Below, piece after piece: positions 1 through 64,000 of a DNA stretch of 64,000 nt. Positions within the stretch are counted from its first letter, which is position 1; each line of letters opens with the position of its first letter. The DNA is taken from the IMG/VR virus record IMGVR_UViG_3300042560_001229, positions 1 through 64,000 of that record; one strand, written 5' to 3'. The translations under genes were made by a program, and so were the position numbers. The notes under the pieces were generated by a model. The model ran no database searches. It saw only the letters and a program-made list of their open reading frames with translations, and was not told the DNA's origin. The DNA comes from a virus.

Positions 1-82
1 AATCTCTCTAACTGGCTCGAAAGCCAAGCGGCCAACTTTCACGAAGGCCGTCCCACCCTCTAAAATCCTACCCATCGAAATT

Positions 83-277
83 ATGAAAAAGACCCACACA
101 ACCTACGTCGGAACCTTTGTAAAAGTCAGCGGAGAGTTCCGCACCATGCGCTTCGCCACCAGCCCCGAGAAAATCCAGAAAGGCGGAATGGCTTGCGTAT
201 GGGACGTTGAGAAGAAGGCGTTGCGCCGGTTCAACTTCTCCACCCTCGTCGGCCAACTCGTCAAAGTGGTGGCCTAG
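83..277 (+). CDS. small hypothetical protein
   Basis: 64-aa ORF with TTATG start typical of this genome. Confidence 0.6.
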   Translation: MKKTHTTYVGTFVKVSGEFRTMRFATSPEKIQKGGMACVWDVEKKALRRFNFSTLVGQLVKVVA

Positions 278-282
278 AAATT

Positions 283-297
283 CTGCAACAGTTGCAA
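283..297. repeat. First copy of a dispersed 15-bp palindrome TTG(C/A)AAC(A/T)GTTGCAA (about 29 copies)
   Basis: Copies start at 283, 2063, 2919, 5509, 7430, 8561, 11550 (degenerate), 11644, 13031, 15055, 18455, 20081, 22040, 25041, 26743, 29015, 32763, 33706, 40250, 42198, 44618, 51297, 52542, 53958, 55943, 59844, 62390, 63351, 63992 (truncated). Confidence 0.97.
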
Positions 298-306
298 ACT
301 TTCTTT

Positions 307-342
307 TTGACAACGAATCACTCCTGTAAGAAGCTGCCTTAT
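307..342 (+). promoter_or_regulatory. Conserved phage promoter (TTGACA-ACGAATC..17 bp..GAAGCT), leaderless
   Basis: -35 at 307, -10 at 330-335, ATG at 343; palindrome 9 bp upstream. Confidence 0.85.
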
Positions 343-615
343 ATGAAATCCATCAAAATCCAAGACCGAGTAAAAGTGTGCGGGGAGAATGGAAGCTACC
401 GCGTGCAGAAGATCGAAGGCCGGAGCATCCAAGGGGTGCGGGTGTTCGAGGACGGCACCACCGGGAAGACGATCAAGTTTGACCGGCTGGATGTGAGTGA
501 GAACTACGCCCGCACGGAATCGAAGGATGACGGCAAGATGCCAGCGGTGTTAAGCCGCGACAGCCAACGGTTCGAGGCGCGGATGCTTAGGAAGCAAGCC
601 AAGGCCACCCGCTGA
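343..615 (+). CDS. hypothetical early protein (MKSI start)
   Basis: In-frame ATG just downstream of the promoter. Confidence 0.75.
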   Translation: MKSIKIQDRVKVCGENGSYRVQKIEGRSIQGVRVFEDGTTGKTIKFDRLDVSENYARTESKDDGKMPAVLSRDSQRFEARMLRKQAKATR

Positions 616-618
616 CTT

Positions 619-843
619 ATGACGATCAAGAATCAAACCGAATACCGGGTCGCCCTAGCGCGGCTGAGTCTCCTGATTGAACGTCACCCCGACCCACGCT
701 CCAAGGAAGGCAAGGAACTGCGGACGCTGACCGAAGCCTGTCACACCTACTCCACCTACCGTTCGGTGGGTTGCCTCGAACTGCTGACCACCCTCTATAC
801 CGGCCTCCGACCGGGCACCATGTATGCCTCCCCGAATCGCTGA
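619..843 (+). CDS. HigA antitoxin N-terminal-like small protein
   Basis: IKNQTEYRVALARLSLL..PDPRSKEGKELRTL resembles the HigA N-terminal helices; no HTH. Confidence 0.45.
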   Translation: MTIKNQTEYRVALARLSLLIERHPDPRSKEGKELRTLTEACHTYSTYRSVGCLELLTTLYTGLRPGTMYASPNR

Positions 844-846
844 CTT

Positions 847-1293
847 ATGAAGCTGAATGACCGAAACGATCTGAGAACGCTCCGCGTGGAGCTTGAAACC
901 GCCCTGCTGGATGTCCTGTCCAAGTATGACATGAGCGTGAAGCTGGGAGGCATGAAATACAGCGGCACCGGCACGGAGATGTCCGTGAAGCTGACCGTGG
1001 TGAAAGGGAACGCCGAAAAGTTCGCCAAGGCTGAGTTTGAGCGGGGCTGCGAAATGCACGCCTACCGCTTTCCGTGGTTGAAGCCCGAGCACTACCTGCT
1101 GCGTTTCTTCGAGCGCGGACACGAATATGTGTTGACTGGCGTAGGCGGCAGAGGACGATGCCCCTTTCATGTGAAACAGCTATCCAACGACAAAGGCTAC
1201 CGGGTGCCCGAATCGTGGGTGAAACGCGCTGTGGAGGCCATCCCTCCCACCATCGGACAGGACTTCCGCCCACGCCGCAAGTTGGAGCTATGA
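847..1293 (+). CDS. hypothetical protein, C-terminal RPRRKLEL tag
   Basis: 148-aa ORF, TGACTTATG junction. Confidence 0.8.
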   Translation: MKLNDRNDLRTLRVELETALLDVLSKYDMSVKLGGMKYSGTGTEMSVKLTVVKGNAEKFAKAEFERGCEMHAYRFPWLKPEHYLLRFFERGHEYVLTGVGGRGRCPFHVKQLSNDKGYRVPESWVKRAVEAIPPTIGQDFRPRRKLEL

Positions 1294-1985
1294 GCTTTCC
1301 CCACCAGAAACGACTCCGCAGGCGCGGCGCATTTGGCCCCAGCGAGTATGAGCAGCGCACCGCAACCAAAGGCACCAGTGCCTTGGCGAAACGACCGTGG
1401 TGCGACATGGGCGACTTTGTCCACTCCTTCCTACGGCGCGACGAACTGATAACACAGTTCGGTTTTGCCATCCCGAACGAGGAGGCGATCACCGCCCTTG
1501 CCCACTGCCCGCAGCCTATCGTGGAGGTAGGGGCAGGGTTGGCTTATTGGGCGTATCTGGTGAAGGAGCGGTATGGGGTGCATGTGGACTGCTACGATCT
1601 GGACATCCCGCCAACGAGCGCCAAGCATGGGACGAACGGCGGCGAGCGGCACGGCTACCACTTTGACCGGGAACCGTGGCATCCGGTGAAGGGTGGCACA
1701 CCGGAGTCCATCGGACGCAAGGAGTATCAGACGTTGCTGCTGATCTGGCCGGACTACTGTTCCCCTATGGCTCTGCAATGCCTGATGAAGTTCACCGGCA
1801 GCACGGTCGTCTATGTTGGTGAGGGAGACGGCGGCTGCACCGGAGACAACGCCTTCCACGAGGCACTGGAGAAGGAGTGGACTGCACTTGGCTACATCGA
1901 ACATCCGCAGTGGAGTGGGCTGAACGATTACATGACCATCTACCGGCGTTTGAGCGCAGACCCCACCCAACCCCTTCCCTCCTGA
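1290..1985 (+). CDS. class I SAM-dependent methyltransferase-like protein
   Basis: IVEVGAGLAYW motif I, LLLIWP, VVYVGE..GGCTG; ATGA overlap. Confidence 0.65.
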   Translation: MSFPHQKRLRRRGAFGPSEYEQRTATKGTSALAKRPWCDMGDFVHSFLRRDELITQFGFAIPNEEAITALAHCPQPIVEVGAGLAYWAYLVKERYGVHVDCYDLDIPPTSAKHGTNGGERHGYHFDREPWHPVKGGTPESIGRKEYQTLLLIWPDYCSPMALQCLMKFTGSTVVYVGEGDGGCTGDNAFHEALEKEWTALGYIEHPQWSGLNDYMTIYRRLSADPTQPLPS

Positions 1986-1992
1986 CGGCCAG

Positions 1993-2017
1993 CGATTCCT
2001 ACGCGATTCTCAGCGCA
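1993..2017 (+). repeat. Second repeat family CGATTCCTACGC(G/C)AT(T/C)CTCAGCGCA
   Basis: 23/25 match at 61824-61848; related copies at 21957-21981 and 27324-27339. Confidence 0.75.
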
Positions 2018-2085
2018 TCTGTGGCCTGCCTTTCCACCTTAAAAATCGGCCCCCAAACTATTTTGCAACAGTTGCAAAATAATCG

Positions 2086-2122
2086 TTGACGATGAATCGG
2101 TTTTGAGCCAAGGTTGACCTAT
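2086..2122 (+). promoter_or_regulatory. Conserved promoter with upstream palindrome
   Basis: TTGACG-ATGAATC, 17 bp, CAAGGT; ATG 2123. Confidence 0.85.
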
Positions 2123-2470
2123 ATGAAATCCACAAGTATCACCAAGAAAGCAGCCCTCGCCTTCATCCGCGAGAAGCTGTCCACGAACGATCAATGGGCC
2201 GTGCGCGGCCTCAAGGTTGTCTATGCCCGCCAGACGGAAAGCGAGAAGATGACCGAAGCCACGAAGGAGGACAACGGGGTTGGCTTCTCCGGTCTGGACG
2301 CGCAGTTCCTTACGTCCCTCGCCAAGCAGCACGAGGCACGCGGCTCCCTCAGTCCGAAGCAGATGGTCTGGCTGCGGAAGAAAATCTCGAAGTATGCCGC
2401 GCAGGTGCTCTCCGTGACGAACATGGAGAAGCTCGCCGCCCTGATGAACCCTCCTACCCCAGCCTCCTGA
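2123..2470 (+). CDS. conserved phage hypothetical protein (MKST start)
   Basis: NGVGFSGLDAQFLTSLAKQ..LSPKQ motif familiar from phage early genes. Confidence 0.8.
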   Translation: MKSTSITKKAALAFIREKLSTNDQWAVRGLKVVYARQTESEKMTEATKEDNGVGFSGLDAQFLTSLAKQHEARGSLSPKQMVWLRKKISKYAAQVLSVTNMEKLAALMNPPTPAS

Positions 2471-2473
2471 CTT

Positions 2474-2731
2474 ATGCTCGCCACTCAGAAATTTGAAATC
2501 ACTGAGCAGCAGGTGATGCAGGGTAGCGGACGGCCTGTGCAGTTCACAGCCGAAGCCAGCGACCTTGGACTGAAACCCGGCCAGTGGCCAACTGAACTGA
2601 CGATGAAGCGCGATGACGGAACTACCACCGAGTTCACCTTTGTTCGCCGAATCGAGCATGACGGTGATCTGGTTGCTGTGGTCTATGCCAGCCTTGGCCG
2701 CTGCGAGTTGCTGAACATTCAGAACGACTAA
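2474..2731 (+). CDS. hypothetical protein
   Basis: 85-aa ORF, TGACTTATG junction. Confidence 0.7.
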   Translation: MLATQKFEITEQQVMQGSGRPVQFTAEASDLGLKPGQWPTELTMKRDDGTTTEFTFVRRIEHDGDLVAVVYASLGRCELLNIQND

Positions 2732-2813
2732 TCCGACTTATGCGAAAATCCAGTTTTGACAGTTTTGCCTTCGTGAAGGTATCTACACCGAGCGTGCGAG
2801 GGGTATCTACACC

Positions 2814-3293
2814 ATGAGTCCGTTGGTGCGTGCAGCGTTTCCACCTTTCGCGCCCGGCGAAGCGGAGGCCAAGGCACAGGAGCTTTCGACCATGACGGGC
2901 TTCCCCTACGAGGAAGTTTTGCAACAGTTGCAACGTGTCCGCACCGAGGAAGTCTGGATGAACGAGACGTATCAGGTGAACGTGCGTAGGGGAGACGTTG
3001 GCGATCTGGTGCATCTCTCCATCAAGCGCAGGGACAAGCAGCCCGTCACTGACTGGCGCGACAAGCAGGCCATGAAGAACCAGCTTGTTGGGCCGGAGTG
3101 TGAGGGGATCGAGTTGTATCCTGCCGAGAGTCGCCTCGTTGACGGGGCCAATCAGTATCATCTGTGGTGCAGCAGTGACCCGGCTTTCCGCTTCCCGGTG
3201 GGCTGGGACACGCGCCACGTTTCGGACGGTTCCGGTGGCGGCGCGGTGCAGCGTCCTCGAAACATTCCGGTTGACCATGAATCCGTCCTGTGA
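2814..3293 (+). CDS. DUF7694-like phage protein
   Basis: HLSIKRRD..DWRDKQAMKN..GIELYPAESRLVD..YHLW. Confidence 0.7.
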   Translation: MSPLVRAAFPPFAPGEAEAKAQELSTMTGFPYEEVLQQLQRVRTEEVWMNETYQVNVRRGDVGDLVHLSIKRRDKQPVTDWRDKQAMKNQLVGPECEGIELYPAESRLVDGANQYHLWCSSDPAFRFPVGWDTRHVSDGSGGGAVQRPRNIPVDHESVL

Positions 3294-3307
3294 GAAGTTG
3301 CTGCCTT
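3271..3307 (+). promoter_or_regulatory. Conserved promoter (no palindrome)
   Basis: TTGACC-ATGAATC, 17 bp, GAAGTT; ATG 3308. Confidence 0.8.
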
Positions 3308-3829
3308 ATGAAATCCACCATCGAACTCGTTGAGCAAGCCCGAGAAATCTTCCGCCGTGTCTATGAGCCGCGAGGAATGCCCGCTGAGGCCGGATGCCTG
3401 CTCTGGTCTTGCGCCGTCCTCCACACCTTACACCAGCATGGGGTGAACGGGGTGTTGCAGGCAGGCACGACGAACTGGCCGCTCCTTCCCCGGCATCTGG
3501 ATGACGGCGTTTCGGCCACGCACTTTGGTTACGTGTTCGAGGCCGAAGTCGCCAAGGTGCGGTTCGCGCAAGGCTTGCTGCCCGAAGTCCATGTGTGGGT
3601 TGTTGTCCCCGAGACTGAGACGCTCATTGACATGACCACCGGCTTCCAGCCCGCGCAGTGCCGGAAGATGATCGGCAAGGAGTTCCATCCCGAGTCGGTG
3701 CCGCCTCCCTACTTTTGGGACAAGTTTGATCGCCTCCCCGATTGGTGGCGTTACAAGGCTGACCCGGTGGCCATCGCCATGATGCACGCCTTCGTCGTTG
3801 AGTATCACGAAATGGAGGTAGCCCGATGA
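3308..3829 (+). CDS. hypothetical protein, possible transglutaminase-like C/H/D triad
   Basis: GCLLWS, HVWVV, IDMT..Q; MKST start. Confidence 0.6.
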   Translation: MKSTIELVEQAREIFRRVYEPRGMPAEAGCLLWSCAVLHTLHQHGVNGVLQAGTTNWPLLPRHLDDGVSATHFGYVFEAEVAKVRFAQGLLPEVHVWVVVPETETLIDMTTGFQPAQCRKMIGKEFHPESVPPPYFWDKFDRLPDWWRYKADPVAIAMMHAFVVEYHEMEVAR

Positions 3830-4560
3830 GTCTGCCCGCTGGAGTCGTCTTAAATCAGGAACCTTACCGTCGGGCGGTGCTGTTCTTTACCGAAGGCTCG
3901 CGTGACAAGTATTACCGCATGAGCATCATGGAGGGCAGGCACCTTGCCACGCAGCGGATGTATCTGGTGGCCGACTACGGCAGGCGTGTCGGATACCTTG
4001 GCAACTATGTGAACTCCAGCCGTGCCCACCTTTACGGTGAGGGGCCGGTGAGTTTCTCCACCCGAGACAGGCTGACCGCCGAGGGTCTGACCCGGCTGGA
4101 GGCCAAGTTCGTCAAGGGTTACACCGAAAAGAGTCACGGCTGGCCGAACACCGGAACGTGGCACTTCATCCGCGCTGAGTTCGAGCGAGCGTTGAAGATG
4201 GTGGTTGCCACTGTCCCCGGCACCACGACGACAGGCCGCACTTATCCACCGTGGAGGTTGCCTGAGATTGTCGGTGGTCAGTGGCACCGGGACGACTTCA
4301 CCGAGGAGATGCTGGCGGGCGGTTACAGGCCGCTGCTGTTGGGCGAGAAAGACACCGCCGAAGACGAATACCTTACAGGGGATTCAGGATGGGCGAGGCT
4401 TGGCGGTCTTGCCTCTGGCAATGTCGAGGCATACTGGACTCGCCGCCGCACCAAGAGGCCGCTGCCTTATGGTGTGACGTTCGTTGGTGAAGCGGTGCTA
4501 CCGGGGTTTCGTGAAATGCCCCTCCTACCAGCGAAGCGCAGGAGACTTTTGGAATTATGA
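3826..4560 (+). CDS. WGR-like domain + GYRLL-type domain protein, C-terminal KRRRLLEL tag
   Basis: FTEGSRDKYY..YGRR..KFVKGY; GGYRPLLLGE. Confidence 0.65.
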   Translation: MSLPAGVVLNQEPYRRAVLFFTEGSRDKYYRMSIMEGRHLATQRMYLVADYGRRVGYLGNYVNSSRAHLYGEGPVSFSTRDRLTAEGLTRLEAKFVKGYTEKSHGWPNTGTWHFIRAEFERALKMVVATVPGTTTTGRTYPPWRLPEIVGGQWHRDDFTEEMLAGGYRPLLLGEKDTAEDEYLTGDSGWARLGGLASGNVEAYWTRRRTKRPLPYGVTFVGEAVLPGFREMPLLPAKRRRLLEL

Positions 4561-4940
4561 GCAAGTTACGATTATTGACGAAGAAGGAGAATGGGGTGAT
4601 TGACTCCGGTGTGCTGCTGCGGGATTTGCTGCCAGTCACCATCGGTGACTTTACCATGAACAGTTTTGTGGTGGAATGTGTGATGTGCCACGAAGTCATT
4701 TCCGAAGATCGGGTGCTGGGTGACATCACACACTTTGGCACCAGCGTTGCTGTGGTGAATGCCGTGGCTCACTGTCCCGAGTGCATGATGCTGACCAGCC
4801 TGATGCGGAGAATCCGATGTGATGAGCGTGGCGCAAGGATGGAGTGGCAAGGTGAGGACGGGGTATGGTTTGTGGCTGAGTTACCCGTGCCTCGTATGAC
4901 CAAGATCAGGAATTGGCTTACCCGTCTGTTCTGGCGATGA
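4557..4940 (+). CDS. zinc-ribbon hypothetical protein
   Basis: CVMC and CPEC; ATGA overlaps. Confidence 0.65.
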   Translation: MSKLRLLTKKENGVIDSGVLLRDLLPVTIGDFTMNSFVVECVMCHEVISEDRVLGDITHFGTSVAVVNAVAHCPECMMLTSLMRRIRCDERGARMEWQGEDGVWFVAELPVPRMTKIRNWLTRLFWR

Positions 4941-5416
4941 GTGAGATTGTCGTGTTCACCGATGGGTCATGTTTTCCAAATCCCGGTGGCCCCGGTGGGT
5001 GGTCGTTTGTTGCCCGCCACGCTGGAGCCGTTAGGGAGCGTTACGGGCATCTGCCCTCCACCACCAATAACGAGGCCGAGTTGACCGCCATCCATCGCGC
5101 CCTGCTGTTTGTGCAGGGGTCACTGCACCCGCTATCCATCACCACGGACAGTCAGTATTGTTACCGTGCCCTGACCGTCTGGCGTTACCAATGGGAGAAG
5201 GTGGGTTGGAAGAACTCGATAGGCAAGCCGGTGTCCAACAAGGAATTGATCTTGAAGATTGTTGAGTTGGTGGACTGGCATCGCACCTTCCGCACTCTGG
5301 ACTTCCGCTGGGTCAAGGGTCATGCCGGGAACCCATTGAACGAGTTGGCTGATGTGCTTGCTGGCCGCGCTCGCACGGAGAAGATTACGTCAGAGAAAGG
5401 TTGCACCGTCCCATGA
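4937..5416 (+). CDS. rnhA: ribonuclease HI
   Basis: FTDGSC..NPG.GGW, TNNEAEL, TDSQY, WVKGHAGNPLNELAD: all catalytic acidic residues present. Confidence 0.93.
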   Translation: MSEIVVFTDGSCFPNPGGPGGWSFVARHAGAVRERYGHLPSTTNNEAELTAIHRALLFVQGSLHPLSITTDSQYCYRALTVWRYQWEKVGWKNSIGKPVSNKELILKIVELVDWHRTFRTLDFRWVKGHAGNPLNELADVLAGRARTEKITSEKGCTVP

Positions 5417-5533
5417 ATGTGTTACATGGCGTTGTGCGACTTCTTGCTCGGTCTGCACGCATCTGGTGGGCGGGGTCATCCTCTGTTGGGGAGGGTGGCC
5501 CCGTCTTTTTGCAACTGTTGCAAAAACAAATGG

Positions 5534-5570
5534 TTGACCATGAATCAGTCACATGGTAACTTGGTGCCTT
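5534..5570 (+). promoter_or_regulatory. Conserved promoter with upstream palindrome
   Basis: TTGACC-ATGAATC, 17 bp, TAACTT; ATG 5571. Confidence 0.85.
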
Positions 5571-6014
5571 ATGGATAATCCACCCAAGCCGCACAAGCGA
5601 TGCTCGCAGTGCCCCTTCGCCCGCGCCACGCCCAAGACGTATCTGGATACGATGGGTGACAACTCGGAACGGTTTCCGGGGCAGGCCATCGGGCCGTTCC
5701 CCCTACCCTGCCACATGACCAAGCAGTTCGGCCACTGGAGGGAAGACCCTACGAATCAGACGCCTTGCGTCGGAGCCGCCGAGTATCGCACGAATTGCGG
5801 CTACACGCACCTTGCAGGCAAGCTGCCCATGCTGCCTGCCAATACGGAGGAAGTGTTTGCGTCCCCGGTGGAACTGATCGCCCATCATCGGGCGATTTCG
5901 CTGGAGGAGGCTGCTGAGTTCATTGCCCGCAAGCCTGTCCTCGCCATGCTGCGCGAGGAGATGAGCCGCTCTGGAGTTCAGTTCGTGGCCACTTTGAAAA
6001 AGGAGGACGCATGA
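5571..6014 (+). CDS. DUF6283-like Cys/His protein (paralog 1)
   Basis: CSQCPF..PCH..CVGA. Confidence 0.7.
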   Translation: MDNPPKPHKRCSQCPFARATPKTYLDTMGDNSERFPGQAIGPFPLPCHMTKQFGHWREDPTNQTPCVGAAEYRTNCGYTHLAGKLPMLPANTEEVFASPVELIAHHRAISLEEAAEFIARKPVLAMLREEMSRSGVQFVATLKKEDA

Positions 6015-6211
6015 CCAGCCTGACGATTACAATTACGAAAGCCAACCGTAGCAAGAGGACGGTGTATGGCTCCCAAGTGTCCGAGGGTGGGAAGAAGGTT
6101 ATGTCCGTGAGGCCGTTCTATTCCACCCCAAAGGAAGCAGAGGACTACGCTGTGCGGCGTGTCCGTATGGGATGGCCTGATGCTGAGATAACCGTGAAGG
6201 AGGGCGCATGA
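6011..6211 (+). CDS. small hypothetical protein
   Basis: ATGA overlaps both sides. Confidence 0.65.
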   Translation: MTSLTITITKANRSKRTVYGSQVSEGGKKVMSVRPFYSTPKEAEDYAVRRVRMGWPDAEITVKEGA

Positions 6212-6813
6212 ACTGGAAGGATGTGCCACTGCCGGAGAAGATGCTTGCGTTGCCCAAGGATGCGCGAGGGTTTTCTGTTCCCTTCATCGTTGCCTGTGAC
6301 GAGACGGGCAAGCCACAGTTCACGGTCAATGACCGGGCGAAAGTAATGCACGCCCTGACGAATGGACTGTGCGGCATTTGCGGTCAGGGGATACCCATGA
6401 ATGATGTCTGGCTGGTGGGTGGGCCGCAGAGTGCCTTCCACCCGCAAGGGGCTTACATTGACGGCCCGCTGCACGGAGACTGCGCCCGCTACGCCCTGCA
6501 AGTCTGCCCCTACTTGGCTGTGTCCAATGTGAAGTATCGCTCTGCGATTGACGCTGAACGCCTGTCGGGTCGGTTCAAGGATACGACGATTCTCATTGAC
6601 CCCACGGTTGACCCTGATCGCCCCAAGCTGTTTGCGCTGGTCAGGATTACAGGATTGAGCATGACGCCGAACGGCTACTTGGTTCCTGATCGTCCGTATC
6701 CAGATGCCGAGTATTGGAATGGCGGGCAGCGATTGGACGAGGCTGAGGCTCTGGAGGTTTTGGCTTCTCTCGGACTTACACCCTGCGTGGTGCGAAGGGG
6801 GGTCACACCATGA
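6208..6813 (+). CDS. conserved phage Cys-motif protein
   Basis: LPKDARGFSVPF, CGICG, GPLHGDCARYALQVCPYL. Confidence 0.75.
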   Translation: MNWKDVPLPEKMLALPKDARGFSVPFIVACDETGKPQFTVNDRAKVMHALTNGLCGICGQGIPMNDVWLVGGPQSAFHPQGAYIDGPLHGDCARYALQVCPYLAVSNVKYRSAIDAERLSGRFKDTTILIDPTVDPDRPKLFALVRITGLSMTPNGYLVPDRPYPDAEYWNGGQRLDEAEALEVLASLGLTPCVVRRGVTP

Positions 6814-7433
6814 GAGTCGGCCCCGAGCATCCCGTCACTGTCACTCAGGATGGCGTAACCCGCTCTTACATTCTGGATGACTGGCAGAGAACTGAAACTC
6901 GTGGTGGTGGATGGCCGACCATCAGCTTGACTCTGCGCGAAGTGCCGAATGCAACCGCTAACCCTCACCATGAAGGTGAAGGTGAATGCCGACCTATCGA
7001 ACCGGGTGCTGGCTACCGCTGGCTGCTTGTGTCGGAACTGGATAACGCCCCAGCCGGGACGGAGTATTACGACAGTGGCGGGGAGTGGACTGCGAACGGT
7101 GAGTGGCCGAATATCCGCTCCACGAATTTCTGGTATCGGGTGCCTCTCGCAACGGATTACTGGATTCCTTCATCGCCCAGCCCCGCGACGTGCCCGCCGC
7201 TGCCCGATGGCTATCGGTTGCCGTTGCTGTCGGAACCGGATGTGGTGACACGCAAAATGATGTGGTGGTCTTGCTCCAGCGAAGCATGGGAGCGTAGTGA
7301 TAGGTCAACACTAGGCGCTAGTTACCGTCATTACTCTACCATATGGCATTGCGTGCCCATCCTTCCCTGTGAGATGACTGCCCCCGCGCCGGAACTTCCG
7401 GCTCGACGGACGAGACGAAAACTGGAATTTTGA
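6810..7433 (+). CDS. protein with two GYRLL-type domains, C-terminal RRKLEF tag
   Basis: GAGYRWLLVSE and PDGYRLPLLSE. Confidence 0.75.
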   Translation: MRVGPEHPVTVTQDGVTRSYILDDWQRTETRGGGWPTISLTLREVPNATANPHHEGEGECRPIEPGAGYRWLLVSELDNAPAGTEYYDSGGEWTANGEWPNIRSTNFWYRVPLATDYWIPSSPSPATCPPLPDGYRLPLLSEPDVVTRKMMWWSCSSEAWERSDRSTLGASYRHYSTIWHCVPILPCEMTAPAPELPARRTRRKLEF

Positions 7434-7449
7434 AACTGTTGCAAACACC

Positions 7450-7800
7450 ATGAATCCAACGGCCATACATGCCATCCGTGAACTGCGAGCACTGGCCGCG
7501 CAACGTGCCAACACCGCAGCAAGCATCTTTCGCATCTTCCGAACCGTGTCGGTAGTGTTCGGCATCATCAGCGTCGTCTATCTGCATCTGATTATTCTGA
7601 TGCTTCCAAGTTGGTGGGCCTTCCCCTCTTTTCTGCTCTGGCTGTTCCTTTACCCCATCTGCCCCGGCCTGTGGGTGGAGGCGCGCATACGGCGGGACAA
7701 GTGGATGCGGATGCGGCAGGACTGTTTGGACGCAGCCACGGATATTGAGAAAGACTGGACACAGGACAACGAAGACCATGATTACGATTACAATGAGTGA
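7450..7800 (+). CDS. membrane protein
   Basis: Two hydrophobic segments. Confidence 0.65.
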   Translation: MNPTAIHAIRELRALAAQRANTAASIFRIFRTVSVVFGIISVVYLHLIILMLPSWWAFPSFLLWLFLYPICPGLWVEARIRRDKWMRMRQDCLDAATDIEKDWTQDNEDHDYDYNE

Positions 7801-8056
7801 ACCGATTTACATTCTGCGAAAAAGGGACTGTGCGCTGTTTGTGCCTTCCGCCAAGGATGGGAAGGCGACCCTGCCTTCGATGTTTGCCACCCGCGACAGT
7901 CACGGCAACTTCTACTTCCGCCAGATCGTCTGGCAACCCCGGCGCTGGTGGCAGCTTCGCGGACGCTGGGTGGAAAACGGGGAAACTTGGACAGTGGCCG
8001 ATGTGGACGGCTGGGAAGTCCTGATCGGTGAAGACCTGCGGAGGTTTGAACGATGA
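7793..8056 (+). CDS. hypothetical protein
   Basis: Overlapping-junction ORF. Confidence 0.6.
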   Translation: MSEPIYILRKRDCALFVPSAKDGKATLPSMFATRDSHGNFYFRQIVWQPRRWWQLRGRWVENGETWTVADVDGWEVLIGEDLRRFER

Positions 8057-8367
8057 CTGAGCACGGAGCCTGCATTCGCTGCCACCGCCCCGCCGTGTGG
8101 GTCTGCTACCATCGCAAGGACACCAAGACAGTGGTGGCCCGCCTGTGTCACGGGCACCGGCAATTCGCGCCCAAGAGAACGACGATGGAGAAACTGACTC
8201 CACTCCCACCCGAACCCGATCTGGAGGAGCGTCCCACGCCCGAGGAAATCGTCCATCAGGAAATCGAGCGATGCTTGGCGGAAATAAACGCCAATCGTCT
8301 CCCACCCATCCAACCCCAAGCCCCTCGTCCTCCGACGAATCCACCAGCCTCCTATGAGCAACACTGA
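8053..8367 (+). CDS. hypothetical Cys/His, Pro-rich protein
   Basis: ATGA overlap; CIRC..C..CHGH. Confidence 0.55.
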   Translation: MTEHGACIRCHRPAVWVCYHRKDTKTVVARLCHGHRQFAPKRTTMEKLTPLPPEPDLEERPTPEEIVHQEIERCLAEINANRLPPIQPQAPRPPTNPPASYEQH

Positions 8368-8554
8368 CCAGCTTCACGATGAATCACCCATGCCGTTTGG
8401 CAAGTATAAGGGAACCCCTATGCAGGATGTGCCCGCCTCCTACCTTCACTGGCTGTGGACGAATGGGGTGAAAAGCGAGAACAGTCCGGTGGCCAATTAC
8501 ATCCGCAATAACATTGTCTCGCTGCAACAGGAACACCCTGACGGCATCTGGTGA
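8354..8554 (+). CDS. DUF3820/ExoX C-terminal-like small protein
   Basis: MPFGKYKGTPMQDVPASYLHWL signature. Confidence 0.8.
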   Translation: MSNTDQLHDESPMPFGKYKGTPMQDVPASYLHWLWTNGVKSENSPVANYIRNNIVSLQQEHPDGIW

Positions 8555-8585
8555 GCCGGTTTGCAACTGTTGCAAAATTCTCTGT

Positions 8586-8620
8586 TTGACCACGAAACGG
8601 TTCTAAGCCAAGCTCCCGAC
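8586..8620 (+). promoter_or_regulatory. Conserved promoter with upstream palindrome
   Basis: TTGACC-ACGAAAC, 17 bp, CAAGCT; ATG 8621. Confidence 0.8.
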
Positions 8621-8830
8621 ATGCACTGCCAGCACTGCCAACGAGACATGACCATTTGCATCTGCGACGATGCCGACGCCCGCCTTGAGAATCTGGCGAA
8701 ATGCCCCAACCTCGACCCTGCGTGGATTGCCCGCATTCAAGCCCAGCGGTTCTTGGGCAGATTTCAGATCGCGGCTGACCGCGAGAGGGCCAAAGCCGAA
8801 ACCCAAAAGATCGAACCTCCGAAACCATGA
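8621..8830 (+). CDS. small Cys-rich hypothetical protein
   Basis: CQHC..CIC. Confidence 0.65.
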   Translation: MHCQHCQRDMTICICDDADARLENLAKCPNLDPAWIARIQAQRFLGRFQIAADRERAKAETQKIEPPKP

Positions 8831-8960
8831 AAGGCCCGATACTGAAAGCGGCACTGATCGCCGCAGCCGTCACCACCCTTATATGGGGCTTGGCTATTGC
8901 AGTCGCCCTTTTGCTGGCGTGCAGATGCACCCCTGACCCTTGGCCCTGAACCACGAAACT

Positions 8961-9320
8961 ATGAGCACACCCTACCTAGACAACGAGCAGGAATTTCCTG
9001 ACCGCCTCAACGAGATGCGCGACATCATTCACCAATGGGCCAAGGACAAGGGCTGGTGGGACAAACCGAGGAACAAGTTCGAGTTGATCGCGCTGATGCA
9101 CTCCGAGTTGAGCGAGGCGGTGGAGTATCTCCGAAAGAAGGAGCATCCCGCGATGGATGACAAGGTGCCCGAGTTGACCGGAGAGGCGGCAGAGATGGCC
9201 GACACGATCATCCGCATCCTCGATTACTGCGGTGCCTACGGCATTGACATCGGCAACGCCATCCGGCTGAAACACGCCTTCAACCAAAGCCGCCCCTATC
9301 GGCACGGAAAACTCGCCTGA
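8961..9320 (+). CDS. MazG-like NTP pyrophosphohydrolase
   Basis: IALMHSELSEAVE..EMADTIIRILD, N.SRPYRHGK. Confidence 0.88.
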   Translation: MSTPYLDNEQEFPDRLNEMRDIIHQWAKDKGWWDKPRNKFELIALMHSELSEAVEYLRKKEHPAMDDKVPELTGEAAEMADTIIRILDYCGAYGIDIGNAIRLKHAFNQSRPYRHGKLA

Positions 9321-9323
9321 TTT

Positions 9324-9545
9324 ATGAGCACCGAAGCAAAAGCAACCGACCAGCCACACCCGGCCCCGCCCCTTGACCCGAACGTGCTGGCGAAAGCCCA
9401 CGCCGATGCCATCACCGCGCTGTGTGGTGCCCTGCCCTCCCTGCTCAACTTTAAGGTAGGCTACGGCAACGACGCGGCTGCGAAGTCGGCGTTCGAGCGT
9501 ATCGAAAATAGCCACCAATACCTGATGAACCTGACCTTCCGATGA
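9324..9545 (+). CDS. hypothetical protein
   Basis: 73-aa ORF in operon. Confidence 0.6.
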   Translation: MSTEAKATDQPHPAPPLDPNVLAKAHADAITALCGALPSLLNFKVGYGNDAAAKSAFERIENSHQYLMNLTFR

Positions 9546-10321
9546 ACACGAACGAACTGCTCGACTCCCTTATCAATCGCGCCTTCACCGATGGTGACGA
9601 GAAAACCCGCCTCATGCTGATGTCGGTGCGGGACAGCCTCACGACCGAACGGTATGAGGCCACGGAACTGCTTCCCCAAAAGACACGTCTGGAGGAAGTC
9701 TTGCGCGTGACCAAGAATGCGGTGGAGAGACTCACCGAAGAACGAGACTCCGCGCATAAGTCCTGTTTGGAGGCCAGTCTGCTTGTGGAGGAGTATCGCG
9801 CTGCCTCCCATGATTGGCAGCAAAGGTGGCTGACCACTGACGCCGGGTTTCAGACAATCACGGCACAGGCCGCGAAGTTGCTGACTGAGCGAGATGAGGC
9901 TCTGTGCTGGAAGGAGAAGTTTGAGCAAGCCGAGGCTGACGCCAAAGCCTCCGAAATGATACTCAAGCAGGTCTGCGGGGAGCGTGATGCGTTGAAGGAA
10001 CAGTTGAAGAAGTGGGACACGTATCCGCCTTTCGAGGAATTATGCGGGGCTGAGTTCGAGGGACTGGATTCGGCAACGGATGTGGTGCGTGATCTGAAAG
10101 ACGAACGGGACAGGCTCAAGCAGTCCTTGGAAACCGCCCGCACCATCTACGCCAAGTTTGGGCAGCAGCGGAACAAGGCGGCGGCAAAACGTGATGCTTT
10201 GAAAACCCTGATCGAAGGAACGCTGGTGCCTGTTCTGGAGATGTGCGTCCCACACCCGCAGGCACCGCTGACATCGGAGCAACTGGCCGAAACCATCCTC
10301 AAGGCGAAAGGAGAAGCATGA
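9542..10321 (+). CDS. coiled-coil hypothetical protein
   Basis: Repeated ERD.L heptads. Confidence 0.75.
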   Translation: MNTNELLDSLINRAFTDGDEKTRLMLMSVRDSLTTERYEATELLPQKTRLEEVLRVTKNAVERLTEERDSAHKSCLEASLLVEEYRAASHDWQQRWLTTDAGFQTITAQAAKLLTERDEALCWKEKFEQAEADAKASEMILKQVCGERDALKEQLKKWDTYPPFEELCGAEFEGLDSATDVVRDLKDERDRLKQSLETARTIYAKFGQQRNKAAAKRDALKTLIEGTLVPVLEMCVPHPQAPLTSEQLAETILKAKGEA

Positions 10322-10554
10322 CCACTGAGGATGTGCAGGAGATGCTGGACGGCAACGAACTCGTCTCGTGGATGGAGCCGGATGACGGCACCGATGAACC
10401 GATCATTTGGTTCGCGCACGCGAAAGACCTTGTGCTTTGCCAGAAGGAAGTAGCGAAGGCGGTAACGAGGAACCCTGCTTGGGAGTATGACTCGGACAAG
10501 GATGCGCTGGAGGATTTCATCGTCATCCACTGGTGCGAAAGGACATGGCCATGA
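10318..10554 (+). CDS. acidic hypothetical protein
   Basis: ATGA overlaps. Confidence 0.6.
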   Translation: MTTEDVQEMLDGNELVSWMEPDDGTDEPIIWFAHAKDLVLCQKEVAKAVTRNPAWEYDSDKDALEDFIVIHWCERTWP

Positions 10555-10818
10555 GCATCCGCGTAGTCCACTGCAAGAGGGAGCCGCATGACATCTACAT
10601 CGGCAGGCCGAGTCCGTGGGGAAAACCCCTTTGAAATCGGCAGGGACGGAACGCGGGAGGAAGTCATTGCCAAGTATCGCACTTGGCTTGGTGAGCAACC
10701 GCACCTGATGAAGCTGCTCCCTACCCTGAGAGGCAAAGTGCTCGGATGCTGGTGCGCCCCGAAAGCCTGTCATGGTGACGTGCTCAAGGAACTGGCCGAG
10801 AGAGGGGAGAAGCCATGA
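10551..10818 (+). pseudogene. DUF4326-family gene with a 1-nt insertion
   Basis: MSIRVVHCKREPHDIYIGRPSPWG in one frame and NPFEIGRDG..LGCWCAPKACHGDVL in the next; extra A in AAAA 10622-10625. Confidence 0.8.
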
Positions 10819-11276
10819 AAGGATGGACAGCACCGCCAGTGGAAAGAGGGATACCGATTCCGGCTCCATCGAAACCAAGGAAGGGACGACCGCCCAACAC
10901 CCATCCACCATCGCCGTGGATTGCATGGCTGAAAACTTTGGCGGTGGGAGATTCGTTCCCCGTCTATTTCAGCACAGGGAATACGGTGAAGAAGTATCTG
11001 GAGAATCTCGGCATTGCTTACGAGTATCGGTGGGTAGGCGATGGGCAGGGTGGTAGGTTCTGGATTCTCAGCCAGCCTTGGCGCTGTGCGGAACGACCGG
11101 ATGGATTGCACCAGTGGGAACCGAAACCCTTGGAAGGGCTGAACCATTTTCGCTGCTCCGCATGTGGAGTCCCCGGAGTGCTGGACATCCCTGCAAAGCG
11201 CATCGTGCCCACCCTACCCTCCGAGGAACCCGCTCCACTTACCGAGAGGCCCGCCTCGACAGATTCAGCCGCGTAA
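10815..11276 (+). CDS. hypothetical protein (VERGIPIP..LAVGDSF DNA-binding-like N-terminus)
   Basis: Motif recognition; C-terminal CSAC. Confidence 0.6.
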   Translation: MKGWTAPPVERGIPIPAPSKPRKGRPPNTHPPSPWIAWLKTLAVGDSFPVYFSTGNTVKKYLENLGIAYEYRWVGDGQGGRFWILSQPWRCAERPDGLHQWEPKPLEGLNHFRCSACGVPGVLDIPAKRIVPTLPSEEPAPLTERPASTDSAA

Positions 11277-11284
11277 AAAAGAAC

Positions 11285-11617
11285 ATGAGCAACAAGACGA
11301 ACAGACGCATAGGGAAGTTTCGCATCAACCGCGAAGTCATGGACAACTGGCGGCAGGCAAACGGACTGCTGACCAACGTGTTCGTGCTCCGCTGTGAGTT
11401 CATGGAGGCTGACCGCTGCTTCCACTATGTCGCGCTGTGCGATGAGTTCGAGGAAGTCCAGTTGGGCGAGGAGCCACCTGAGTATGAAGTCATCGTGACC
11501 ACTCACGGAGATGGCAGTCAGACTGACTTTAGGTTTCGGCTGAACGAATTTGCCACAGTTTCAAAACGACTTCGGGCGCTGGACTTCTCGAAAACAGAAG
11601 CTAGGTCTGCTCCATAA
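11285..11617 (+). CDS. hypothetical protein
   Basis: In-frame ATG after previous stop. Confidence 0.65.
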   Translation: MSNKTNRRIGKFRINREVMDNWRQANGLLTNVFVLRCEFMEADRCFHYVALCDEFEEVQLGEEPPEYEVIVTTHGDGSQTDFRFRLNEFATVSKRLRALDFSKTEARSAP

Positions 11618-11700
11618 GGAAGAAAATCCATCGGTGGAAAACTTTGCAACTGTTGCAAATATCGCTTGTCCATGAAGCCGCTCAGAAAGAAGTTTGCGGC

Positions 11701-12033
11701 ATGAAAACGATGAAACTAATTCTGCTCGCAACCATGATGCTCACCGGCACGTTGTTTGCGGAACCCGACACGAGTGCAGCAGCCGACTGCCGGAAAATGC
11801 TGGCCGACCTGAATCAAGCGTCCCGCTCCCTAGCCAGTCCTGCGGAGAAGGCGACGATCATTCAGCAAATGCACAAGTCGGCCAAGCTCGCCTCCTACAA
11901 GGTTCCGTCTGCCAATCATTCCGCTCGCAAGATGCTGTGGGACGTTACCCTTGAATGCGGAAATGGTATGCGCTGGAATCCGGCAAAGGTGAAGTCCATG
12001 CTGGAAAGTGCCGTGCTGGAGTTGGAGAAGTGA
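11701..12033 (+). CDS. secreted/periplasmic protein
   Basis: Signal peptide MKTMKLILLATMMLTGTLFA; variant promoter TTGTCC 11666 and palindrome 11644. Confidence 0.7.
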   Translation: MKTMKLILLATMMLTGTLFAEPDTSAAADCRKMLADLNQASRSLASPAEKATIIQQMHKSAKLASYKVPSANHSARKMLWDVTLECGNGMRWNPAKVKSMLESAVLELEK

Positions 12034-12081
12034 AATGAGGACTTGCACAACGAATCGGGGCTGTGCATAGTCGGCACCGAT

Positions 12082-12834
12082 ATGACCAAATCACGCACGC
12101 GCAGTAAGGGCGGCAAGCCAGCCCTCAGCACCGAAGCACCGAAACTCCCCAAGACGATTGCGGAGATTACGATTGAGAGAAAGCAACTCACGGAGTTGCG
12201 GCCTCACCCCAAGAATCCGCGCACCCACCCCGAGCGGGGAACGGCGGAGTATGAGACGTTGAAGGCGTCTTTGGAGTATGACTACTTCGACCCGATGGTT
12301 TGGAATAAGCGCAACGGGATGCTCGTCTCCGGTCACTTCCGCCGACGCATCCTGCTCGACATGAGCTACACCGCTGCGGATGTCGTGGTGGTGGACTACG
12401 ACGAGAACACTCATTTGGCGAGGATGCTGGCGGCGAACAAGGGGTTGGGAAAGGTGAACAAGGCGCAGCAGAAAACCCTGTTTCAAGATTTGCTGGATGC
12501 GAGTGCGAAGATGGAGTTGTCGGGGTTCACGGACAAGGAGTGGGGCAAGTTCATTGATGCGGCTGGGGAATCGCTGGAGGGGCCGCAACCTGACTACCCC
12601 ATTGCTCCCATCCTCGGTGAGAAGCACGACTACGTGATCGTCTATACGGCGAACGAGACTGATCGAGCCTTCCTCCATTCCCTGCTAGGCATTCGCCAAG
12701 AGCGCAGCTACAAGAGCACCAGCATTGGTTTAGGGCGGGTGGTTACTTTTGAGCGGTTTGTTGCGGAGTTGGTAAAGAACAAGGAATCCTTGAACGCGCA
12801 GAGTCTTGTCTCCGGTAACTACCAGCCTGAGTAG
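12082..12834 (+). CDS. ParB/Srx N-terminal-domain protein
   Basis: LRPHPKNPRTH..LKASL..DPMVWNKRNGMLVSGHFR. Confidence 0.85.
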   Translation: MTKSRTRSKGGKPALSTEAPKLPKTIAEITIERKQLTELRPHPKNPRTHPERGTAEYETLKASLEYDYFDPMVWNKRNGMLVSGHFRRRILLDMSYTAADVVVVDYDENTHLARMLAANKGLGKVNKAQQKTLFQDLLDASAKMELSGFTDKEWGKFIDAAGESLEGPQPDYPIAPILGEKHDYVIVYTANETDRAFLHSLLGIRQERSYKSTSIGLGRVVTFERFVAELVKNKESLNAQSLVSGNYQPE

Positions 12835-12835
12835 C

Positions 12836-13579
12836 ATGAGAGTTCAAGTTGTTATACCTTCGTTTAGGCGAGCGAAGCTGTGTTTGTCTCATCGTCTGTT
12901 TTCCGATGCGTTAGTGTGCATACCTGATGATGAGGACTACGCGGAATATCTGGCTAGCGGTTTCACGAAAAAGCAGTTGCTTGTCCATTCGTCCAAGATG
13001 ATTGGGATAGCCCCGAAGCGGAACTGGATTCTGCAACAGTTTCAAAATGAGCCTGTGTTCATGGTTGACGACGACATGGAATCTTTTCATCGGGTTTATG
13101 GCAAACTCGGACAGACATCCAAGATAAAGGAAGTTGGGGCCGCGCAGGAGGTAATTAACAACCTAGCTCAGATGACTCATGATATGGGTGCCTTCATGTT
13201 CGGGCTTGGATGCTTTCCAGACCCCAAGCTGTTTGGCGTGGACAAGCCGTTTGCCATTACAGGGTTTATCCCCGGTGCAGCTATGGGTCTGCTTCCCGGT
13301 CACGGACTTAGTTTTGATACGCAGTTCCTACTACGGGACGACTTTGATATTTGCTGCATGAATGCCTTTAGGCACCGCATCTGTCTAAAGGAGAACCGCT
13401 TCACGTTCAGCACGGTTGAGATGTATAAGCGAGCCGGTGGTCAGGCGACTTACCGAACAGGCACCGTTGACGGTTCGTGCATTGAACGTCTTATCCTCAA
13501 GTATGGGAGTGATGTGATTATGCGGTCTGGCGTGATGGAAGGGCCGGTGGAGAAAATAAAGATGGTGCTCCCCTATTGA
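12836..13579 (+). CDS. TET-associated (TAGT/GREB1-like) glycosyltransferase 1
   Basis: VIPSFRR, GIAPKRNWIL, MVDDD, DDFD, GG..YR, LKYG. Confidence 0.8.
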   Translation: MRVQVVIPSFRRAKLCLSHRLFSDALVCIPDDEDYAEYLASGFTKKQLLVHSSKMIGIAPKRNWILQQFQNEPVFMVDDDMESFHRVYGKLGQTSKIKEVGAAQEVINNLAQMTHDMGAFMFGLGCFPDPKLFGVDKPFAITGFIPGAAMGLLPGHGLSFDTQFLLRDDFDICCMNAFRHRICLKENRFTFSTVEMYKRAGGQATYRTGTVDGSCIERLILKYGSDVIMRSGVMEGPVEKIKMVLPY

Positions 13580-13580
13580 T

Positions 13581-14345
13581 ATGCCCGAAGTCCGCGTCAT
13601 CATTCCATCGTTCCGTCGCAGTCAGTTGATTTACTCTCATAGGGTCTTGGAGGATTACATCGTGTGCATCCCTGAGTCCGATTATGCCGACTACGTGGCC
13701 GTGGGGATTCCGAAGAAACGAATTGTCTGTCACCCGAACACAGTGATCGGGTTGTGCCCGAAGCGGAATTGGATTTTCGACAACCTCGAAAACGGCAAAC
13801 CGTTCCTATCGCTGGACGATGACATCCACGGCATGATGCGGACGTTCACGCCAGCCGGTGTGACGACGCTGTTGGACAGCAAGGTGGCCGTCCATGAAAT
13901 CATTGATAACACGGTGAGCATGGCAGAGGAGATTGGGGCGAAGTTCTTTGGCTTTGCGAACAGTGCCGACATTCGCACGATCAATTTCAATGTGCCGTTC
14001 GCCCTTACCGGATTCGTCAACGGATGGAGTATGGGATTCCTGCCGGGGCATGGTCTGCGCCTGCCGGAGAACCTGATTGGCAAGGAGGATTACGAACTGT
14101 CGTTGCAGAACGCTTTTCGACACCGCATCTGCTTCCGCAACAATCGCTATGGGTTCAATGCCGAGGGGACGTTCAAGAACACCGGAGGGTTGGCCGTCTA
14201 TCGAAATAACGAGACGGAGAAGAAGGCCGTGGCCATTCTCCAGCAACGCTATGGGTCGGACGTAGTGCTTGTGGTCAGGCGCACAGGGTTCAAGACACAG
14301 GAGCATGTAGGGTATCAGAAAATTGCCCTCAACCTTCCATTCTGA
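13581..14345 (+). CDS. TET-associated (TAGT/GREB1-like) glycosyltransferase 2
   Basis: IIPSFRR, GLCPKRNWIF, LDDD, KEDYE, NTGG..YR; paralog of the upstream gene. Confidence 0.82.
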   Translation: MPEVRVIIPSFRRSQLIYSHRVLEDYIVCIPESDYADYVAVGIPKKRIVCHPNTVIGLCPKRNWIFDNLENGKPFLSLDDDIHGMMRTFTPAGVTTLLDSKVAVHEIIDNTVSMAEEIGAKFFGFANSADIRTINFNVPFALTGFVNGWSMGFLPGHGLRLPENLIGKEDYELSLQNAFRHRICFRNNRYGFNAEGTFKNTGGLAVYRNNETEKKAVAILQQRYGSDVVLVVRRTGFKTQEHVGYQKIALNLPF

Positions 14346-15355
14346 TGAAGGTGCTGGTTGTAGGCAGTGGAATTAGCGGACTGGTCGCGGCCCGTTTGAT
14401 GCGAGATGCTGGGCATGATGTGGTCGTGCTGGAGACTCGTGAACATATCGGCGGGAACTGCTACGACTACAAGGATGCGCCTACTGGAGTGACGGTTCAC
14501 AAGTATGGCCCGCATTGTCTGCACACCAATTCGGATACGGTGGCTTTGTTCCTCCAACGCTTCGGGAAGTTCAACGATTTCAGTCCAGAAGTGTGGGGAC
14601 GCATAGGGGATGGGCGATTGGTGCCCGTTCCGTTCAACCTGCACGGTGCGGATTTGGTGGGGCCAAAGACACCCGAGGAGATTAGGGACATGATCTTCGT
14701 GGACTACTCTGAGAAGATGTGGGGCAGGCCGTGGGAGCAGATACCGGAGAACATCCGCAAGCGGTTGCCGGTTATGAGGGAAAGCCATGAACTGCGCTTC
14801 CACCAAACCAAGTATGTCGGAGTGCCGGTGGACGGATGGACGAGTCTGCTAAGTGCTATGGCCGAGGGGGTGACTGTCCATCTGAATACTATCTTGGGGG
14901 AATGGATTTCGTGGAGCAGGAATTGGGCAGACCTGACCATTTACACGGGAAAGCTGGATGCGTTTTACGGTTATCGGCACGGCAGGCTCCCTTATCGGAG
15001 TTTGGACATCAAGATTGAGCGCACCACGCGCCAGCGGCATTTCCAGATTAACGAATGCAACAGTTTCAATAAATGGACGCGGGCGTGTGACCAAGGATGG
15101 TGGTATGGGAAGCATGAGGATGCCACCATTGTCACGCGGGAGTATTCAGTTGACCACACACCGGAGAATGAGCCGTATTACCCGATGAGGCCGTTTAGCG
15201 GTGCAACGGAGATGTGGGAGAAGTATGATGCGCTGGCGAAGCATGAGTCGCGGACAGTATTCCTTGGGAGGCTGGCGAACTACACCTACATAGACATGGG
15301 TGTGGCTGTTGGAACGGTGTTGGGAAAAGTTGGGAAAATTACTGGAGTAGCATGA
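14345..15355 (+). CDS. glf: UDP-galactopyranose mutase 1
   Basis: GSGISG FAD motif, IGGNCYD, HKYGPH, LPYRSL, YYP, GRLANYTYIDM. Confidence 0.9.
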   Translation: MKVLVVGSGISGLVAARLMRDAGHDVVVLETREHIGGNCYDYKDAPTGVTVHKYGPHCLHTNSDTVALFLQRFGKFNDFSPEVWGRIGDGRLVPVPFNLHGADLVGPKTPEEIRDMIFVDYSEKMWGRPWEQIPENIRKRLPVMRESHELRFHQTKYVGVPVDGWTSLLSAMAEGVTVHLNTILGEWISWSRNWADLTIYTGKLDAFYGYRHGRLPYRSLDIKIERTTRQRHFQINECNSFNKWTRACDQGWWYGKHEDATIVTREYSVDHTPENEPYYPMRPFSGATEMWEKYDALAKHESRTVFLGRLANYTYIDMGVAVGTVLGKVGKITGVA

Positions 15356-16380
15356 AGGTGCTGGTTGTGGGTGCCGGGATAAGTGGGGCGACAGTGGCGG
15401 CAAGGTTGCGGCAGTCGCGGCACGCCGTAACGGTCGTGGACTCGCGCTCGGTGGTAGGAGGGAACTGCCATGATTATCGGGATGACGTAACCGGAGTAAT
15501 GGTGCATAAGTATGGGCCGCATGTGTTTCACACCAAGCAGGTTGCGGTGTGGAATTTTCTCCAAGACTACACGGAGTTTGATCGTCTGGACTTGAAGATC
15601 GTGGCTGAGTTGCAGGACAGGAGGGTAGTGCCTATTCCTTACAATGACACCACGCGGAGGATTGTCGGTGACTGGACGGAGGAGGACATCCTGCGGGAGA
15701 TTGTGGTGCCGTATTCGGAGAAGATGTGGGGGTGTCCGTTTGCCGAGATTCCGAAATCCATCACCAACCGCGTGCCCAAGCCAAGGGTCGGTAATGACGA
15801 CAGATGGCATCAGGACACGTTGCAGGGTGTGCCGAGGCATGGCTACACGCAAATGGTGGAGAGTATGTTGGAGGGGTGTGATGTGCTGGTGGGCGTTGAC
15901 GGGGACTACTGGAGACGCATCCGCGACGACTTCGATCTGGTGGTCTATACCGGCAAGCTGGATGACTACTTCCAGAGCATCCACGGTGCGCTGCCCTATC
16001 GTTCGCTGAACATTGTCTCGGAGGTGAAGACATGGCGTCTCCCTACCATGCAGATGAATGCCTGCAACACTCGCAACCCGTTCACCCGGCAGATAGATCA
16101 CGGCCACTGGTATCCGTATCGCAGCAGTGTCTCGAAGTGGACGACGATCATTTCGACGGAGACGCCCTGCGCTCATGTGCCGGGTGAAAATGAAGCGTTC
16201 TACCCAATGGCGGCGTTTGCTGGGGTGGAGGAGTTGGCCGGAAAGTATCGGGCAATGGCCGAGGCTGAATCACGCACGCTGTTTGTGGGAAGGCTTGCAA
16301 CTTACACGTATCTGGATATGGATGTTGCGGTCGGCATCGCCCTCAAGACTGCTGAGAGACTGCTGAACCTACCTATATGA
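15352..16380 (+). CDS. glf: UDP-galactopyranose mutase 2
   Basis: GAGISG, GGNCHD, HKYGPHVFHT, LPYRSL, GRLATYTYLDMD. Confidence 0.92.
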   Translation: MKVLVVGAGISGATVAARLRQSRHAVTVVDSRSVVGGNCHDYRDDVTGVMVHKYGPHVFHTKQVAVWNFLQDYTEFDRLDLKIVAELQDRRVVPIPYNDTTRRIVGDWTEEDILREIVVPYSEKMWGCPFAEIPKSITNRVPKPRVGNDDRWHQDTLQGVPRHGYTQMVESMLEGCDVLVGVDGDYWRRIRDDFDLVVYTGKLDDYFQSIHGALPYRSLNIVSEVKTWRLPTMQMNACNTRNPFTRQIDHGHWYPYRSSVSKWTTIISTETPCAHVPGENEAFYPMAAFAGVEELAGKYRAMAEAESRTLFVGRLATYTYLDMDVAVGIALKTAERLLNLPI

Positions 16381-16889
16381 CCACACGCATCCGCACCAAG
16401 AAGCCAGCCGCCCCGAAGATGAAGCTCGTCCCTGTTGACACGATGGGGCGCAGTCGGGAGCGGGACACCGAACGCACCGCCCGCAACAAGGAGATTTTCC
16501 TCAGCAAGCTGAGGGATGCGCTGGGCATTGTGAAAGCCGCCTGCGATGCCACCGGGATTCATCGGACAACCTACTATTGGTGGATGACGCATGACCCGGT
16601 GTTCAAGAAGGCTGCGGATGATCTGATTGAGGAGCGCATTGACGTGGCCGAGGCCGCGCTGGTGAAGTCCATCAAGGAGGGGCAGCCTGCTGCGATTATC
16701 TTCTTCCTCAAGACCAAGGCGAAGCACCGGGGCTACGTGGAGCGCATGGAGCACGTCGGCACGGCAGAGGCTCCCATCGTGGTGCATCATGGTGTGGACA
16801 TGCAGTGGTTGAATGAGGAACTGCCCAAGGAGAAGCTGGCTGGCATCCTTGGAAAACTCCACTCGGCCAATGGTCGCTCTGAGCAGTGA
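16377..16889 (+). CDS. terS: terminase small subunit
   Basis: HTH GIVKAAC..GIHRTTYYWW..DPVF, AIIFFLKTKAKHRGYVER; directly upstream of TerL. Confidence 0.82.
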   Translation: MTTRIRTKKPAAPKMKLVPVDTMGRSRERDTERTARNKEIFLSKLRDALGIVKAACDATGIHRTTYYWWMTHDPVFKKAADDLIEERIDVAEAALVKSIKEGQPAAIIFFLKTKAKHRGYVERMEHVGTAEAPIVVHHGVDMQWLNEELPKEKLAGILGKLHSANGRSEQ

Positions 16890-18321
16890 GACGGAGCAGG
16901 CGGAAGTGTTTCGTGCGCTGGTGCAGAAGGCGCGGACGGACTTCCTGACCTACCTGCTGCTGTTCAACCCACCGGGGTCGGACATCGTGCTGAGTGACTG
17001 CCACCTTGCACTGGCCGAACTGGTGCAGGGTGTGGTGGACAATCATCTGTCCAAGAGGCAGGCCACGTCCATGCCGCCGCAGCATGGCAAGAGCACGATG
17101 CTGTCGAAGGAGGCAGTGTCATGGATTGTGGGACGACTGCCGGGGATACAGGTGGCGTTGACCAGTTTCAGCCACGAACTTGTCACTGACTTCTCGAAGG
17201 CGATTCGTAGCCGGGTGGAGATGCCCCTCTACGAGATGATCTTCCCCAAGGCGACGTTGCATCCGCTTTTCAACAGGTCAGATAGTTGGATGCTGAACAA
17301 CGGAAGCGGGGTAAGGGCTAAGTCGGTAGGGAAGAAGCTGACCGGACGCCGGGTGGACTGGCTGATTATTGATGATGCCCACTCCGGTCGTCGTGAGGCC
17401 GAAAGTCCTCTGGCAAGGAAGCGAGTGCGCGAGTGGTATTTCGGTGATTGCATCAGCCGTCTGGCTCCGAGTGCCACCGTTTTTATCATAGGGACTCGCT
17501 GGCATCCGCAGGATTTGATTGGGCATCTGATCGGGGAGGAATACACCGAGGAGATGGTGTTGCAGGGCAAGACGCAGGAGTTGTTCAGTGCCACGAACAT
17601 GGAGGCCATCTGCACGGACACGGACAAAGACCCGCTGCATCGGGATGTGGGAGCCGCCCTATTCCCCGAAGTGCGTAACCGGGTGTTCTTGGAAAACATC
17701 AGGGCGGCGATTCCAGAGTATGAGTGGCAGAGTCAGTTCCAAGGCAAGCCGCAGACCAGCGGCAGCGGACAGGTGGACATCAATAAGCTGCATCGCATCA
17801 GCATGTCGGATGTGCCCACGAACATCGAATGGTTCCGTGGTTGGGACTTGGCGCTGACGGAGAACAAGACCAGCGACTACTCGGCAGGGCCGCTCTGCGC
17901 CTATGACAAGGCGAAGGACTTTTTCTACATCATTGATATGTTCCGTGAGAAGCTGGCGTGGCCAAGGTTGAAGCCGCAGATTGTCCGTCTGGCGAAGCTC
18001 GACCATGAGGAGCACGGTTCGCATCGCGTAGGCATGGAGGCGGTGATTGGTTTCGACATCGGCTGGCAGGAAGTGCGGCAGGAGTTGATGGGTGTGATGA
18101 AGGTGGAGAAGCGCAATCCGTCCTCGGACAAGCTGATTCGAGCGCAGCCGTGGTTTAACAAGATCGAAGCCGGGAAGGTGTTCCTCGTCCGTGGGGAATG
18201 GAACCGGGACTTCCTCAACGAGTTGTCCCTTTTCCCCGATGGCGACCATGATGACCAGATAGATGGAGTCTCGGTTTGCTGGGAGATGGCGACCAAGGTG
18301 CAGAAGCTCCTGTTCGCGTAA
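16870..18321 (+). CDS. terL: terminase large subunit
   Basis: MPPQHGKS Walker A, LIIDD Walker B, GTRWH, GWDLA, FPDGDHDDQID nuclease. Confidence 0.95.
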   Translation: MVALSSETEQAEVFRALVQKARTDFLTYLLLFNPPGSDIVLSDCHLALAELVQGVVDNHLSKRQATSMPPQHGKSTMLSKEAVSWIVGRLPGIQVALTSFSHELVTDFSKAIRSRVEMPLYEMIFPKATLHPLFNRSDSWMLNNGSGVRAKSVGKKLTGRRVDWLIIDDAHSGRREAESPLARKRVREWYFGDCISRLAPSATVFIIGTRWHPQDLIGHLIGEEYTEEMVLQGKTQELFSATNMEAICTDTDKDPLHRDVGAALFPEVRNRVFLENIRAAIPEYEWQSQFQGKPQTSGSGQVDINKLHRISMSDVPTNIEWFRGWDLALTENKTSDYSAGPLCAYDKAKDFFYIIDMFREKLAWPRLKPQIVRLAKLDHEEHGSHRVGMEAVIGFDIGWQEVRQELMGVMKVEKRNPSSDKLIRAQPWFNKIEAGKVFLVRGEWNRDFLNELSLFPDGDHDDQIDGVSVCWEMATKVQKLLFA

Positions 18322-18476
18322 TCCACACCCAAACCGCCTCTTAGGACAGGCCGCTCCAGAGGCCACAAAAGCCCCATACGTTGAGCAGGCTGGCTTCCCC
18401 ACTACCTACCCTCCAGAAGTTGCAAACGCCGGTTTCCAGTCATCGAAACTATTTTTGCAACAGTTGCAAATTCTTT

Positions 18477-18513
18477 TTGACAACGAATCACTCCTGTAAG
18501 AAACTGCTGCCTT
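18477..18513 (+). promoter_or_regulatory. Conserved promoter with upstream palindrome, near-identical to 307
   Basis: TTCTTTTTGACAACGAATCACTCCTGTAAGAA shared with 301-332; ATG 18514. Confidence 0.88.
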
Positions 18514-18798
18514 ATGAAATCCACCCGCCAACCCGACCCCGCTGAAATCCAACGCAAGCTCGATCTTGCCATTGCCTTCAAAGCCGCCTGCGCCCGTCTG
18601 CGGGCCACCCGCGCTCGCACCCTGTCCGAGCAGCCGCCCCTCTCCACCTACGTCAACGGTGTGTATGACGACCGGAGCGAGGACTTCCACGCCCGCGAGA
18701 ACGAAATCGAAAATGACCGCCGTGCTGCGGAGTTCGATGAAACCGTGGCCGAACGCGCCGCGCAGTTCAGTGAGCACGCCCTCCCTACCGCCTACTGA
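18514..18798 (+). CDS. hypothetical protein (MKST start)
   Basis: Follows promoter. Confidence 0.7.
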   Translation: MKSTRQPDPAEIQRKLDLAIAFKAACARLRATRARTLSEQPPLSTYVNGVYDDRSEDFHARENEIENDRRAAEFDETVAERAAQFSEHALPTAY

Positions 18799-18799
18799 C

Positions 18800-19081
18800 A
18801 TGAGCTACCAGACTATCGAAGCAACCATGTATCTGGAGCGGGATGGGTATGAAGTGCAGGTGTCCCTCAGCGCCACGTTCATTCCCGGCTCACGCCAGAC
18901 CCGCGAGGAGCCTGTCGAGGAAGCCTGCTTGGAGGATGTCACAGCCAAGTTGCCCGATGGACGGGAACTGACTTTGGAGGACGATGAGGAGGACGATGCC
19001 GAGCAAGCTCTGTGGCAAGCAGTCGAGGGTAAGCGCGAGGATGCACAGGTTCGTAACCACGTAAGCCGAAGGGACGAATAG
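18800..19081 (+). CDS. acidic hypothetical protein
   Basis: In-frame ATG after previous stop. Confidence 0.65.
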   Translation: MSYQTIEATMYLERDGYEVQVSLSATFIPGSRQTREEPVEEACLEDVTAKLPDGRELTLEDDEEDDAEQALWQAVEGKREDAQVRNHVSRRDE

Positions 19082-19350
19082 CATGAGCAGAAACGATCAA
19101 GAACTTCTGATATTCGCCATCTACATGCTGGCTGTCGCCATCTGGACGGTCGCCTACTTCATACCGGCACCCTCGCTATGACCATCACCTATCTGAACGG
19201 AGAGAACAGGCAAGTGACCGAGCATCTGCCCTGCCGCACGGCTCTTGCCGCTGTGGAGTTGCTGAAAGCCGCAGGGAAGAATTTCAAGTATCTCGTGCGC
19301 TGTGAACCAGACGCACCCGCAGTGAAACCAAAAACAGAAAACCAACCGAA

Positions 19351-19620
19351 ATGAAACAGTATCAAGACCACGACCCGATCAAGGACAAAGGCAAGGCAGT
19401 GCCGCATCCGAAACGTCCGACCCATTACTCCTACCGGGGCCGGGGCTGCGGAGGCTCCCTCACCTTTCTGCGTTCGCAGATAGACAGTGCCACCCGGAAG
19501 GCGAACTCGCCCAAGGCGGTAGCTGATAGGGGCGGTCGTCTTGGAATCTTCGGCATCCTGATGGCCGTGGCCGCGTCTGTGAAATCCGCCGCACGCCGCC
19601 CTACTCAACGAGGACGCTAA
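19351..19620 (+). CDS. hypothetical protein
   Basis: 89-aa ORF. Confidence 0.5.
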   Translation: MKQYQDHDPIKDKGKAVPHPKRPTHYSYRGRGCGGSLTFLRSQIDSATRKANSPKAVADRGGRLGIFGILMAVAASVKSAARRPTQRGR

Positions 19621-19653
19621 GACCATGACACCTTACGAAGCACAGGAGGCCAA

Positions 19654-19923
19654 ATGACCATCTGGAAATACCCGCTGACCCTCACCGACGTTCAGGATGT
19701 GCGGATGCCCATTGGCTCGGAAATCCTCACGGTGCAGGTGCAGCACGCCAGCCTATGCCTGTGGGCGCTGGTGAATCAGAATGCCGGACGAGATGCCGGT
19801 GAGGTTCGCACAATCGAAATCCACGGCACTGGCATCATAATGTCGGACGAGGAGCGTCGTTACATCGGCACCGCGCAGATGGCCGGTGGCGCTCTCGTCT
19901 GGCACGTTTTCGAGAGGCTATGA
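19654..19923 (+). CDS. DUF7352-like protein
   Basis: MTIWKYPL..MPIGSEILTVQ..WALV..YIGTAQ..LVWHVFE. Confidence 0.75.
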   Translation: MTIWKYPLTLTDVQDVRMPIGSEILTVQVQHASLCLWALVNQNAGRDAGEVRTIEIHGTGIIMSDEERRYIGTAQMAGGALVWHVFERL

Positions 19924-20094
19924 AAACGATCACGAACATGAGGCAGTGCCCCAAAGGTCTGACCCGGCCTCAGCGCAAGGTGGTGAGCAGCATCCTCAGT
20001 CGCGTGCGGTTCAAGAAAGGCCGGGGTGTGGTGGTGCATTACTACCATCGGACTAGGGAAGTGCTCGCCCGCCCTCTATTTTGAAACTGTTGCA

Positions 20095-20436
20095 ATGAGC
20101 ACACCTACCAAAGAGCAAATCAAAGACGGGAGGAAGTGCTGGCGTCCGAAGATGCCGGAGCTATCCAAGGCATGTGCGAGTTGTCCGTTCATGGAAGGGA
20201 ACGATTCCGAGTTCGCCAAGATCATCGCCCGGCTCAGGCGGGTGAGTGTGCAGAACGTCCTCAAGTCCGACATCGAATATGCGCGGAGGAGTGTGAAACT
20301 GGACACTGTGCTGACCGGCAACTTCGCCTGCCATCACACCGCCTATGACTTGGAGAGCATGAAGCCCAAGCCGCAGACGGAGTTGCGCCAGTGCAAGGGA
20401 GCCGCTGACTGGTATCGCGCCGGAGGACAGATATGA
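20095..20436 (+). CDS. DUF6283-like Cys/His protein (paralog 2)
   Basis: CASCPF..FACH..CKGA; ATG overlaps palindrome. Confidence 0.7.
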   Translation: MSTPTKEQIKDGRKCWRPKMPELSKACASCPFMEGNDSEFAKIIARLRRVSVQNVLKSDIEYARRSVKLDTVLTGNFACHHTAYDLESMKPKPQTELRQCKGAADWYRAGGQI

Positions 20437-20620
20437 GCTACTACCCCTCCAACCCATCAGCTACGGAGACAGACCGCAAGATTCAGCACTGTGCTACGCC
20501 GAAGGAGGCAGCAGATGCCCTCGAAGGACATGACTTGATAATGGCGGTGGATGCCCTCAGCCGGAAGTTTGGCATCAAGACCAACTCGAAGAAGATGCAC
20601 GCCCTAGTGACTCGCAAGCC

Positions 20621-21214
20621 ATGAGCAACGCCCTAGAAGATCAGATCGTCGAAGGGCACACGGACTTCCACAACCCGCATGATCTTATCTGGCCGCAGAT
20701 CGAACCGCACCTTGGCTATCGTCTGCTGAACACGGACGAGGTAGGCGAACTGCATCCCCAACTTGAGGAAGTGGAGGCGTGGCTGGTCACGGTAGATAAG
20801 TGGGCTACTGGCTATTGGGGACAGGATAGAGGGCTTACCTATCGCACCAAGATGACCCGCGCAGAGTTACGGAAAGCCAGAGGACTGCCGCCCGAGCCGA
20901 AACCAAGGCGCAGGCACAATCCCGACAACGTGACCGATGACCAAGTTGGGGCAGGCTACCGACTGCTGGATGACGATGAGGTAGGGCCGGAGTTTGACCG
21001 GAACAGGGGCTTGGGTGTGGAGCGGTGGCATCCTCACGATAAGGAGTGGCTGAATGGGTATAGTGGTGGCTCAAAGAGCATTACTTACCGCACAAGCATG
21101 ACGCGCAATGAACTGCGTCAGGCTCGCGGCCTGCAACCCGAAGCCGAGCCTCTCTACCCATCTGCTGCACCTGAGCCTGTCCGAGCAAAGAGATTGCGGA
21201 GACTGGAGTTTTAG
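20621..21214 (+). CDS. protein with tandem GYRLL-type domains, C-terminal RLRRLEF tag
   Basis: Two copies of GYRLL..DEVG..W..YRT.MTR.ELR.ARGL.PE. Confidence 0.8.
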   Translation: MSNALEDQIVEGHTDFHNPHDLIWPQIEPHLGYRLLNTDEVGELHPQLEEVEAWLVTVDKWATGYWGQDRGLTYRTKMTRAELRKARGLPPEPKPRRRHNPDNVTDDQVGAGYRLLDDDEVGPEFDRNRGLGVERWHPHDKEWLNGYSGGSKSITYRTSMTRNELRQARGLQPEAEPLYPSAAPEPVRAKRLRRLEF

Positions 21215-21231
21215 CCCAACCTGCTGACCTT

Positions 21232-21501
21232 ATGAAAATCGAACACTTGCTTGAAGCCATTACCGAAACCGCCCGCGAATACGAAGGTCAGGGAGCCAGC
21301 GGGCAGAGAATATGTGAAGCCCTGCGCGGTGTGGTCGCAAGGGCCGGACGTTACGCCGCCAAAGACCCCGACACGGAGGTTGCCCTGCCCGAGCACGAAC
21401 TGCGGGCGATGATTCGTGACGAGATTGCCAAGATGGTCATGCCCTTGGCGCTGGTGGAGAACCCGCCCGAAATTCTCCAACCCGAGGATGCGGAGAGATG
21501 A
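21232..21501 (+). CDS. hypothetical protein
   Basis: CTTATG start. Confidence 0.6.
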   Translation: MKIEHLLEAITETAREYEGQGASGQRICEALRGVVARAGRYAAKDPDTEVALPEHELRAMIRDEIAKMVMPLALVENPPEILQPEDAER

Positions 21502-21543
21502 ATCGCAGTTGACAGGAGAAAGTTGCCCGCCTAGTTGTGGCGC

Positions 21544-21912
21544 ATGGCCAACGAACTTACGCTCAGACTGCAAGCCTCGATCTTGTCTGGAAATCTCCAG
21601 AGCGAGTTTCCTCAGCAGATCATCCGTCCCAACGTGGCGGCACAGGAGCAGAATGGCGGGGTGTTCTCGCTTACGACTTCCGAGACTGACCTGACGCTGA
21701 CCGGCATCACCACACCGGGCTGGCTGATCTTGAAGAATCTCGACACCACGAATTTCCTGACATGGGGGCCGAAGTCTGGCGGTTCGATGATTCTCTGCGG
21801 AAAGATTCTGGCCGGGGAGTTTGCCATCTTCCGGCTCGGCGCTGCGGTGACAATGCGGATGAAGGCGGATACGGCCACGGTCAAGGTGCAGTGGTGGGTC
21901 GTTGGCACCTAA
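21544..21912 (+). CDS. probable virion protein (paralog of 33343)
   Basis: MANELT..GW..KNLDTTNF..GEF. Confidence 0.7.
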   Translation: MANELTLRLQASILSGNLQSEFPQQIIRPNVAAQEQNGGVFSLTTSETDLTLTGITTPGWLILKNLDTTNFLTWGPKSGGSMILCGKILAGEFAIFRLGAAVTMRMKADTATVKVQWWVVGT

Positions 21913-22062
21913 GCCCAAGGCGGTTCCTCACCCAAACCCCCACCCTCGGGGTCTGACGATTCTCAGGGCATCCTCAGCGATTCTGCTGATGGATTCCCCA
22001 CCTTCCCCAAGGTGGTTTGCCTCTTATGGGCCAACTATTTTGCAACTGTTGCAAAATATCTG

Positions 22063-22099
22063 TTGACGACGAATCGGTTTAGGCCCATATTGGTGGCAT
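22063..22099 (+). promoter_or_regulatory. Conserved promoter with upstream palindrome
   Basis: TTGACG-ACGAATC, 17 bp, CATATT; ATG 22100. Confidence 0.85.
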
Positions 22100-22570
22100 A
22101 TGAAATCCACCTCATCCAAACTCAAGACCGCAGCCGTCACGCAGGCTGCACCCGTCCTCACCAAAGCCGAGCGTTTCGCCCGAGGCTTGGAGCATCTGTC
22201 TTACCAGCTTACCGCTGACGTTGAAGACGCCAAGACGCTGAAAGCCAAGTTCATCGCTGACCTTGAAAAAGGTGACGCGACCTACCGCATTACGTGGAAT
22301 GCCACTGAACTGGTGAAGGCCGAGTTCAAGGCGAGCTTCGCCTTTGGTGTTCTGGAAGATGCCAAGCGCAAAGGTGAGCAGTTGTCGGTGACACTGGCCA
22401 GCCATGTGGCCTCGCTGGGTGAGGCTATCCTCCGCAATCGGTTCATCGAATCCTCTACCAGTCCGATGAGCAACGCGGTGGCGATGGCCAAGCACGAAGC
22501 CGCCTGCCACACGCAGGAGCGGTATGCGGGAGTGGTGCGGCACTTCGTCAACGTGGCCGCTCAGTCCTAA
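22100..22570 (+). CDS. hypothetical protein (MKST start)
   Basis: Follows promoter. Confidence 0.8.
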   Translation: MKSTSSKLKTAAVTQAAPVLTKAERFARGLEHLSYQLTADVEDAKTLKAKFIADLEKGDATYRITWNATELVKAEFKASFAFGVLEDAKRKGEQLSVTLASHVASLGEAILRNRFIESSTSPMSNAVAMAKHEAACHTQERYAGVVRHFVNVAAQS

Positions 22571-22746
22571 CCGAACACGAACATGACTTTGAACATCACG
22601 TATAAGAACGGAAAGGTGCAGACGATTGAGCGCGTCACGGACATCAAGGAGCGCGAGCGCGACGGCGGTGTGGTGATTATCTACTACGGCGACTGCGGCT
22701 TCCAGAAAACGGAGAAGAAGCATATCACCAATATGGAGGTGACGCT

Positions 22747-23043
22747 GTGAGCCGCCTGCTCGAACTGCCCTCGGTCAAGGATTGGCCGGAACCGCGCCGG
22801 AGGAAGGCTGTGAACACGCTTCTCTACAAGCTGGGGTTCAACCAGTGGTATCAGTCCATCCCGACTACGGAGATTGCGGACATCCTCACCCGCTTCGGCT
22901 TTGATGCCTCGGTGATGGAGGGCATCTACACCGGCAGGGATGGGCGGATGCACGAACAGATCAAGGACAGCCGACTGTGGCTGACGATGACATGGCACGC
23001 GATGCCGAGTGGCCGCTACGAAATCGTGGCTTATGTCAATTAA
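22747..23043 (+). CDS. hypothetical protein
   Basis: GTGA overlap; W..MPSGRYEIVAY. Confidence 0.65.
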   Translation: MSRLLELPSVKDWPEPRRRKAVNTLLYKLGFNQWYQSIPTTEIADILTRFGFDASVMEGIYTGRDGRMHEQIKDSRLWLTMTWHAMPSGRYEIVAYVN

Positions 23044-23296
23044 CACCTTCCCCGAAACAGGTGTGCTGCTGGACGCAATGCTTGCCGCTCTCGGCCCGCA
23101 GACTCCGACAGCAACCACCGATCAGATGTGCGACCGCATCATCGTTTCGCTGAGGATGCCTGACCGCATGAGTGGAGATTCCGAGTTCAAGACTCGGGTG
23201 TATCGGTTGCTGTGCCGAATGAAGAAGCGCGGACTGTTCACCAGCACGAGGGAGTGGACTGGAAAAGGTTACGGCCCATTATGGAGGCTCGCGTAA
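23033..23296 (+). CDS. possible winged-helix small protein
   Basis: VYRLLCRMKKRGLF..WRL. Confidence 0.45.
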   Translation: MSINTFPETGVLLDAMLAALGPQTPTATTDQMCDRIIVSLRMPDRMSGDSEFKTRVYRLLCRMKKRGLFTSTREWTGKGYGPLWRLA

Positions 23297-23304
23297 ATTA
23301 ACTT

Positions 23305-23342
23305 TTGACAACGAATCGAATCTGAGCCAAGCTACCTGTATT
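23305..23342 (+). promoter_or_regulatory. Conserved promoter (no palindrome)
   Basis: TTGACA-ACGAATC, 17 bp, CAAGCT; ATG 23343. Confidence 0.85.
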
Positions 23343-23639
23343 ATGAAATCCACCACTAGTCCGAAGTCCAAGGCTGTCCGAGTTGGCAGCATTTTGTTTC
23401 ACCCTCCCCGTATGGAGCGAAGGTTCCTGTTGTTCACCCTTACTGGTGAGCCTGTGTATCAGTATGGCTACACCGGCTACACGTTGGAGAAGAACGGGAC
23501 ACGTCAGCAGTCCACCAGCTATGGGGACGTTGGTGATGACCTGCGGCAGAGGCGCGCAGCCAAGGCCACGGCCAAGCTCGGAGTCCCCGTCGAATGGCGG
23601 GAGACGAAGCCAGTCGAAATGATGGGGGTGTCGTTCTAA
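23343..23639 (+). CDS. hypothetical protein (MKST start)
   Basis: Follows promoter. Confidence 0.7.
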   Translation: MKSTTSPKSKAVRVGSILFHPPRMERRFLLFTLTGEPVYQYGYTGYTLEKNGTRQQSTSYGDVGDDLRQRRAAKATAKLGVPVEWRETKPVEMMGVSF

Positions 23640-24649
23640 TGATTGCCCGCCCCATGCTGGCCGAGACGCTGGAGAATGTCGCAGACATCCAGTTCCCGGT
23701 GCTCGCCACCGATAAGATTGATGGTCGCCGCAACCTCCTACTCCCACCCACCGAAGCCGGGAAGATGAGCCGCTGTGCCAGCCGTTCGCTGAAAGGGTTG
23801 AAGAATGACTTCACGCGGGAGTGGCTGGAGAGCTACCTCCCACCCGGCTTGGATGGGGAGTTGGTGGTGCTGACGCCCGATGGCCGCGTGGACGAGTTTC
23901 ACGTTATCTCGTCGGCGTTCACTAATGACGGTGAGCCTGACTTCCGCTTCATGGTGTTCGATGACTTCCGTGGCGGGTTGCAGGAGCCATATCTGGAGAG
24001 AATGAAACGGCTGGAGAAATCCCGGCTCCCATCTGGCAGGGTTATCAAGCTGCTTCCCACCCTCATTGAGAACGAGGAGGAACTGGACGCCTTTGAAGCC
24101 GCTGCCCTTGCCCGAGGGAATGAAGGGATTATGATTCGCACGCCCCACTCACCTTACAAGGAGGGACGCAGCACGGTGCGCGAAGGTTGGCTGCTCAAGA
24201 TCAAACGGTTCAAGGATGCGGAGGGCACTATCGTCGGAACCGTGGAGGGGATGCACAATGCGAATGAGGCCACGATCAACGAAGTAGGGCGCACGCAGCG
24301 TTCCACTTCCAAGGAGGGCAAGATTGGCAAGGGCCGAGTTGGTGCGCTGGTGGTCAAGCCGCTGGAGTTTGGCCCTCCTACCAATGACGACTGGCTGTAT
24401 GTGCAGCAGAACGCTCATCGGATGAAGGCGGCAGTGCAGAGCCACCCGTATCTGTTTATGATGGGCACCGGAGCCATCACCGTAGGCGGGAACAACGTCC
24501 CGTTGTCCGAAGCGCACACGATGCACAGACGGGTGGTGAAGTATAAGTTCCAGCCCATCGGCGTGAAGGTGAAGCCGCGTTTCCCGCAATGCCTCGGCTA
24601 CCGGGACGCTGATGATATGGATGGCGAACAGCAAGGGAGGCTGTTATGA
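23639..24649 (+). CDS. lig: ATP-dependent DNA ligase (minimal type)
   Basis: KIDG motif I, LDGEL, FD, EGIMIR, LLKIK, PRFP. Confidence 0.92.
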   Translation: MIARPMLAETLENVADIQFPVLATDKIDGRRNLLLPPTEAGKMSRCASRSLKGLKNDFTREWLESYLPPGLDGELVVLTPDGRVDEFHVISSAFTNDGEPDFRFMVFDDFRGGLQEPYLERMKRLEKSRLPSGRVIKLLPTLIENEEELDAFEAAALARGNEGIMIRTPHSPYKEGRSTVREGWLLKIKRFKDAEGTIVGTVEGMHNANEATINEVGRTQRSTSKEGKIGKGRVGALVVKPLEFGPPTNDDWLYVQQNAHRMKAAVQSHPYLFMMGTGAITVGGNNVPLSEAHTMHRRVVKYKFQPIGVKVKPRFPQCLGYRDADDMDGEQQGRLL

Positions 24650-24652
24650 CTT

Positions 24653-24748
24653 TGGTGGTCAGTAGTAGCAACATGGTGCCCACGCGAGATGCTGGGACAG
24701 GGCGGTGGAATCTTCGCCTCATAGAAACAAGCGCGCTACTGGCCACCA
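24653..24748 (+). ncRNA. structured RNA closed by a 13-bp stem ending CCACCA
   Basis: TGGTGGTCAGTAG 24653-65 pairs with CTACTGGCCACCA 24736-48; internal hairpins. Confidence 0.5.
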
Positions 24749-24754
24749 TCACTT

Positions 24755-24918
24755 TCAGTAGCAATGCTGAGGCTGACGGGCTGGCAGTATCCAGCCGAGG
24801 GCTGACGGCGAAAGCCTATGTAGCCTGCCATAATCCTATACGGCCCTCGCAAAGGTGCAGTGTAGGCAGTGCCCTCCGTGTGCGCTGTAAAAGGGTGCAA
24901 ACCCAACGCGGCCCTTTC
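24755..24918 (+). ncRNA. multi-hairpin structured RNA with GNRA tetraloops
   Basis: TCAGTA-GCAA-TGCTGA, GGCTGG/CCAGCC, GGC-GAAA-GCC, CCTATAC/GTGTAGG, GAGGGC/GCCCTC, GGGT-GCAA-ACCC. Confidence 0.5.
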
Positions 24919-25037
24919 GGGGTAGATGGATGCGGGTTCGATTCCCGCACGCTCCAGTTACGGGGCGGCTCGGTGCTACAAGACCTGACGGTGACATGCC
25001 GCAAGCATACCGGGTTCGACTCCCGGCTACTCCACCC
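24919..25037 (+). ncRNA. tRNA-like/tmRNA-like element with two T-arms and G3:U70 acceptor stems
   Basis: GCGGG-TTCGATT-CCCGC-ACGCTCC-A (24932-56) and CCGGG-TTCGACT-CCCGG-CTACTCC-A (25010-34). Confidence 0.7.
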
Positions 25038-25063
25038 CTTTTGAAACTGTTGCAAACTGACTT

Positions 25064-25432
25064 ATGCCCGTAACGATTGTTGGTGTAACAGCCGGGGCGG
25101 TCATCACTTTCCTCTCCACGGTGCAGAGGGAGGGTGAGCCTCGGCTGTATCGGGTGCGGTTGACCGTAATTGCGTTTGGTCAGACGGAACCTGACAAGGT
25201 GCTCGCACTGGCGGATGGCTTCATGTTTGGGGATGAGCAACTGATTCGAGTCGGCCCGAGACGCCTCCTACCGGAGCGTGTGAAGTCCAGAAACACTGAC
25301 TTTGCCTCGGTGCTTTCCAACTACATGCGGCTGGATGACATTGACGATGAATTGTCCTTGCCAGAATCCGCCCGCCAGTGGTATCGTCGCCAAGCAGTGA
25401 AACCCCGTAAAAGAAACCTCGAAATCCTATGA
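25064..25432 (+). CDS. hypothetical protein, C-terminal RKRNLEIL tag
   Basis: TGACTTATG start after palindrome. Confidence 0.7.
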   Translation: MPVTIVGVTAGAVITFLSTVQREGEPRLYRVRLTVIAFGQTEPDKVLALADGFMFGDEQLIRVGPRRLLPERVKSRNTDFASVLSNYMRLDDIDDELSLPESARQWYRRQAVKPRKRNLEIL

Positions 25433-25695
25433 AAATGATCGGCAGTAAAGTCCTCGTCCGCATGAAGCCCCGCGCCACAGTCAGCGAAGGCGGCATCCAT
25501 ATCCCGGCAGTGAGCCAGACCACGGAGTTGTGGGGCACGGTGCAGTGCGTCGGGGAGGGGGCGAAGGATTTGGTCATCGGGGATGAAGTGCTGATTGAGG
25601 CGCATCTCGGCACGCACTTCATCATGCGCGGCGAAGATCACATCATCATCGAAGCGGAGAAGATCAAGGCGAAGCGCGAGTTGCTTGCGGCGTGA
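25429..25695 (+). CDS. groES: GroES-like co-chaperonin
   Basis: KVLVR..SEGGIHIP..GTVQCVGEG..GDEVL. Confidence 0.88.
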   Translation: MKMIGSKVLVRMKPRATVSEGGIHIPAVSQTTELWGTVQCVGEGAKDLVIGDEVLIEAHLGTHFIMRGEDHIIIEAEKIKAKRELLAA

Positions 25696-25772
25696 AGAAT
25701 CCGCTTGCGTTCATTCCTGAGTGCGGATATGGCGTTGCTGCAATTCAGTAACCAACCAATCAAAAACGCATT

Positions 25773-26573
25773 ATGACGATCAAAGCTCCTTCCACCTACG
25801 TTCGCGGCCAAGACGGTCGCGCTGGCTTCCGCGATGTTGACTTCAAGACGAAGCAAGACCTTGTGCTTCCGTTCACGAAGCTGAACAAGCGGTATCGCAT
25901 CAAGTCCATCTCGATCATCTCGAAGGACACGAATGTTGACTTGTCGAACGGCGCAACGGTCGTCGCGGCTGAGGCTTCGACCGGGGCCGACACGGACGCC
26001 ACGATCACGCTGACGAGCAACGGCACCGCCCCTGCGGACGGTGTGACGGTGACAGTAGGCGGGAAGGTCTATACGTTCCAGACGACCCTAACCAATGTGG
26101 ATGGGAACGTCCTGATTGGCTCAACTGCAAATGCGGCTGCTGCTCTCGACAATCTCAAGTCGGCGGTGAATCTCTCGACTGGTGCCGGAACCACCTACGC
26201 CACTGCGATGACGGCGCACCCTAAGATCACCGCCACGACCAATACCGACACGACTCAGGTGTTTGTGGCCAGCGTCGGTGCAAGCAGCGGGCGTGCTGGC
26301 AATGACCTGACTGGTGCCGATACGTCTGCCACGCTCTCGTGGAGCAACAGCGGTGCGTTCACTGGCGGTCTGGACGGCGTGCTCGTCAACGCGATGGTGG
26401 CCTCCACCGATCTGGCCGACACCGATCAGACCGGGCTGGTGCAGAACCTCACCCTCGCGGCCACGGCGGAAGTCCTGACGGCCCCGAACGCGGTCGTCCT
26501 GTCCATCCGCACCGGCTCCTCAGCAACCACGGACACGAAGGACGTGGAAATCGAATACACCGTTCTCGACTAA
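25773..26573 (+). CDS. probable virion structural/decoration protein
   Basis: T/A/G-rich beta protein; DGVTVTVGGKVYTF..FTGG.DG. Confidence 0.65.
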   Translation: MTIKAPSTYVRGQDGRAGFRDVDFKTKQDLVLPFTKLNKRYRIKSISIISKDTNVDLSNGATVVAAEASTGADTDATITLTSNGTAPADGVTVTVGGKVYTFQTTLTNVDGNVLIGSTANAAAALDNLKSAVNLSTGAGTTYATAMTAHPKITATTNTDTTQVFVASVGASSGRAGNDLTGADTSATLSWSNSGAFTGGLDGVLVNAMVASTDLADTDQTGLVQNLTLAATAEVLTAPNAVVLSIRTGSSATTDTKDVEIEYTVLD

Positions 26574-26577
26574 GCCG

Positions 26578-26775
26578 ATGGGTGTGCTCGTCAATCACTG
26601 GCCCACCCTCGCCCTAGTTGGATACTGCCTCGTTGGTCTGTCCATCTTCTCAGCTTACATCCGCTCGTCGTATGTAATGCTGAGAAGGTGGGAGGTAGTT
26701 CTGTTCGTCGTCTCCGGCCCGCTGGTCTGGCTGGTGGCAATTTTGAAACTGTTGCAAAGCAGGAGGGCACGGTGA
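26578..26775 (+). CDS. small membrane protein
   Basis: Two hydrophobic segments. Confidence 0.5.
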   Translation: MGVLVNHWPTLALVGYCLVGLSIFSAYIRSSYVMLRRWEVVLFVVSGPLVWLVAILKLLQSRRAR

Positions 26776-27371
26776 AGGAGGCGGGCGGAATCCACATGGC
26801 CTCGCACGGTCGCAGGCTGGTGCTGGTGCTGACGGATACGATGGGCAGTCAGGCATTGGCCCAAGCACTGATGGAGGGTGATTCGTCGGTGGTGCAGATA
26901 AGCACGCAGGAGTTGTCCCTCTACCGGCAGTTTGATCGTTTCGCGCTGGTGAGGAATCCGGTGCAGCGACTCGCCAAGGCTTACCGGCACCATGCCGATG
27001 AGTTGCTGGCTGGTGACTCGGCGGTTGGGTCGTTCGAGGATTTCACCAAGGAGATGTGCCGCAAGATAGCGCATGGCCTCCAGCCGAAGGATGTGACCGC
27101 CACATGGTTCAGTTACGTGCTCTCGCAGTTCGGCTACATGCAGCGAGGAACTGACTGCGAAGTGGATGGGCTGTTTGATCTGGCGCAGGCGAACGTGTGG
27201 CTCCCCTACCTGCAACGCCGGTATGGTCTGGCGGATATTCGGCTGGATGATTCCATCGGGCAAAATAGCGGCCCGTTGTCCACTCCCACCCTCTCCATCA
27301 TCCAAAAGACTTACGCGCAGGATTACGCCATCCTCAGCGAATTAAAAGACGCTCCCTTCGTCGTTCTCTAG
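26772..27371 (+). CDS. sulfotransferase family 2-like protein
   Basis: FALVRNPVQRLAKAY and IQKTYAQDY motifs; N-terminal motif degenerate. Confidence 0.55.
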   Translation: MKEAGGIHMASHGRRLVLVLTDTMGSQALAQALMEGDSSVVQISTQELSLYRQFDRFALVRNPVQRLAKAYRHHADELLAGDSAVGSFEDFTKEMCRKIAHGLQPKDVTATWFSYVLSQFGYMQRGTDCEVDGLFDLAQANVWLPYLQRRYGLADIRLDDSIGQNSGPLSTPTLSIIQKTYAQDYAILSELKDAPFVVL

Positions 27372-27429
27372 GACGTTTTGGCTTGCCTCCGGGGTCGGAT
27401 GGCTTAACAGTCGCGCAAACCGCACTCCG

Positions 27430-28734
27430 ATGGCAAACCTACTCCGCAGACGCACCAAGGAATTTTCCAGCAAGAGGGAGGCTGCGGAGGCGTCACGCAT
27501 CCAAGATCGCAAGGAGCACAGCTACATTGAGCAGCGGTTGAAGATTCCGATTTCGCGGCTGGGAGACATAAATTCGTTCCTGAGTGTGGGCAGCAAGAAG
27601 GTGTGGGCATCGTTCCGCGCCTGCCATCTGGTTGCCTCCCTAATCATGTCCACGGAGTTCAAGCTGGTGAAGCCCGATCAGCCGGAGTGGAAACCCAAAC
27701 CCGGCGACCCGCAGGACGACTTCCTCAGCAACCCGAACCCCTTCGATTCGTGGAAGGAGATGCTTTACCTGTGGACGTTCCACATGAAGCTGACCGGGCG
27801 GGCGTATTGGATGAAGGATGAGATTAACGGCATGGGTCAGCCGAGCGCGGTCTATCCGATGCTGCCGCAATACATGAAGATCGTGCCTGACGCGAAGAAG
27901 GGCATCGGCATGTTCATTTACAGCGTGAACGGCAAGGAGATTTCACTGACCCCCGAGGAAGTGATTTACTTCCGCCGACCGTCCGCGATCAGCCTGATTG
28001 AAGGCATGGGTGACGTGGAGCCGAGTCAGGACTTGTATAACGACTTCATCAATCGCAGCACGTATTCGGAGAAGTTCATCGAACACGGCGCACAGCCTTC
28101 CGGCATCCTGACCCTCAAGGAACCGATGGATGACGAGGAGCAGTGGGGCAAACTCAAGGACTGGTGGAACCGGGAATACAGCGGCAAGCAGAACGCAGGC
28201 AAGACCGCCTTCCTATCCGGCGAGTGGAGCTATCAGCAGCTTGGACTTACCCATCAGGAGATGCAGGCGGTGGAGCGGGATACGATGACCGTGAATCAGA
28301 TATTTATGAACCACGGTGTTCCGCTCTCCATTGCGGGCATCCAAGGTGCGGCGAACTACGCCACGGCGCGGGTGGATGAGATGAACTTCCGCAAGTATGA
28401 AATCGTGCCGTTGCTGGAGTTGTTCATCGGCAAGCTGAACCGTTCCGGTGCGCTGTTCACGAACTTCGAGGAAAGCACGCAGATTGCCTACAACCTCTCG
28501 GGGCTGATTGACGTTGAGCAGGTGACGAGGGACTACGGCCCGCTCGTGAGCATGGGAGCCATGACCCTCAACGAGTATCGGGAGAAGGCCGGACTGCCGA
28601 AGATTGACAATCCGTATCTCGATCAGTTTTTCATCCCGTCCAGCTTCACGCCGCTGGAGATGGCCGGACTGACGGATGTGCCGCCAGCCGAAGCCACGGT
28701 GAAGCGTTTGGTCAGGGAAGCAATGGGGAGGTAG
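27430..28734 (+). CDS. portal protein (HK97 family)
   Basis: NPNPF, LTGRAYW, GAQPSGIL, NAGKTAFL, HGVP, MTLNEYREKAGLP. Confidence 0.93.
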   Translation: MANLLRRRTKEFSSKREAAEASRIQDRKEHSYIEQRLKIPISRLGDINSFLSVGSKKVWASFRACHLVASLIMSTEFKLVKPDQPEWKPKPGDPQDDFLSNPNPFDSWKEMLYLWTFHMKLTGRAYWMKDEINGMGQPSAVYPMLPQYMKIVPDAKKGIGMFIYSVNGKEISLTPEEVIYFRRPSAISLIEGMGDVEPSQDLYNDFINRSTYSEKFIEHGAQPSGILTLKEPMDDEEQWGKLKDWWNREYSGKQNAGKTAFLSGEWSYQQLGLTHQEMQAVERDTMTVNQIFMNHGVPLSIAGIQGAANYATARVDEMNFRKYEIVPLLELFIGKLNRSGALFTNFEESTQIAYNLSGLIDVEQVTRDYGPLVSMGAMTLNEYREKAGLPKIDNPYLDQFFIPSSFTPLEMAGLTDVPPAEATVKRLVREAMGR

Positions 28735-28737
28735 GCT

Positions 28738-31700
28738 GTGCCCTGCTCCCACCCGCACCATCGTCTGTCATCCAGCAGGGTGTTCTCCCTACTGAGGAAG
28801 TCCCATGCTCCCGAGGGGGGCTGGAACGCTGCGAACTACCACGGAGTCCACGCGGAGCGGCTGGTGCAGGATTTCATCAAAGTCCACAAGACCGCACAGG
28901 CGAGAGGCATCCGCTCGCTGACGGAGTATCTCAAGGCGAAGTTCAAGGAGTTGGTGAACATCGTCATTCAGGAAGTCACGGAGCGGAAGATTCGGCTCGG
29001 TCAGACGAAGGGTCTTGCAACTGTTGCAAAAGCACTGGAGTTCACGGTGAATCCTGCCGGTGACAGCAATCTGTGGATGGAGGCCATTGCCGGTGCGATG
29101 CGGGACTACGATAAGGAAGTGATCGTGGAGATGCTGCCTCGGATGCAGAGCGTAGCCTCCGAAGTGTTTGGCAAGACCACGGTGCTGCTCGGCGGTGAGG
29201 TAGGGAAGGACGCTGCGAACATTGTCCATGCTGAGATGAAAGACTTGGCCAAGCTGGTCACGCGCATCAATGAAACGACGCGCAACCAGATGGCGACGAT
29301 CATCCGAGAAGGCATCGAAGCCGGTGACTCTGTGAGCGGGGTGGCACAACGGCTGCGGGATGCCCTTCCGCAAAAGCTGTGGCCGCGCATTCCCACCATT
29401 GCCCGCACGGAGATGGGCAGGGCTGCGGACAAGGGCAGTGCGCTGGCCATGATGAAGTCCGGTGTGGTGAAGACGGTCATGGTCATCGGCTGCAAGGCCA
29501 TTGAGCCGGGGATTCCCACTTATCATGGGGTGCCGACTTGCAACATCGAACACGTCCCGGTTGAGGACGCCGCGCTGCTGCAATTCCACATCAATCACAC
29601 CGGGACGATTGTGCCGGAGTCGTTCTTCGATGATGACCGCGCACCCGCCTCCCTACCACCTTTGGATTCACCGGCAGATGAGTTGAAGCTGGCGCGTGGT
29701 GCGGAGGGCAGTTTGTCTTCAAGGCCGATTGAATTTGCCGGTGCGGAGGAGGCTGAGTTTCTGGCCAAGGAGTTGGCCGAGGATAACATCCTCATTCAGC
29801 CCACCGCGTTGAAGGCCATGCAAAGTGGCTTCGGCATGTCGCCGGTCGCGCTGAGAAATGCCTTGATGGAGGATGCGGTGCCCAAGGATGGCTACCTTCC
29901 GGCGAAGATGATTATGACCCAGCAGGAGAAGGGTCTGTGGAGCATCCTGTCCAAGATTTGCCCGGTGAAACCCGGCAAGGCCGAAGGCGATGATGGATGC
30001 AACACTTTGGCGATGGTCTATGACCTAAATGAGAAAGCGGTCGGGCAGGGCATCCACACCATGCACGAAACGATAAAGGCCAAGGCTGTTGGCAAGCAGG
30101 CGTTAGCCAACCATTTGGCCACGATGGATTCGCTCGGCATCAAGAAGATGAGTCTGGAGGCAAACATTGACAAAGGCGGGTTTGCATGGGCGCGTTACGG
30201 ATTCGTGCCCACCGACCCGAACGGGCTGGCTGGGCAGTTGCTCAAGAAATACACGAGCGCGGTATTCGACTCCCTGCCTAAAGCCGATGCTAGTCATGTG
30301 TTGGGTCTTATCTCCCGGCTGACGATGGGTGATGCCAAGGCGGTGTGGGAGATCGCCGCTTTGAAAATGACCGGCCCCGGTGGGATGGGAATTGGCGATT
30401 GGTTGTTGCGCGGAACCAAGTGGCAGGCGCAACTCGATCTGACGGACAAGGTGGCCTACAAAATGTTCAAGAAGTATGTGACTGACAAGGGAGTGGCCTC
30501 TGCTGGTGTTGCGCTGCCGCCGAAGATTCTTCCTGCAATGGTGCCCAAGCCGCTGAGTGCCCCGGTAGTCTCTGCGGCACCCATCAGCATGTCCGGGGTG
30601 CAGTTCCCGACCATTGCGGAATTGAAGGATACAGGCACGCGCATCGGCGGAACTACTGGTGCCCGACTCATGGTGGACTCCAAGGGCAAGCGGTGGGTGC
30701 TCAAGGATGGCCGTGGGGCTGTTGGAACCATCACGGAGGAAGTTCACGCTGACAATGCTTACCGGGCGATGGGCGTGAATGTGCCGAACAGTATCCTGAT
30801 GACCGAGGGTGGAGTGACGGTCAAAATCTCCGAGTTCATGGAGGGAGGGGTGACGCTGAACGACTACGCGCTCTCGGCCAGCAAGGGAGACATCGCGGCG
30901 ATGTATGCCAAGATCAGGAAGGGCTTTGCCGCTGATGCGCTGCTGGGAAATTGGGACGTGATTGGCATGGACGCTGATAACATCCTCATTGTGAAAGGCG
31001 TCCCCTATCGGATTGATAACGGTGGGTCGCTGCGCTACCGGGCGCAGGGTTCCCTCAAGGGAGCCGCGTGGAATGAGCATCCGGTGGAGTTGTGGACGAT
31101 GCGTGGCGAACGCTTCTCATCTGGTGCCGCTGCACAGGCCAAGAAGGTGTTCGGTGAAATCGGGGACAAGGCGGAACTGACCATTTATGATCTGGCACGG
31201 CAGATTGATGCCATTGATCGCAAGGCGTTGCTGGAGTCGCTGCCCGAGGAGTTGCGGGACACGGTGGGCAAGCGTCTGACCTCCCTAAAGTCCATCGCAA
31301 GAAAGGCCAAGGATTACGAAAAGGATGACTGGAATCATGGCAATACTGACCGTGTGACCTTTGGCATAATGGAGTTGCGAGAGGCAGGTATATCGAAGAA
31401 GCTGGAGAAAACACTGGATTTTGCTAAGAGCAGGGGTGTTAGACGCGCTAGCTGGGAGATGACGGATGACGCAGGCAAGTCGTTTGGTGGTCTGCGGGAC
31501 AAAGGTGGTGCCGGTCAGGAGTTTTGGGATTTGCTGAGAAAGAAGCATGGGCCGGAGGGCGTGGATGTCTTGCGTGCGTGGCACAATGCACAGGCTGGTG
31601 GTTCGTGGAGTCCTGAGTCCGTTGGCTTGAAACATTGGCTCACTAATCAGAGGCACGCCATCGCCGGGAAAGTTGAACGCTATTGGGGTCGTGGGAATAT

Positions 31701-32235
31701 AACCACGGAGATGGCCGAGAACCGATGGAAGGATATGTGCAAGGTCGCCGGTATCAGCACGGACGAGGCTGGCAAGGTGTTCTCCTTCTATCATGCCTTT
31801 GTGCAAGAGCAGCTTGGGGTCATTGATCTGCCAAACAACGACCGGGCGCGTAGGGTGGTGAGGCTGCTACGGACTGAGGAAGCCAGCACGTTATCGGCTG
31901 CAAAAATATCCGTTGGGGACAAGAACCGGCCTCTGCGCCGTGGTAAGAATGAGTCTTCCTCGCTGGTGCATCCCACCACACCCGCTGGCAATGAACTGAC
32001 CGTTCAAGTTGTTCCGCATACCCGAGTGACTGGTTCGTATCTCGGAGGAAATCAAAGCGGTGGCAGTTCTTTTCTTGGTGATGAGGAAAATGAGTTCACC
32101 TTCATCCCTGACAAGATTCCGGTTAGTTATTTAGGGACGGTGCGTTATGATGATACCAAGTGGGACGGTGATTTTGGCCGGGAAGCTACGGATTGGGGAC
32201 TCAGCCTCGACCATCTGGCCCATCTTAACGATTGA
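28738..32235 (+). CDS. polyvalent MuF minor head protein (MuF + GNAT-like + PI3/4K/HipA-like kinase + ART-like)
   Basis: RINETTR..IARTEMGRA; LEANIDKGGFAWARYGF; LLGNWDVIG..DN..RIDNGGSLRYRAQG; LLRTE..ESSS..EENE. Confidence 0.75.
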   Translation: MPCSHPHHRLSSSRVFSLLRKSHAPEGGWNAANYHGVHAERLVQDFIKVHKTAQARGIRSLTEYLKAKFKELVNIVIQEVTERKIRLGQTKGLATVAKALEFTVNPAGDSNLWMEAIAGAMRDYDKEVIVEMLPRMQSVASEVFGKTTVLLGGEVGKDAANIVHAEMKDLAKLVTRINETTRNQMATIIREGIEAGDSVSGVAQRLRDALPQKLWPRIPTIARTEMGRAADKGSALAMMKSGVVKTVMVIGCKAIEPGIPTYHGVPTCNIEHVPVEDAALLQFHINHTGTIVPESFFDDDRAPASLPPLDSPADELKLARGAEGSLSSRPIEFAGAEEAEFLAKELAEDNILIQPTALKAMQSGFGMSPVALRNALMEDAVPKDGYLPAKMIMTQQEKGLWSILSKICPVKPGKAEGDDGCNTLAMVYDLNEKAVGQGIHTMHETIKAKAVGKQALANHLATMDSLGIKKMSLEANIDKGGFAWARYGFVPTDPNGLAGQLLKKYTSAVFDSLPKADASHVLGLISRLTMGDAKAVWEIAALKMTGPGGMGIGDWLLRGTKWQAQLDLTDKVAYKMFKKYVTDKGVASAGVALPPKILPAMVPKPLSAPVVSAAPISMSGVQFPTIAELKDTGTRIGGTTGARLMVDSKGKRWVLKDGRGAVGTITEEVHADNAYRAMGVNVPNSILMTEGGVTVKISEFMEGGVTLNDYALSASKGDIAAMYAKIRKGFAADALLGNWDVIGMDADNILIVKGVPYRIDNGGSLRYRAQGSLKGAAWNEHPVELWTMRGERFSSGAAAQAKKVFGEIGDKAELTIYDLARQIDAIDRKALLESLPEELRDTVGKRLTSLKSIARKAKDYEKDDWNHGNTDRVTFGIMELREAGISKKLEKTLDFAKSRGVRRASWEMTDDAGKSFGGLRDKGGAGQEFWDLLRKKHGPEGVDVLRAWHNAQAGGSWSPESVGLKHWLTNQRHAIAGKVERYWGRGNITTEMAENRWKDMCKVAGISTDEAGKVFSFYHAFVQEQLGVIDLPNNDRARRVVRLLRTEEASTLSAAKISVGDKNRPLRRGKNESSSLVHPTTPAGNELTVQVVPHTRVTGSYLGGNQSGGSSFLGDEENEFTFIPDKIPVSYLGTVRYDDTKWDGDFGREATDWGLSLDHLAHLND

Positions 32236-32251
32236 CGATTAAACGGTTCTA

Positions 32252-32677
32252 GTGTATGGTTTGACCTATATGGATATTACCAAAGTGACTGCTGACGAAG
32301 AAGGGCTGGTTGTCGAAAGTGACATCGGCCAGATGCTCATTGGAGGAAAACGCTACTTCTTGGAGGCAGGAGTTACGATGCTGTTTATCACGAAAGGCCC
32401 GCCCGAACCGAAGGTGGTTGTTCCTAGTGTGGATGGAAGTTCGTCGGTTGTCCTGTCGGGGACGACCGACCCGCAGTTGGTGTGCCTTGCCCGCAGGGGA
32501 TGGTCTGCACACCAGATGGTGCCTATGCCTGACGAGTTTCCGGTGCCAACGGTGGGTGAGTCCACGGCTGAACTGGCCAGCGGACAGGACGTGAATGGTG
32601 AACCGTGGCCGGTGCCGCGACTGCCCGCTGTTCCATTGGAGGAAGCACTGGCTGCGGCCAAGAAGGAGGGCAACTGA
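32252..32677 (+). CDS. hypothetical protein downstream of MuF (possible partner/immunity)
   Basis: Position only; start uncertain. Confidence 0.55.
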   Translation: MYGLTYMDITKVTADEEGLVVESDIGQMLIGGKRYFLEAGVTMLFITKGPPEPKVVVPSVDGSSSVVLSGTTDPQLVCLARRGWSAHQMVPMPDEFPVPTVGESTAELASGQDVNGEPWPVPRLPAVPLEEALAAAKKEGN

Positions 32678-32678
32678 A

Positions 32679-33071
32679 ATGTGGGTAGCCTCGAAATACG
32701 GTTTCTTCTCCATCGTGAAAAAGGACGGCGGCTGGCACATCCGCGCTCGCAAGGCGGCGGATTTGAAACTGTTGCAAAAAGCCGTGGGCAGCACGTTCGC
32801 CGGGGAGAAGATTCACCTGACCCCGGATGCCGACTACTGCGCCCGCATCTTCATCACCGACCATTCGGACGGTCGCGGTGCGGTGCAGATTGACCGCATC
32901 ATGTCCGCGCTGGGTGAGTCCGTGGACTACGGAAACTTCAAGAGCATGATCGCTGAGACTCCCGACCAGCAGGATAAGTTGCCCGCCTACCATCGCATGT
33001 GGAGTGCAATGTTTGACTTCCAGATGAGCATGGCATCGCGTAAGGTCAGGACATGGCTGAAAAGAATCTGA
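32679..33071 (+). CDS. conserved phage hypothetical protein
   Basis: MW.ASKYGFFSIV..IRAR..ADY..DYGNFK. Confidence 0.75.
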   Translation: MWVASKYGFFSIVKKDGGWHIRARKAADLKLLQKAVGSTFAGEKIHLTPDADYCARIFITDHSDGRGAVQIDRIMSALGESVDYGNFKSMIAETPDQQDKLPAYHRMWSAMFDFQMSMASRKVRTWLKRI

Positions 33072-33283
33072 CCGCAGGCCCGTATGCCCTCGACCCCGAA
33101 GGGCAGAAGATTGATGCGTTCTTTCACGAGGCGATGCTGGAATCGAAAAGTGGCACGCTGGCCTCGGACTACGCGGCGATTCAGCAGGGCATGGCGAACG
33201 GACTCTCCCTAGCCCTCGCGGTGCGCTATTACGCTTCTCCGGTCACGAAGGAATGGCTGACTGTGAAGGGCGTAAAGTTTTGA
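33053..33283 (+). CDS. hypothetical protein
   Basis: 76-aa ORF. Confidence 0.55.
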   Translation: MAEKNLTAGPYALDPEGQKIDAFFHEAMLESKSGTLASDYAAIQQGMANGLSLALAVRYYASPVTKEWLTVKGVKF

Positions 33284-33342
33284 GTTGACGAGTTTCAGAA
33301 TGTGCCGCAGTCTCGCGTTGCTCAACCAACCAACTACTTTTT

Positions 33343-33699
33343 ATGGCCAACGAAATTACGGTATCACTGCAATTCAACGTATCGAAGAACGGAGCCTCGG
33401 TAACGGCGTCACCTTCCATCACGCAAACCATGTCTGGAAATCAGATGATTTCCAACGTGCAGGCGGTTGGCACATCCAACGAAGCCCTGTTGCTTGGCGA
33501 CGTTGTGCCTACTGGCTGGATGTTCGTCAAGAATCTGGACAGCACGAATTTTGTGGAAGTGTTCCTCGACAATGCCAATGCCGAGCTTGCGGCCAAGCTG
33601 CTGCCCGGTGAGTTCTGCCTGCTCAAGCCCGGTGCGGCCATCTACGCTCGTGCCGACACTGCCGGTTGTGATTGTCAGGTCATCGCCATTGAGTTGTAA
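33343..33699 (+). CDS. probable virion protein (paralog of 21544)
   Basis: MANEIT..GW..KNLDSTNF..GEF. Confidence 0.75.
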   Translation: MANEITVSLQFNVSKNGASVTASPSITQTMSGNQMISNVQAVGTSNEALLLGDVVPTGWMFVKNLDSTNFVEVFLDNANAELAAKLLPGEFCLLKPGAAIYARADTAGCDCQVIAIEL

Positions 33700-33729
33700 G
33701 CCGTTCTGCAACTGTTGCAAAAATCCACC

Positions 33730-34026
33730 ATGAACTTCGTTCAATGCAGATTCGTCGGTAAGCCCTCATGTGTGGGCAGGCATGGGATGCTGGAGTTCGG
33801 TGACGTGGTGACGCTCAGTGCGAAGGAGTTCCTGTCTGCCAAGCGCGGCCCGAGCGCGGACGATTGGGAGAGGCTGCGGGATGTTGACAAGCCACAGGCT
33901 CCCATTCGCGCTTCCGAGGCGGTGAAGGTCGTGGAGACGCAGCCCGACCCCGAAGTGCTGCACGAGAAGGCACCGGAGGTTGAGCTTCCGACCAAGGTGG
34001 AGACGCGCAGGAAGCACCGGAAGTAA
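33730..34026 (+). CDS. hypothetical protein (N-terminus resembles 44149)
   Basis: FVGKP..GRHG..GD vs YIGAP..ARHG..GD. Confidence 0.6.
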   Translation: MNFVQCRFVGKPSCVGRHGMLEFGDVVTLSAKEFLSAKRGPSADDWERLRDVDKPQAPIRASEAVKVVETQPDPEVLHEKAPEVELPTKVETRRKHRK

Positions 34027-34032
34027 GCTGCC

Positions 34033-35496
34033 ATGCGACGGCTGATCGTCCGCAAAGCCCATCCCGGTGACGGGGCCAGCAGTGCCTACTACCAGACCGA
34101 TGGGCCGATTCCCCGGATAGTGGTCGTTAAGGCGAACCCGAATCACGACCCTGCTACTGGCCGGTTCACGTCGGCTGGTGGAGGAGGCGGTGGTGGTGGT
34201 TCAGCGAATGAGCGGACTCGTGATCGTATTGAAGGGACACAGGCCGAAGCTGATCGTGAAGTAGCCAAGGCCGGTGCCGTGGTTAAACGGATTCGTGGCA
34301 AGCTGGATGCAGTGAAGGCACGGCGAGACGCGCTGGACACTCCACCCTCTATCGTCAGTCAGCTTACGGCGGCGTTGAGCAGCGCCACTGCCAAGCGCAA
34401 GGCACTGGAAGCTGAGGGTGAGAAGATCAATGCGCGACTCGCCGCACTCAAGGCCCAGCTTGCCGCCTTGAAGAAATCCCTTGGTGATGATTTTGACCAG
34501 TTGCTTACGGATGCGATGGCATGGCGTATGGGGTGCGAGTCACTGGAGAGCTACTTGTCCGAACTGCTGACTACGAAGGCTCCAAGGCTGGTCGTTTTCA
34601 AAGCAGGGAACCCGAATCACGACCCGGTTACTGGCCGTTTTACGTCTGCCGGTGGTGGCGGGTATCTCCACGCCACGACTCGCGGTGCGGACGGCAAGCT
34701 GACGATGAGCGACGGCTCTCCCCTACCTTCCCACATCGCTGCATTGAAGATTCCGCCGAAGTGGGCTGATGTCGAAGTGAACAAAGACCCGGCTGGTGGG
34801 TTGCTGGCACAGGGCAAGGATGCCAAGGGCAGGGTGCAGAGTGTTTATGGTGAGAGCTTCATTGCGAAGAAGGCGGCGCAGAAGTTCGCCCGCAACACCG
34901 AACTGATGGCCAAGGAATCCAAGGTCGTTTCGCAGATTAACGACAATCTCAAGAGCAGTGATGCCAAGACGAGGGAGAATGCTGCCGCGATGAAGGTCAT
35001 TCACTCCACCGGCATCCGACCCGGCAGTGACAATGACACCGGGGCCAAGGTGCAGGCCTACGGAGCCACGACGCTGGAGGGCAGGCATGTCGTGGTCAAC
35101 GGGGAGAAGGTCAGATTGAAGTTCACCGGCAAGAAAGGCGTGGCCTTGGACATCCCGGTGGATGACCCGGTTGCCGCCAAGATTCTGCGGGAGCGCAAGG
35201 AGGCAGCGGGCAAGAAGGGAAAGATTTTCCAAACCAACGATGGCTCCCTACGCGAGTATAGTCACACGCTCGGCGGTGGCAGTTTCAAGCCCAAGGATTT
35301 CCGCACGCTCAAGGGCACGAACGAGGCACTGGCGATGGTTGGCAAGATGAAGGCACCCAAAGGAGAGAGTGCCTACAAGAAAGCGGTCAAGGCGGTGGCC
35401 ACTCACGTAGCCAATAAGCTGGGCAACACAGCGACCGTGGCGTTGCAGAGCTACATCAATCCCGTTGTGTTTTCGCATTGGAGGGAAGCAAAATGA
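34033..35496 (+). CDS. DNA topoisomerase IB with repeat-containing N-terminal extension
   Basis: IPPKW, GKDAKGRVQ..Y, GIRPG, YGATTL, FTGKKG, KDFRT, LGNT..SYI catalytic pentad R-K-R-N-Y. Confidence 0.9.
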   Translation: MRRLIVRKAHPGDGASSAYYQTDGPIPRIVVVKANPNHDPATGRFTSAGGGGGGGGSANERTRDRIEGTQAEADREVAKAGAVVKRIRGKLDAVKARRDALDTPPSIVSQLTAALSSATAKRKALEAEGEKINARLAALKAQLAALKKSLGDDFDQLLTDAMAWRMGCESLESYLSELLTTKAPRLVVFKAGNPNHDPVTGRFTSAGGGGYLHATTRGADGKLTMSDGSPLPSHIAALKIPPKWADVEVNKDPAGGLLAQGKDAKGRVQSVYGESFIAKKAAQKFARNTELMAKESKVVSQINDNLKSSDAKTRENAAAMKVIHSTGIRPGSDNDTGAKVQAYGATTLEGRHVVVNGEKVRLKFTGKKGVALDIPVDDPVAAKILRERKEAAGKKGKIFQTNDGSLREYSHTLGGGSFKPKDFRTLKGTNEALAMVGKMKAPKGESAYKKAVKAVATHVANKLGNTATVALQSYINPVVFSHWREAK

Positions 35497-35657
35497 GCGA
35501 ACCATTGTTACCGTCTGACCCGCATTTCGGCTACGCGGACAAGCCGCTTCCAGACTGGCGTAATGAACTGGACGAACCCGACCCCGATGACGAGGAGTTG
35601 GAGGAGACGCCTGCCGATGTCATTCTGATTTTGGGTTTCGACCCGAAAGACCTTTAG
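35493..35657 (+). CDS. small acidic protein (54 aa, not in ORF track)
   Basis: MSEP..DPDDEELEETPADVILILGFDPKDL; ATGA-coupled to Topo IB. Confidence 0.65.
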   Translation: MSEPLLPSDPHFGYADKPLPDWRNELDEPDPDDEELEETPADVILILGFDPKDL

Positions 35658-35712
35658 TTTCTCGTTGACTTGCGACGGGGCGGTGGGAAAGATTCGGCAA
35701 TAAACCGGAGCC

Positions 35713-36711
35713 ATGCCAAAACTACTCAAGCGCAACGCCAACAGACCGACGCATCTCCCTACTCCGGTTCTGGAGCCGCACGCACACTACAAGAACGTGT
35801 GTCCTGTGTGTCTCGTGACCAGCCAGTGCCGCTGCACATCCTCGTATAAGCGTATGAGCACCCACGTCTGCGCGACGTGCGTGAAGGAGATTGGCAGTCG
35901 TCCGGTGGACTTGTCCCTCCTGCCTCAGCCGCAGAAATCCGCCCACGCCCTCATGGGTAAGATGGTGACGTTTGAAGTGGATGGTGTTCGCATCGTGGGC
36001 CGCGTGGAGAAGCAAGTCAGTGCCGACAACTTTTCGATGAAGCTGGCCATGCCCGATGTGGATGGGATGCTGATTCTCACGGACAGCGAAATCGTCCATC
36101 CCGTCTCCGGTCTGGAGGAGGTAAGTGCCGTGGCCAACGCCAAGAAGATGCGCGTGTTCGAGGACACCGTGCCGTTTGAAATCGAACGCGGGAAGATGCA
36201 GACCATTCGTGATTCGGACAAGGCGATCATGGATTATCAGGACGTGGTGATTGCCGGGTTCGCCTCCACGTTCAAGTCGGTGACGCCCGCTGATCGTGAC
36301 GGGGACTACGTTCTGGAGAAGGCGTTCGACAAAACACTCATGGAGTTCCGCAAGAACCCGGTGATGCTCATTGACCATCAGAATCGGGTGGACTCGCTGG
36401 TGGGTTCCTACTCGAAGATTGGCACGTCCGAGAGTGGCCTCGCGGTAGAGGGCCGGTTGAGCAACGCACCGGAGGTTCGCCGCGTGCGCTTCCTCGTAGC
36501 CGAGGGCCACTTGAAGGCGTTCAGCATCGGCGGCTTCTTCCTCTACGAGTCAGACGGCAAGGGCATCGGTGAAGTGAAGCTCTACGAGATTTCGCTCATC
36601 CCGATTCCGGCCAACCCCGATTCCCTTTTCCACACGCGCTCGCTTGGCATGGGTGATGTCGTGAAGTGCTGGAACAACCACCGCAAGCATCTGCGGGCTT
36701 GGATTCGCTAA
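35713..36711 (+). CDS. HK97-family prohead protease with Cys-rich N-terminal extension
   Basis: IAGFAST..DRDGD..MLIDH..FSIGG..LYEISLIPIPANP. Confidence 0.9.
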   Translation: MPKLLKRNANRPTHLPTPVLEPHAHYKNVCPVCLVTSQCRCTSSYKRMSTHVCATCVKEIGSRPVDLSLLPQPQKSAHALMGKMVTFEVDGVRIVGRVEKQVSADNFSMKLAMPDVDGMLILTDSEIVHPVSGLEEVSAVANAKKMRVFEDTVPFEIERGKMQTIRDSDKAIMDYQDVVIAGFASTFKSVTPADRDGDYVLEKAFDKTLMEFRKNPVMLIDHQNRVDSLVGSYSKIGTSESGLAVEGRLSNAPEVRRVRFLVAEGHLKAFSIGGFFLYESDGKGIGEVKLYEISLIPIPANPDSLFHTRSLGMGDVVKCWNNHRKHLRAWIR

Positions 36712-36717
36712 CGTCCT

Positions 36718-37536
36718 ATGGCCGAAGTCGTTTTTAACCGCGTTGATTTTCATGTGCTGGTGTCGGAGAAACCGACATCGGCCCTTCGTATCAGCTACAC
36801 GAATAACAACCCCGCGCCCATGCCGGTGCTGGTGCAGGGTGACAAGGTGAGCGTGCGGGTGTTCCCTTACGTGCTGACTTCCGCTGGGGCGTTGGAGACA
36901 TGCAATTTCGCCACCGGCTCGGTGGTGACTATCGGGGCGCTCGCCGCCAGTCCGATTGGCACTGATGAGTTGTTTGACAGCGGGACGTTTGCGATTGGGA
37001 CGCCGGGTGCCGATGGGTTGCAGTTCTACGAAGCCACGGTGGGCATGAATACGGTGCCGATTGATACGCTGCTCGCCGGGGAGACGGAGGCGGAAATTCT
37101 GGTGAACATCCAAGTGGAGGATTTGGCTGGGGTGGCGGCTACGAAGCGCAAGACCATTGCCTACTTCGCGGCGACGTTGAAGGCGGATGTGCTATCCGAG
37201 GCCAGTGACCCCACACTCAGCACGGTGACGAAGTGGCCTGCGACGTTCTCAGTCATTTCTGCCAACGGCACGACGATGGTGGCAGGAGGGCGCTACGCAC
37301 TGGACACCACTGCCGGTGCGCTGAGTATCACACTCCCTACTTCTCCGGCGATAGGGGCGACGATTGAATTGTTTGACGCGCAGGGGACATGGGGCACGAA
37401 CAATGGCACGCTGATTCGCGGGGTGACTTCGCTGGAGGATATTGAAGACACTGCGGCGAGCCTGACCTTGAATGTCTCCGGTGCCCGCCTCATCCTCGAA
37501 TACGTGAGCGGCGCAAAAGGCTGGAGGGTGAACTAA
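36718..37536 (+). CDS. tail fibre/baseplate-associated protein
   Basis: C-terminal YALDTTAGALSITLPTSPAIG..LEYV..GW domain. Confidence 0.65.
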   Translation: MAEVVFNRVDFHVLVSEKPTSALRISYTNNNPAPMPVLVQGDKVSVRVFPYVLTSAGALETCNFATGSVVTIGALAASPIGTDELFDSGTFAIGTPGADGLQFYEATVGMNTVPIDTLLAGETEAEILVNIQVEDLAGVAATKRKTIAYFAATLKADVLSEASDPTLSTVTKWPATFSVISANGTTMVAGGRYALDTTAGALSITLPTSPAIGATIELFDAQGTWGTNNGTLIRGVTSLEDIEDTAASLTLNVSGARLILEYVSGAKGWRVN

Positions 37537-37541
37537 ACTTT

Positions 37542-38885
37542 ATGGCTCTACTATCCGACCTTTTAGCGACTCAGCAGAGTAACGCTCTGAAAGTTAATAC
37601 CGTGGACGTTGTGGACAGCACGGCGCGTCTTGAGTTGACCACGGCAACCGTTCGCGCCGGAGATTTCGTCCGTGAAGTTGGCCGCGCTGAAATCGCTAAA
37701 CTAACGTGCCTCGGGAGCACTTACACAGCGGGAGTCGCGGAAACCACGGAAATCACCTGTAACGGACAGGGAAGCCCCACGCTGGCAGGCACTTGCTTCT
37801 ACCTCAGCACGCCGACGGAAGTTGTGTATGTCTGGTTCAGCGTTAACGGCGACGGCTCGGACCCTGGGGCGGCTGATCGCGGCATTGAAGTTCAAATCGG
37901 AATGTCGGAAACCGCGAACGGTGTCGCGGCGGCTGTGCAAGCAGCCGTTGACTTGGATGCCGCGTTTTCCGCAACGGTGTCCGGCAATGTCGTCACAGTG
38001 GTCAACGCCGTCGCTGGTCTGACCCTGTTTGGCAGCATGGACGAAGATACAGGCTTCACAATTACCAATCCAGTGATCGGCGCGGACGCCACGCACACTC
38101 TGCAAGACAAGTTGCTCACCCTCCGTAACGGCGCGGGAACGGGCATTTCAGTAGGTTTTTCGCTCGCGGGCAATGTCGGCAACATCGCCGTAACGCTGCC
38201 CCCGTCCACGCAGACCGCCGCACAGATCGCCGCGCTCACGCAAGCCGCGATTCACGCGCACGCAGACTTCAACGCCGTTCAAGGAACCGGGGGAGCAACG
38301 GCGGAAGTCACCGTTACGAACGCCGCCCCCGGAATGACTGCGAACGCAAGCGCGGGAGACACAGGCTTCACAGTAACTACGCTCACGGAAGGCGTATCTG
38401 TTGGCCCCATATCTGTTCTGGTGGATGAAGCTCTGATTGCCAGCGAGACTGGATGGCGTAGCGATCTTCCTCAGTGTTTGGCGTGGATTCGTCATGCAAC
38501 GTCCAACCAAACCATCGCGGCCAGTGTAGCGTCTAAGATATTATTCGGCGCTGGAGAACAGCTTGGTTGTCCTCACTACGATTCGGTTGAGAGTTGTTTC
38601 ACCGTGCCCCGGACAGGGAAGTATCGTGTTACCCTCTACGCCAACACCGGGAATGCGACCGCCTCCAGAACAGACCTTCGCGTTTATGTGAACGATGCCC
38701 GCGCAACCGACAACGAGTGGCGCATTGAAAGACCCGCCAGAGCAAATGACGTGATGATCGGCGGTTCCATCGTTTGTCAATTCACTGCTGGCGACAGGCT
38801 GACTTTTTTCGTATGGCCGGAATCGGGGACGTTGACTCTTTATTCAGGAGTGAAGACTTACGCGCTTATTGAAAGACTGCTATGA
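37542..38885 (+). CDS. tail fibre/receptor-binding protein with internal duplication and C1q-like C-terminus
   Basis: Two TA..AA..QAA..F.A..VTV.NA..G..DTGFT repeats; FTVPRTGKY. Confidence 0.7.
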   Translation: MALLSDLLATQQSNALKVNTVDVVDSTARLELTTATVRAGDFVREVGRAEIAKLTCLGSTYTAGVAETTEITCNGQGSPTLAGTCFYLSTPTEVVYVWFSVNGDGSDPGAADRGIEVQIGMSETANGVAAAVQAAVDLDAAFSATVSGNVVTVVNAVAGLTLFGSMDEDTGFTITNPVIGADATHTLQDKLLTLRNGAGTGISVGFSLAGNVGNIAVTLPPSTQTAAQIAALTQAAIHAHADFNAVQGTGGATAEVTVTNAAPGMTANASAGDTGFTVTTLTEGVSVGPISVLVDEALIASETGWRSDLPQCLAWIRHATSNQTIAASVASKILFGAGEQLGCPHYDSVESCFTVPRTGKYRVTLYANTGNATASRTDLRVYVNDARATDNEWRIERPARANDVMIGGSIVCQFTAGDRLTFFVWPESGTLTLYSGVKTYALIERLL

Positions 38886-39328
38886 TTCAACGTCGCACTT
38901 CCGCATTACCCTCGCCGCCAATGACTGATATTGCTGTCAGGCTGTCGGTGCTTTTCCCCGGCATTGATTTAGTGACTGACGTGGAAATCCGCGACGACGG
39001 CAGCGGGCCGCGCATCGCCGCGTGGCACCGCCCTGAACCTAAGCCGACTCCGGCAGAACTCGCTGCCGTGGTAGTCCCGCCGCCTGTGCTTGCGCTGACC
39101 GCTCGGCAGGCGAGACTCTGGTTGCTCTCTGCCGGATTGGATGACGCGGCGATTCGGGCGCAAATTGACGCCATTCCAGACAGCAATCAGCGCGCTGCCG
39201 CACTTGTGGAATGGGAGTATTCCGTGACCATTCACAGCAATCACCCGCTTGTCTTGCTGATTGCCAGCGGTCTTGGTTTAAGTGACGTGCAGCTTCGAGC
39301 GGCATTCATCAACGGAGCGAGTCTGTAA
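38882..39328 (+). CDS. tail fibre assembly/XkdW-like protein
   Basis: DDGSGPRIAAW..PTPAEL; TARQARLWL..EWEY. Confidence 0.65.
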   Translation: MIQRRTSALPSPPMTDIAVRLSVLFPGIDLVTDVEIRDDGSGPRIAAWHRPEPKPTPAELAAVVVPPPVLALTARQARLWLLSAGLDDAAIRAQIDAIPDSNQRAAALVEWEYSVTIHSNHPLVLLIASGLGLSDVQLRAAFINGASL

Positions 39329-39340
39329 CGATCAACTAAG

Positions 39341-39952
39341 GTGCGTTCCGCCTTCCTAATCCCATCTCGATTTCTTCCGCCGCCGCCCCTATTGAACTGC
39401 CTGTGGAGGGCGAGGATTTTCTTCGGCGGGCTGCTGTGGCTGATCGGGATGCCGAATCGCGGCTACTGGTTTTGGGACTTGCGAACCAAGGAACTTTGCT
39501 GGTGTGCGAACATGGAATCCGTCTATGGCGTCCCGCACGACCCGAAGGGCTACACGATAGGGGAGTATGACAGCCTGTTCGCCAGCGCACTTTGGGATGA
39601 CCGAACCCGCTCCTATGTGAACTACGCGGTGGAGTTGGCGAAGCAAAGCCGCTCGGTATTTACCCATGATTTCCGCGTGCGCGACCAGACAACCAACGAG
39701 TTGAAGATCGTGCATGGTCGGGGCCAGTGGATTTACGAAAATGGCAAGCCTGTGGGCATGTTCGGCTACAACAGCGTCTATCGGCTCAACTCGAAGGACA
39801 AAGCCTTTGTTGACTCCGCGCTGGCCATTGAGGAGTTGCAGCACGCCGCCTCGAATCCGAACTGCCCTACCCCCGACACGATAAGCATTGCCTGTGGCTT
39901 GATGTCTATGGCACAGTGCTTTCACTCCCTAACTCACCATGTCCGAGGATGA
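39341..39952 (+). CDS. stand-alone PAS-fold protein
   Basis: GYWFWDL..WC..VYGV..DDR..HDFRV..GRG..NGKPVGMFG; start uncertain. Confidence 0.65.
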   Translation: MRSAFLIPSRFLPPPPLLNCLWRARIFFGGLLWLIGMPNRGYWFWDLRTKELCWCANMESVYGVPHDPKGYTIGEYDSLFASALWDDRTRSYVNYAVELAKQSRSVFTHDFRVRDQTTNELKIVHGRGQWIYENGKPVGMFGYNSVYRLNSKDKAFVDSALAIEELQHAASNPNCPTPDTISIACGLMSMAQCFHSLTHHVRG

Positions 39953-40253
39953 GGCACTCAAAACAGGATTAGCGGCACTGGCCGAACTGACCAAGGAACT
40001 GCGCGAGCAGAAACTCAAAGAGTCGGGGATACCGCCGTGGGTTTCGGTGCTGGTAACTATCATGGTTCCGACGATTGGGCTGATCTTGTGGTTCGGGAAG
40101 CTGGACTCGCGGATGCAGAATTTAGATCAGGCCAGCACGACTGCTCACAGGCGACTGGATGCCAGTGATCTCGTCATCAGAGAAAATGCCTCCAAGACCT
40201 CCCGCAGGTTGCGCGTGATTGAAAGAAAGCTGGACTTGCCGGATGGGGAATGA
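39939..40253 (+). CDS. single-TM membrane protein (lysis cassette)
   Basis: One hydrophobic helix plus coiled coil. Confidence 0.6.
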   Translation: MSEDEALKTGLAALAELTKELREQKLKESGIPPWVSVLVTIMVPTIGLILWFGKLDSRMQNLDQASTTAHRRLDASDLVIRENASKTSRRLRVIERKLDLPDGE

Positions 40254-40266
40254 AACTGTTGCAAAC

Positions 40267-40995
40267 ATGAGCCAGCGCACACGCAAGATAATCGCGCAGG
40301 TAGGCTTCGTCCTCCTATCCCTCGTCCTCATTTCCCTGTGCCTGATTTTCAGCGGATGCACCAGCAGGCCCGATAACCGCAAGTTGCTGGAGAAGCAGGC
40401 GGAAGTGACTCAGAATGTCGCCAAGGCCAAGGCTCATTTTGCAGCGGCGAGTGTGAAGCTGCGAGAGGCCAAAAAGAGCAACGCCAAGGCTGCGGAAAAG
40501 CAGGTGGAGGCGTTGCGCTGGATGACTCTGATCGTGCCTGCGGTGGAGCAACTGGCATTGAAGGTTCCTGATGACTTGAAGCCCGAAGTGGAGGCGCTGC
40601 GGCTCAAGGTGGAAAGTCTCAGTGCCGAGATTACAGCGGCGGTAGGAGCGACGGCGGAAACGAAGGTGGCCGTGGATGAAGCTGACAAGGAGCAGGACAG
40701 TGGTTTGGCGAGAATCGTATCCGTGGAGGCTGCGATCAAGGAGATGAACGAGAAGTGGGGGCCGGAATACTTTGCCGAAGTGAATGCAATGGCAGAGGAC
40801 AGGGATAGCCTGCGGAGTCGGCTGAACAAGGTGCTCGGCATCGTGGGTTTCCTTCTTGGTGGAGCCGCTTTTCTTGCATCCACCCGATTTACAAAAGTTG
40901 GCGTGCCTGCGACATGGGGCATTCCGGTAGGAGCCTTTGCCTTCGTCTATGCCGCGACGTTTTTCCTTGGCAGATGGGGGAAACTGTTCCAGTAG
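40267..40995 (+). CDS. spanin-like lipoprotein
   Basis: Lipobox-like FSGC, long coiled coil, C-terminal TMs. Confidence 0.55.
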   Translation: MSQRTRKIIAQVGFVLLSLVLISLCLIFSGCTSRPDNRKLLEKQAEVTQNVAKAKAHFAAASVKLREAKKSNAKAAEKQVEALRWMTLIVPAVEQLALKVPDDLKPEVEALRLKVESLSAEITAAVGATAETKVAVDEADKEQDSGLARIVSVEAAIKEMNEKWGPEYFAEVNAMAEDRDSLRSRLNKVLGIVGFLLGGAAFLASTRFTKVGVPATWGIPVGAFAFVYAATFFLGRWGKLFQ

Positions 40996-41015
40996 TGACC
41001 GCGAAACACTGACCT

Positions 41016-41162
41016 ATGAAACCCATCCTGCTACTCATCGCCGCCGTCCTTTGCATCGGTTGCGCCGCAAAGCGCGAACACTGGACGCAACGCCCGCCGA
41101 CCGGCCCAGCGACGGAGCGCACGGTGGACGAGAAAGGCAACCCTTCTTTCGGAACCAAGTAA
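41016..41162 (+). CDS. small lipoprotein (48 aa, not in ORF track)
   Basis: MKPILLLIAAVLCIGC signal. Confidence 0.55.
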   Translation: MKPILLLIAAVLCIGCAAKREHWTQRPPTGPATERTVDEKGNPSFGTK

Positions 41163-41177
41163 CCAGAAAACCAACCC

Positions 41178-41534
41178 ATGAAAAAACTCATCAATCGTTT
41201 CGGACTTCCCGGAGTCCTCTTTACTGCCTGCATCGGCCTGTGGCTTCTGACCAGCATCTTCGCGGAGGACTTTCAAGCCAGCGTCGGCCCCGGCTTCCTC
41301 GCCCGCATCCCGACCAAGTTGGCGGTGCTGGCGGTCATTCTGGCATCGCTGAGGTTGGTCATTAAGTTCGCCTTCCCTTCCATTTATAGGTTCACGGATA
41401 CGGAGGGCGGCAAGGTCGTTTCTGAGTTTGCGACTGCATGGCGTTCCCTCGAATCGAAACACAAAGTATGGATAAGCGTCATCACCTACCTCATCGCCTT
41501 GCTTGCACTCTCGCAGGCATTTCTCTCCTCTTAG
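41178..41534 (+). CDS. holin-like 3-TM protein
   Basis: Three hydrophobic segments, upstream of endolysin. Confidence 0.6.
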   Translation: MKKLINRFGLPGVLFTACIGLWLLTSIFAEDFQASVGPGFLARIPTKLAVLAVILASLRLVIKFAFPSIYRFTDTEGGKVVSEFATAWRSLESKHKVWISVITYLIALLALSQAFLSS

Positions 41535-42196
41535 TGGCGATGGGCGGCACACCCGCCCGCCCGCAGCCTACGCCGCCAAAGGCTACTCCGCGTCCGGTGG
41601 TCATCGCCACGACGCCGAGTGACAAGAAGCTGCCTCCGGCCAAGGTGCCGCAGGCCACGCCCCAGCCGGTAGCTCCCGCAACTCCGGCACCCGCCACGCC
41701 TGCCCCGCGCAAGGTGCTTGGTGGACTGATTGCGGTGGACAGCAAGGCGCTGCTGAGAACATTCGCCTCCTATGTAGGAATCAAGGAGCAGCCGTTGGGC
41801 AGCAACAACGGCCCGATGGTCAGCAAGTTCAATGCGTCGTGCGGGTTTAAGCCCAGCGACCGCGCTCCGTGGTGTGCGTCGGTGGCGCACTATGGCTACC
41901 GGGTGAACGGCGCTCCCGACCGCCCCGGTGCCTACTCTCCAAGCTGGTATGTCAAGGCTCGGGTGGTTCCGGCCAAGGATGTGCAGCCCGGTGACGTGGG
42001 GCTGGTCTGGTTTCCCTCGAAGAAACGCTATGCCCACACCATTGCCGCGATTGAGAAAGTGAACTGGTCAGGCCGCGTGGTGTCCTCCTACGTCACGCTG
42101 GAAGGAAACACCAATGCGATGGGGAGTAGGGAGGGCGATCAGTTTGCTCGCCGCGTGCGCCCTGCCGATACGGTGACAGTGGTGCGGTGGAACTAA
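41438..42196 (+). CDS. CHAP-like endolysin with hydrophobic N-terminus and Pro-rich linker
   Basis: EQPLGSNNGP, APWCA, GD..H..TLEGNT; start uncertain. Confidence 0.78.
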   Translation: MAFPRIETQSMDKRHHLPHRLACTLAGISLLLVAMGGTPARPQPTPPKATPRPVVIATTPSDKKLPPAKVPQATPQPVAPATPAPATPAPRKVLGGLIAVDSKALLRTFASYVGIKEQPLGSNNGPMVSKFNASCGFKPSDRAPWCASVAHYGYRVNGAPDRPGAYSPSWYVKARVVPAKDVQPGDVGLVWFPSKKRYAHTIAAIEKVNWSGRVVSSYVTLEGNTNAMGSREGDQFARRVRPADTVTVVRWN

Positions 42197-42354
42197 TTTG
42201 CAACTGTTGCAAAGTTTTTGTTGACTCGCTGTTCGCGCTCTGCTGATTTGCAGCGCAACGAAGAAAATCGAAAAAGCCTTGAGAGGGGAGTATCGAAGCC
42301 GCTTCGCAAAAGTCCAACTCAGCAAGTCAACTCAGTAAAAACCAAACTCATAAA

Positions 42355-44040
42355 ATGAAACTTACCCGCGATCAGAAAATTCGGCTCAAGGCACTTCTCT
42401 CCAAGGATGCGAAGTCCCTGACCGCCGACGAAACGACCGAACTCAACACCCTCACTGCGGCTGCAAAGGCTGCGAATTGGGACGCCGCCACCGACCCCAT
42501 CGAAGATGAGGACGAGAAGGGGCTGACCGATGACGAAGTGAAGGGCATCGTGGTGGACGCGCTCAAGGGCATCGGCCTCGACGCTGAAACTGTCACCGCC
42601 ATCAAGGACGGCCTCAAAGCCTCCGGCAAGTCGCTCACTGCCGAGGACGTGTCCACTGCCATCCAGAAGCATCTCGGCGGCAACGCCGTTGACCAGAAGG
42701 CTCTGACCGACGCCGTGACCAAGGCGGTCAGCGCGCAGAAGGGTCTGACCGAAGCCGATCTGACCAAGGCTCTGGAGAACTTCTCCAAGAACCTCAAATC
42801 GCCCTCGCGTCACGAGTTCCCGGTCAACTCCGGCGAAGCCTCCTTCCCCATCGAGTCCCGCGCTGGCAACCTGACCGTTGGCCAGAAGCAGCTTCTCAAT
42901 ATCTGCATGATGCACGTTGGCGAGTCGGCCATTCTTTCCGGCAAGTCGGTTCGTCCGAAGTCCGAGAATGATGGCATCACCGCCGAGCAGTTGGCGCAGG
43001 CTTGCCGCAACGGTGAGTTCGTCAGCAAGACCATCCGCGCTGAGATGCTCAATGGTCGCAAGGCCATCACTGCTGGTGGTTCCGGCTCCGGTGCCGAACT
43101 GGTGAACACCGATCTGTCGAGCGATCTGCAAACCCGCCTCTATTTGGAGTCGGCGGTTGCAGCGGAGTTCGTCGGTCAGGAAATCCAGATGCCGACCAAT
43201 CCGTTCCAGCTTCCGATGACCACGACTCGTCCGTTCTTCCGTATCGGTGACGAGACTGGCTCGGTGCCCACGGCATCCACTCCGGCGACGACTCGCCCGA
43301 CCCTCACGGCTGGCAAGCTGATCGGCATGTCCGAATACAGCTACGAGGCTGAGGAGGACGCGATCATCGCCATCCTGCCCATGCTGCAAGAGCAGTTGGG
43401 TTCGGCTGCGGCTGACGCCCTCGAAGGTGCCCTTATCAATGGTGACACCGGCACCCACATGGACGGCGACATCGAAGCTGTCTCCGGTCATTCGTCCAAG
43501 CTGTTCAAGGGCTTCCGCAGCCTCGCCTTGGACGCTGGTGGCATCTGCACTGTGGACATCTCCGCTGGTGGTATCAGCACCGACAACATCGGTTCCATGC
43601 GTAAGAACATGGGCAAGTATGGCATCAAGCCGCGTGACCTTATCCTCATTGCCGGGCCGAAGGGCTACAACGATCTGGTGCAACTCGCGGAGACACTGAC
43701 GTTCCAGAATGTCGGCACCGGCTCGCTGGCTCGCATCCTGACTGGTGACGCGCCTTCGCTGTTCGGTATGCGTATCATCACTTCGGCGCAGTGCCGCGAG
43801 GATTTGAATGCTGCCGGTGTTGATGAAGTCGCTGGCGTTGCTGACCGGGGCAGCATCCTCATCGTCCACAAACCGAGCTTCCTGCTCGGCGTGCGCCGGG
43901 GCTTCACCGTCGAAGTGGACACTGACAAGCGGACGCAGATGAACTCTGTCATCGCCAGCTTCCGCCGCGCCTTCACTCCGAAGGAGACTCCTTCGACCAC
44001 TGAGCCGATGGTGATTCTCGGATTCAAGCATGTGGCCTAA
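42355..44040 (+). CDS. major capsid protein (HK97 fold) with N-terminal scaffold
   Basis: Helical N-terminus, RK|AITAGG..ELV, ALINGD..FKG; strong codon bias; terminator downstream. Confidence 0.9.
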   Translation: MKLTRDQKIRLKALLSKDAKSLTADETTELNTLTAAAKAANWDAATDPIEDEDEKGLTDDEVKGIVVDALKGIGLDAETVTAIKDGLKASGKSLTAEDVSTAIQKHLGGNAVDQKALTDAVTKAVSAQKGLTEADLTKALENFSKNLKSPSRHEFPVNSGEASFPIESRAGNLTVGQKQLLNICMMHVGESAILSGKSVRPKSENDGITAEQLAQACRNGEFVSKTIRAEMLNGRKAITAGGSGSGAELVNTDLSSDLQTRLYLESAVAAEFVGQEIQMPTNPFQLPMTTTRPFFRIGDETGSVPTASTPATTRPTLTAGKLIGMSEYSYEAEEDAIIAILPMLQEQLGSAAADALEGALINGDTGTHMDGDIEAVSGHSSKLFKGFRSLALDAGGICTVDISAGGISTDNIGSMRKNMGKYGIKPRDLILIAGPKGYNDLVQLAETLTFQNVGTGSLARILTGDAPSLFGMRIITSAQCREDLNAAGVDEVAGVADRGSILIVHKPSFLLGVRRGFTVEVDTDKRTQMNSVIASFRRAFTPKETPSTTEPMVILGFKHVA

Positions 44041-44070
44041 GCCGTAGCCTTTAGGGGAACCGCAAATAGA

Positions 44071-44109
44071 AGCCCGCTCTCGTTTCATGGCGAGGGCGGG
44101 CTTTCTTTT
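44071..44109 (+). terminator. rho-independent terminator
   Basis: AGCCCGCTCTCG/CGAGGGCGGGCT stem followed by TTCTTTT. Confidence 0.85.
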
Positions 44110-44148
44110 GTGTTGCGAAACTGGCTGGTGTGGGCGTAGGGTCTGGCC

Positions 44149-44616
44149 ATGAGAAAAGTCACCTATATCGGAGCGCCAACCCTCCTAGCCCGTCACGGAA
44201 ACATCAAATCAGGGGACACGATTTACATGCGCGAAAGCGAATGGGATACCGTGAAGAATGACCCGCAGCGTTTTCAACTGGACAGCGACACAGCGGAGTT
44301 GCGCGACAGTTCCGGCGTCAGCGTCAAGCCACAGAAGACCAACAAGTTTGACCTTCGCACGATTCATTGGAGCAGCCGACCATTGGGGCGTTACCTTGGC
44401 CGGTTCAATATGAGCAAGCTGAACAAGGTGGCTGAGGCCATGAACTCGCTGGGACTGCCGGTGCTGTGCGGGCGAGGCTGCAACGCTGTGGATATTTTGG
44501 ATTCGATTCAGCATCATGCGGTGACGCAGGGCTGGGATAAGTTGAGTCGCACTGACTGCCTGACCAGCGGCACGCACAAGCCGCGTGTGCGGGAACGCCA
44601 CGCAGCAGCCGCGTAA
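44149..44616 (+). CDS. hypothetical protein
   Basis: 155-aa ORF after MCP. Confidence 0.7.
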   Translation: MRKVTYIGAPTLLARHGNIKSGDTIYMRESEWDTVKNDPQRFQLDSDTAELRDSSGVSVKPQKTNKFDLRTIHWSSRPLGRYLGRFNMSKLNKVAEAMNSLGLPVLCGRGCNAVDILDSIQHHAVTQGWDKLSRTDCLTSGTHKPRVRERHAAAA

Positions 44617-44634
44617 TTTGCAACTGTTGCAAAC

Positions 44635-44841
44635 ATGAACAAAGCCACCGTTACCCGTTTGCTGGAAGGATTGAGTCTTCCCGATGCTGAGGCTCGGCTG
44701 TGGACTGAACGCATCAAGAAGGCCGACGATGGGCAGCAGGATGGCCGGGAGGAGTTGCAGCGGTGCTACGATCAGTTGGTTCGCAAGGTGGGCGTAGCCG
44801 GTCATCAGCACAAGCGTTCACCCATCCATCACACCCGATAA
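44635..44841 (+). CDS. small hypothetical protein
   Basis: ATG right after palindrome. Confidence 0.55.
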   Translation: MNKATVTRLLEGLSLPDAEARLWTERIKKADDGQQDGREELQRCYDQLVRKVGVAGHQHKRSPIHHTR

Positions 44842-44844
44842 GTT

Positions 44845-45519
44845 ATGCCGACCACACTTGTCCGTCCCCTTACCACGCTGCGCGAAGTCCAGAAGGAAAC
44901 GCGCAATGTGGATACTGCCCAAGAAGATTGGTTCAAGGAGTGCATCAATGCGGCGAGCCGTGCAGTGGAAGCCATCACCGGAAGGGAGTTCTGGTATTTT
45001 GATTACTCGTCCACCGAGCTTGTTGTGAAAGAGAAGTGGGTGGTGATGAGCCGCATCTACCTTCCGTGGCCCATCATTACGCTGACGGAGATTAAGAACC
45101 TCGGGGAAGTGGTTCCGAGTGAGCAGTATTATTACAGTGGCGGGGTCATTCAAGGGCTGCGCTGGTGGGCGACCTACCGCAACCGTCCGAATTACTCGAA
45201 CACCGGATTGGACGGCACACCTATCGGTGGCGACCATGAATCCGAAGGACTGTTTGCCGTGGGCAGCACCGGGCTGATGAGCAACCCCCTGACCATTAAG
45301 GGCACGTTTGGATGGCCGCTGACTGACGCAGTGACGCCGCCTCCTACCCTGCCTGCGGATTTGCGCCGTGCGGCGACTTTGCTGGCCGCTGCTTGGACGA
45401 TGTTCAACCGCAGGGAACTGGTGGGTTATGACGGTCAGAAGCAGACGTTGCTCGACAGCCGGATTCCCAAGGAAGTGAAGGACATTCTGAGCGCCGGATA
45501 CAGCGAACGATTCCTGTGA
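44845..45519 (+). CDS. head-tail adaptor (gp6-like)
   Basis: INAASRAVEAITGREF..GW..PADLRRA. Confidence 0.75.
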   Translation: MPTTLVRPLTTLREVQKETRNVDTAQEDWFKECINAASRAVEAITGREFWYFDYSSTELVVKEKWVVMSRIYLPWPIITLTEIKNLGEVVPSEQYYYSGGVIQGLRWWATYRNRPNYSNTGLDGTPIGGDHESEGLFAVGSTGLMSNPLTIKGTFGWPLTDAVTPPPTLPADLRRAATLLAAAWTMFNRRELVGYDGQKQTLLDSRIPKEVKDILSAGYSERFL

Positions 45520-45995
45520 ACGGCTCGTTTCGAGTAGTGGTGCATGGTGAGCGGGCGGAAGCAGCCATGCGGAAGCTCGCGGCGGAACTGACCGTCGCCA
45601 AGACGAAGCCGGTCATTGCCGGAGTGGCATGGCGGGTTCATGCACGGCTGGTCAGGAACACGCCGATCAAGTGGACAGGGAATCTGCGCCGAAGCTGGAC
45701 GGTGGTTGAAACGCCTACCGGCTTTGTCGTCACCAATCCGAACAGGGTGATGTTGTTTCTGGAGAAGGGCACGCGGGCGCATGGCCCGAGATTCAAGAAG
45801 TTCCTCTACATCCCGTTGGTGCCGTCTGCGATGGTCTGGCACCCCGGTTTAATTCGTGGTCAGGACTACGTGCTGACCAAGAGAGTGCGGGGTATCCGCG
45901 CACGGAACATTGTCCGCGATGAGCGCCCCACTGCCCGAGCGGAAATGCTTGCGGCGTTGACCCGTTACGTGGATAACGTGCTGAACAAACCATGA
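45516..45995 (+). CDS. HK97 gp10-like neck protein
   Basis: TPIKWTGNLRRSW..FLEKGTRAH. Confidence 0.75.
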   Translation: MNGSFRVVVHGERAEAAMRKLAAELTVAKTKPVIAGVAWRVHARLVRNTPIKWTGNLRRSWTVVETPTGFVVTNPNRVMLFLEKGTRAHGPRFKKFLYIPLVPSAMVWHPGLIRGQDYVLTKRVRGIRARNIVRDERPTARAEMLAALTRYVDNVLNKP

Positions 45996-46537
45996 ACGTC
46001 ACCGATTACCCCATCCCTGCCAGAGCCTTTGCGGTGATGGACGCTCGCATTGCTTTCTGGTCGGTGGCCGGGTCTGGTCGGGTGCTGGATGGCGTGACCT
46101 ATGACCGGGAGGCTCGATTGGAGCCGATGGGTGCGGACATGCTGCCCATGATTCAGCCGGTGGACTATACTTGGGAGGAGAAGGTGTGGGGCGGTGCATC
46201 CTCCGCACCTGAGCGCGTGGGTAACACCCAAGTCGTCTCGGAAATCACGTCCACGTTCTTCGTCGCTGGGCGCAGGGAGTATGGTCTGATTCAGCGCAGC
46301 ACGGCTAACCCCGAGGACGGCAAGGGTGTCTTGGAGTGGGTGTCCCGGTTGCAGGATGCCTTGGAGAAGGCCGTGAGTGACGGCAGGCAGGATTCCATGC
46401 TGGAGGGGACACTGGCCAAGCCCATGCGCTTTGTGTGCAAGCAGAACTACCTTTCCGATCTGTCGTTCGCCCTCCTGCTGGAAGTCTCCCTATTCACCGT
46501 GCCGTATTGGAGAGCCGGGAGGACACCGCCGTTTTGA
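45992..46537 (+). CDS. putative tail terminator
   Basis: Synteny. Confidence 0.5.
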   Translation: MNVTDYPIPARAFAVMDARIAFWSVAGSGRVLDGVTYDREARLEPMGADMLPMIQPVDYTWEEKVWGGASSAPERVGNTQVVSEITSTFFVAGRREYGLIQRSTANPEDGKGVLEWVSRLQDALEKAVSDGRQDSMLEGTLAKPMRFVCKQNYLSDLSFALLLEVSLFTVPYWRAGRTPPF

Positions 46538-46629
46538 TGAAAGAAAATCTTGACGCGATGCTCGCGCTTACGCACAGTGCGCTCAGTCCACAACGTATTC
46601 AGCCTCACACTTAACAGAACCCAAACATT

Positions 46630-46974
46630 ATGGCAGTCATCGGAGACGCTCTTACTTTCGGAATCGCAGCAGACCAAGGCGGTGGTAGCCCGGTTTTGGT
46701 TTTGCAGAAACTCACTGTCAACCAGAAGACTGACCAGAAGGAGGCCCGCGACCGCAACGGTGTCGTGCAGGCTGTGTCGTTCTACAACAAGACGCAGGAA
46801 ATCAGCCTCGAAGGTCTTGGTGCATACACCGGAGCAGCCATCGGTGCTGCGCTTTCGCTTTCCGGCATCACCCTTGTTGGCACGTCTGCTTACGTTCAGG
46901 AAATCAATGTCGAGCACGGCAACGAGGAATTTCTCAAGACAAGTGTGAAGGCGATGTGCTGGGAAGGCATCTAA
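46630..46974 (+). CDS. putative major tail tube protein (short)
   Basis: Synteny; beta-rich 114 aa. Confidence 0.55.
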   Translation: MAVIGDALTFGIAADQGGGSPVLVLQKLTVNQKTDQKEARDRNGVVQAVSFYNKTQEISLEGLGAYTGAAIGAALSLSGITLVGTSAYVQEINVEHGNEEFLKTSVKAMCWEGI

Positions 46975-47008
46975 ACCTTCTACTTGGCGATGACCCCCGC
47001 TTGACGGG

Positions 47009-47500
47009 ATGCCAATGGAATCAACAGGAGACATAACGCAGGATGGGGCTGGTGACGTAAGGCAGGGTTCGCTGATCGTCTATGTTCGGAATACGCAACT
47101 GGCGGCGTGCTTGGTGGCGATTGGGGTGAGACTGAGAAAAGACCCTCCCTACACCAAGAAGGAGATGGGCAACGGGGATGTTGTGACCACTTGGAATTTC
47201 GAGGCGAAGACGCCTGACGGTGGCATCAATACCTTGGATATGCTCAAGGCGTGGAAGGATGATGTGGCCTTTGGTGAAAAGAATCCGACCCATCCGTTCA
47301 CGTTCGCCATGCACGCAGTCAAGAACTACCGGCAGATGGTGGAGCATGTTCACAATCAGCAACCGTGGGTGGCCTATGTGAGTGAAACCGGGATGCACAC
47401 AATTTGGGTCATCAAGGACTCTGCCAAGGCTAGGGAGTGTGTGGCGCTTGGACTGTCCCGCACTGGCGACCATGCCGAAGTTGACCAGCACACCAGTTAG
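47009..47500 (+). CDS. hypothetical protein
   Basis: 163-aa ORF in tail region. Confidence 0.65.
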   Translation: MPMESTGDITQDGAGDVRQGSLIVYVRNTQLAACLVAIGVRLRKDPPYTKKEMGNGDVVTTWNFEAKTPDGGINTLDMLKAWKDDVAFGEKNPTHPFTFAMHAVKNYRQMVEHVHNQQPWVAYVSETGMHTIWVIKDSAKARECVALGLSRTGDHAEVDQHTS

Positions 47501-47510
47501 CAATACCGAT

Positions 47511-48071
47511 ATGAGCGACGACGACATCACCACCATACTACGTGACGGACAAAAGCCCAAAATTGACCCACAAGCGGCCTCTGACCCCAAGCCCCCTACA
47601 CCCACCCCAACTAGTAGCTCCGGCGTTTCTGGAGCCAAGGATTTGATAGCGCGAATCGAGCAGGCAGGCAGTGCCAGCTTGCTGGATGAGAACCGCAAGA
47701 TCGTTGTGGGTGGATGGGAAATTCGTCCGGTGAGTCTTGGCTCCATCGAGATGCTGCACTTGCTGGAGTCGAAGCTGATTTCCGGGGTGCGAGTGAATAA
47801 CGTGGCTGACCTGCTGGGTGACTGCTTGGAGTTCATCATGCTGCATGTCATCAGCGAGGATGACGCCGTAGAGCATTGCTTCCTGAGCAAAGTGGAGAGG
47901 CAGAAGGCCGTGATGAAGTGGGGTCTGAAAGTGAAGGTGCAGGACATCGAAGGGCTTGTGAAAAGCACGATTGGGGTGATTGCCAGTGCCACGTCCACAC
48001 AGGTTAAGGGGACGCCGCCCGAGCATGTGAAGGCTGCTGGTAGGAAGGGTTCCGGTTCAAAAAAAGCGTAA
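47511..48071 (+). CDS. tail assembly chaperone (G)
   Basis: Upstream of TMP; ends at slippery A7 run. Confidence 0.7.
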   Translation: MSDDDITTILRDGQKPKIDPQAASDPKPPTPTPTSSSGVSGAKDLIARIEQAGSASLLDENRKIVVGGWEIRPVSLGSIEMLHLLESKLISGVRVNNVADLLGDCLEFIMLHVISEDDAVEHCFLSKVERQKAVMKWGLKVKVQDIEGLVKSTIGVIASATSTQVKGTPPEHVKAAGRKGSGSKKA

Positions 48072-48277
48072 GGCCACCTTGGTTGCACCGTCTGGTTGCA
48101 ATCGTGGTGGCCATCACCGGGCACGACTCCCGTTACGTGATCTGGAAAATGCCGCTGCGTCAGGTGTTCGTGTGGGAGCATGTGCATCTGGAGAAAGAGG
48201 GCTGGACGTGCTGGCCTCCTAGTGTGGAGTTATCTGCCGAGGAGGTTATTCGTTCGTTCAGGAAGGAAAGGGCTTGA
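48059..48277 (+). CDS. tail assembly chaperone -1 frameshift extension (GT)
   Basis: A AAA AAA at 48059-65; -1 frame open KSVRPPWLHRL.. to 48277. Confidence 0.72.
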   Translation, partial: KKSVRPPWLHRLVAIVVAITGHDSRYVIWKMPLRQVFVWEHVHLEKEGWTCWPPSVELSAEEVIRSFRKERA

Positions 48278-48311
48278 GTCACCCATGTCGCTGAGTTAAG
48301 AGAACGCACGT

Positions 48312-50492
48312 ATGTCAAACCCAACCGTAACCATTGATCTGCTGGGCAATCTTGCTCCGCTGAATCAGTCACTCGGCAGGGCGCGAGATGCTCTTGGCCG
48401 TTTCGTGAAGCAGGGCACTATGGGCAGTCGTGCCGGTGGTGGCGGTGGTAGCCGTGGTGTGCAGACTGTCAGCGTGTTTGGAAGCGGAGGCGGTGGCGCT
48501 GGCCGAGGCGGTGGAGGAGGCGGTGGAGCAGGCTCCGATGATGACGGAGGCATGAACCTCGGTGGCCTTATTGGCAAGGCAGGCTCGGCATTGGCTGCAC
48601 TTTACGCACTCAAGAAGGGTGTGGACTTTGTTGGTGCAGGCATTTCGCTGAACGCACAGATGGAGGATGCCAAGACTAGCATCGCCACAATGCTGGGCAT
48701 GTTCGGGGATGATCGTGGATTCGGTGATCGCATGAAGGTTGCTGGCGGTGTAGTTGAGGAGATTAGGCAAAAGGGGTTGCTCGCGGAGGCGACGTTCAGT
48801 GAGTTGCTTAACACCTACGGAGCCATTGCAGGCACGGCCATTTCTGCCGGTGTCACGGAGGCGTCTGACCAGATTAACCTGATGGTGGCCGGGTCGCAGG
48901 CGTTGAAGGTGCTGAATGGCGACCAAGCAAACCTCGCCGCAGAGTTGAATCGTGCGTTGTCCGGTCAGTTGAAGACTGGTGACAAGCTGTTGCTCGTGAA
49001 CGGACTGACCAAGGATGCGATGAATAAGGCAATCAAGGAGGGTAACGCCTTGAAGTTCATCATGGAGAAGCTGGCCCCTGTCATTAAGGACGGCAAGGAG
49101 GGTCTGACAAATTGGGGGTCGCAGATAACGCTGTTGAAGGAGAACTGGCAGACTTTTCAATCGGCAGTCGCCGCCCCTATTTTTGACCATGCGAAGAATG
49201 CACTGATCTGGATTAACGAGAAGCTCGGGGTAATCACAGCAGAAGTAAAGGTGTGGGCTGGAACGGTGCAGGGTATCTTTGCCAATGGGGATGCCGGGTC
49301 TGTGCTTAGTCTGGCTCTGCAAATCGGAGCAGCCGATGGCATCGAGTATATGGCTGGCCTGCTCTTTGCGGTGTTCAGTGCCGCAGGTGAGGTTCTTTTG
49401 CGCTCGCTGGTTCGTCTTGGTGATGGTGATTTTTGGGTTGCGGTGGGGGACATCATGGTTGGCTTGGCTAAAGTGTTCCTTGGGACTATGGGAACGGTTG
49501 GCGCTTACCTTCTGGATGGCTTTGCCTCAGCGGTGGACTTTCTTGCAGCCGGGATGATGGTGGCTTCCGGGAAGTTCAAGAATGTGTTCAACTCGGACAC
49601 GGTTGGTAATGTGATGCTGTTTGCCGAGACGATGAGGGAAGCCATGCTTAACCCGCTGGCTGAGTTAGGCAAAGGTCTGATGACCGTCGCCAATTACTTT
49701 GCCCAAGCCATGAGTTCTGCGTTGAAGGGGGACTTTTCGGCCATAGGTGCCGTAGCGAAGCCCCTGTATGCGGCACTCAATCCGGTAACTTTCCTCCTTA
49801 GCGAAACAGCCAAGAAAGTGGCATCTGTTGCCAGTGGTGCTAAGGCAGGCATCACCATTGACGAAGCCTTGAAAGAATCCAAGGGAACCGGGAAGGACGT
49901 GTTGACGAGCATGGGTATTGATACCGGGAAGATGAAGGACATTAGCGGTGTCATTGCATCCAGCGGTGTTGAGCAAGCGGCCAAAGGTGCGGCTGCACGT
50001 TTGCAGCAGTTGAACGAGGACGTGGCGAATCCCATTGTTGACGCATTGACGAACTTCACGAAACCCGACATGATTGACACTTCGGCGCAGGAGAAAGCGT
50101 TGAAGGATAAGCTAGATGCTGCCAAGCCTCTTGAGTTTTTTGGCCCCGAGTGGGATGGGCGCAAGCCGATGACTAAGGCCAAGGAGAATGGCGATGGCGA
50201 TGGTGACAAGACTGTGGCAGACAGTCTCGCCTCCATTGGTGGTGGCGGTAATGTGTGGGGCGGTGGCAGCGGCATGTCCGAAGTGCAGGAGCAGACCGCC
50301 GCCGTGAAGGAGCAGGTAGTTGCCGCAGGGCAGCAGACCGTTGCGGTGCAGGCACAGACGACTGCCGTGCAGGAGCAGTCCAGTCACACCAAGATACTGG
50401 TGGACGTTATGCGTGACTCCTATGCTGCGCTGCTGAACATCGTGGAAAATACCAAGAACCGGGGCGGGTTCTCCCTAACCGCATCCGCATAA
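48312..50492 (+). CDS. tape measure protein
   Basis: 726 aa, Ala/Gly-rich helical, follows TAC. Confidence 0.85.
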   Translation: MSNPTVTIDLLGNLAPLNQSLGRARDALGRFVKQGTMGSRAGGGGGSRGVQTVSVFGSGGGGAGRGGGGGGGAGSDDDGGMNLGGLIGKAGSALAALYALKKGVDFVGAGISLNAQMEDAKTSIATMLGMFGDDRGFGDRMKVAGGVVEEIRQKGLLAEATFSELLNTYGAIAGTAISAGVTEASDQINLMVAGSQALKVLNGDQANLAAELNRALSGQLKTGDKLLLVNGLTKDAMNKAIKEGNALKFIMEKLAPVIKDGKEGLTNWGSQITLLKENWQTFQSAVAAPIFDHAKNALIWINEKLGVITAEVKVWAGTVQGIFANGDAGSVLSLALQIGAADGIEYMAGLLFAVFSAAGEVLLRSLVRLGDGDFWVAVGDIMVGLAKVFLGTMGTVGAYLLDGFASAVDFLAAGMMVASGKFKNVFNSDTVGNVMLFAETMREAMLNPLAELGKGLMTVANYFAQAMSSALKGDFSAIGAVAKPLYAALNPVTFLLSETAKKVASVASGAKAGITIDEALKESKGTGKDVLTSMGIDTGKMKDISGVIASSGVEQAAKGAAARLQQLNEDVANPIVDALTNFTKPDMIDTSAQEKALKDKLDAAKPLEFFGPEWDGRKPMTKAKENGDGDGDKTVADSLASIGGGGNVWGGGSGMSEVQEQTAAVKEQVVAAGQQTVAVQAQTTAVQEQSSHTKILVDVMRDSYAALLNIVENTKNRGGFSLTASA

Positions 50493-50495
50493 TTT

Positions 50496-51215
50496 ATGTC
50501 AACGCCCATTTGGATAGGAACCGACCTTGCTGGCTACTTGCTGGAGGATGTCCCTGCGACCATTGATATTGACGAGTCCGGGGTTGCCAAAGGTTCGTTG
50601 ACCTTTACATCGAGATACGACGGTGCGGTTGGGCTGGTGCTGGCTGTAACCGAGCATCCCACCTACCCGTGGTTGCAGCGAACGACGGCCACGGTAACAC
50701 GCGAGGAGGGTGATTCGGCCAAAATCGTGGTGAACTACGAAGGCGTCACACCAAGTCCCGGTGACGAGGAAGTGCCTGCTGAGAGGAAGCAGTATTCGTT
50801 GAAGGTGACTGCCGGGAATGAACCCATCGAGACGCACCCGCAGTTCTTTGCCATGATTACAAACTTTCGTGCGATCATTGACAAGGAGGATGACAAGTTC
50901 AAAGGATTCCCGGCGTATCTGGACGCGGAGAAGACGCAGAGGAATCCGATGGCTGGGGTCAAGAATTACCTAGTGCCCGGTCTGATTTATGAGGAGAGCT
51001 ATACCGACCCCGATGGCAATGTGGATTTGGGTGCATTATTCGGCACAATGGGGGCAATAAGCGTTCCACCCAGCAGCGGCGTTCTTCCGAACATCCCCGG
51101 TAGGAACTGGCTGATGGTTGGCGGCAGCGTCTCCAAGGTGGGCGATGGGTTGAAGGTGACGCGAAGCTGGCGCATGAGCGGTGACGACGGCTGGAATCCC
51201 TCCATCTACCTTTAA
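50496..51215 (+). CDS. putative distal tail/hub protein
   Basis: Follows TMP; EPIETHP..RNWL..W..S..GW. Confidence 0.6.
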   Translation: MSTPIWIGTDLAGYLLEDVPATIDIDESGVAKGSLTFTSRYDGAVGLVLAVTEHPTYPWLQRTTATVTREEGDSAKIVVNYEGVTPSPGDEEVPAERKQYSLKVTAGNEPIETHPQFFAMITNFRAIIDKEDDKFKGFPAYLDAEKTQRNPMAGVKNYLVPGLIYEESYTDPDGNVDLGALFGTMGAISVPPSSGVLPNIPGRNWLMVGGSVSKVGDGLKVTRSWRMSGDDGWNPSIYL

Positions 51216-51220
51216 GTGCC

Positions 51221-51745
51221 GTGAGTATTAAGATGCCAGTGTTCAAGTGCAGTGAGAAGGCGTTGGAAGACGCGCTGAACCTGCTGGCTCGTGGAATTGA
51301 AACTGTTGCAAACCGCTCCACGATAAACACGGCAGGCGGGCTGCTGTTCAGGCAGGACGAGTCAGGGGTAACTCTGGAGGAGATGCCCGATGAGGACACG
51401 TCTGGAAGGCATGACTCGCCCTACGAGATGGGAACCACGGCTTACGGCAGTGATGACCCCGAGAACCCGACAGCCCGGCCTGCGCTGACGAGCGCCATGA
51501 CGGACACCGGCATCGTGGGTATTCAGCCACTCGACTACGTTGGCAGTGACCCGACGTTTGGATTCAATGTGCAGGTAGTGACTCGCAGGATTTTTTACAA
51601 CCCGGCGTCTGGTGCTTTCGATGTCCGAATGTTTGTCCGTGACCTTATTTTTGATTCCAAAGGCAGGCTCTACAAGATCACCGCCGAGAAGATAGTGGAG
51701 GAGTCCAACATTGTTGGCACCGGCAGTAACGGAGGAGGAATATGA
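51221..51745 (+). CDS. putative tail tip protein
   Basis: Synteny. Confidence 0.5.
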   Translation: MSIKMPVFKCSEKALEDALNLLARGIETVANRSTINTAGGLLFRQDESGVTLEEMPDEDTSGRHDSPYEMGTTAYGSDDPENPTARPALTSAMTDTGIVGIQPLDYVGSDPTFGFNVQVVTRRIFYNPASGAFDVRMFVRDLIFDSKGRLYKITAEKIVEESNIVGTGSNGGGI

Positions 51746-52536
51746 TTGCCCTCTATTCGTGGAAGTATCGGCAGGGGACGTTCTCGTTGAGCAATTCCCG
51801 GATATGGACTGCGAGTGTCCACTACGCCCTTCGAGCAGGGATGAGGCCTGTGCTTGTGGCCGATGAGGTTGGCGTCCGTTACCTTGCAGATGGCTTGAAG
51901 CTGCCCTTTGCCGAAGTCCTGCCGCTGCCCGCCATTCCTGATGAGCTTGTGCATGTGTATGATCTGACCAAGCTGACCGCGTTGCAGATAATTGCGGAGC
52001 GGGGAGAGCCTGTGATTCACGTTGACCATGATGCCTTCATTCGCCGACCGCTCCCGAAGCGCATTCTGGAGGCTCCCTATGCCGCTGAGTTCAGATACCG
52101 CCCAAGTCAGGACGCCGCCAGTCTGCATGGGTCGCTGCCTGTCCCACGGTTTGCAGGGGATTTGCCAACCGGATTGATGGCAGGAATCATGGGCGGTAAT
52201 GCCACTGAAAGAATCGTAGCGGTGTGTCGTGAATCGTTGCGGGTGGCTCTCGACCAACGGAACAGGCGAATGCTGGTTCAGGAGCCAAACGGCTTCCTGC
52301 TCTCCACAATCTTCGGTGAACTGGCTTTCGGTGAGGCATTCCCTGACGCCGAGGAGTTGCTCCCGAGAGGGCCGTCTGTGCAGGAGGACTACTACAAGGT
52401 GGGGTATATGCACGCTGCTGGCTTGAAGAAGGATGCCGGAACGCGGTGTGAGATGCTGGAGTTTTTCAAGGCCGACATGCCGGAGGTTTTCGCAGCCACG
52501 CTTCCCGCCTTCGACTCCTACCACACAGGGCGATAG
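51742..52536 (+). CDS. GT-A-like glycosyltransferase (DUF6734-like)
   Basis: KL.A...EPVIHVDHDAFI DxD, AGIMGG, GYMH. Confidence 0.6.
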   Translation: MIALYSWKYRQGTFSLSNSRIWTASVHYALRAGMRPVLVADEVGVRYLADGLKLPFAEVLPLPAIPDELVHVYDLTKLTALQIIAERGEPVIHVDHDAFIRRPLPKRILEAPYAAEFRYRPSQDAASLHGSLPVPRFAGDLPTGLMAGIMGGNATERIVAVCRESLRVALDQRNRRMLVQEPNGFLLSTIFGELAFGEAFPDAEELLPRGPSVQEDYYKVGYMHAAGLKKDAGTRCEMLEFFKADMPEVFAATLPAFDSYHTGR

Positions 52537-52565
52537 TTGTTTTGAAACCGTTGCAAAATTTTCTT

Positions 52566-52602
52566 TTGACAACGAATCAGTAAGGAGGCAGGCTGGTGGC
52601 CT
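52566..52602 (+). promoter_or_regulatory. Conserved promoter with upstream palindrome
   Basis: TTGACA-ACGAATC, 17 bp, CAGGCT; ATG 52603. Confidence 0.85.
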
Positions 52603-52845
52603 ATGAGCAAATCCACCAAGCAAGTCACGCAGGCCGAGTATCTCGACCATTGCACCCGCGCCAGCCGCACCTTCCATACGCAGGACAGTTCCACCGGAGT
52701 TCCCGAATCCCGCTGGCCGCTGGTCTGCAACTGGTTCGACGGCTACAACGGCAACACACCCATCAATCCGCGTGAGGCTGGCCGCGTCGTCTATCTGGAG
52801 GATGGCAGCAAGCAGTGGTTCATCAATGAGGAGGCGCAGCCGTGA
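52603..52845 (+). CDS. hypothetical protein
   Basis: Follows promoter. Confidence 0.7.
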   Translation: MSKSTKQVTQAEYLDHCTRASRTFHTQDSSTGVPESRWPLVCNWFDGYNGNTPINPREAGRVVYLEDGSKQWFINEEAQP

Positions 52846-53069
52846 CCATTGCCGAAGCCAAGGCGGATGTTGCCAAGCGGTTGAAGGAACACACGCTTCC
52901 CTACCTTCGGCTGCGAGCACGAACGGTTGGGTTCTACGGGTTCGGCTACGGCGAGGCGATCTTCGTTGACATCTTCTTCACCACCCCGCCGTCTGCTGGC
53001 TGGAAGGAGCGGGTGTTTGGTGATGTCCCGAAACCCAGCGCCGGAGGCTATATCCCACGAAGCGCATGA
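52842..53069 (+). CDS. hypothetical protein
   Basis: GTGA overlap. Confidence 0.6.
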   Translation: MTIAEAKADVAKRLKEHTLPYLRLRARTVGFYGFGYGEAIFVDIFFTTPPSAGWKERVFGDVPKPSAGGYIPRSA

Positions 53070-53692
53070 ATCCGATTCTCGAAATGTCCAAGCAAGTTGC
53101 CTGCCCCAAGTGCGGCGGAATCATGGGCAGGATTACCGGAGCGGAGAAGCAGGGCGACCGTAGTGAAGTAGCCTGCCCGCACTGTGGGTGGAGTGGAACA
53201 GCGGAAGTCGTCTCGGAGCGGCTGGAGGTTTTCGAGTGGGGCTTTGACGGCGGTGCCCGCACGGTCATCTGGAACGTGGCCAAGATGCGCCGCTTCCTAC
53301 TCAAGCACGCGGAGAAGATTCCCGTCCATGAAGTGCCGTGGATGCTGGCCGAGAAATGGCTGGAGATGAACGACTTCTCCCCTACCGATGCTGACCCACC
53401 ATCCGTGGCTGGGGACACGCCGCTGATCGTCATTGAGCATCCCTCGGCCATCGCGGAAGTCCGCGAGCATTTTGGACTCCTGCCCATTGATGGCTGGCAC
53501 CGGATGTTCGACGCGGTAAAGGCGAAGCGAAACCTGCGGGCGTGGATTTGCAAGACCGCGCTGGAGCAGAAGTTTCGGATGCTGGACATCGTGCATGTGG
53601 ACAACGGCGAGGGTGCTTTTGCGACGGAGACGCCCACGAACACGCAACTGGAAACGTGGGACAGGCAGGAACCCATTCTGCACCGACCATGA
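53066..53692 (+). CDS. zinc ribbon + ParB/Srx-like domain protein
   Basis: CPKC, CPHC; PLIVI..IDGWHR. Confidence 0.6.
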   Translation: MNPILEMSKQVACPKCGGIMGRITGAEKQGDRSEVACPHCGWSGTAEVVSERLEVFEWGFDGGARTVIWNVAKMRRFLLKHAEKIPVHEVPWMLAEKWLEMNDFSPTDADPPSVAGDTPLIVIEHPSAIAEVREHFGLLPIDGWHRMFDAVKAKRNLRAWICKTALEQKFRMLDIVHVDNGEGAFATETPTNTQLETWDRQEPILHRP

Positions 53693-53961
53693 GCAACTAC
53701 GTTTCCCGAGCATGGCTGCAATCCGTGGCCGCAGAGTTCCGCATTCAGATGAGCGGGCTGGAGACGAAGAAGGAACTGACCGCAGCGCGGAAGATCATGG
53801 AGTCCTTCATGGCCTGCTGCTCTTGGCGGAATCCACGGTTCAGTAAGGAGAAGTTTCGAGAGGCGTCCGATTATGATCGCCCTCCGGTCAAGCGAAAGCG
53901 CACCCGGCGACCCTCCACCATTACTCAAGATCGCAAGCCCCGGCGCATTCTGGAAATTTGA
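53689..53961 (+). CDS. hypothetical protein, C-terminal KPRRILEI tag
   Basis: NPRFSKEKFREA; stop lies in palindrome. Confidence 0.7.
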   Translation: MSNYVSRAWLQSVAAEFRIQMSGLETKKELTAARKIMESFMACCSWRNPRFSKEKFREASDYDRPPVKRKRTRRPSTITQDRKPRRILEI

Positions 53962-53981
53962 AACTGTTGCAAAATAAACGA

Positions 53982-54019
53982 TTGACGATAAATCGGTTCT
54001 GTAAGAAGTTGCCGTTCTT
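53982..54019 (+). promoter_or_regulatory. Conserved promoter with upstream palindrome
   Basis: TTGACG-ATAAATC, 17 bp, GAAGTT; ATGAAATCCAC at 54020. Confidence 0.8.
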
Positions 54020-54038
54020 ATGAAATCCACCCCGCGTC

Positions 54039-54494
54039 ATGCCTTACCGACCTAACGCCCACAATCCAAGTAACGTCCCGCTGGAGCACTGGCAGCAACC
54101 CGGCTGGCGGCTGATGGACGCCGATGAAGTCGGGAGTCAGTTCACCACCCCGCTGCCCTTCACCCATCGCTGGAGTTCTCTCCGACAAAAATGGATGCGG
54201 CGTCGTCACAAGACCGAAATGTGGACAGCCTCCTCTCGGAATAACTCGTATCTCACGAAGCTGTCCCGCAACCGCATCCGCGCCCTGCGTGGTCTGCCCC
54301 GCGAGCACTTCCCACCGGATGTGCCGCCACGCCCCAGCACGTCCCTTGCACACTTGACCATCCCTGCGCCGACGATAGTGCCACCGCATACTCCACCATC
54401 GCCAGCGTTTCCGCATGTGCCTACGCCTGCGCCTCCACCGGAACCCGAGCCACCACTGCAACGCCGGAAACGCATCCGCAAGCTGGAGTGGTAA
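54039..54494 (+). CDS. GYRLL-type domain protein, Pro-rich, C-terminal RIRKLEW tag
   Basis: HNPSNV..PGWRLMDADEVG..YLTK..RALRGLPRE matches 20621. Confidence 0.75.
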   Translation: MPYRPNAHNPSNVPLEHWQQPGWRLMDADEVGSQFTTPLPFTHRWSSLRQKWMRRRHKTEMWTASSRNNSYLTKLSRNRIRALRGLPREHFPPDVPPRPSTSLAHLTIPAPTIVPPHTPPSPAFPHVPTPAPPPEPEPPLQRRKRIRKLEW

Positions 54495-54502
54495 CGCTGT
54501 GC

Positions 54503-54540
54503 TTGACTACAAATCAGTAACCTAGTAAGTTGTCCACCTT
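54503..54540 (+). promoter_or_regulatory. Conserved promoter (no palindrome)
   Basis: TTGACT-ACAAATC, 17 bp, TAAGTT; ATG 54541. Confidence 0.8.
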
Positions 54541-55263
54541 ATGAGCAGACCATCCATCCAAACCAAGAAAGGCTACGATATGTTTGAAGTATCGTCAGCA
54601 TTGCAGAAGTCCATCCGCCGAGGCATGGAGAAAGAAGCCCTGTATTGGGCGCACGAGTTGGTGCAGTCCAACTACCATAACTACCTTTGGAAGCGGCTGG
54701 CCATCGTCGCGGTGGAGGACATCGGCCCTGCCGACCCTGATGCCATCGTGCGGGTCATGGCCATGAAGCAGGCGTTTTACGACGAGAAGGAGAACAAGGG
54801 TGGTGGCACCCTGTTTTACGTGTCGGCGGTGATGCTGATGTGCCGTTCGCACAAGTCGCGCCTGTGGGATTGGGCAACGTGCAGCATGCTGGCTTCCCAC
54901 AATCGTCGGGCCGAGGACATTCCCGACTTCGCCATTGATAAGCACACGCGCAGGGGCAAGATGATGGGTAGGGGACGCGATCACTTTTTGAAGGAGGGCA
55001 CCAAGCTGCATCCTCACAAGACCCAACCCGGCGAGGAGGAGTTGAAGCAGGAAACCATGCTGCTGTGGGATGACAAGTCCGAGGCCGAGCACGCCGCCCT
55101 TCCTCACAATCACAAAGATCGCGCCAAGGGTTCGGTGCCCACCGACTCTGATGAAGGAGTCACCGGACGCTTCCCTATCGGGGCGTCTGATGAAGGCCCA
55201 AGGGTGCGGACGAAGAAACGCCGCCGCACCGCCGCCGAGGCTGAACTGGACTTCGGCAAATGA
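54541..55263 (+). CDS. RarA/MgsA C-terminal-domain protein lacking the ATPase
   Basis: SALQKSIRRG..ALYW..RL..AVEDIG.ADP; no Walker A. Confidence 0.8.
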   Translation: MSRPSIQTKKGYDMFEVSSALQKSIRRGMEKEALYWAHELVQSNYHNYLWKRLAIVAVEDIGPADPDAIVRVMAMKQAFYDEKENKGGGTLFYVSAVMLMCRSHKSRLWDWATCSMLASHNRRAEDIPDFAIDKHTRRGKMMGRGRDHFLKEGTKLHPHKTQPGEEELKQETMLLWDDKSEAEHAALPHNHKDRAKGSVPTDSDEGVTGRFPIGASDEGPRVRTKKRRRTAAEAELDFGK

Positions 55264-55832
55264 ACCAGACGCCGTGGGTCATCCGCACCGTGGCCGTCAA
55301 GGCCACAACTTCTGAGCCGGTGCCCAAGGCCGACTGGCGCAAGGGCACGGTGCGGCGTTACTCTATGGTAGAGCCGGGTGAGTATAGCATTGTGGAGAAA
55401 CCCGGCCTCGTCCATCGCAGCGGTTGGTTCGGCATTGTGAAGGGAGAGAACACGCTAACCCATATCCCTACCGGGAGGGGTTTGAACATTGGCCACCGGC
55501 TGAACCATGAGCAGTGCAAACGATACGGGGAATGGCTGGCTGAGTTGGAGCCGAATGAGGCGTTCTGGAACCGGAACATGGAGAGTTGGGATGATGAGAA
55601 GATAGGCAGGCGCAAACGTCCCTTTCGTAAGACGCTGACTGACTACCTGTATTGGCTGACCACCGATGACCCCTGCTGTGAGCCAGCAGCCTGTGAGTTC
55701 TGCCAAGGCACCGGAGCCGCTGGCGAGTGGAGCACGAATGTATTTGGCGAATGGGTATGGCAGTGCGTTGGTGTCCCATGCTCACTCTGCAACGGATTGG
55801 GTGTAACTCCGGCACACAATGAGGGTCTTTAG
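55260..55832 (+). CDS. hypothetical protein with DnaJ-type Cys motifs
   Basis: LTHIPTG; CEFCQGTG, CSLCNGLG. Confidence 0.65.
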   Translation: MNQTPWVIRTVAVKATTSEPVPKADWRKGTVRRYSMVEPGEYSIVEKPGLVHRSGWFGIVKGENTLTHIPTGRGLNIGHRLNHEQCKRYGEWLAELEPNEAFWNRNMESWDDEKIGRRKRPFRKTLTDYLYWLTTDDPCCEPAACEFCQGTGAAGEWSTNVFGEWVWQCVGVPCSLCNGLGVTPAHNEGL

Positions 55833-55965
55833 AAGTGAGTTTTCCTTGGCCAAAAAGAGTCCTCCTAGTTGTTTTGGTGGCCTTTCCCACCATCCACCCT
55901 CTTGTGAGCGCAAACGATGGTTTCCAGCGAAATGAGTCTTTTTTGCAACTGTTGCAAAATAATCG

Positions 55966-56001
55966 TTGACGATGAATCGGTTTTGCACTAAGTTCGTGGC
56001 C
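55966..56001 (+). promoter_or_regulatory. Conserved promoter with upstream palindrome, near-identical to 2086
   Basis: GTTGCAAAATAATCGTTGACGATGAATCGGTTTTG shared; -10 TAAGTT; ATG 56002. Confidence 0.88.
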
Positions 56002-56346
56002 ATGAGCAAATACACCCCGATCAGTGAAGACCAAATGGATGCCGTATTTCAGCCCGCAAAGGGCTGGACGAAGACCGCCACCCAAAACGGGCACGGCGAG
56101 TTCGTGTATCAGTATCGCACCAACTTCAACCCGGCCTTCGTCGTGAAGGTCTATTCGTCCGTGTCGGCCAGCCGTCAGGTCAGCCGCAAGGTGGGTCTGG
56201 ATGCCATCCGGGTCTGCGCGGTGAACACTGTGACCGACCGTGGCCTTATCAAATCCGCCCGCATCCACCGCACCGCTGGCTGGGAAGCCCGCGTGCGGGA
56301 GCGCGTCCTCGCCACCCTCACCGCCCTTAAAGCCCGCCGCGCATGA
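56002..56346 (+). CDS. conserved phage hypothetical protein
   Basis: VKVYSS..SR.VG.DAIRV..RIHRT.GW. Confidence 0.75.
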   Translation: MSKYTPISEDQMDAVFQPAKGWTKTATQNGHGEFVYQYRTNFNPAFVVKVYSSVSASRQVSRKVGLDAIRVCAVNTVTDRGLIKSARIHRTAGWEARVRERVLATLTALKARRA

Positions 56347-56474
56347 AAGACGCAATCTCCAAGCAAGTCGGCCCGCCCTACTCCACCAGCCGCTCGTTCG
56401 AGAAGGCCATGAAGAAGCGCACCCATAAGAAACGCCGTCAGGAAGGCCGCAAAGCCTGCACGAAAAATCTCTGA

Positions 56475-56548
56475 TTGACTACGAATCAGTCAGCAGCTAC
56501 CTTTCCACTTCACCGCAGTTACAACCGCAAACCATAGAAATCGAAGAT
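56475..56548 (+). promoter_or_regulatory. Conserved promoter + leader shared with 59880
   Basis: TTGACT-ACGAATCAGTCA, TACCTT; leader TTCACCGCAGTTACAACC. Confidence 0.8.
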
Positions 56549-58177
56549 ATGAGCAAACCGCAGATTACATCGGCTCGACAGAGCTACATTGACCAGCTTG
56601 ACCTGCTCTCGGCAGCAGCCGTGGGTGTCGTGCTGACTCGCACCCGCGAACCGCACCGGGCCGAGGAAGCCATCAAGGAGTGGACGTTCACGAAGAAGCG
56701 TTCCTTCAAAAGCTGGAACGCCGTGCGCGGCTGGAAGGAGTCCAAGCCCGACATGCGTGCCACCGTGCCCCCGCCTGACAAGGTGACGGACTTCTACCTC
56801 GCCCTCCAGAAGATCGCTGATGTCGCCGGGAACGGTGCCGCAGCGTGGCAGGACATCACGCTTGTCGCCCACTACCCGCATTGGAATCTGGCCAAGTCTC
56901 CGGCGCAGATGCAGTTGCTCAAGGAATACAGCCGCGACTTCACGGAGACGAAGCAACGGCTCGTCCTGCTCGTGCCCGAGGCATTCGTCCTCCCGCCCGA
57001 GTTGCAGAACGACATCGCCGTGCTCGACTTCGGCCTCCCCTACCGGGACGAGTTGCGCGAGATTTACGATAACGTGATGGATGCGTCCAAGGAAGTCAGC
57101 GGGCACTCGGCACCCTATAACGAGGACGAGATTGGCACGCTGCTCGGTTCCGGTGCGGGCATGACCGAGGCCGAGTTTGAAATGGCTCTGAGCAAGGCGA
57201 TTCTCACCCATAAGGAGAAGTGGCCGAAGGTGCCGGTGAAGGACATGAACCGGGTGCTGCTCGAAGCGAAGACCGATGTGGTCAAGCGTTCGGAGATTCT
57301 CGAACTCATGGACATCGTGGATATGAAGGAAGTCGGCGGTCTGGACTTGGCGAAGGATTGGATTGCCAAGCGCAAGCGTTGCTTCACTCAGGAGGCCACC
57401 GACTTCGGAGTTGACCGTCCCAAGGGCATCGCCGCCATCGGGCCTCCCGGCACCGGCAAGAGCCTGTTCGCCAAGGCACTGGCTGGCCTGCTCTCAGTCC
57501 CTCTTATCAAGTTCGATGTGAGCAAGGTGTTCGGCTCGCTGGTGGGGCAGACGGAGACGAAAACGCATTCCGCCCTCATGCAATGCGATGCGATGGCCCC
57601 ATGCGTGGTGCTCATTGACGAAGTGGATAAGGCGGGCATTGACCCGAGGCAGGGCGGCGGTGACTCCGGCACCAGCAAACGGGTCATCGGGAAAATCCTG
57701 ACGCACATGCAGGAGAGCAAAGCACCGATCTTTTGGGTGCTCACTGCCAACCGCGTGGATGGGCTTCCGCCCGAGTTGCTCCGCAAGGGACGACTGGACG
57801 AAGTGTTCGCCATTCTTCCGCCGAACAAGGTGGAGCGCATGGAAATCGTTAAGATTCACCTTCGCAAGCGCAAGCAAGACCCGAGCAAGATGAAGGACTT
57901 GTCCTTGGTCGTGGACGCCAGCGAGGGCTTCGTCTCTGCGGAACTGGAAGGTGCCGTCAAGGACGCTGTGATTGAGGCGTTCACGGAGGGCACGGAAGTC
58001 ACCGGGGCCATGATCGCGGAACAGTTGAAGGGCATGAAGCCCATCAGCGTGGCCTTCGCCGACGACTTTAATGCGATGAAGGAGTGGGCTGCCAATAACG
58101 CACGCATGGCCAGCACGCAGGACGAAGTGGACGAGACTGTGCAATTCCGTCCCCGGCGTCGTAGGATGGAGCAGTAA
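56549..58177 (+). CDS. Ycf46-like AAA+ ATPase
   Basis: VGGLD..K.W, GPPGTGKS, IDEVDK, TAN..LPPELLRKGRLDE; degenerate N-terminal AAA. Confidence 0.9.
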   Translation: MSKPQITSARQSYIDQLDLLSAAAVGVVLTRTREPHRAEEAIKEWTFTKKRSFKSWNAVRGWKESKPDMRATVPPPDKVTDFYLALQKIADVAGNGAAAWQDITLVAHYPHWNLAKSPAQMQLLKEYSRDFTETKQRLVLLVPEAFVLPPELQNDIAVLDFGLPYRDELREIYDNVMDASKEVSGHSAPYNEDEIGTLLGSGAGMTEAEFEMALSKAILTHKEKWPKVPVKDMNRVLLEAKTDVVKRSEILELMDIVDMKEVGGLDLAKDWIAKRKRCFTQEATDFGVDRPKGIAAIGPPGTGKSLFAKALAGLLSVPLIKFDVSKVFGSLVGQTETKTHSALMQCDAMAPCVVLIDEVDKAGIDPRQGGGDSGTSKRVIGKILTHMQESKAPIFWVLTANRVDGLPPELLRKGRLDEVFAILPPNKVERMEIVKIHLRKRKQDPSKMKDLSLVVDASEGFVSAELEGAVKDAVIEAFTEGTEVTGAMIAEQLKGMKPISVAFADDFNAMKEWAANNARMASTQDEVDETVQFRPRRRRMEQ

Positions 58178-58256
58178 CAGTCGCCACAAATGACCACCAC
58201 GTTGCGAATGACCCTCTACCCATACCAATCCACCAGAATGAAAGGAGCAGCCCACC

Positions 58257-58880
58257 ATGCCACTGATTAGCACGATGACCGGAAGCGAAACCGTAGCCGA
58301 TGGCTTTGCCAAGGTGTTCGCCTTCCATGTAACCCGCGAGGCTGAGACTTTCATCGGCCAAGCAGCCAAGACGGGGGAGAAGGTTAGGGCGGTTGGCAGT
58401 CCCGTCAGGGAAAGCGCCGTGGCTGGCATCCGTCAGGAGATAGGAGGGTCTTGGGTGATGCAGTCGTTCGAGGTTGAGGACGATGAAATCATCAAGGTGT
58501 TTGCCCAGCGCAGGAACGCATGGAACAAGCTGATCGTGGCCGCGCAGCTTCTCCTGCTATGCCGCACCACCGGCCCGCTGACCCGCATCACCATCCCTCT
58601 ACTCAACCGTCCCGGCAAGAGCCGGTTCACGGAGGCGGTGATGCAGGGCCGGTTTGAAGTCGTCACCCCGCAGGAGGCGTTTGAGCGACATGGCATCACC
58701 GTCCCGCCGCACTTCATGCGGTTCTACCATCCGAGTTCGCAGCAGTCGGTGTTCAACGTCACGCAAGTCGAAGCGGCCAGTTCGGTGAAGCAGAAGATCG
58801 TGGCCACCATCACCAAGGCCGATGACGGAGCCACCGTGGTTGTCCGTTCGGTGAAACGTCGGAGGGCATTCGAGCTATGA
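58257..58880 (+). CDS. hypothetical protein, C-terminal KRRRAFEL tag
   Basis: 207-aa ORF. Confidence 0.75.
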   Translation: MPLISTMTGSETVADGFAKVFAFHVTREAETFIGQAAKTGEKVRAVGSPVRESAVAGIRQEIGGSWVMQSFEVEDDEIIKVFAQRRNAWNKLIVAAQLLLLCRTTGPLTRITIPLLNRPGKSRFTEAVMQGRFEVVTPQEAFERHGITVPPHFMRFYHPSSQQSVFNVTQVEAASSVKQKIVATITKADDGATVVVRSVKRRRAFEL

Positions 58881-59326
58881 GTCAGTCATCCGATAACAAG
58901 AAGTGGCGGCAGAACGTGCCATCAAACATCGGCATGTTGGGGCTGCTTGTTCCGCCGAAGGTCAAGACCAGTCTGCCGAAGCCTTACCAATACGAGGCAC
59001 CGATTGCTGCGGTGCAGGACATGGTGCGACAGTTGAAGATCGAGGAGAAATCTGATCGCAAGTTGCAGTGCTACCTTGTTGCCACCAAGCCAGTCAGCAA
59101 GGGTATCCGACTGACCATCTTCATGCTCGGCTATCAGCCCGGACTGTGTGGAGAGAGTGGGACTGGTGCAGGGTTGGATAAGTCTCAATGGGAGGCCATG
59201 ACCGGCACTGTGCGGATGATTCTGGAGCACGACTTGGGCAAGGTGCCTCTCTATGTCGAGCCGTGGCGCAAGGGGAAGAAGTTTCAAGCCCGCTTCGAGA
59301 CTTACATCAAATACTCAGAACTATGA
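58877..59326 (+). CDS. hypothetical protein
   Basis: ATGA overlap. Confidence 0.7.
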   Translation: MSQSSDNKKWRQNVPSNIGMLGLLVPPKVKTSLPKPYQYEAPIAAVQDMVRQLKIEEKSDRKLQCYLVATKPVSKGIRLTIFMLGYQPGLCGESGTGAGLDKSQWEAMTGTVRMILEHDLGKVPLYVEPWRKGKKFQARFETYIKYSEL

Positions 59327-59535
59327 CCACCCGCGACCAGTTTGTAGCCTACGTTGACCGGATGGATGCGCGGCAGCGGTTCTCGGACTTATACACCCGC
59401 CCCGTCGAGGAGTATCTCACCGAGTATTGTGGGTCGGCGCAGGAGGCTGAGGATGCTTCGGACGGCGAGAAGCAACTGTGGCAGAGCATCTGCAACGATT
59501 TGGGGCTTCCCTTCCCACCAGAGGACGAAGCATGA
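59323..59535 (+). CDS. small acidic hypothetical protein
   Basis: ATGA overlaps. Confidence 0.6.
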   Translation: MTTRDQFVAYVDRMDARQRFSDLYTRPVEEYLTEYCGSAQEAEDASDGEKQLWQSICNDLGLPFPPEDEA

Positions 59536-59840
59536 GCAAGAACCAAGTGCTTGTGCCGATGGAGACAATGTGCCCGACCTGCCCGTTCCGGCCCGAGGGC
59601 TATACCGAAGTTCGCAGCCTGCTGGTTGAACGTGCGACGAGCGAGGCGACACCCATCTGCCACTCGACCGGGGACACAGAGATTGTCCCTCCAGAAGATC
59701 GGCTGGACGCCAACCCAAGGGCGTGCCGGGGTGCGCGGAATCTGCAACTGCAACGCTTTGCCAAGATGGGGTTCATCACCGCCCCGACTGACGAGGCATG
59801 GTTTGCCAAGTGCAAGGAAATGGGACTCCCGACACCGTGA
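59532..59840 (+). CDS. DUF6283-like Cys/His protein (paralog 3)
   Basis: CPTCPF..PICH..CRGA. Confidence 0.7.
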   Translation: MSKNQVLVPMETMCPTCPFRPEGYTEVRSLLVERATSEATPICHSTGDTEIVPPEDRLDANPRACRGARNLQLQRFAKMGFITAPTDEAWFAKCKEMGLPTP

Positions 59841-59879
59841 CCTTTGAAACTGTTGCAAAATCTTTTTGAAAATTTCGGA

Positions 59880-59961
59880 TTGACCACGAATCAGTCATGG
59901 TCTAAGTTTCAGTTCACCGCAGCTACAACCCGCCCAACAGGGCACAGCAGAAACAGACAGT
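59880..59961 (+). promoter_or_regulatory. Conserved promoter + leader shared with 56475
   Basis: TTGACC-ACGAATCAGTCA, TAAGTT; leader TTCACCGCAGCTACAACC. Confidence 0.8.
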
Positions 59962-60402
59962 ATGAGTAAAACGACCACCATTAACAAAGTCCCGATTCGG
60001 GACATCGCCGCCCTGCATTCCGCAGCGACGGACTTGAAGAACGCCGGAGTGAATTGCTCCCTCGTTGCCAACACCGGATGCCGCCTCTGGTATTCGGAGC
60101 AGCAGTGCGCCTACGTGCTCAAGCTGCCTGACTGCCAGTTCGACCTTGGCATCGTCAAGAACGGGGATGGCACCTATTCCACCGTGACCGATCTGCACGC
60201 CGGTTTGGTGTCCCGGCAGATTGGGCAGACCGCCCCGCCGTCCTGTGGCTTCACGCCCGAGGAGTTGGCCATCGGCAAGTTCATGCAGGAGTATGGCAAG
60301 CACGCCGCCATCAATGCCGCAATGGAGGCAGGCCACCAAGTAAGCGGCTGCTACCTTGACGAGCAAGGCGAGTATCAGTTGGAACTCGAAGTCACCCTCT
60401 AA
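59962..60402 (+). CDS. DUF1257 (Ycf35)-like protein
   Basis: MS.TTTI..IRD..AL..A..DL; DLGIVKN.DGTY..D; QEY..A...G..V..G.Y.L. Confidence 0.65.
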   Translation: MSKTTTINKVPIRDIAALHSAATDLKNAGVNCSLVANTGCRLWYSEQQCAYVLKLPDCQFDLGIVKNGDGTYSTVTDLHAGLVSRQIGQTAPPSCGFTPEELAIGKFMQEYGKHAAINAAMEAGHQVSGCYLDEQGEYQLELEVTL

Positions 60403-60434
60403 CCGCAACACCGAACCAGAAAGAAACCACCAGT

Positions 60435-60632
60435 ATGCCGAAAATCCGAGTCACCATCAATAAAGTCGGGGGAGTCAAAGCCGAGGGCGAAGGGTTCGTC
60501 CAAGGCCAGTGCCATACGAGCATGGCTCCCATCCTCTCCGTGTTCAGCGGAGGCACCGGAATCCAAACGTCCGAGGAGAAGCCGGACTTGAACGTGCTGG
60601 ACGAAGGCGAGCACGAGCACATCGCCCTCTAG
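60435..60632 (+). CDS. DUF2997-like protein
   Basis: IRVTI.K.G.V..E.EGF..G.C..KPD. Confidence 0.65.
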   Translation: MPKIRVTINKVGGVKAEGEGFVQGQCHTSMAPILSVFSGGTGIQTSEEKPDLNVLDEGEHEHIAL

Positions 60633-60635
60633 GTC

Positions 60636-61007
60636 ATGGGAAAGCAACTCATTACCATTGGCGTAGGCGGGTCGTTGACCGGCCTGCAAATGAAGAAAGG
60701 CGCGGGGCTGGACTTACGGAAGTTCGGCCCCGCCGCCATCGTCCGCTCGACCGAAATCGAATGGGACGAGGAACAGCAAAAGTGGTTCGTCCACTTTCTC
60801 CAAGGGCAGCGCAAGGACACCGTGCTGACGCGCACTGACTTCCATGAGTATGTCGTCCCTCCTATCCACCAGACGGTAGGGGAGGCCAAGCTGAACGGAT
60901 GGAAGTGGCAGGATGCCATGCTCTACTCGGATTACGAGGATGCCGTCGCCGCCGAAGTCGCCGCCATTCAAGCCATGCGGAAGAAGCATGGGAAGGAGTT
61001 CGTATGA
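60636..61007 (+). CDS. hypothetical protein associated with DUF2997 locus
   Basis: DLRKFG.A.I.R.TEIEWDE..W..AVAAEV. Confidence 0.7.
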   Translation: MGKQLITIGVGGSLTGLQMKKGAGLDLRKFGPAAIVRSTEIEWDEEQQKWFVHFLQGQRKDTVLTRTDFHEYVVPPIHQTVGEAKLNGWKWQDAMLYSDYEDAVAAEVAAIQAMRKKHGKEFV

Positions 61008-61735
61008 GCGTGGAGTTCAAGACGCTCATGGGCACCACCATCCCAAGGGAAGCTGTGCCGATCTTTCTGTTCAAGGACGGCACGCACTGGTGCGCGGTGC
61101 GTCCTGACTTCATCAACTTGCATGAGAGCATCGCCGGATTCGGTGTCACGCAAGGTGAGGCTGTGATGAATCTGGAAAGTAACGAGGCCATCGCACCGAG
61201 AACGGTTGTGCAGCCTGACGGCTCGGCGCTGGGGGAGATTCCTCCGGTTGAGGATACCGGCCTGTTCGGCGGAGTCATTCCCGAAGGAGCCACTGACATC
61301 ACGCTAGAGCAGCAGGCCGTGCTGGACGCCATACTGCCGGAGCCACCTAACCCTGCCTACCGCACTACGGTTCGTATCGTTACCTCGATGGGGAGTCTTG
61401 CCTTGGACTATGACGGGCCGGTTCGGTTCCAGCACGGAGTCACCGATGCTGATGAAGGTGAGTTGCGAGCCATCCTGCAACCCGGCAGGCATGAGTTCGT
61501 GGTCATCACCCGGCCTTATGCTCCCGATGTCGAAGCTGAGGAAAAGCCCGACGCCGAGGGCTGGTATAACTTGCAGACCCAAAGCAAGATGCCGGAGCCT
61601 CGCGTGGCGGTGCAAGTCAAAGGGCACTTAGGGGATGACACGGTCGGCGTCACCTACTGGTCGCATAAAATGGGCGACTGGATGTGCAGCGGCGACCCGA
61701 CGCACTGGCGTCCCATTCCTCCAGAAAAAGTGTAG
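61004..61735 (+). CDS. hypothetical protein with C-terminal DUF551-like motif
   Basis: FKDGTHWCAV..FINL.ES.AGFG; PTHWRPIPP. Confidence 0.7.
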   Translation: MSVEFKTLMGTTIPREAVPIFLFKDGTHWCAVRPDFINLHESIAGFGVTQGEAVMNLESNEAIAPRTVVQPDGSALGEIPPVEDTGLFGGVIPEGATDITLEQQAVLDAILPEPPNPAYRTTVRIVTSMGSLALDYDGPVRFQHGVTDADEGELRAILQPGRHEFVVITRPYAPDVEAEEKPDAEGWYNLQTQSKMPEPRVAVQVKGHLGDDTVGVTYWSHKMGDWMCSGDPTHWRPIPPEKV

Positions 61736-61878
61736 CAGTGGGGAAACCGGAGAAGGGGTGTCACAGCCCCTTCTCCGCGTCCTTGCCCTCCAGACCACCC
61801 AACCCCCACCCGGCACCGGAAAACGATTCCTACGCCATCCTCAGCGCACCATTTTGATGAAATTCCACCCTTCCCACC

Positions 61879-62220
61879 ATGCCCATTCAAGAAAACGCCT
61901 GTGACTGTCCGCACTGCCGAGCCATGTGCCAGAGTCCCTGCATAGGGACGCCCGAGGACATCGCCCGATTGATTGCCGCAGGGCACCGGGACAAACTCGC
62001 TCCGACCCTCTACGCGCCGCTCCTCGACTACGGCGTTCCGCCTGTGAGCATGGTGGCTCCACTCAAGACTGAGAAGGGCTGTGTCTTTCGCACCGAGGAA
62101 GGTCTGTGTTCGTTGCACGCCAGCGGACTGAAACCGTTGGAGGGTAAGCTGGCCTCGTGCAAGCACACGCCCAAGGAATCCCTCATGGTCATCGCGGCAG
62201 TAACGAAGACATGGCTGTGA
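61879..62220 (+). CDS. YkgJ-like Cys-cluster protein
   Basis: CDCPHCRAMC..PC..CVF..GLCSLH..KP. Confidence 0.65.
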   Translation: MPIQENACDCPHCRAMCQSPCIGTPEDIARLIAAGHRDKLAPTLYAPLLDYGVPPVSMVAPLKTEKGCVFRTEEGLCSLHASGLKPLEGKLASCKHTPKESLMVIAAVTKTWL

Positions 62221-62253
62221 GCACACGCAATAGGGACGGTGAGAAAGTAGCCA

Positions 62254-62290
62254 TTGACAACGAAACGTCCTCTCTGATAGCGTCTTACCC
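62254..62290 (+). promoter_or_regulatory. Promoter variant
   Basis: TTGACA-ACGAAAC..TAGCGT; ATG 62291. Confidence 0.7.
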
Positions 62291-62632
62291 ATGAAGAAAG
62301 ACATCGAAAAGTATCTGATACCGGGCGACCGTCCGCTGGTCATCCTTCCCGAACTGGCTAGGGAGTTGGGTTTGGAGCAGGCGGTGGTTTTGCAACAGTT
62401 GCATTGGCTGCTGAGGGACGAGCGCAACGGCAAATTGCTGAAAGATGGGAAGCGGTGGGTGTTCAACACTTACGAGGATTGGGTGAAGAATTACTTCGTG
62501 TGGATGAGCGAGCGCACCCTCCGCAGAGTGTTCACAGAACTGGAGACGCTGGGTGCCATTGAGTCGTGCCAGCCCGAAGGTGGTATCTCCCGGCGCAAAT
62601 ACTACCGAATGCTGATAGGAGGAACGAAGTGA
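62291..62632 (+). CDS. phage replication initiator N-terminal winged-helix domain (short)
   Basis: LARELGLEQAVVLQQLHW..GKRWVFNTYEDW..SERTLRR..L..G. Confidence 0.8.
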   Translation: MKKDIEKYLIPGDRPLVILPELARELGLEQAVVLQQLHWLLRDERNGKLLKDGKRWVFNTYEDWVKNYFVWMSERTLRRVFTELETLGAIESCQPEGGISRRKYYRMLIGGTK

Positions 62633-62637
62633 GAAAC

Positions 62638-62708
62638 CATGTGGCCATTTTGGACGCATCCACCGGCCATCCTGACCGCTTCCTCATGCGGCCAATTTGG
62701 ACGGTTCC
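62638..62708 (+). repeat. iteron-like imperfect repeats (candidate ori)
   Basis: GGCCATTTTGGACGCATC, GGCCATCCTGACCGCTTC, GGCCAATTTGGACGGTTC. Confidence 0.55.
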
Positions 62709-62774
62709 TATAACAAGAAGGACTGCAAGCATCACCGACAAGAACTGCTCGCGCAGACGCGAGGTAGGAGGGCT

Positions 62775-63485
62775 ATGCTGAAAGTCTCGACCAAACCCAA
62801 GGCCACGGAGCCGCCCCCTACCATGAGCCTTGATGAACGGGTGGCAAGGGCCACGGAACGCTGTGACACCATCCGGCAGAAGAAGAAGCAGAAAGCCGCC
62901 GAGTCCGGTCTGTGCTCGGCGCGGGAGTTGCGGAAGCTGTGGCTTAGTGCTGGCGGTGCGACCGTGCTGCCGGTGACGACGCAGGACGCCATCATCCTTC
63001 ACCAAGAAATGAAACGCCACGCGGCGCGGAAGGAGAAAGTCGGGTTCATTGAACTGATGGAGTGGAGCATCGCCAACTGGCCGCTGATGATGGACGCGCA
63101 TTTTCACACCATGCAGAACCGGCCCGAGTTACCGGCCATCCGCTTTTTCGTGAAGTGCATCGGCAAGTTCCTGTTCGCTTACGATGAACGCGGCAGGCTG
63201 GAGCGCATGGCGAACATGACGACCCGCGAACGCATGGTGGACACCCTGATGCGGAGGAAGGGCATGACGCAGGCGGCAGCGGAGCGGGAGGTTGATGAAC
63301 GCCTTGGCCTGACCAAGCTGAAAGCCGAGATTGAAACCGAACGCCGGAAATTGCAACAGTTGCAAGACCGGCACCAGCAAACCAAAGAAACCGAAGAAAG
63401 AATCGCCATGATGAACCGAACCGTGCAGCGCAAGGAACTGCGAGCCGTGCAGGGTGTGGGAGGCACCTACGAGCAATGGACTTAG
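62775..63485 (+). CDS. hypothetical replication-region protein
   Basis: AGGAGG upstream; C-terminal coiled coil. Confidence 0.7.
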   Translation: MLKVSTKPKATEPPPTMSLDERVARATERCDTIRQKKKQKAAESGLCSARELRKLWLSAGGATVLPVTTQDAIILHQEMKRHAARKEKVGFIELMEWSIANWPLMMDAHFHTMQNRPELPAIRFFVKCIGKFLFAYDERGRLERMANMTTRERMVDTLMRRKGMTQAAAEREVDERLGLTKLKAEIETERRKLQQLQDRHQQTKETEERIAMMNRTVQRKELRAVQGVGGTYEQWT

Positions 63486-64000
63486 ACGACCCGCAAACCA
63501 AGGTGGTGAACGATGCGGTGGAGCAATCCATCCTCCGTGCCGGTATCCCGAAGCAGTTCGCCCGCAAGTCGGAGCAGTTGAGGAACTACGGACTGAGGGG
63601 CATGGCACTGGACGATATGTTTTCCTCCGGTGAAATGTCCACCCTCCTAGCCGGTGGCGGTGGCCTTTACTTCGAGGGTGACTCGCCGGAACTGTTTGCC
63701 CGCTTCCATCTGACTTGCCGGGGTGTGCTGCGGAGGCATCTGCCTTTGTCGGTGCTGTCCCTGCCCACCTTCCGTCAGGTGGTCTGCGGAAAGAACTACG
63801 ACGAAACGATTTCGAGGGTGGTGGTGCTGGCCATTGGCGGGTTTTACGACAAGACCTACAAGCAACCGTTCTCCGAGGAAGACCTGTTCACGATGGGTTG
63901 GTATCTGCGCGAGTGGGTCATGTCCGGCAAGGCGCTGATACTCCAAGGCTCCCTGCCATTGGGCCGCTGCGATTGGTGGTCGGACTCACTTTTGCAACTG
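63476..64000 (+). CDS. DnaC/IstB-like helicase loader, degenerate P-loop (runs off window)
   Basis: ILRAGIPKQF, GLYFEGDS (no GKT), VLAIGG; open to the window end. Confidence 0.5.
   Translation, partial: MDLDDPQTKVVNDAVEQSILRAGIPKQFARKSEQLRNYGLRGMALDDMFSSGEMSTLLAGGGGLYFEGDSPELFARFHLTCRGVLRRHLPLSVLSLPTFRQVVCGKNYDETISRVVVLAIGGFYDKTYKQPFSEEDLFTMGWYLREWVMSGKALILQGSLPLGRCDWWSDSLLQL

What the first reader, a model, noticed from the sequence alone, without database searches (positions are those of the whole stretch)
24919..25037. Two interlocked tRNA-Ala/tmRNA-like ends with G3:U70 pairs
Seen: two perfect T-arms, each followed by a 7-nt acceptor strand and discriminator A. GGGGTAG (24919-25) pairs 7/7 with CTACTCC (25027-33), including G3:U70. 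Inside it, CGCTCC (24950-55) pairs with the downstream GGGGCG (24962-67), again with G3:U70, in a circularly permuted order. Alternatively 24962-25034 is a 73-nt degenerate tRNA with no proper anticodon arm. No encoded CCA. Established: G3:U70 plus A73 is the AlaRS identity used by tRNA-Ala and tmRNA, and permuted tmRNA genes exist. Inference: a tRNA mimic/decoy or a reduced tmRNA-like RNA, possibly with alternative folds.
Basis: partly seen in the sequence, partly recalled or inferred. Interest (0 to 1): 0.75.

Follow-up and report, generated by a model that had tools for sequence, protein, structure and literature searches.

The report
Two-headed alanine tRNA-like phage RNA
An uncultured lake phage carries a 119-base non-coding gene that looks like two copies of the alanine-accepting end of a tRNA (or of the ribosome-rescue RNA tmRNA) with their strands swapped; it cannot read codons, a close relative lacks it, and it probably mimics alanine tRNA/tmRNA, though nothing about its function has been tested.

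Summary
The motif GGTTCGANTCC occurs only twice in the complete 81-kb phage genome. Both copies lie here, 78 nt apart, each as a perfect T-arm followed by a 7-nt acceptor strand and A73.

The acceptor strands pair crosswise. The outer stem is GGGGTAG/CTACTCC (7/7) and the inner hairpin is CGCTCC/GGGGCG (6 bp). Both carry G3:U70.

ARAGORN and Rfam's curated thresholds find nothing. Rfam tmRNA does match 24919-25037 end to end (28.8 bits, E 2.6e-11), as it matches the known tag-less tmRNA of mycobacteriophage DS6A (43.2 bits).

A model I built from a 72-73-nt alanine-type tRNA-like family reads the locus as a 38-nt minihelix plus a 73-nt unit. Thermodynamics favours the nested fold by about 12 kcal/mol.

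The overlapping 132-aa ORF has a near-flat codon-position GC profile and no homologues. A close relative (86% ligase identity) lacks the element, so it is an accessory insertion.

Verdict: a real tRNA-like RNA gene and a new strand-swapped variant of "CDS-less tmRNA". A decoy function is inferred only. Unchecked earlier notes of this scan report similar two-headed RNAs in other phages.

The parts
24919..24925 (+). Outer 5' acceptor strand GGGGTAG. It pairs 7/7 with 25027-33 and gives G3:U70.
   Evidence: Sequence; MFE and centroid fold; Rfam tmRNA alignment.
24926..24931 (+). Single-stranded ATGGAT linker, a reduced D-loop-like segment that contains GG.
   Evidence: Aligned to the GGaU of the tmRNA D-loop analogue by cmscan. 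U24931 can pair with A24949.
24932..24948 (+). T-arm 1: GCGGG-TTCGATT-CCCGC.
   Evidence: Together with the next 8 nt it forms an exact 25-mer that is shared with TLD-only elements in two IMG/VR contigs and in Eremiobacterota and Novosphingobium MAGs.
24949..24956 (+). Inner 3' acceptor strand ACGCTCC plus discriminator A24956.
   Evidence: CGCTCC pairs with GGGGCG at 24962-67. T-stem 1 (6 bp with U:A) plus this 6-bp stem gives a 12-bp stack.
24957..24961 (+). GTTAC: the 5-nt spacer or loop between the inner 3' and 5' acceptor strands, and a possible processing site.
   Evidence: Same layout and spacer size as the permuted phage tmRNA-like genes L270/L302/L307 (TTCTT) and L337 (TCTT).
24962..24968 (+). 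Inner 5' acceptor strand GGGGCGG, which is also the start of the 73-nt unit 2.
   Evidence: Its 5' end, GGGGCGGCTCGGTG, is nearly identical to the 72-73-nt family (A2).
24969..25009 (+). Body of unit 2: a degenerate D-like hairpin and a 6-bp hairpin with a 5-nt loop. There is no 7-nt anticodon loop.
   Evidence: Folds; gap-free alignment to the family; R1 match of 30 bits in which the internal arms are skipped.
25010..25026 (+). T-arm 2: CCGGG-TTCGACT-CCCGG.
25027..25037 (+). Outer 3' acceptor strand CTACTCC, discriminator A25034, then CCC. ACC is encoded; the final A of CCA is not.
24653..24748 (+). Unit A: a 96-nt hairpin domain closed by GGTGGTCAGTAG/CTACTGGCCACC. It is conserved in the close relative L021. 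Its 3' end, GCTACTGGCCACC, repeats at the 3' end of the element as GCTACT--CCACC.
24749..24918 (+). Region B: a 170-nt unassigned structured stretch. It is present together with the tRNA-like element and absent together with it in L021.
   Evidence: 24650-24918 (unit A plus region B) folds with z -2.94 on the + strand and +0.48 on the - strand. Absent from L021. No Rfam match.

Best explanation
This is an accessory, horizontally acquired non-coding RNA gene of the 'CDS-less tmRNA / alanine tRNA-like' kind. It consists of two units, a 38-nt acceptor-plus-T-arm minihelix and a 73-nt tRNA-shaped unit without an anticodon, whose acceptor strands are swapped.

Shown here:
- The transcript's favoured fold is nested. 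An outer 7-bp acceptor stem (G3:U70, A73) stacks on T-arm 2.
- Inside it, a 6-bp acceptor-like hairpin (G3:U70, A in the discriminator position) stacks on T-arm 1.

Inferred:
- It is co-transcribed with the + strand genes around it.
- Host RNase P and 3' processing cut it out, and CCA is completed from the encoded ACC.
- Host AlaRS charges the outer end. It would also charge the inner end if the 5-nt loop is cut, as in permuted tmRNA genes.
- Having no anticodon and no tag frame, it acts as a non-decoding mimic of Ala-tRNA or tmRNA.
- The most likely role is a decoy that ties up factors of ribosome rescue or alanine charging (SmpB, EF-Tu, AlaRS), as reported for the DS6A-type molecule.
For: - Both T-arms and both stems are exact, and the T-arm motif occurs nowhere else in the genome.
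- Rfam tmRNA matches 24919-25037 end to end (28.8 bits, E 2.6e-11). The known DS6A TLD-only gene behaves the same way (43.2 bits, also below the threshold of 47).
- Model R1 was built from a covarying 72-73-nt alanine-type family. It hits 24962-25034 (30 bits, E 6e-6) and 24919-24956 (27.3 bits, E 3e-5). That is within the range of DS6A and 15 other phage elements, which score 24.8-41 bits.
- The nested fold is -49.1 kcal/mol against -36.7 for the tandem fold.
- The crosswise pairing is unique among 499 neighbouring T-arm pairs.
- The ORF over it has a near-flat codon-position GC profile (0.59/0.56/0.62) and no homologue among 5.8 billion proteins. In L021 no + strand ORF of 50 aa or more covers the homologous part.
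- The phage has no integrase, so the element is not an attachment site.
- Literature: G3:U70 plus A73 is the AlaRS identity for tRNA-Ala and tmRNA (PMC3968760). A TLD-only tmRNA exists in phage DS6A, and such a molecule inhibits tmRNA in E. coli (PMC4131195, PMC11915505).
Against: - There is no evidence of expression. No RNA run holds the stretch.
- No homologue with the same two-headed layout could be aligned, so the two crossed stems have no covariation test.
- A close relative (ligase 86%, GroES 84% identical) lacks the element, so it is dispensable and may be recent.
- The conserved tmRNA elbow motifs that flank the SmpB site (GGxUUCGAC after the acceptor stem, GGAC before the T-arm) are seen in the true tmRNAs but are absent here. 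SmpB binding is therefore doubtful.
- Folding of the 119 nt alone is only mildly better than shuffles (z -1.68).
- CCA is not encoded, and the phage has no CCA-adding enzyme or SmpB of its own.
Confidence: 0.5

Rival explanations
1. Two separate small RNAs rather than one. RNase P and 3' processing release a 38-nt alanine minihelix (24919-56) and a 73-nt tRNA-like RNA (24962-25034). Each then folds on itself with an imperfect acceptor stem, or the two anneal into a two-piece, two-ended complex.
For: - The family model R1 aligns the locus as two tandem full-length units.
- Both cis stems keep G1-G4 paired, including G3:U70 (5/7 and 6/7 pairs).
- Stand-alone minihelices of 41-59 nt and 70-80-nt TLD-only genes exist in other phages.
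- The 5-nt spacer equals that of permuted tmRNA genes, which are cut there.
- Cofolding of the two pieces gives -50.6 kcal/mol.
Against: - In the uncut transcript the tandem fold is about 12 kcal/mol worse.
- The perfect crosswise complementarity would be unexplained if each unit worked alone.
- No data exist on the RNA ends.
Confidence: 0.2
2. A non-functional recombination scar. Pieces of tRNA-like or TLD-only genes were captured or rearranged recently and are not under selection.
For: - The whole block 24749-25025 is missing from a close relative, and the junction lies in an imperfect direct repeat: GCTACTGGCCACC and GCTACT--CCACC.
- The D-like and anticodon-like arms of unit 2 are degenerate compared with the family.
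- No conservation data exist.
Against: - Both T-arms are perfect, and both crossed stems are perfect or near perfect.
- Decay of ordinary tandem genes would not create six complementary crosswise positions while spoiling the cis pairs (my estimate p about 0.002-0.02).
- The identical sequence occurs in four lake metagenome runs.
Confidence: 0.15
3. A cis-acting processing or stabilising element of the polycistronic mRNA. The tRNA-like fold recruits RNase P or RNase Z to separate the ligase message from the head-gene message, or it protects a 3' end. The released RNA itself has no role.
For: - It lies between the ligase gene and ORF122, upstream of the GroES and portal genes, all on the same strand, with no clear promoter or terminator nearby.
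- In the relative, unit A followed by a U-tract occupies the same junction.
Against: - The full alanine identity set (G1-G4, G3:U70, A73) at two ends is not needed for RNase P or RNase Z cutting.
- The relative manages without it.
Confidence: 0.08
4. Part of a 132-aa protein gene (24646-25044), with the RNA-like features arising by chance.
For: - The frame is open, its ATG overlaps the ligase stop codon, and GGGAGG lies upstream.
- About 10% of true coding windows in this genome also have a GC3-GC2 difference below 0.1.
Against: - GC by codon position is 0.59/0.56/0.62, against about 0.60/0.44/0.72 for genes.
- Only the protein itself was found among 5.8 billion proteins. There is no PHROG match.
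- In L021 no + strand ORF of 50 aa or more crosses the homologous part.
- The tmRNA-model E-value is 2.6e-11.
Confidence: 0.03
5. A phage attachment site (attP) that copies the 3' end of a host tRNA-Ala or tmRNA gene.
For: - Phages often integrate into tRNA or tmRNA genes and carry their 3' ends (general knowledge).
- The 25-mer of T-arm 1 plus its acceptor strand occurs in bacterial MAGs.
Against: - The complete genome, with direct terminal repeats, has no tyrosine or serine recombinase.
- Both 5' acceptor strands are present, which an attP does not need.
- The bacterial matches are TLD-like mini genes, not the hosts' tmRNA.
Confidence: 0.02

Closest known systems
CDS-less ('standard, no CDS', TLD-only) tmRNA of mycobacteriophage DS6A (JN698994 28478-28560; PMC4131195, PMC11915505)
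   Same: - Phage-encoded.
- Only the alanine-type acceptor stem (G3:U70, A73) and the T-arm of tmRNA, with no tag frame and no pseudoknots.
- Rfam tmRNA aligns it end to end but below the curated threshold (43.2 bits for DS6A, 28.8 here).
- CCA is not encoded.
   Different: - DS6A is one unit of about 80 nt with the UGGUGGUCGAC elbow motif and a single P2-like hairpin.
- The window element is 119 nt, has two T-arms and two acceptor-type stems with swapped strands, and lacks the UCGAC/GGAC motifs.
Circularly permuted (two-piece) tmRNA genes, including 'permuted, no CDS' forms (Rfam RF04321, RF01849-51; PMC11915505)
   Same: - The inner part has the permuted order: T-arm, 3' acceptor strand, discriminator, short spacer, 5' acceptor strand, D-loop analogue.
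- Phage examples with 4-7-nt spacers were seen here: L270/L302/L307, L332, L337.
   Different: - There is no coding piece with a tag.
- RF04321 scores only 14.5 and 21.3 bits, against a threshold of 47.
- The closing helix here is itself a complete alanine acceptor stem with its own T-arm, not a P2-type helix.
tRNA-Ala and the alanine minihelix (AlaRS identity G3:U70 + A73; PMC3968760)
   Same: - Both ends carry G1:C72, G2:C71, G3:U70, G4:C69 and A73, next to a canonical T-arm.
- Unit 2 is 73 nt long and fits tRNA numbering.
   Different: - No anticodon loop and no proper D arm.
- ARAGORN finds nothing, and the Rfam tRNA model matches only one T-arm (14.6 bits).
72-73-nt alanine-identity tRNA-like RNA family of Eremiobacterota MAGs
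   Same: - The exact 25-mer of T-arm 1 plus ACGCTCCA.
- The near-identical 5' end, GGGGCGGYTCGRTGG.
- The same length as unit 2.
   Different: - Family members are single units with cis-paired stems, a 4-bp D-like stem and a covarying inner arm.
- In the window these arms are degenerate, and the family's 3' end lies upstream of the family's 5' end.
'Two-headed, cross-paired alanine tRNA-like RNAs' of large phages, from earlier unchecked notes of this scan (e1-5743474, e1-5820008, e1-5347828, e1-5901200, e1-5511346)
   Same: By their descriptions: 111-134 nt, two tRNA top halves with swapped strands, both with alanine identity, and no anticodon.
   Different: - Those lie inside tRNA arrays of 180-220-kb and giant T4-like phages. 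This one lies alone between the ligase and head genes of an 81-kb phage with no tRNA genes.
- I could not obtain their sequences, so homology is untested.

Membership tests
tmRNA (SsrA, Rfam RF00023) | Acceptor stem with G3:U70 and discriminator A73 | tested here: met
   Present in both the outer stem (24919-25/25027-33, A25034) and the inner stem (24962-67/24950-55, A24956).
tmRNA (SsrA, Rfam RF00023) | tRNA-like T stem-loop (GGUUCGAnUCC) directly before the 3' acceptor strand | tested here: met
   Two perfect T-arms; they hold the only two GGTTCGANTCC in the genome.
tmRNA (SsrA, Rfam RF00023) | Reduced D-loop and elbow motifs (GGxUUCGAC after the acceptor stem, GGAC before the T-arm) that frame the SmpB site | tested here: not met
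   The true tmRNAs found by ARAGORN in the fetched loci show these motifs. The window has ATGGAT and GCATA instead; only a GG is kept.
tmRNA (SsrA, Rfam RF00023) | mRNA-like domain with resume codon and tag reading frame, plus pseudoknots | tested here: not met
   ARAGORN finds no tmRNA, standard or permuted. The model's 300 internal positions are replaced by 60 nt. I saw no tag-like frame on inspection.
tmRNA (SsrA, Rfam RF00023) | Score at or above Rfam's gathering threshold (47 bits) | tested here: not met
   28.8 bits, E 2.6e-11.
CDS-less / TLD-only tmRNA (DS6A type) | [quoted passage not shown] | tested here: met
   R1 scores are 30 and 27.3 bits, against 37.3 for DS6A.
CDS-less / TLD-only tmRNA (DS6A type) | A single unit whose own 5' and 3' ends pair, with one P2-like hairpin | tested here: not met
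   There are two units with swapped strands. The cis stems pair only 5/7 and 6/7.
CDS-less / TLD-only tmRNA (DS6A type) | Inhibits endogenous tmRNA when expressed (PMC4131195, PMC11915505) | not testable with these tools
   Needs a trans-translation reporter assay.
Permuted (two-piece) tmRNA gene | Gene order: T-arm, 3' acceptor strand, short spacer, 5' acceptor strand | tested here: met
   24932-24968 with the spacer GTTAC. The same order occurs in L270, L332 and L337.
Permuted (two-piece) tmRNA gene | Coding piece with a tag frame; RF04321 score at or above 47 bits | tested here: not met
   RF04321 scores 14.5 and 21.3 bits. ARAGORN reports no permuted tmRNA.
Canonical tRNA (Rfam RF00005, ARAGORN) | Cloverleaf with a D arm and a 7-nt anticodon loop | tested here: not met
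   ARAGORN finds 0 genes in the whole genome. RF00005 matches only T-arm 1 (14.6 bits, model positions 44-63).
   Both units match end to end (30 and 27.3 bits, E 6e-6 and 3e-5), but only through the acceptor stems, the 5' motif and the T-arms. The internal arms are skipped.
Two-headed cross-paired alanine tRNA-like phage RNAs (earlier notes of this scan) | Two T-arms; acceptor strands that pair only crosswise; alanine identity at both ends; 110-135 nt | tested here: met
   The layout matches the descriptions.

The most novel reading that the evidence does not exclude
The RNA is a true two-headed molecule. The 5-nt inner loop is cut as in permuted tmRNA genes, which gives a two-piece, strand-swapped complex with two free alanine-accepting CCA ends, each stacked on its own T-arm. 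It would belong to a recurrent, undescribed class of phage RNAs that act as bivalent Ala-tRNA/tmRNA mimics against host translation quality control or tRNA-directed defence.
Probability: 0.2. Interest if true: 0.8.

Novelty: new variant of a known kind. Interest (0 to 1): 0.55.

Why it matters
Tag-less tmRNA look-alikes are recorded in the tmRNA databases for only one phage (DS6A) and a handful of organelles, and one experiment suggests they block ribosome rescue.

This locus, together with the dozens of single-unit relatives I met in phage contigs along the way, suggests that phages use anticodon-less alanine acceptors much more widely and in more shapes than is recorded.

A strand-swapped form with two heads gives a concrete test object:
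- Can one RNA carry two alanines?
- Does it bind SmpB, EF-Tu or AlaRS?
- Does it disable trans-translation during infection?

If instead it is only a recent recombination product, it still shows how permuted tRNA-like genes can arise.

Tried and rejected
- **Standard RNA finders.** ARAGORN with default settings found nothing in the window or the genome. Relaxed thresholds gave hundreds of false calls and were useless. Rfam at curated thresholds found nothing in 64 kb.
- **Permuted tmRNA reading of the whole 390-nt gap.** No tag frame, no hit upstream of 24919, and RF04321 well under its threshold.
- **Close relatives for covariation.**
  - blastn against 50,697 phage records: no match.
  - Ligase, ORF122 and portal searches of IMG/VR: only relatives of 25-35% identity, or none.
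  - 80 metagenome loci with ligase relatives: 79 are distant and none holds an alanine-type T-arm plus acceptor end. Only L021 is close, and it lacks the element.
- **Exact and pattern searches of IMG/VR.** The exact 22-mer of T-arm 2 plus its acceptor strand has 0 hits. A pattern for the tandem or permuted layout found only ordinary tRNA arrays.
- **Sequencing runs.** No RNA holder is listed. Four lake DNA runs hold the identical sequence with no variants. One 31-nt record differs by 3 letters and is probably another organism's T-arm.
- **Two-headed model R2 on 50 phage records.** It found permuted or closed TLD-only elements and tandem tRNAs, but no second clear two-headed example.
- **Partner genes in the phage.** No integrase, SmpB, CCA-adding enzyme or RtcB. 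Pfam and PHROGs say nothing about the unknown neighbouring ORFs.
- **Host inference from acceptor sequences.** True tmRNAs with GGGGTAG/CTACTCCA are from gut and rumen Lachnospiraceae and their relatives, which are unlikely hosts for a lake phage with 58% GC.

Full report
**Setting.** The window is the first 64 kb of a complete 81,219-bp uncultured virus record with direct terminal repeats and 58% GC. DNA runs that hold the stretch are all lake-water metagenomes. The finding lies in a roughly 400-nt gap between an ATP-dependent DNA ligase gene (23594-24649) and ORF122 (25064-25432). GroES-like, portal and MuF-like head genes follow, all on the + strand.

**The observation.** Reading the sequence gives this order:
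- GGGGTAG (24919-25), ATGGAT
- T-arm 1, GCGGG-TTCGATT-CCCGC (24932-48)
- ACGCTCC plus A (24949-56), GTTAC, GGGGCGG (24962-68)
- a 41-nt body
- T-arm 2, CCGGG-TTCGACT-CCCGG (25010-26)
- CTACTCC plus A (25027-34), CCC

GGTTCGANTCC occurs exactly twice in the genome, both times here. My looser T-arm pattern gave 4 hits against 0.4 expected per genome, and the other two lack the canonical loop and any acceptor-like end. Both stems contain a G:U pair that would be an A:C mismatch on the other strand, so the structure belongs to the + strand.

**Coding or not.** A 132-aa ORF (24646-25044) spans the region.
- Its GC by codon position is 0.59/0.56/0.62, against about 0.60/0.44/0.72 for this phage's genes.
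- A search of 5.8 billion proteins returns only the protein itself, and it has no PHROG match.
- In the close relative L021, no + strand ORF of 50 aa or more covers the homologous part.

I treat the gap as non-coding.

**What the RNA tools say.**
- ARAGORN finds no tRNA or tmRNA in the genome.
- No Rfam family reaches its curated threshold.
- With relaxed thresholds, Rfam tmRNA (RF00023) aligns 24919-25037 from its first to its last position (28.8 bits, E 2.6e-11 for the genome). It uses the acceptor stem, a GGAU in the D-loop analogue, and T-arm 2.
- The tRNA model sees only T-arm 1 (14.6 bits).
- The one phage 'TLD-only' tmRNA in the literature is that of mycobacteriophage DS6A (PMC4131195, PMC11915505). 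I located it at JN698994 28478-28560. It behaves the same way, with 43.2 bits and an end-to-end match below the threshold of 47.

**Relatives of the parts.**
- The 25-mer of T-arm 1 plus ACGCTCCA is identical in two IMG/VR contigs: L009, a 41-nt minihelix, and L010/L222, a 75-nt tRNA-like gene followed by a terminator.
- It is also identical in MAGs of Eremiobacterota and a Novosphingobium.
- The Eremiobacterota copies form a multi-copy 72-73-nt cloverleaf-like family with invariant G3:U70 and A73 and no anticodon loop. All four helices covary: 98.6% of cells are paired, and the covariation score is 0.381 against 0.086 in shuffles.
- Those genomes also have a normal tmRNA.
- Unit 2 of the window (24962-25034, 73 nt) aligns to this family without gaps and shares its 5' end, GGGGCGGYTCGRTGG. 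Its inner arms are degenerate.
- The family model R1 hits unit 2 (30 bits, E 6e-6) and unit 1 (24919-56; 27.3 bits, E 3e-5). DS6A and 15 other phage elements score 24.8-41 bits.
- A pattern scan of IMG/VR showed that single-unit TLD-only genes and alanine minihelices of 41-87 nt are common in phage contigs.

**Nested or tandem.** Read as tandem units, the acceptor stems pair only 5/7 (unit 1) and 6/7 (unit 2). Read crosswise they pair 7/7 and 6/7.
- The nested fold is the MFE and dominates the ensemble: -49.1 kcal/mol, against -36.7 when the tandem pairs are enforced.
- With U24931:A24949, T-stem 1 has 6 bp. Together with the 6-bp inner stem it forms a 12-bp stack, the same length as a tRNA acceptor-plus-T minihelix.
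- Because both units begin GGGG and end CUCC, four pairs are shared by both readings. The chance that the other six positions fit crosswise this well is about 0.002-0.02 (my calculation).
- As an empirical control, among 499 neighbouring T-arm pairs in the 336 loci I held (mostly phage tRNA arrays), only this locus has crosswise partners and no cis partners.
- The inner order (T-arm, 3' strand, discriminator, 5-nt spacer, 5' strand, D-loop analogue) is that of permuted tmRNA genes. I saw it with 4-7-nt spacers in L270/L302/L307, in L332 (ARAGORN: permuted, tag AVPFELPMAA), and in closed TLD-only elements in L337 and L339.

**A close relative lacks it.** L021 is a 1.8-kb lake metagenome contig whose ligase is 86% and whose GroES is 84% identical to the window's.
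- It aligns with window 24616-24747 at 86% nucleotide identity, and then directly with 25026-25067.
- It therefore keeps 'unit A' (24653-24748, a 96-nt hairpin domain) and the U-rich spacer.
- It lacks region B (24749-24918) and nearly all of the tRNA-like element. R1 finds nothing in it.
- The junction falls in an imperfect direct repeat: GCTACTGGCCACC at 24735-47 and GCTACT--CCACC at 25026-37.
- This means either a deletion between repeats in L021 or a microhomology-mediated gain in the window phage.
- Either way the element is accessory, like phage tRNA genes.
- The upstream 269 nt fold better than shuffles on the + strand only (z -2.94 against +0.48). The gap may therefore hold more than one RNA.

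**Mechanism.** The following is shown: a non-coding, strand-specific, tRNA-like structure with two full alanine identity sets, no anticodon and no tag frame. The rest is inferred.
- It would be excised from the polycistronic transcript by host RNase P and 3' processing. CCA would be completed from the encoded ACC, and AlaRS would charge it.
- It would then act as a non-decoding mimic of Ala-tRNA or of the tRNA-like domain of tmRNA.
- The only experimental precedent is that a DS6A-type molecule inhibits tmRNA in E. coli, perhaps by titrating SmpB (PMC4131195, PMC11915505).
- Against a simple SmpB decoy: the conserved UCGAC/GGAC elbow motifs seen in true tmRNAs are missing.
- The phage encodes no SmpB, CCA-adding enzyme, RtcB or integrase. 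This rules out an attP reading and offers no partner gene.

**Limits.**
- No RNA data exist.
- The four DNA runs laid on the stretch show the identical sequence.
- The crossed stems therefore rest on one sequence plus controls, not on covariation.

**Earlier notes of this scan.** Unchecked notes describe similar 'two-headed, cross-paired alanine tRNA-like RNAs' in tRNA arrays of several large phages, and many single TLD-only genes. I confirmed the second point independently. I could not obtain sequences to test the first.

**Verdict.** The element is best filed as a new, strand-swapped two-unit variant of the known CDS-less tmRNA / alanine tRNA-like kind. Its function is untested.

Noticed in passing
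window 24653-24748 (and 24749-24918): Unit A is a 96-nt domain closed by a 12-13-bp stem. It is 86% conserved in the relative L021, where a U-tract follows it directly. The 269 nt at 24650-24918 fold with z -2.94 on the + strand only. This is possibly a separate small RNA or a 3'-end structure of the ligase message. It matches no Rfam family.
   Followed up: partly
L128 4800-5460 (-); also L099, L105, L107, L112, L118, L123, L132, L133, L142, L167, L172, L180, L199, L200: Eremiobacterota MAGs carry several copies of a 72-73-nt cloverleaf-like RNA with invariant G3:U70 and A73, no anticodon loop, and covariation in all helices. In L128 there are three tandem units of about 225 nt. Each pairs this RNA with a downstream tail that contains the reverse complement of its inner-hairpin arm (changing copy by copy), followed by a terminator. 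This suggests a built-in antisense partner. The genomes also have a normal tmRNA.
   Followed up: partly
IMG/VR loci L228, L233, L243, L245, L264, L267, L276, L277, L280, L285, L286, L288, L298, L310, L321, L331 and others: Dozens of phage contigs encode single-unit TLD-only tmRNA-like genes or alanine minihelices (41-87 nt) that ARAGORN does not call. The tmRNA database lists only 9 'standard, no CDS' sequences.
   Followed up: partly
L337 1501-1573 (-); L339 1501-1588 (+): These are closed, circularly permuted TLD-only elements with the order T-arm, 3' acceptor strand, 4-nt loop, 5' acceptor strand, D-loop analogue, all closed by an outer helix. In L339 the loop is a GUAA tetraloop and there is no discriminator base, so no free acceptor end seems intended.
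   Followed up: partly
L270 10597-10810 (also L302, L307, L240): A phage contig with a large tRNA array carries a permuted tmRNA-like gene with only a 5-nt spacer (TTCTT). It scores 48 bits on RF01851, below the threshold of 70, and ARAGORN misses it.
   Followed up: partly
window 25067-25327: The first 87 codons of ORF122 are an in-frame block that is absent from L021, whose ORF there is only about 35 codons. The block looks coding by GC position (0.63/0.44/0.66).
   Followed up: no
window 25094-25118: GGGGCGG-10 nt-CCTCTCC-A is a microhelix-like hairpin with G3:U70 and A73 inside ORF122. R1 gives 9 bits (E 0.7), so it is probably chance.
   Followed up: no
L219/L220 (phage DS6A, JN698994 about 28570): Twelve nt after the DS6A TLD-only gene lies GGGGTTG, which pairs 7/7 (with G:U pairs) with the TLD's 3' acceptor strand. 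This is a faint echo of the permuted layout and may be chance.
   Followed up: no
L222 985-1010 and 1490-1510: The phage contig that carries the 75-nt alanine tRNA-like gene has a second GATCAATGGGGCG start about 510 nt upstream, which may mark a second related RNA gene.
   Followed up: no
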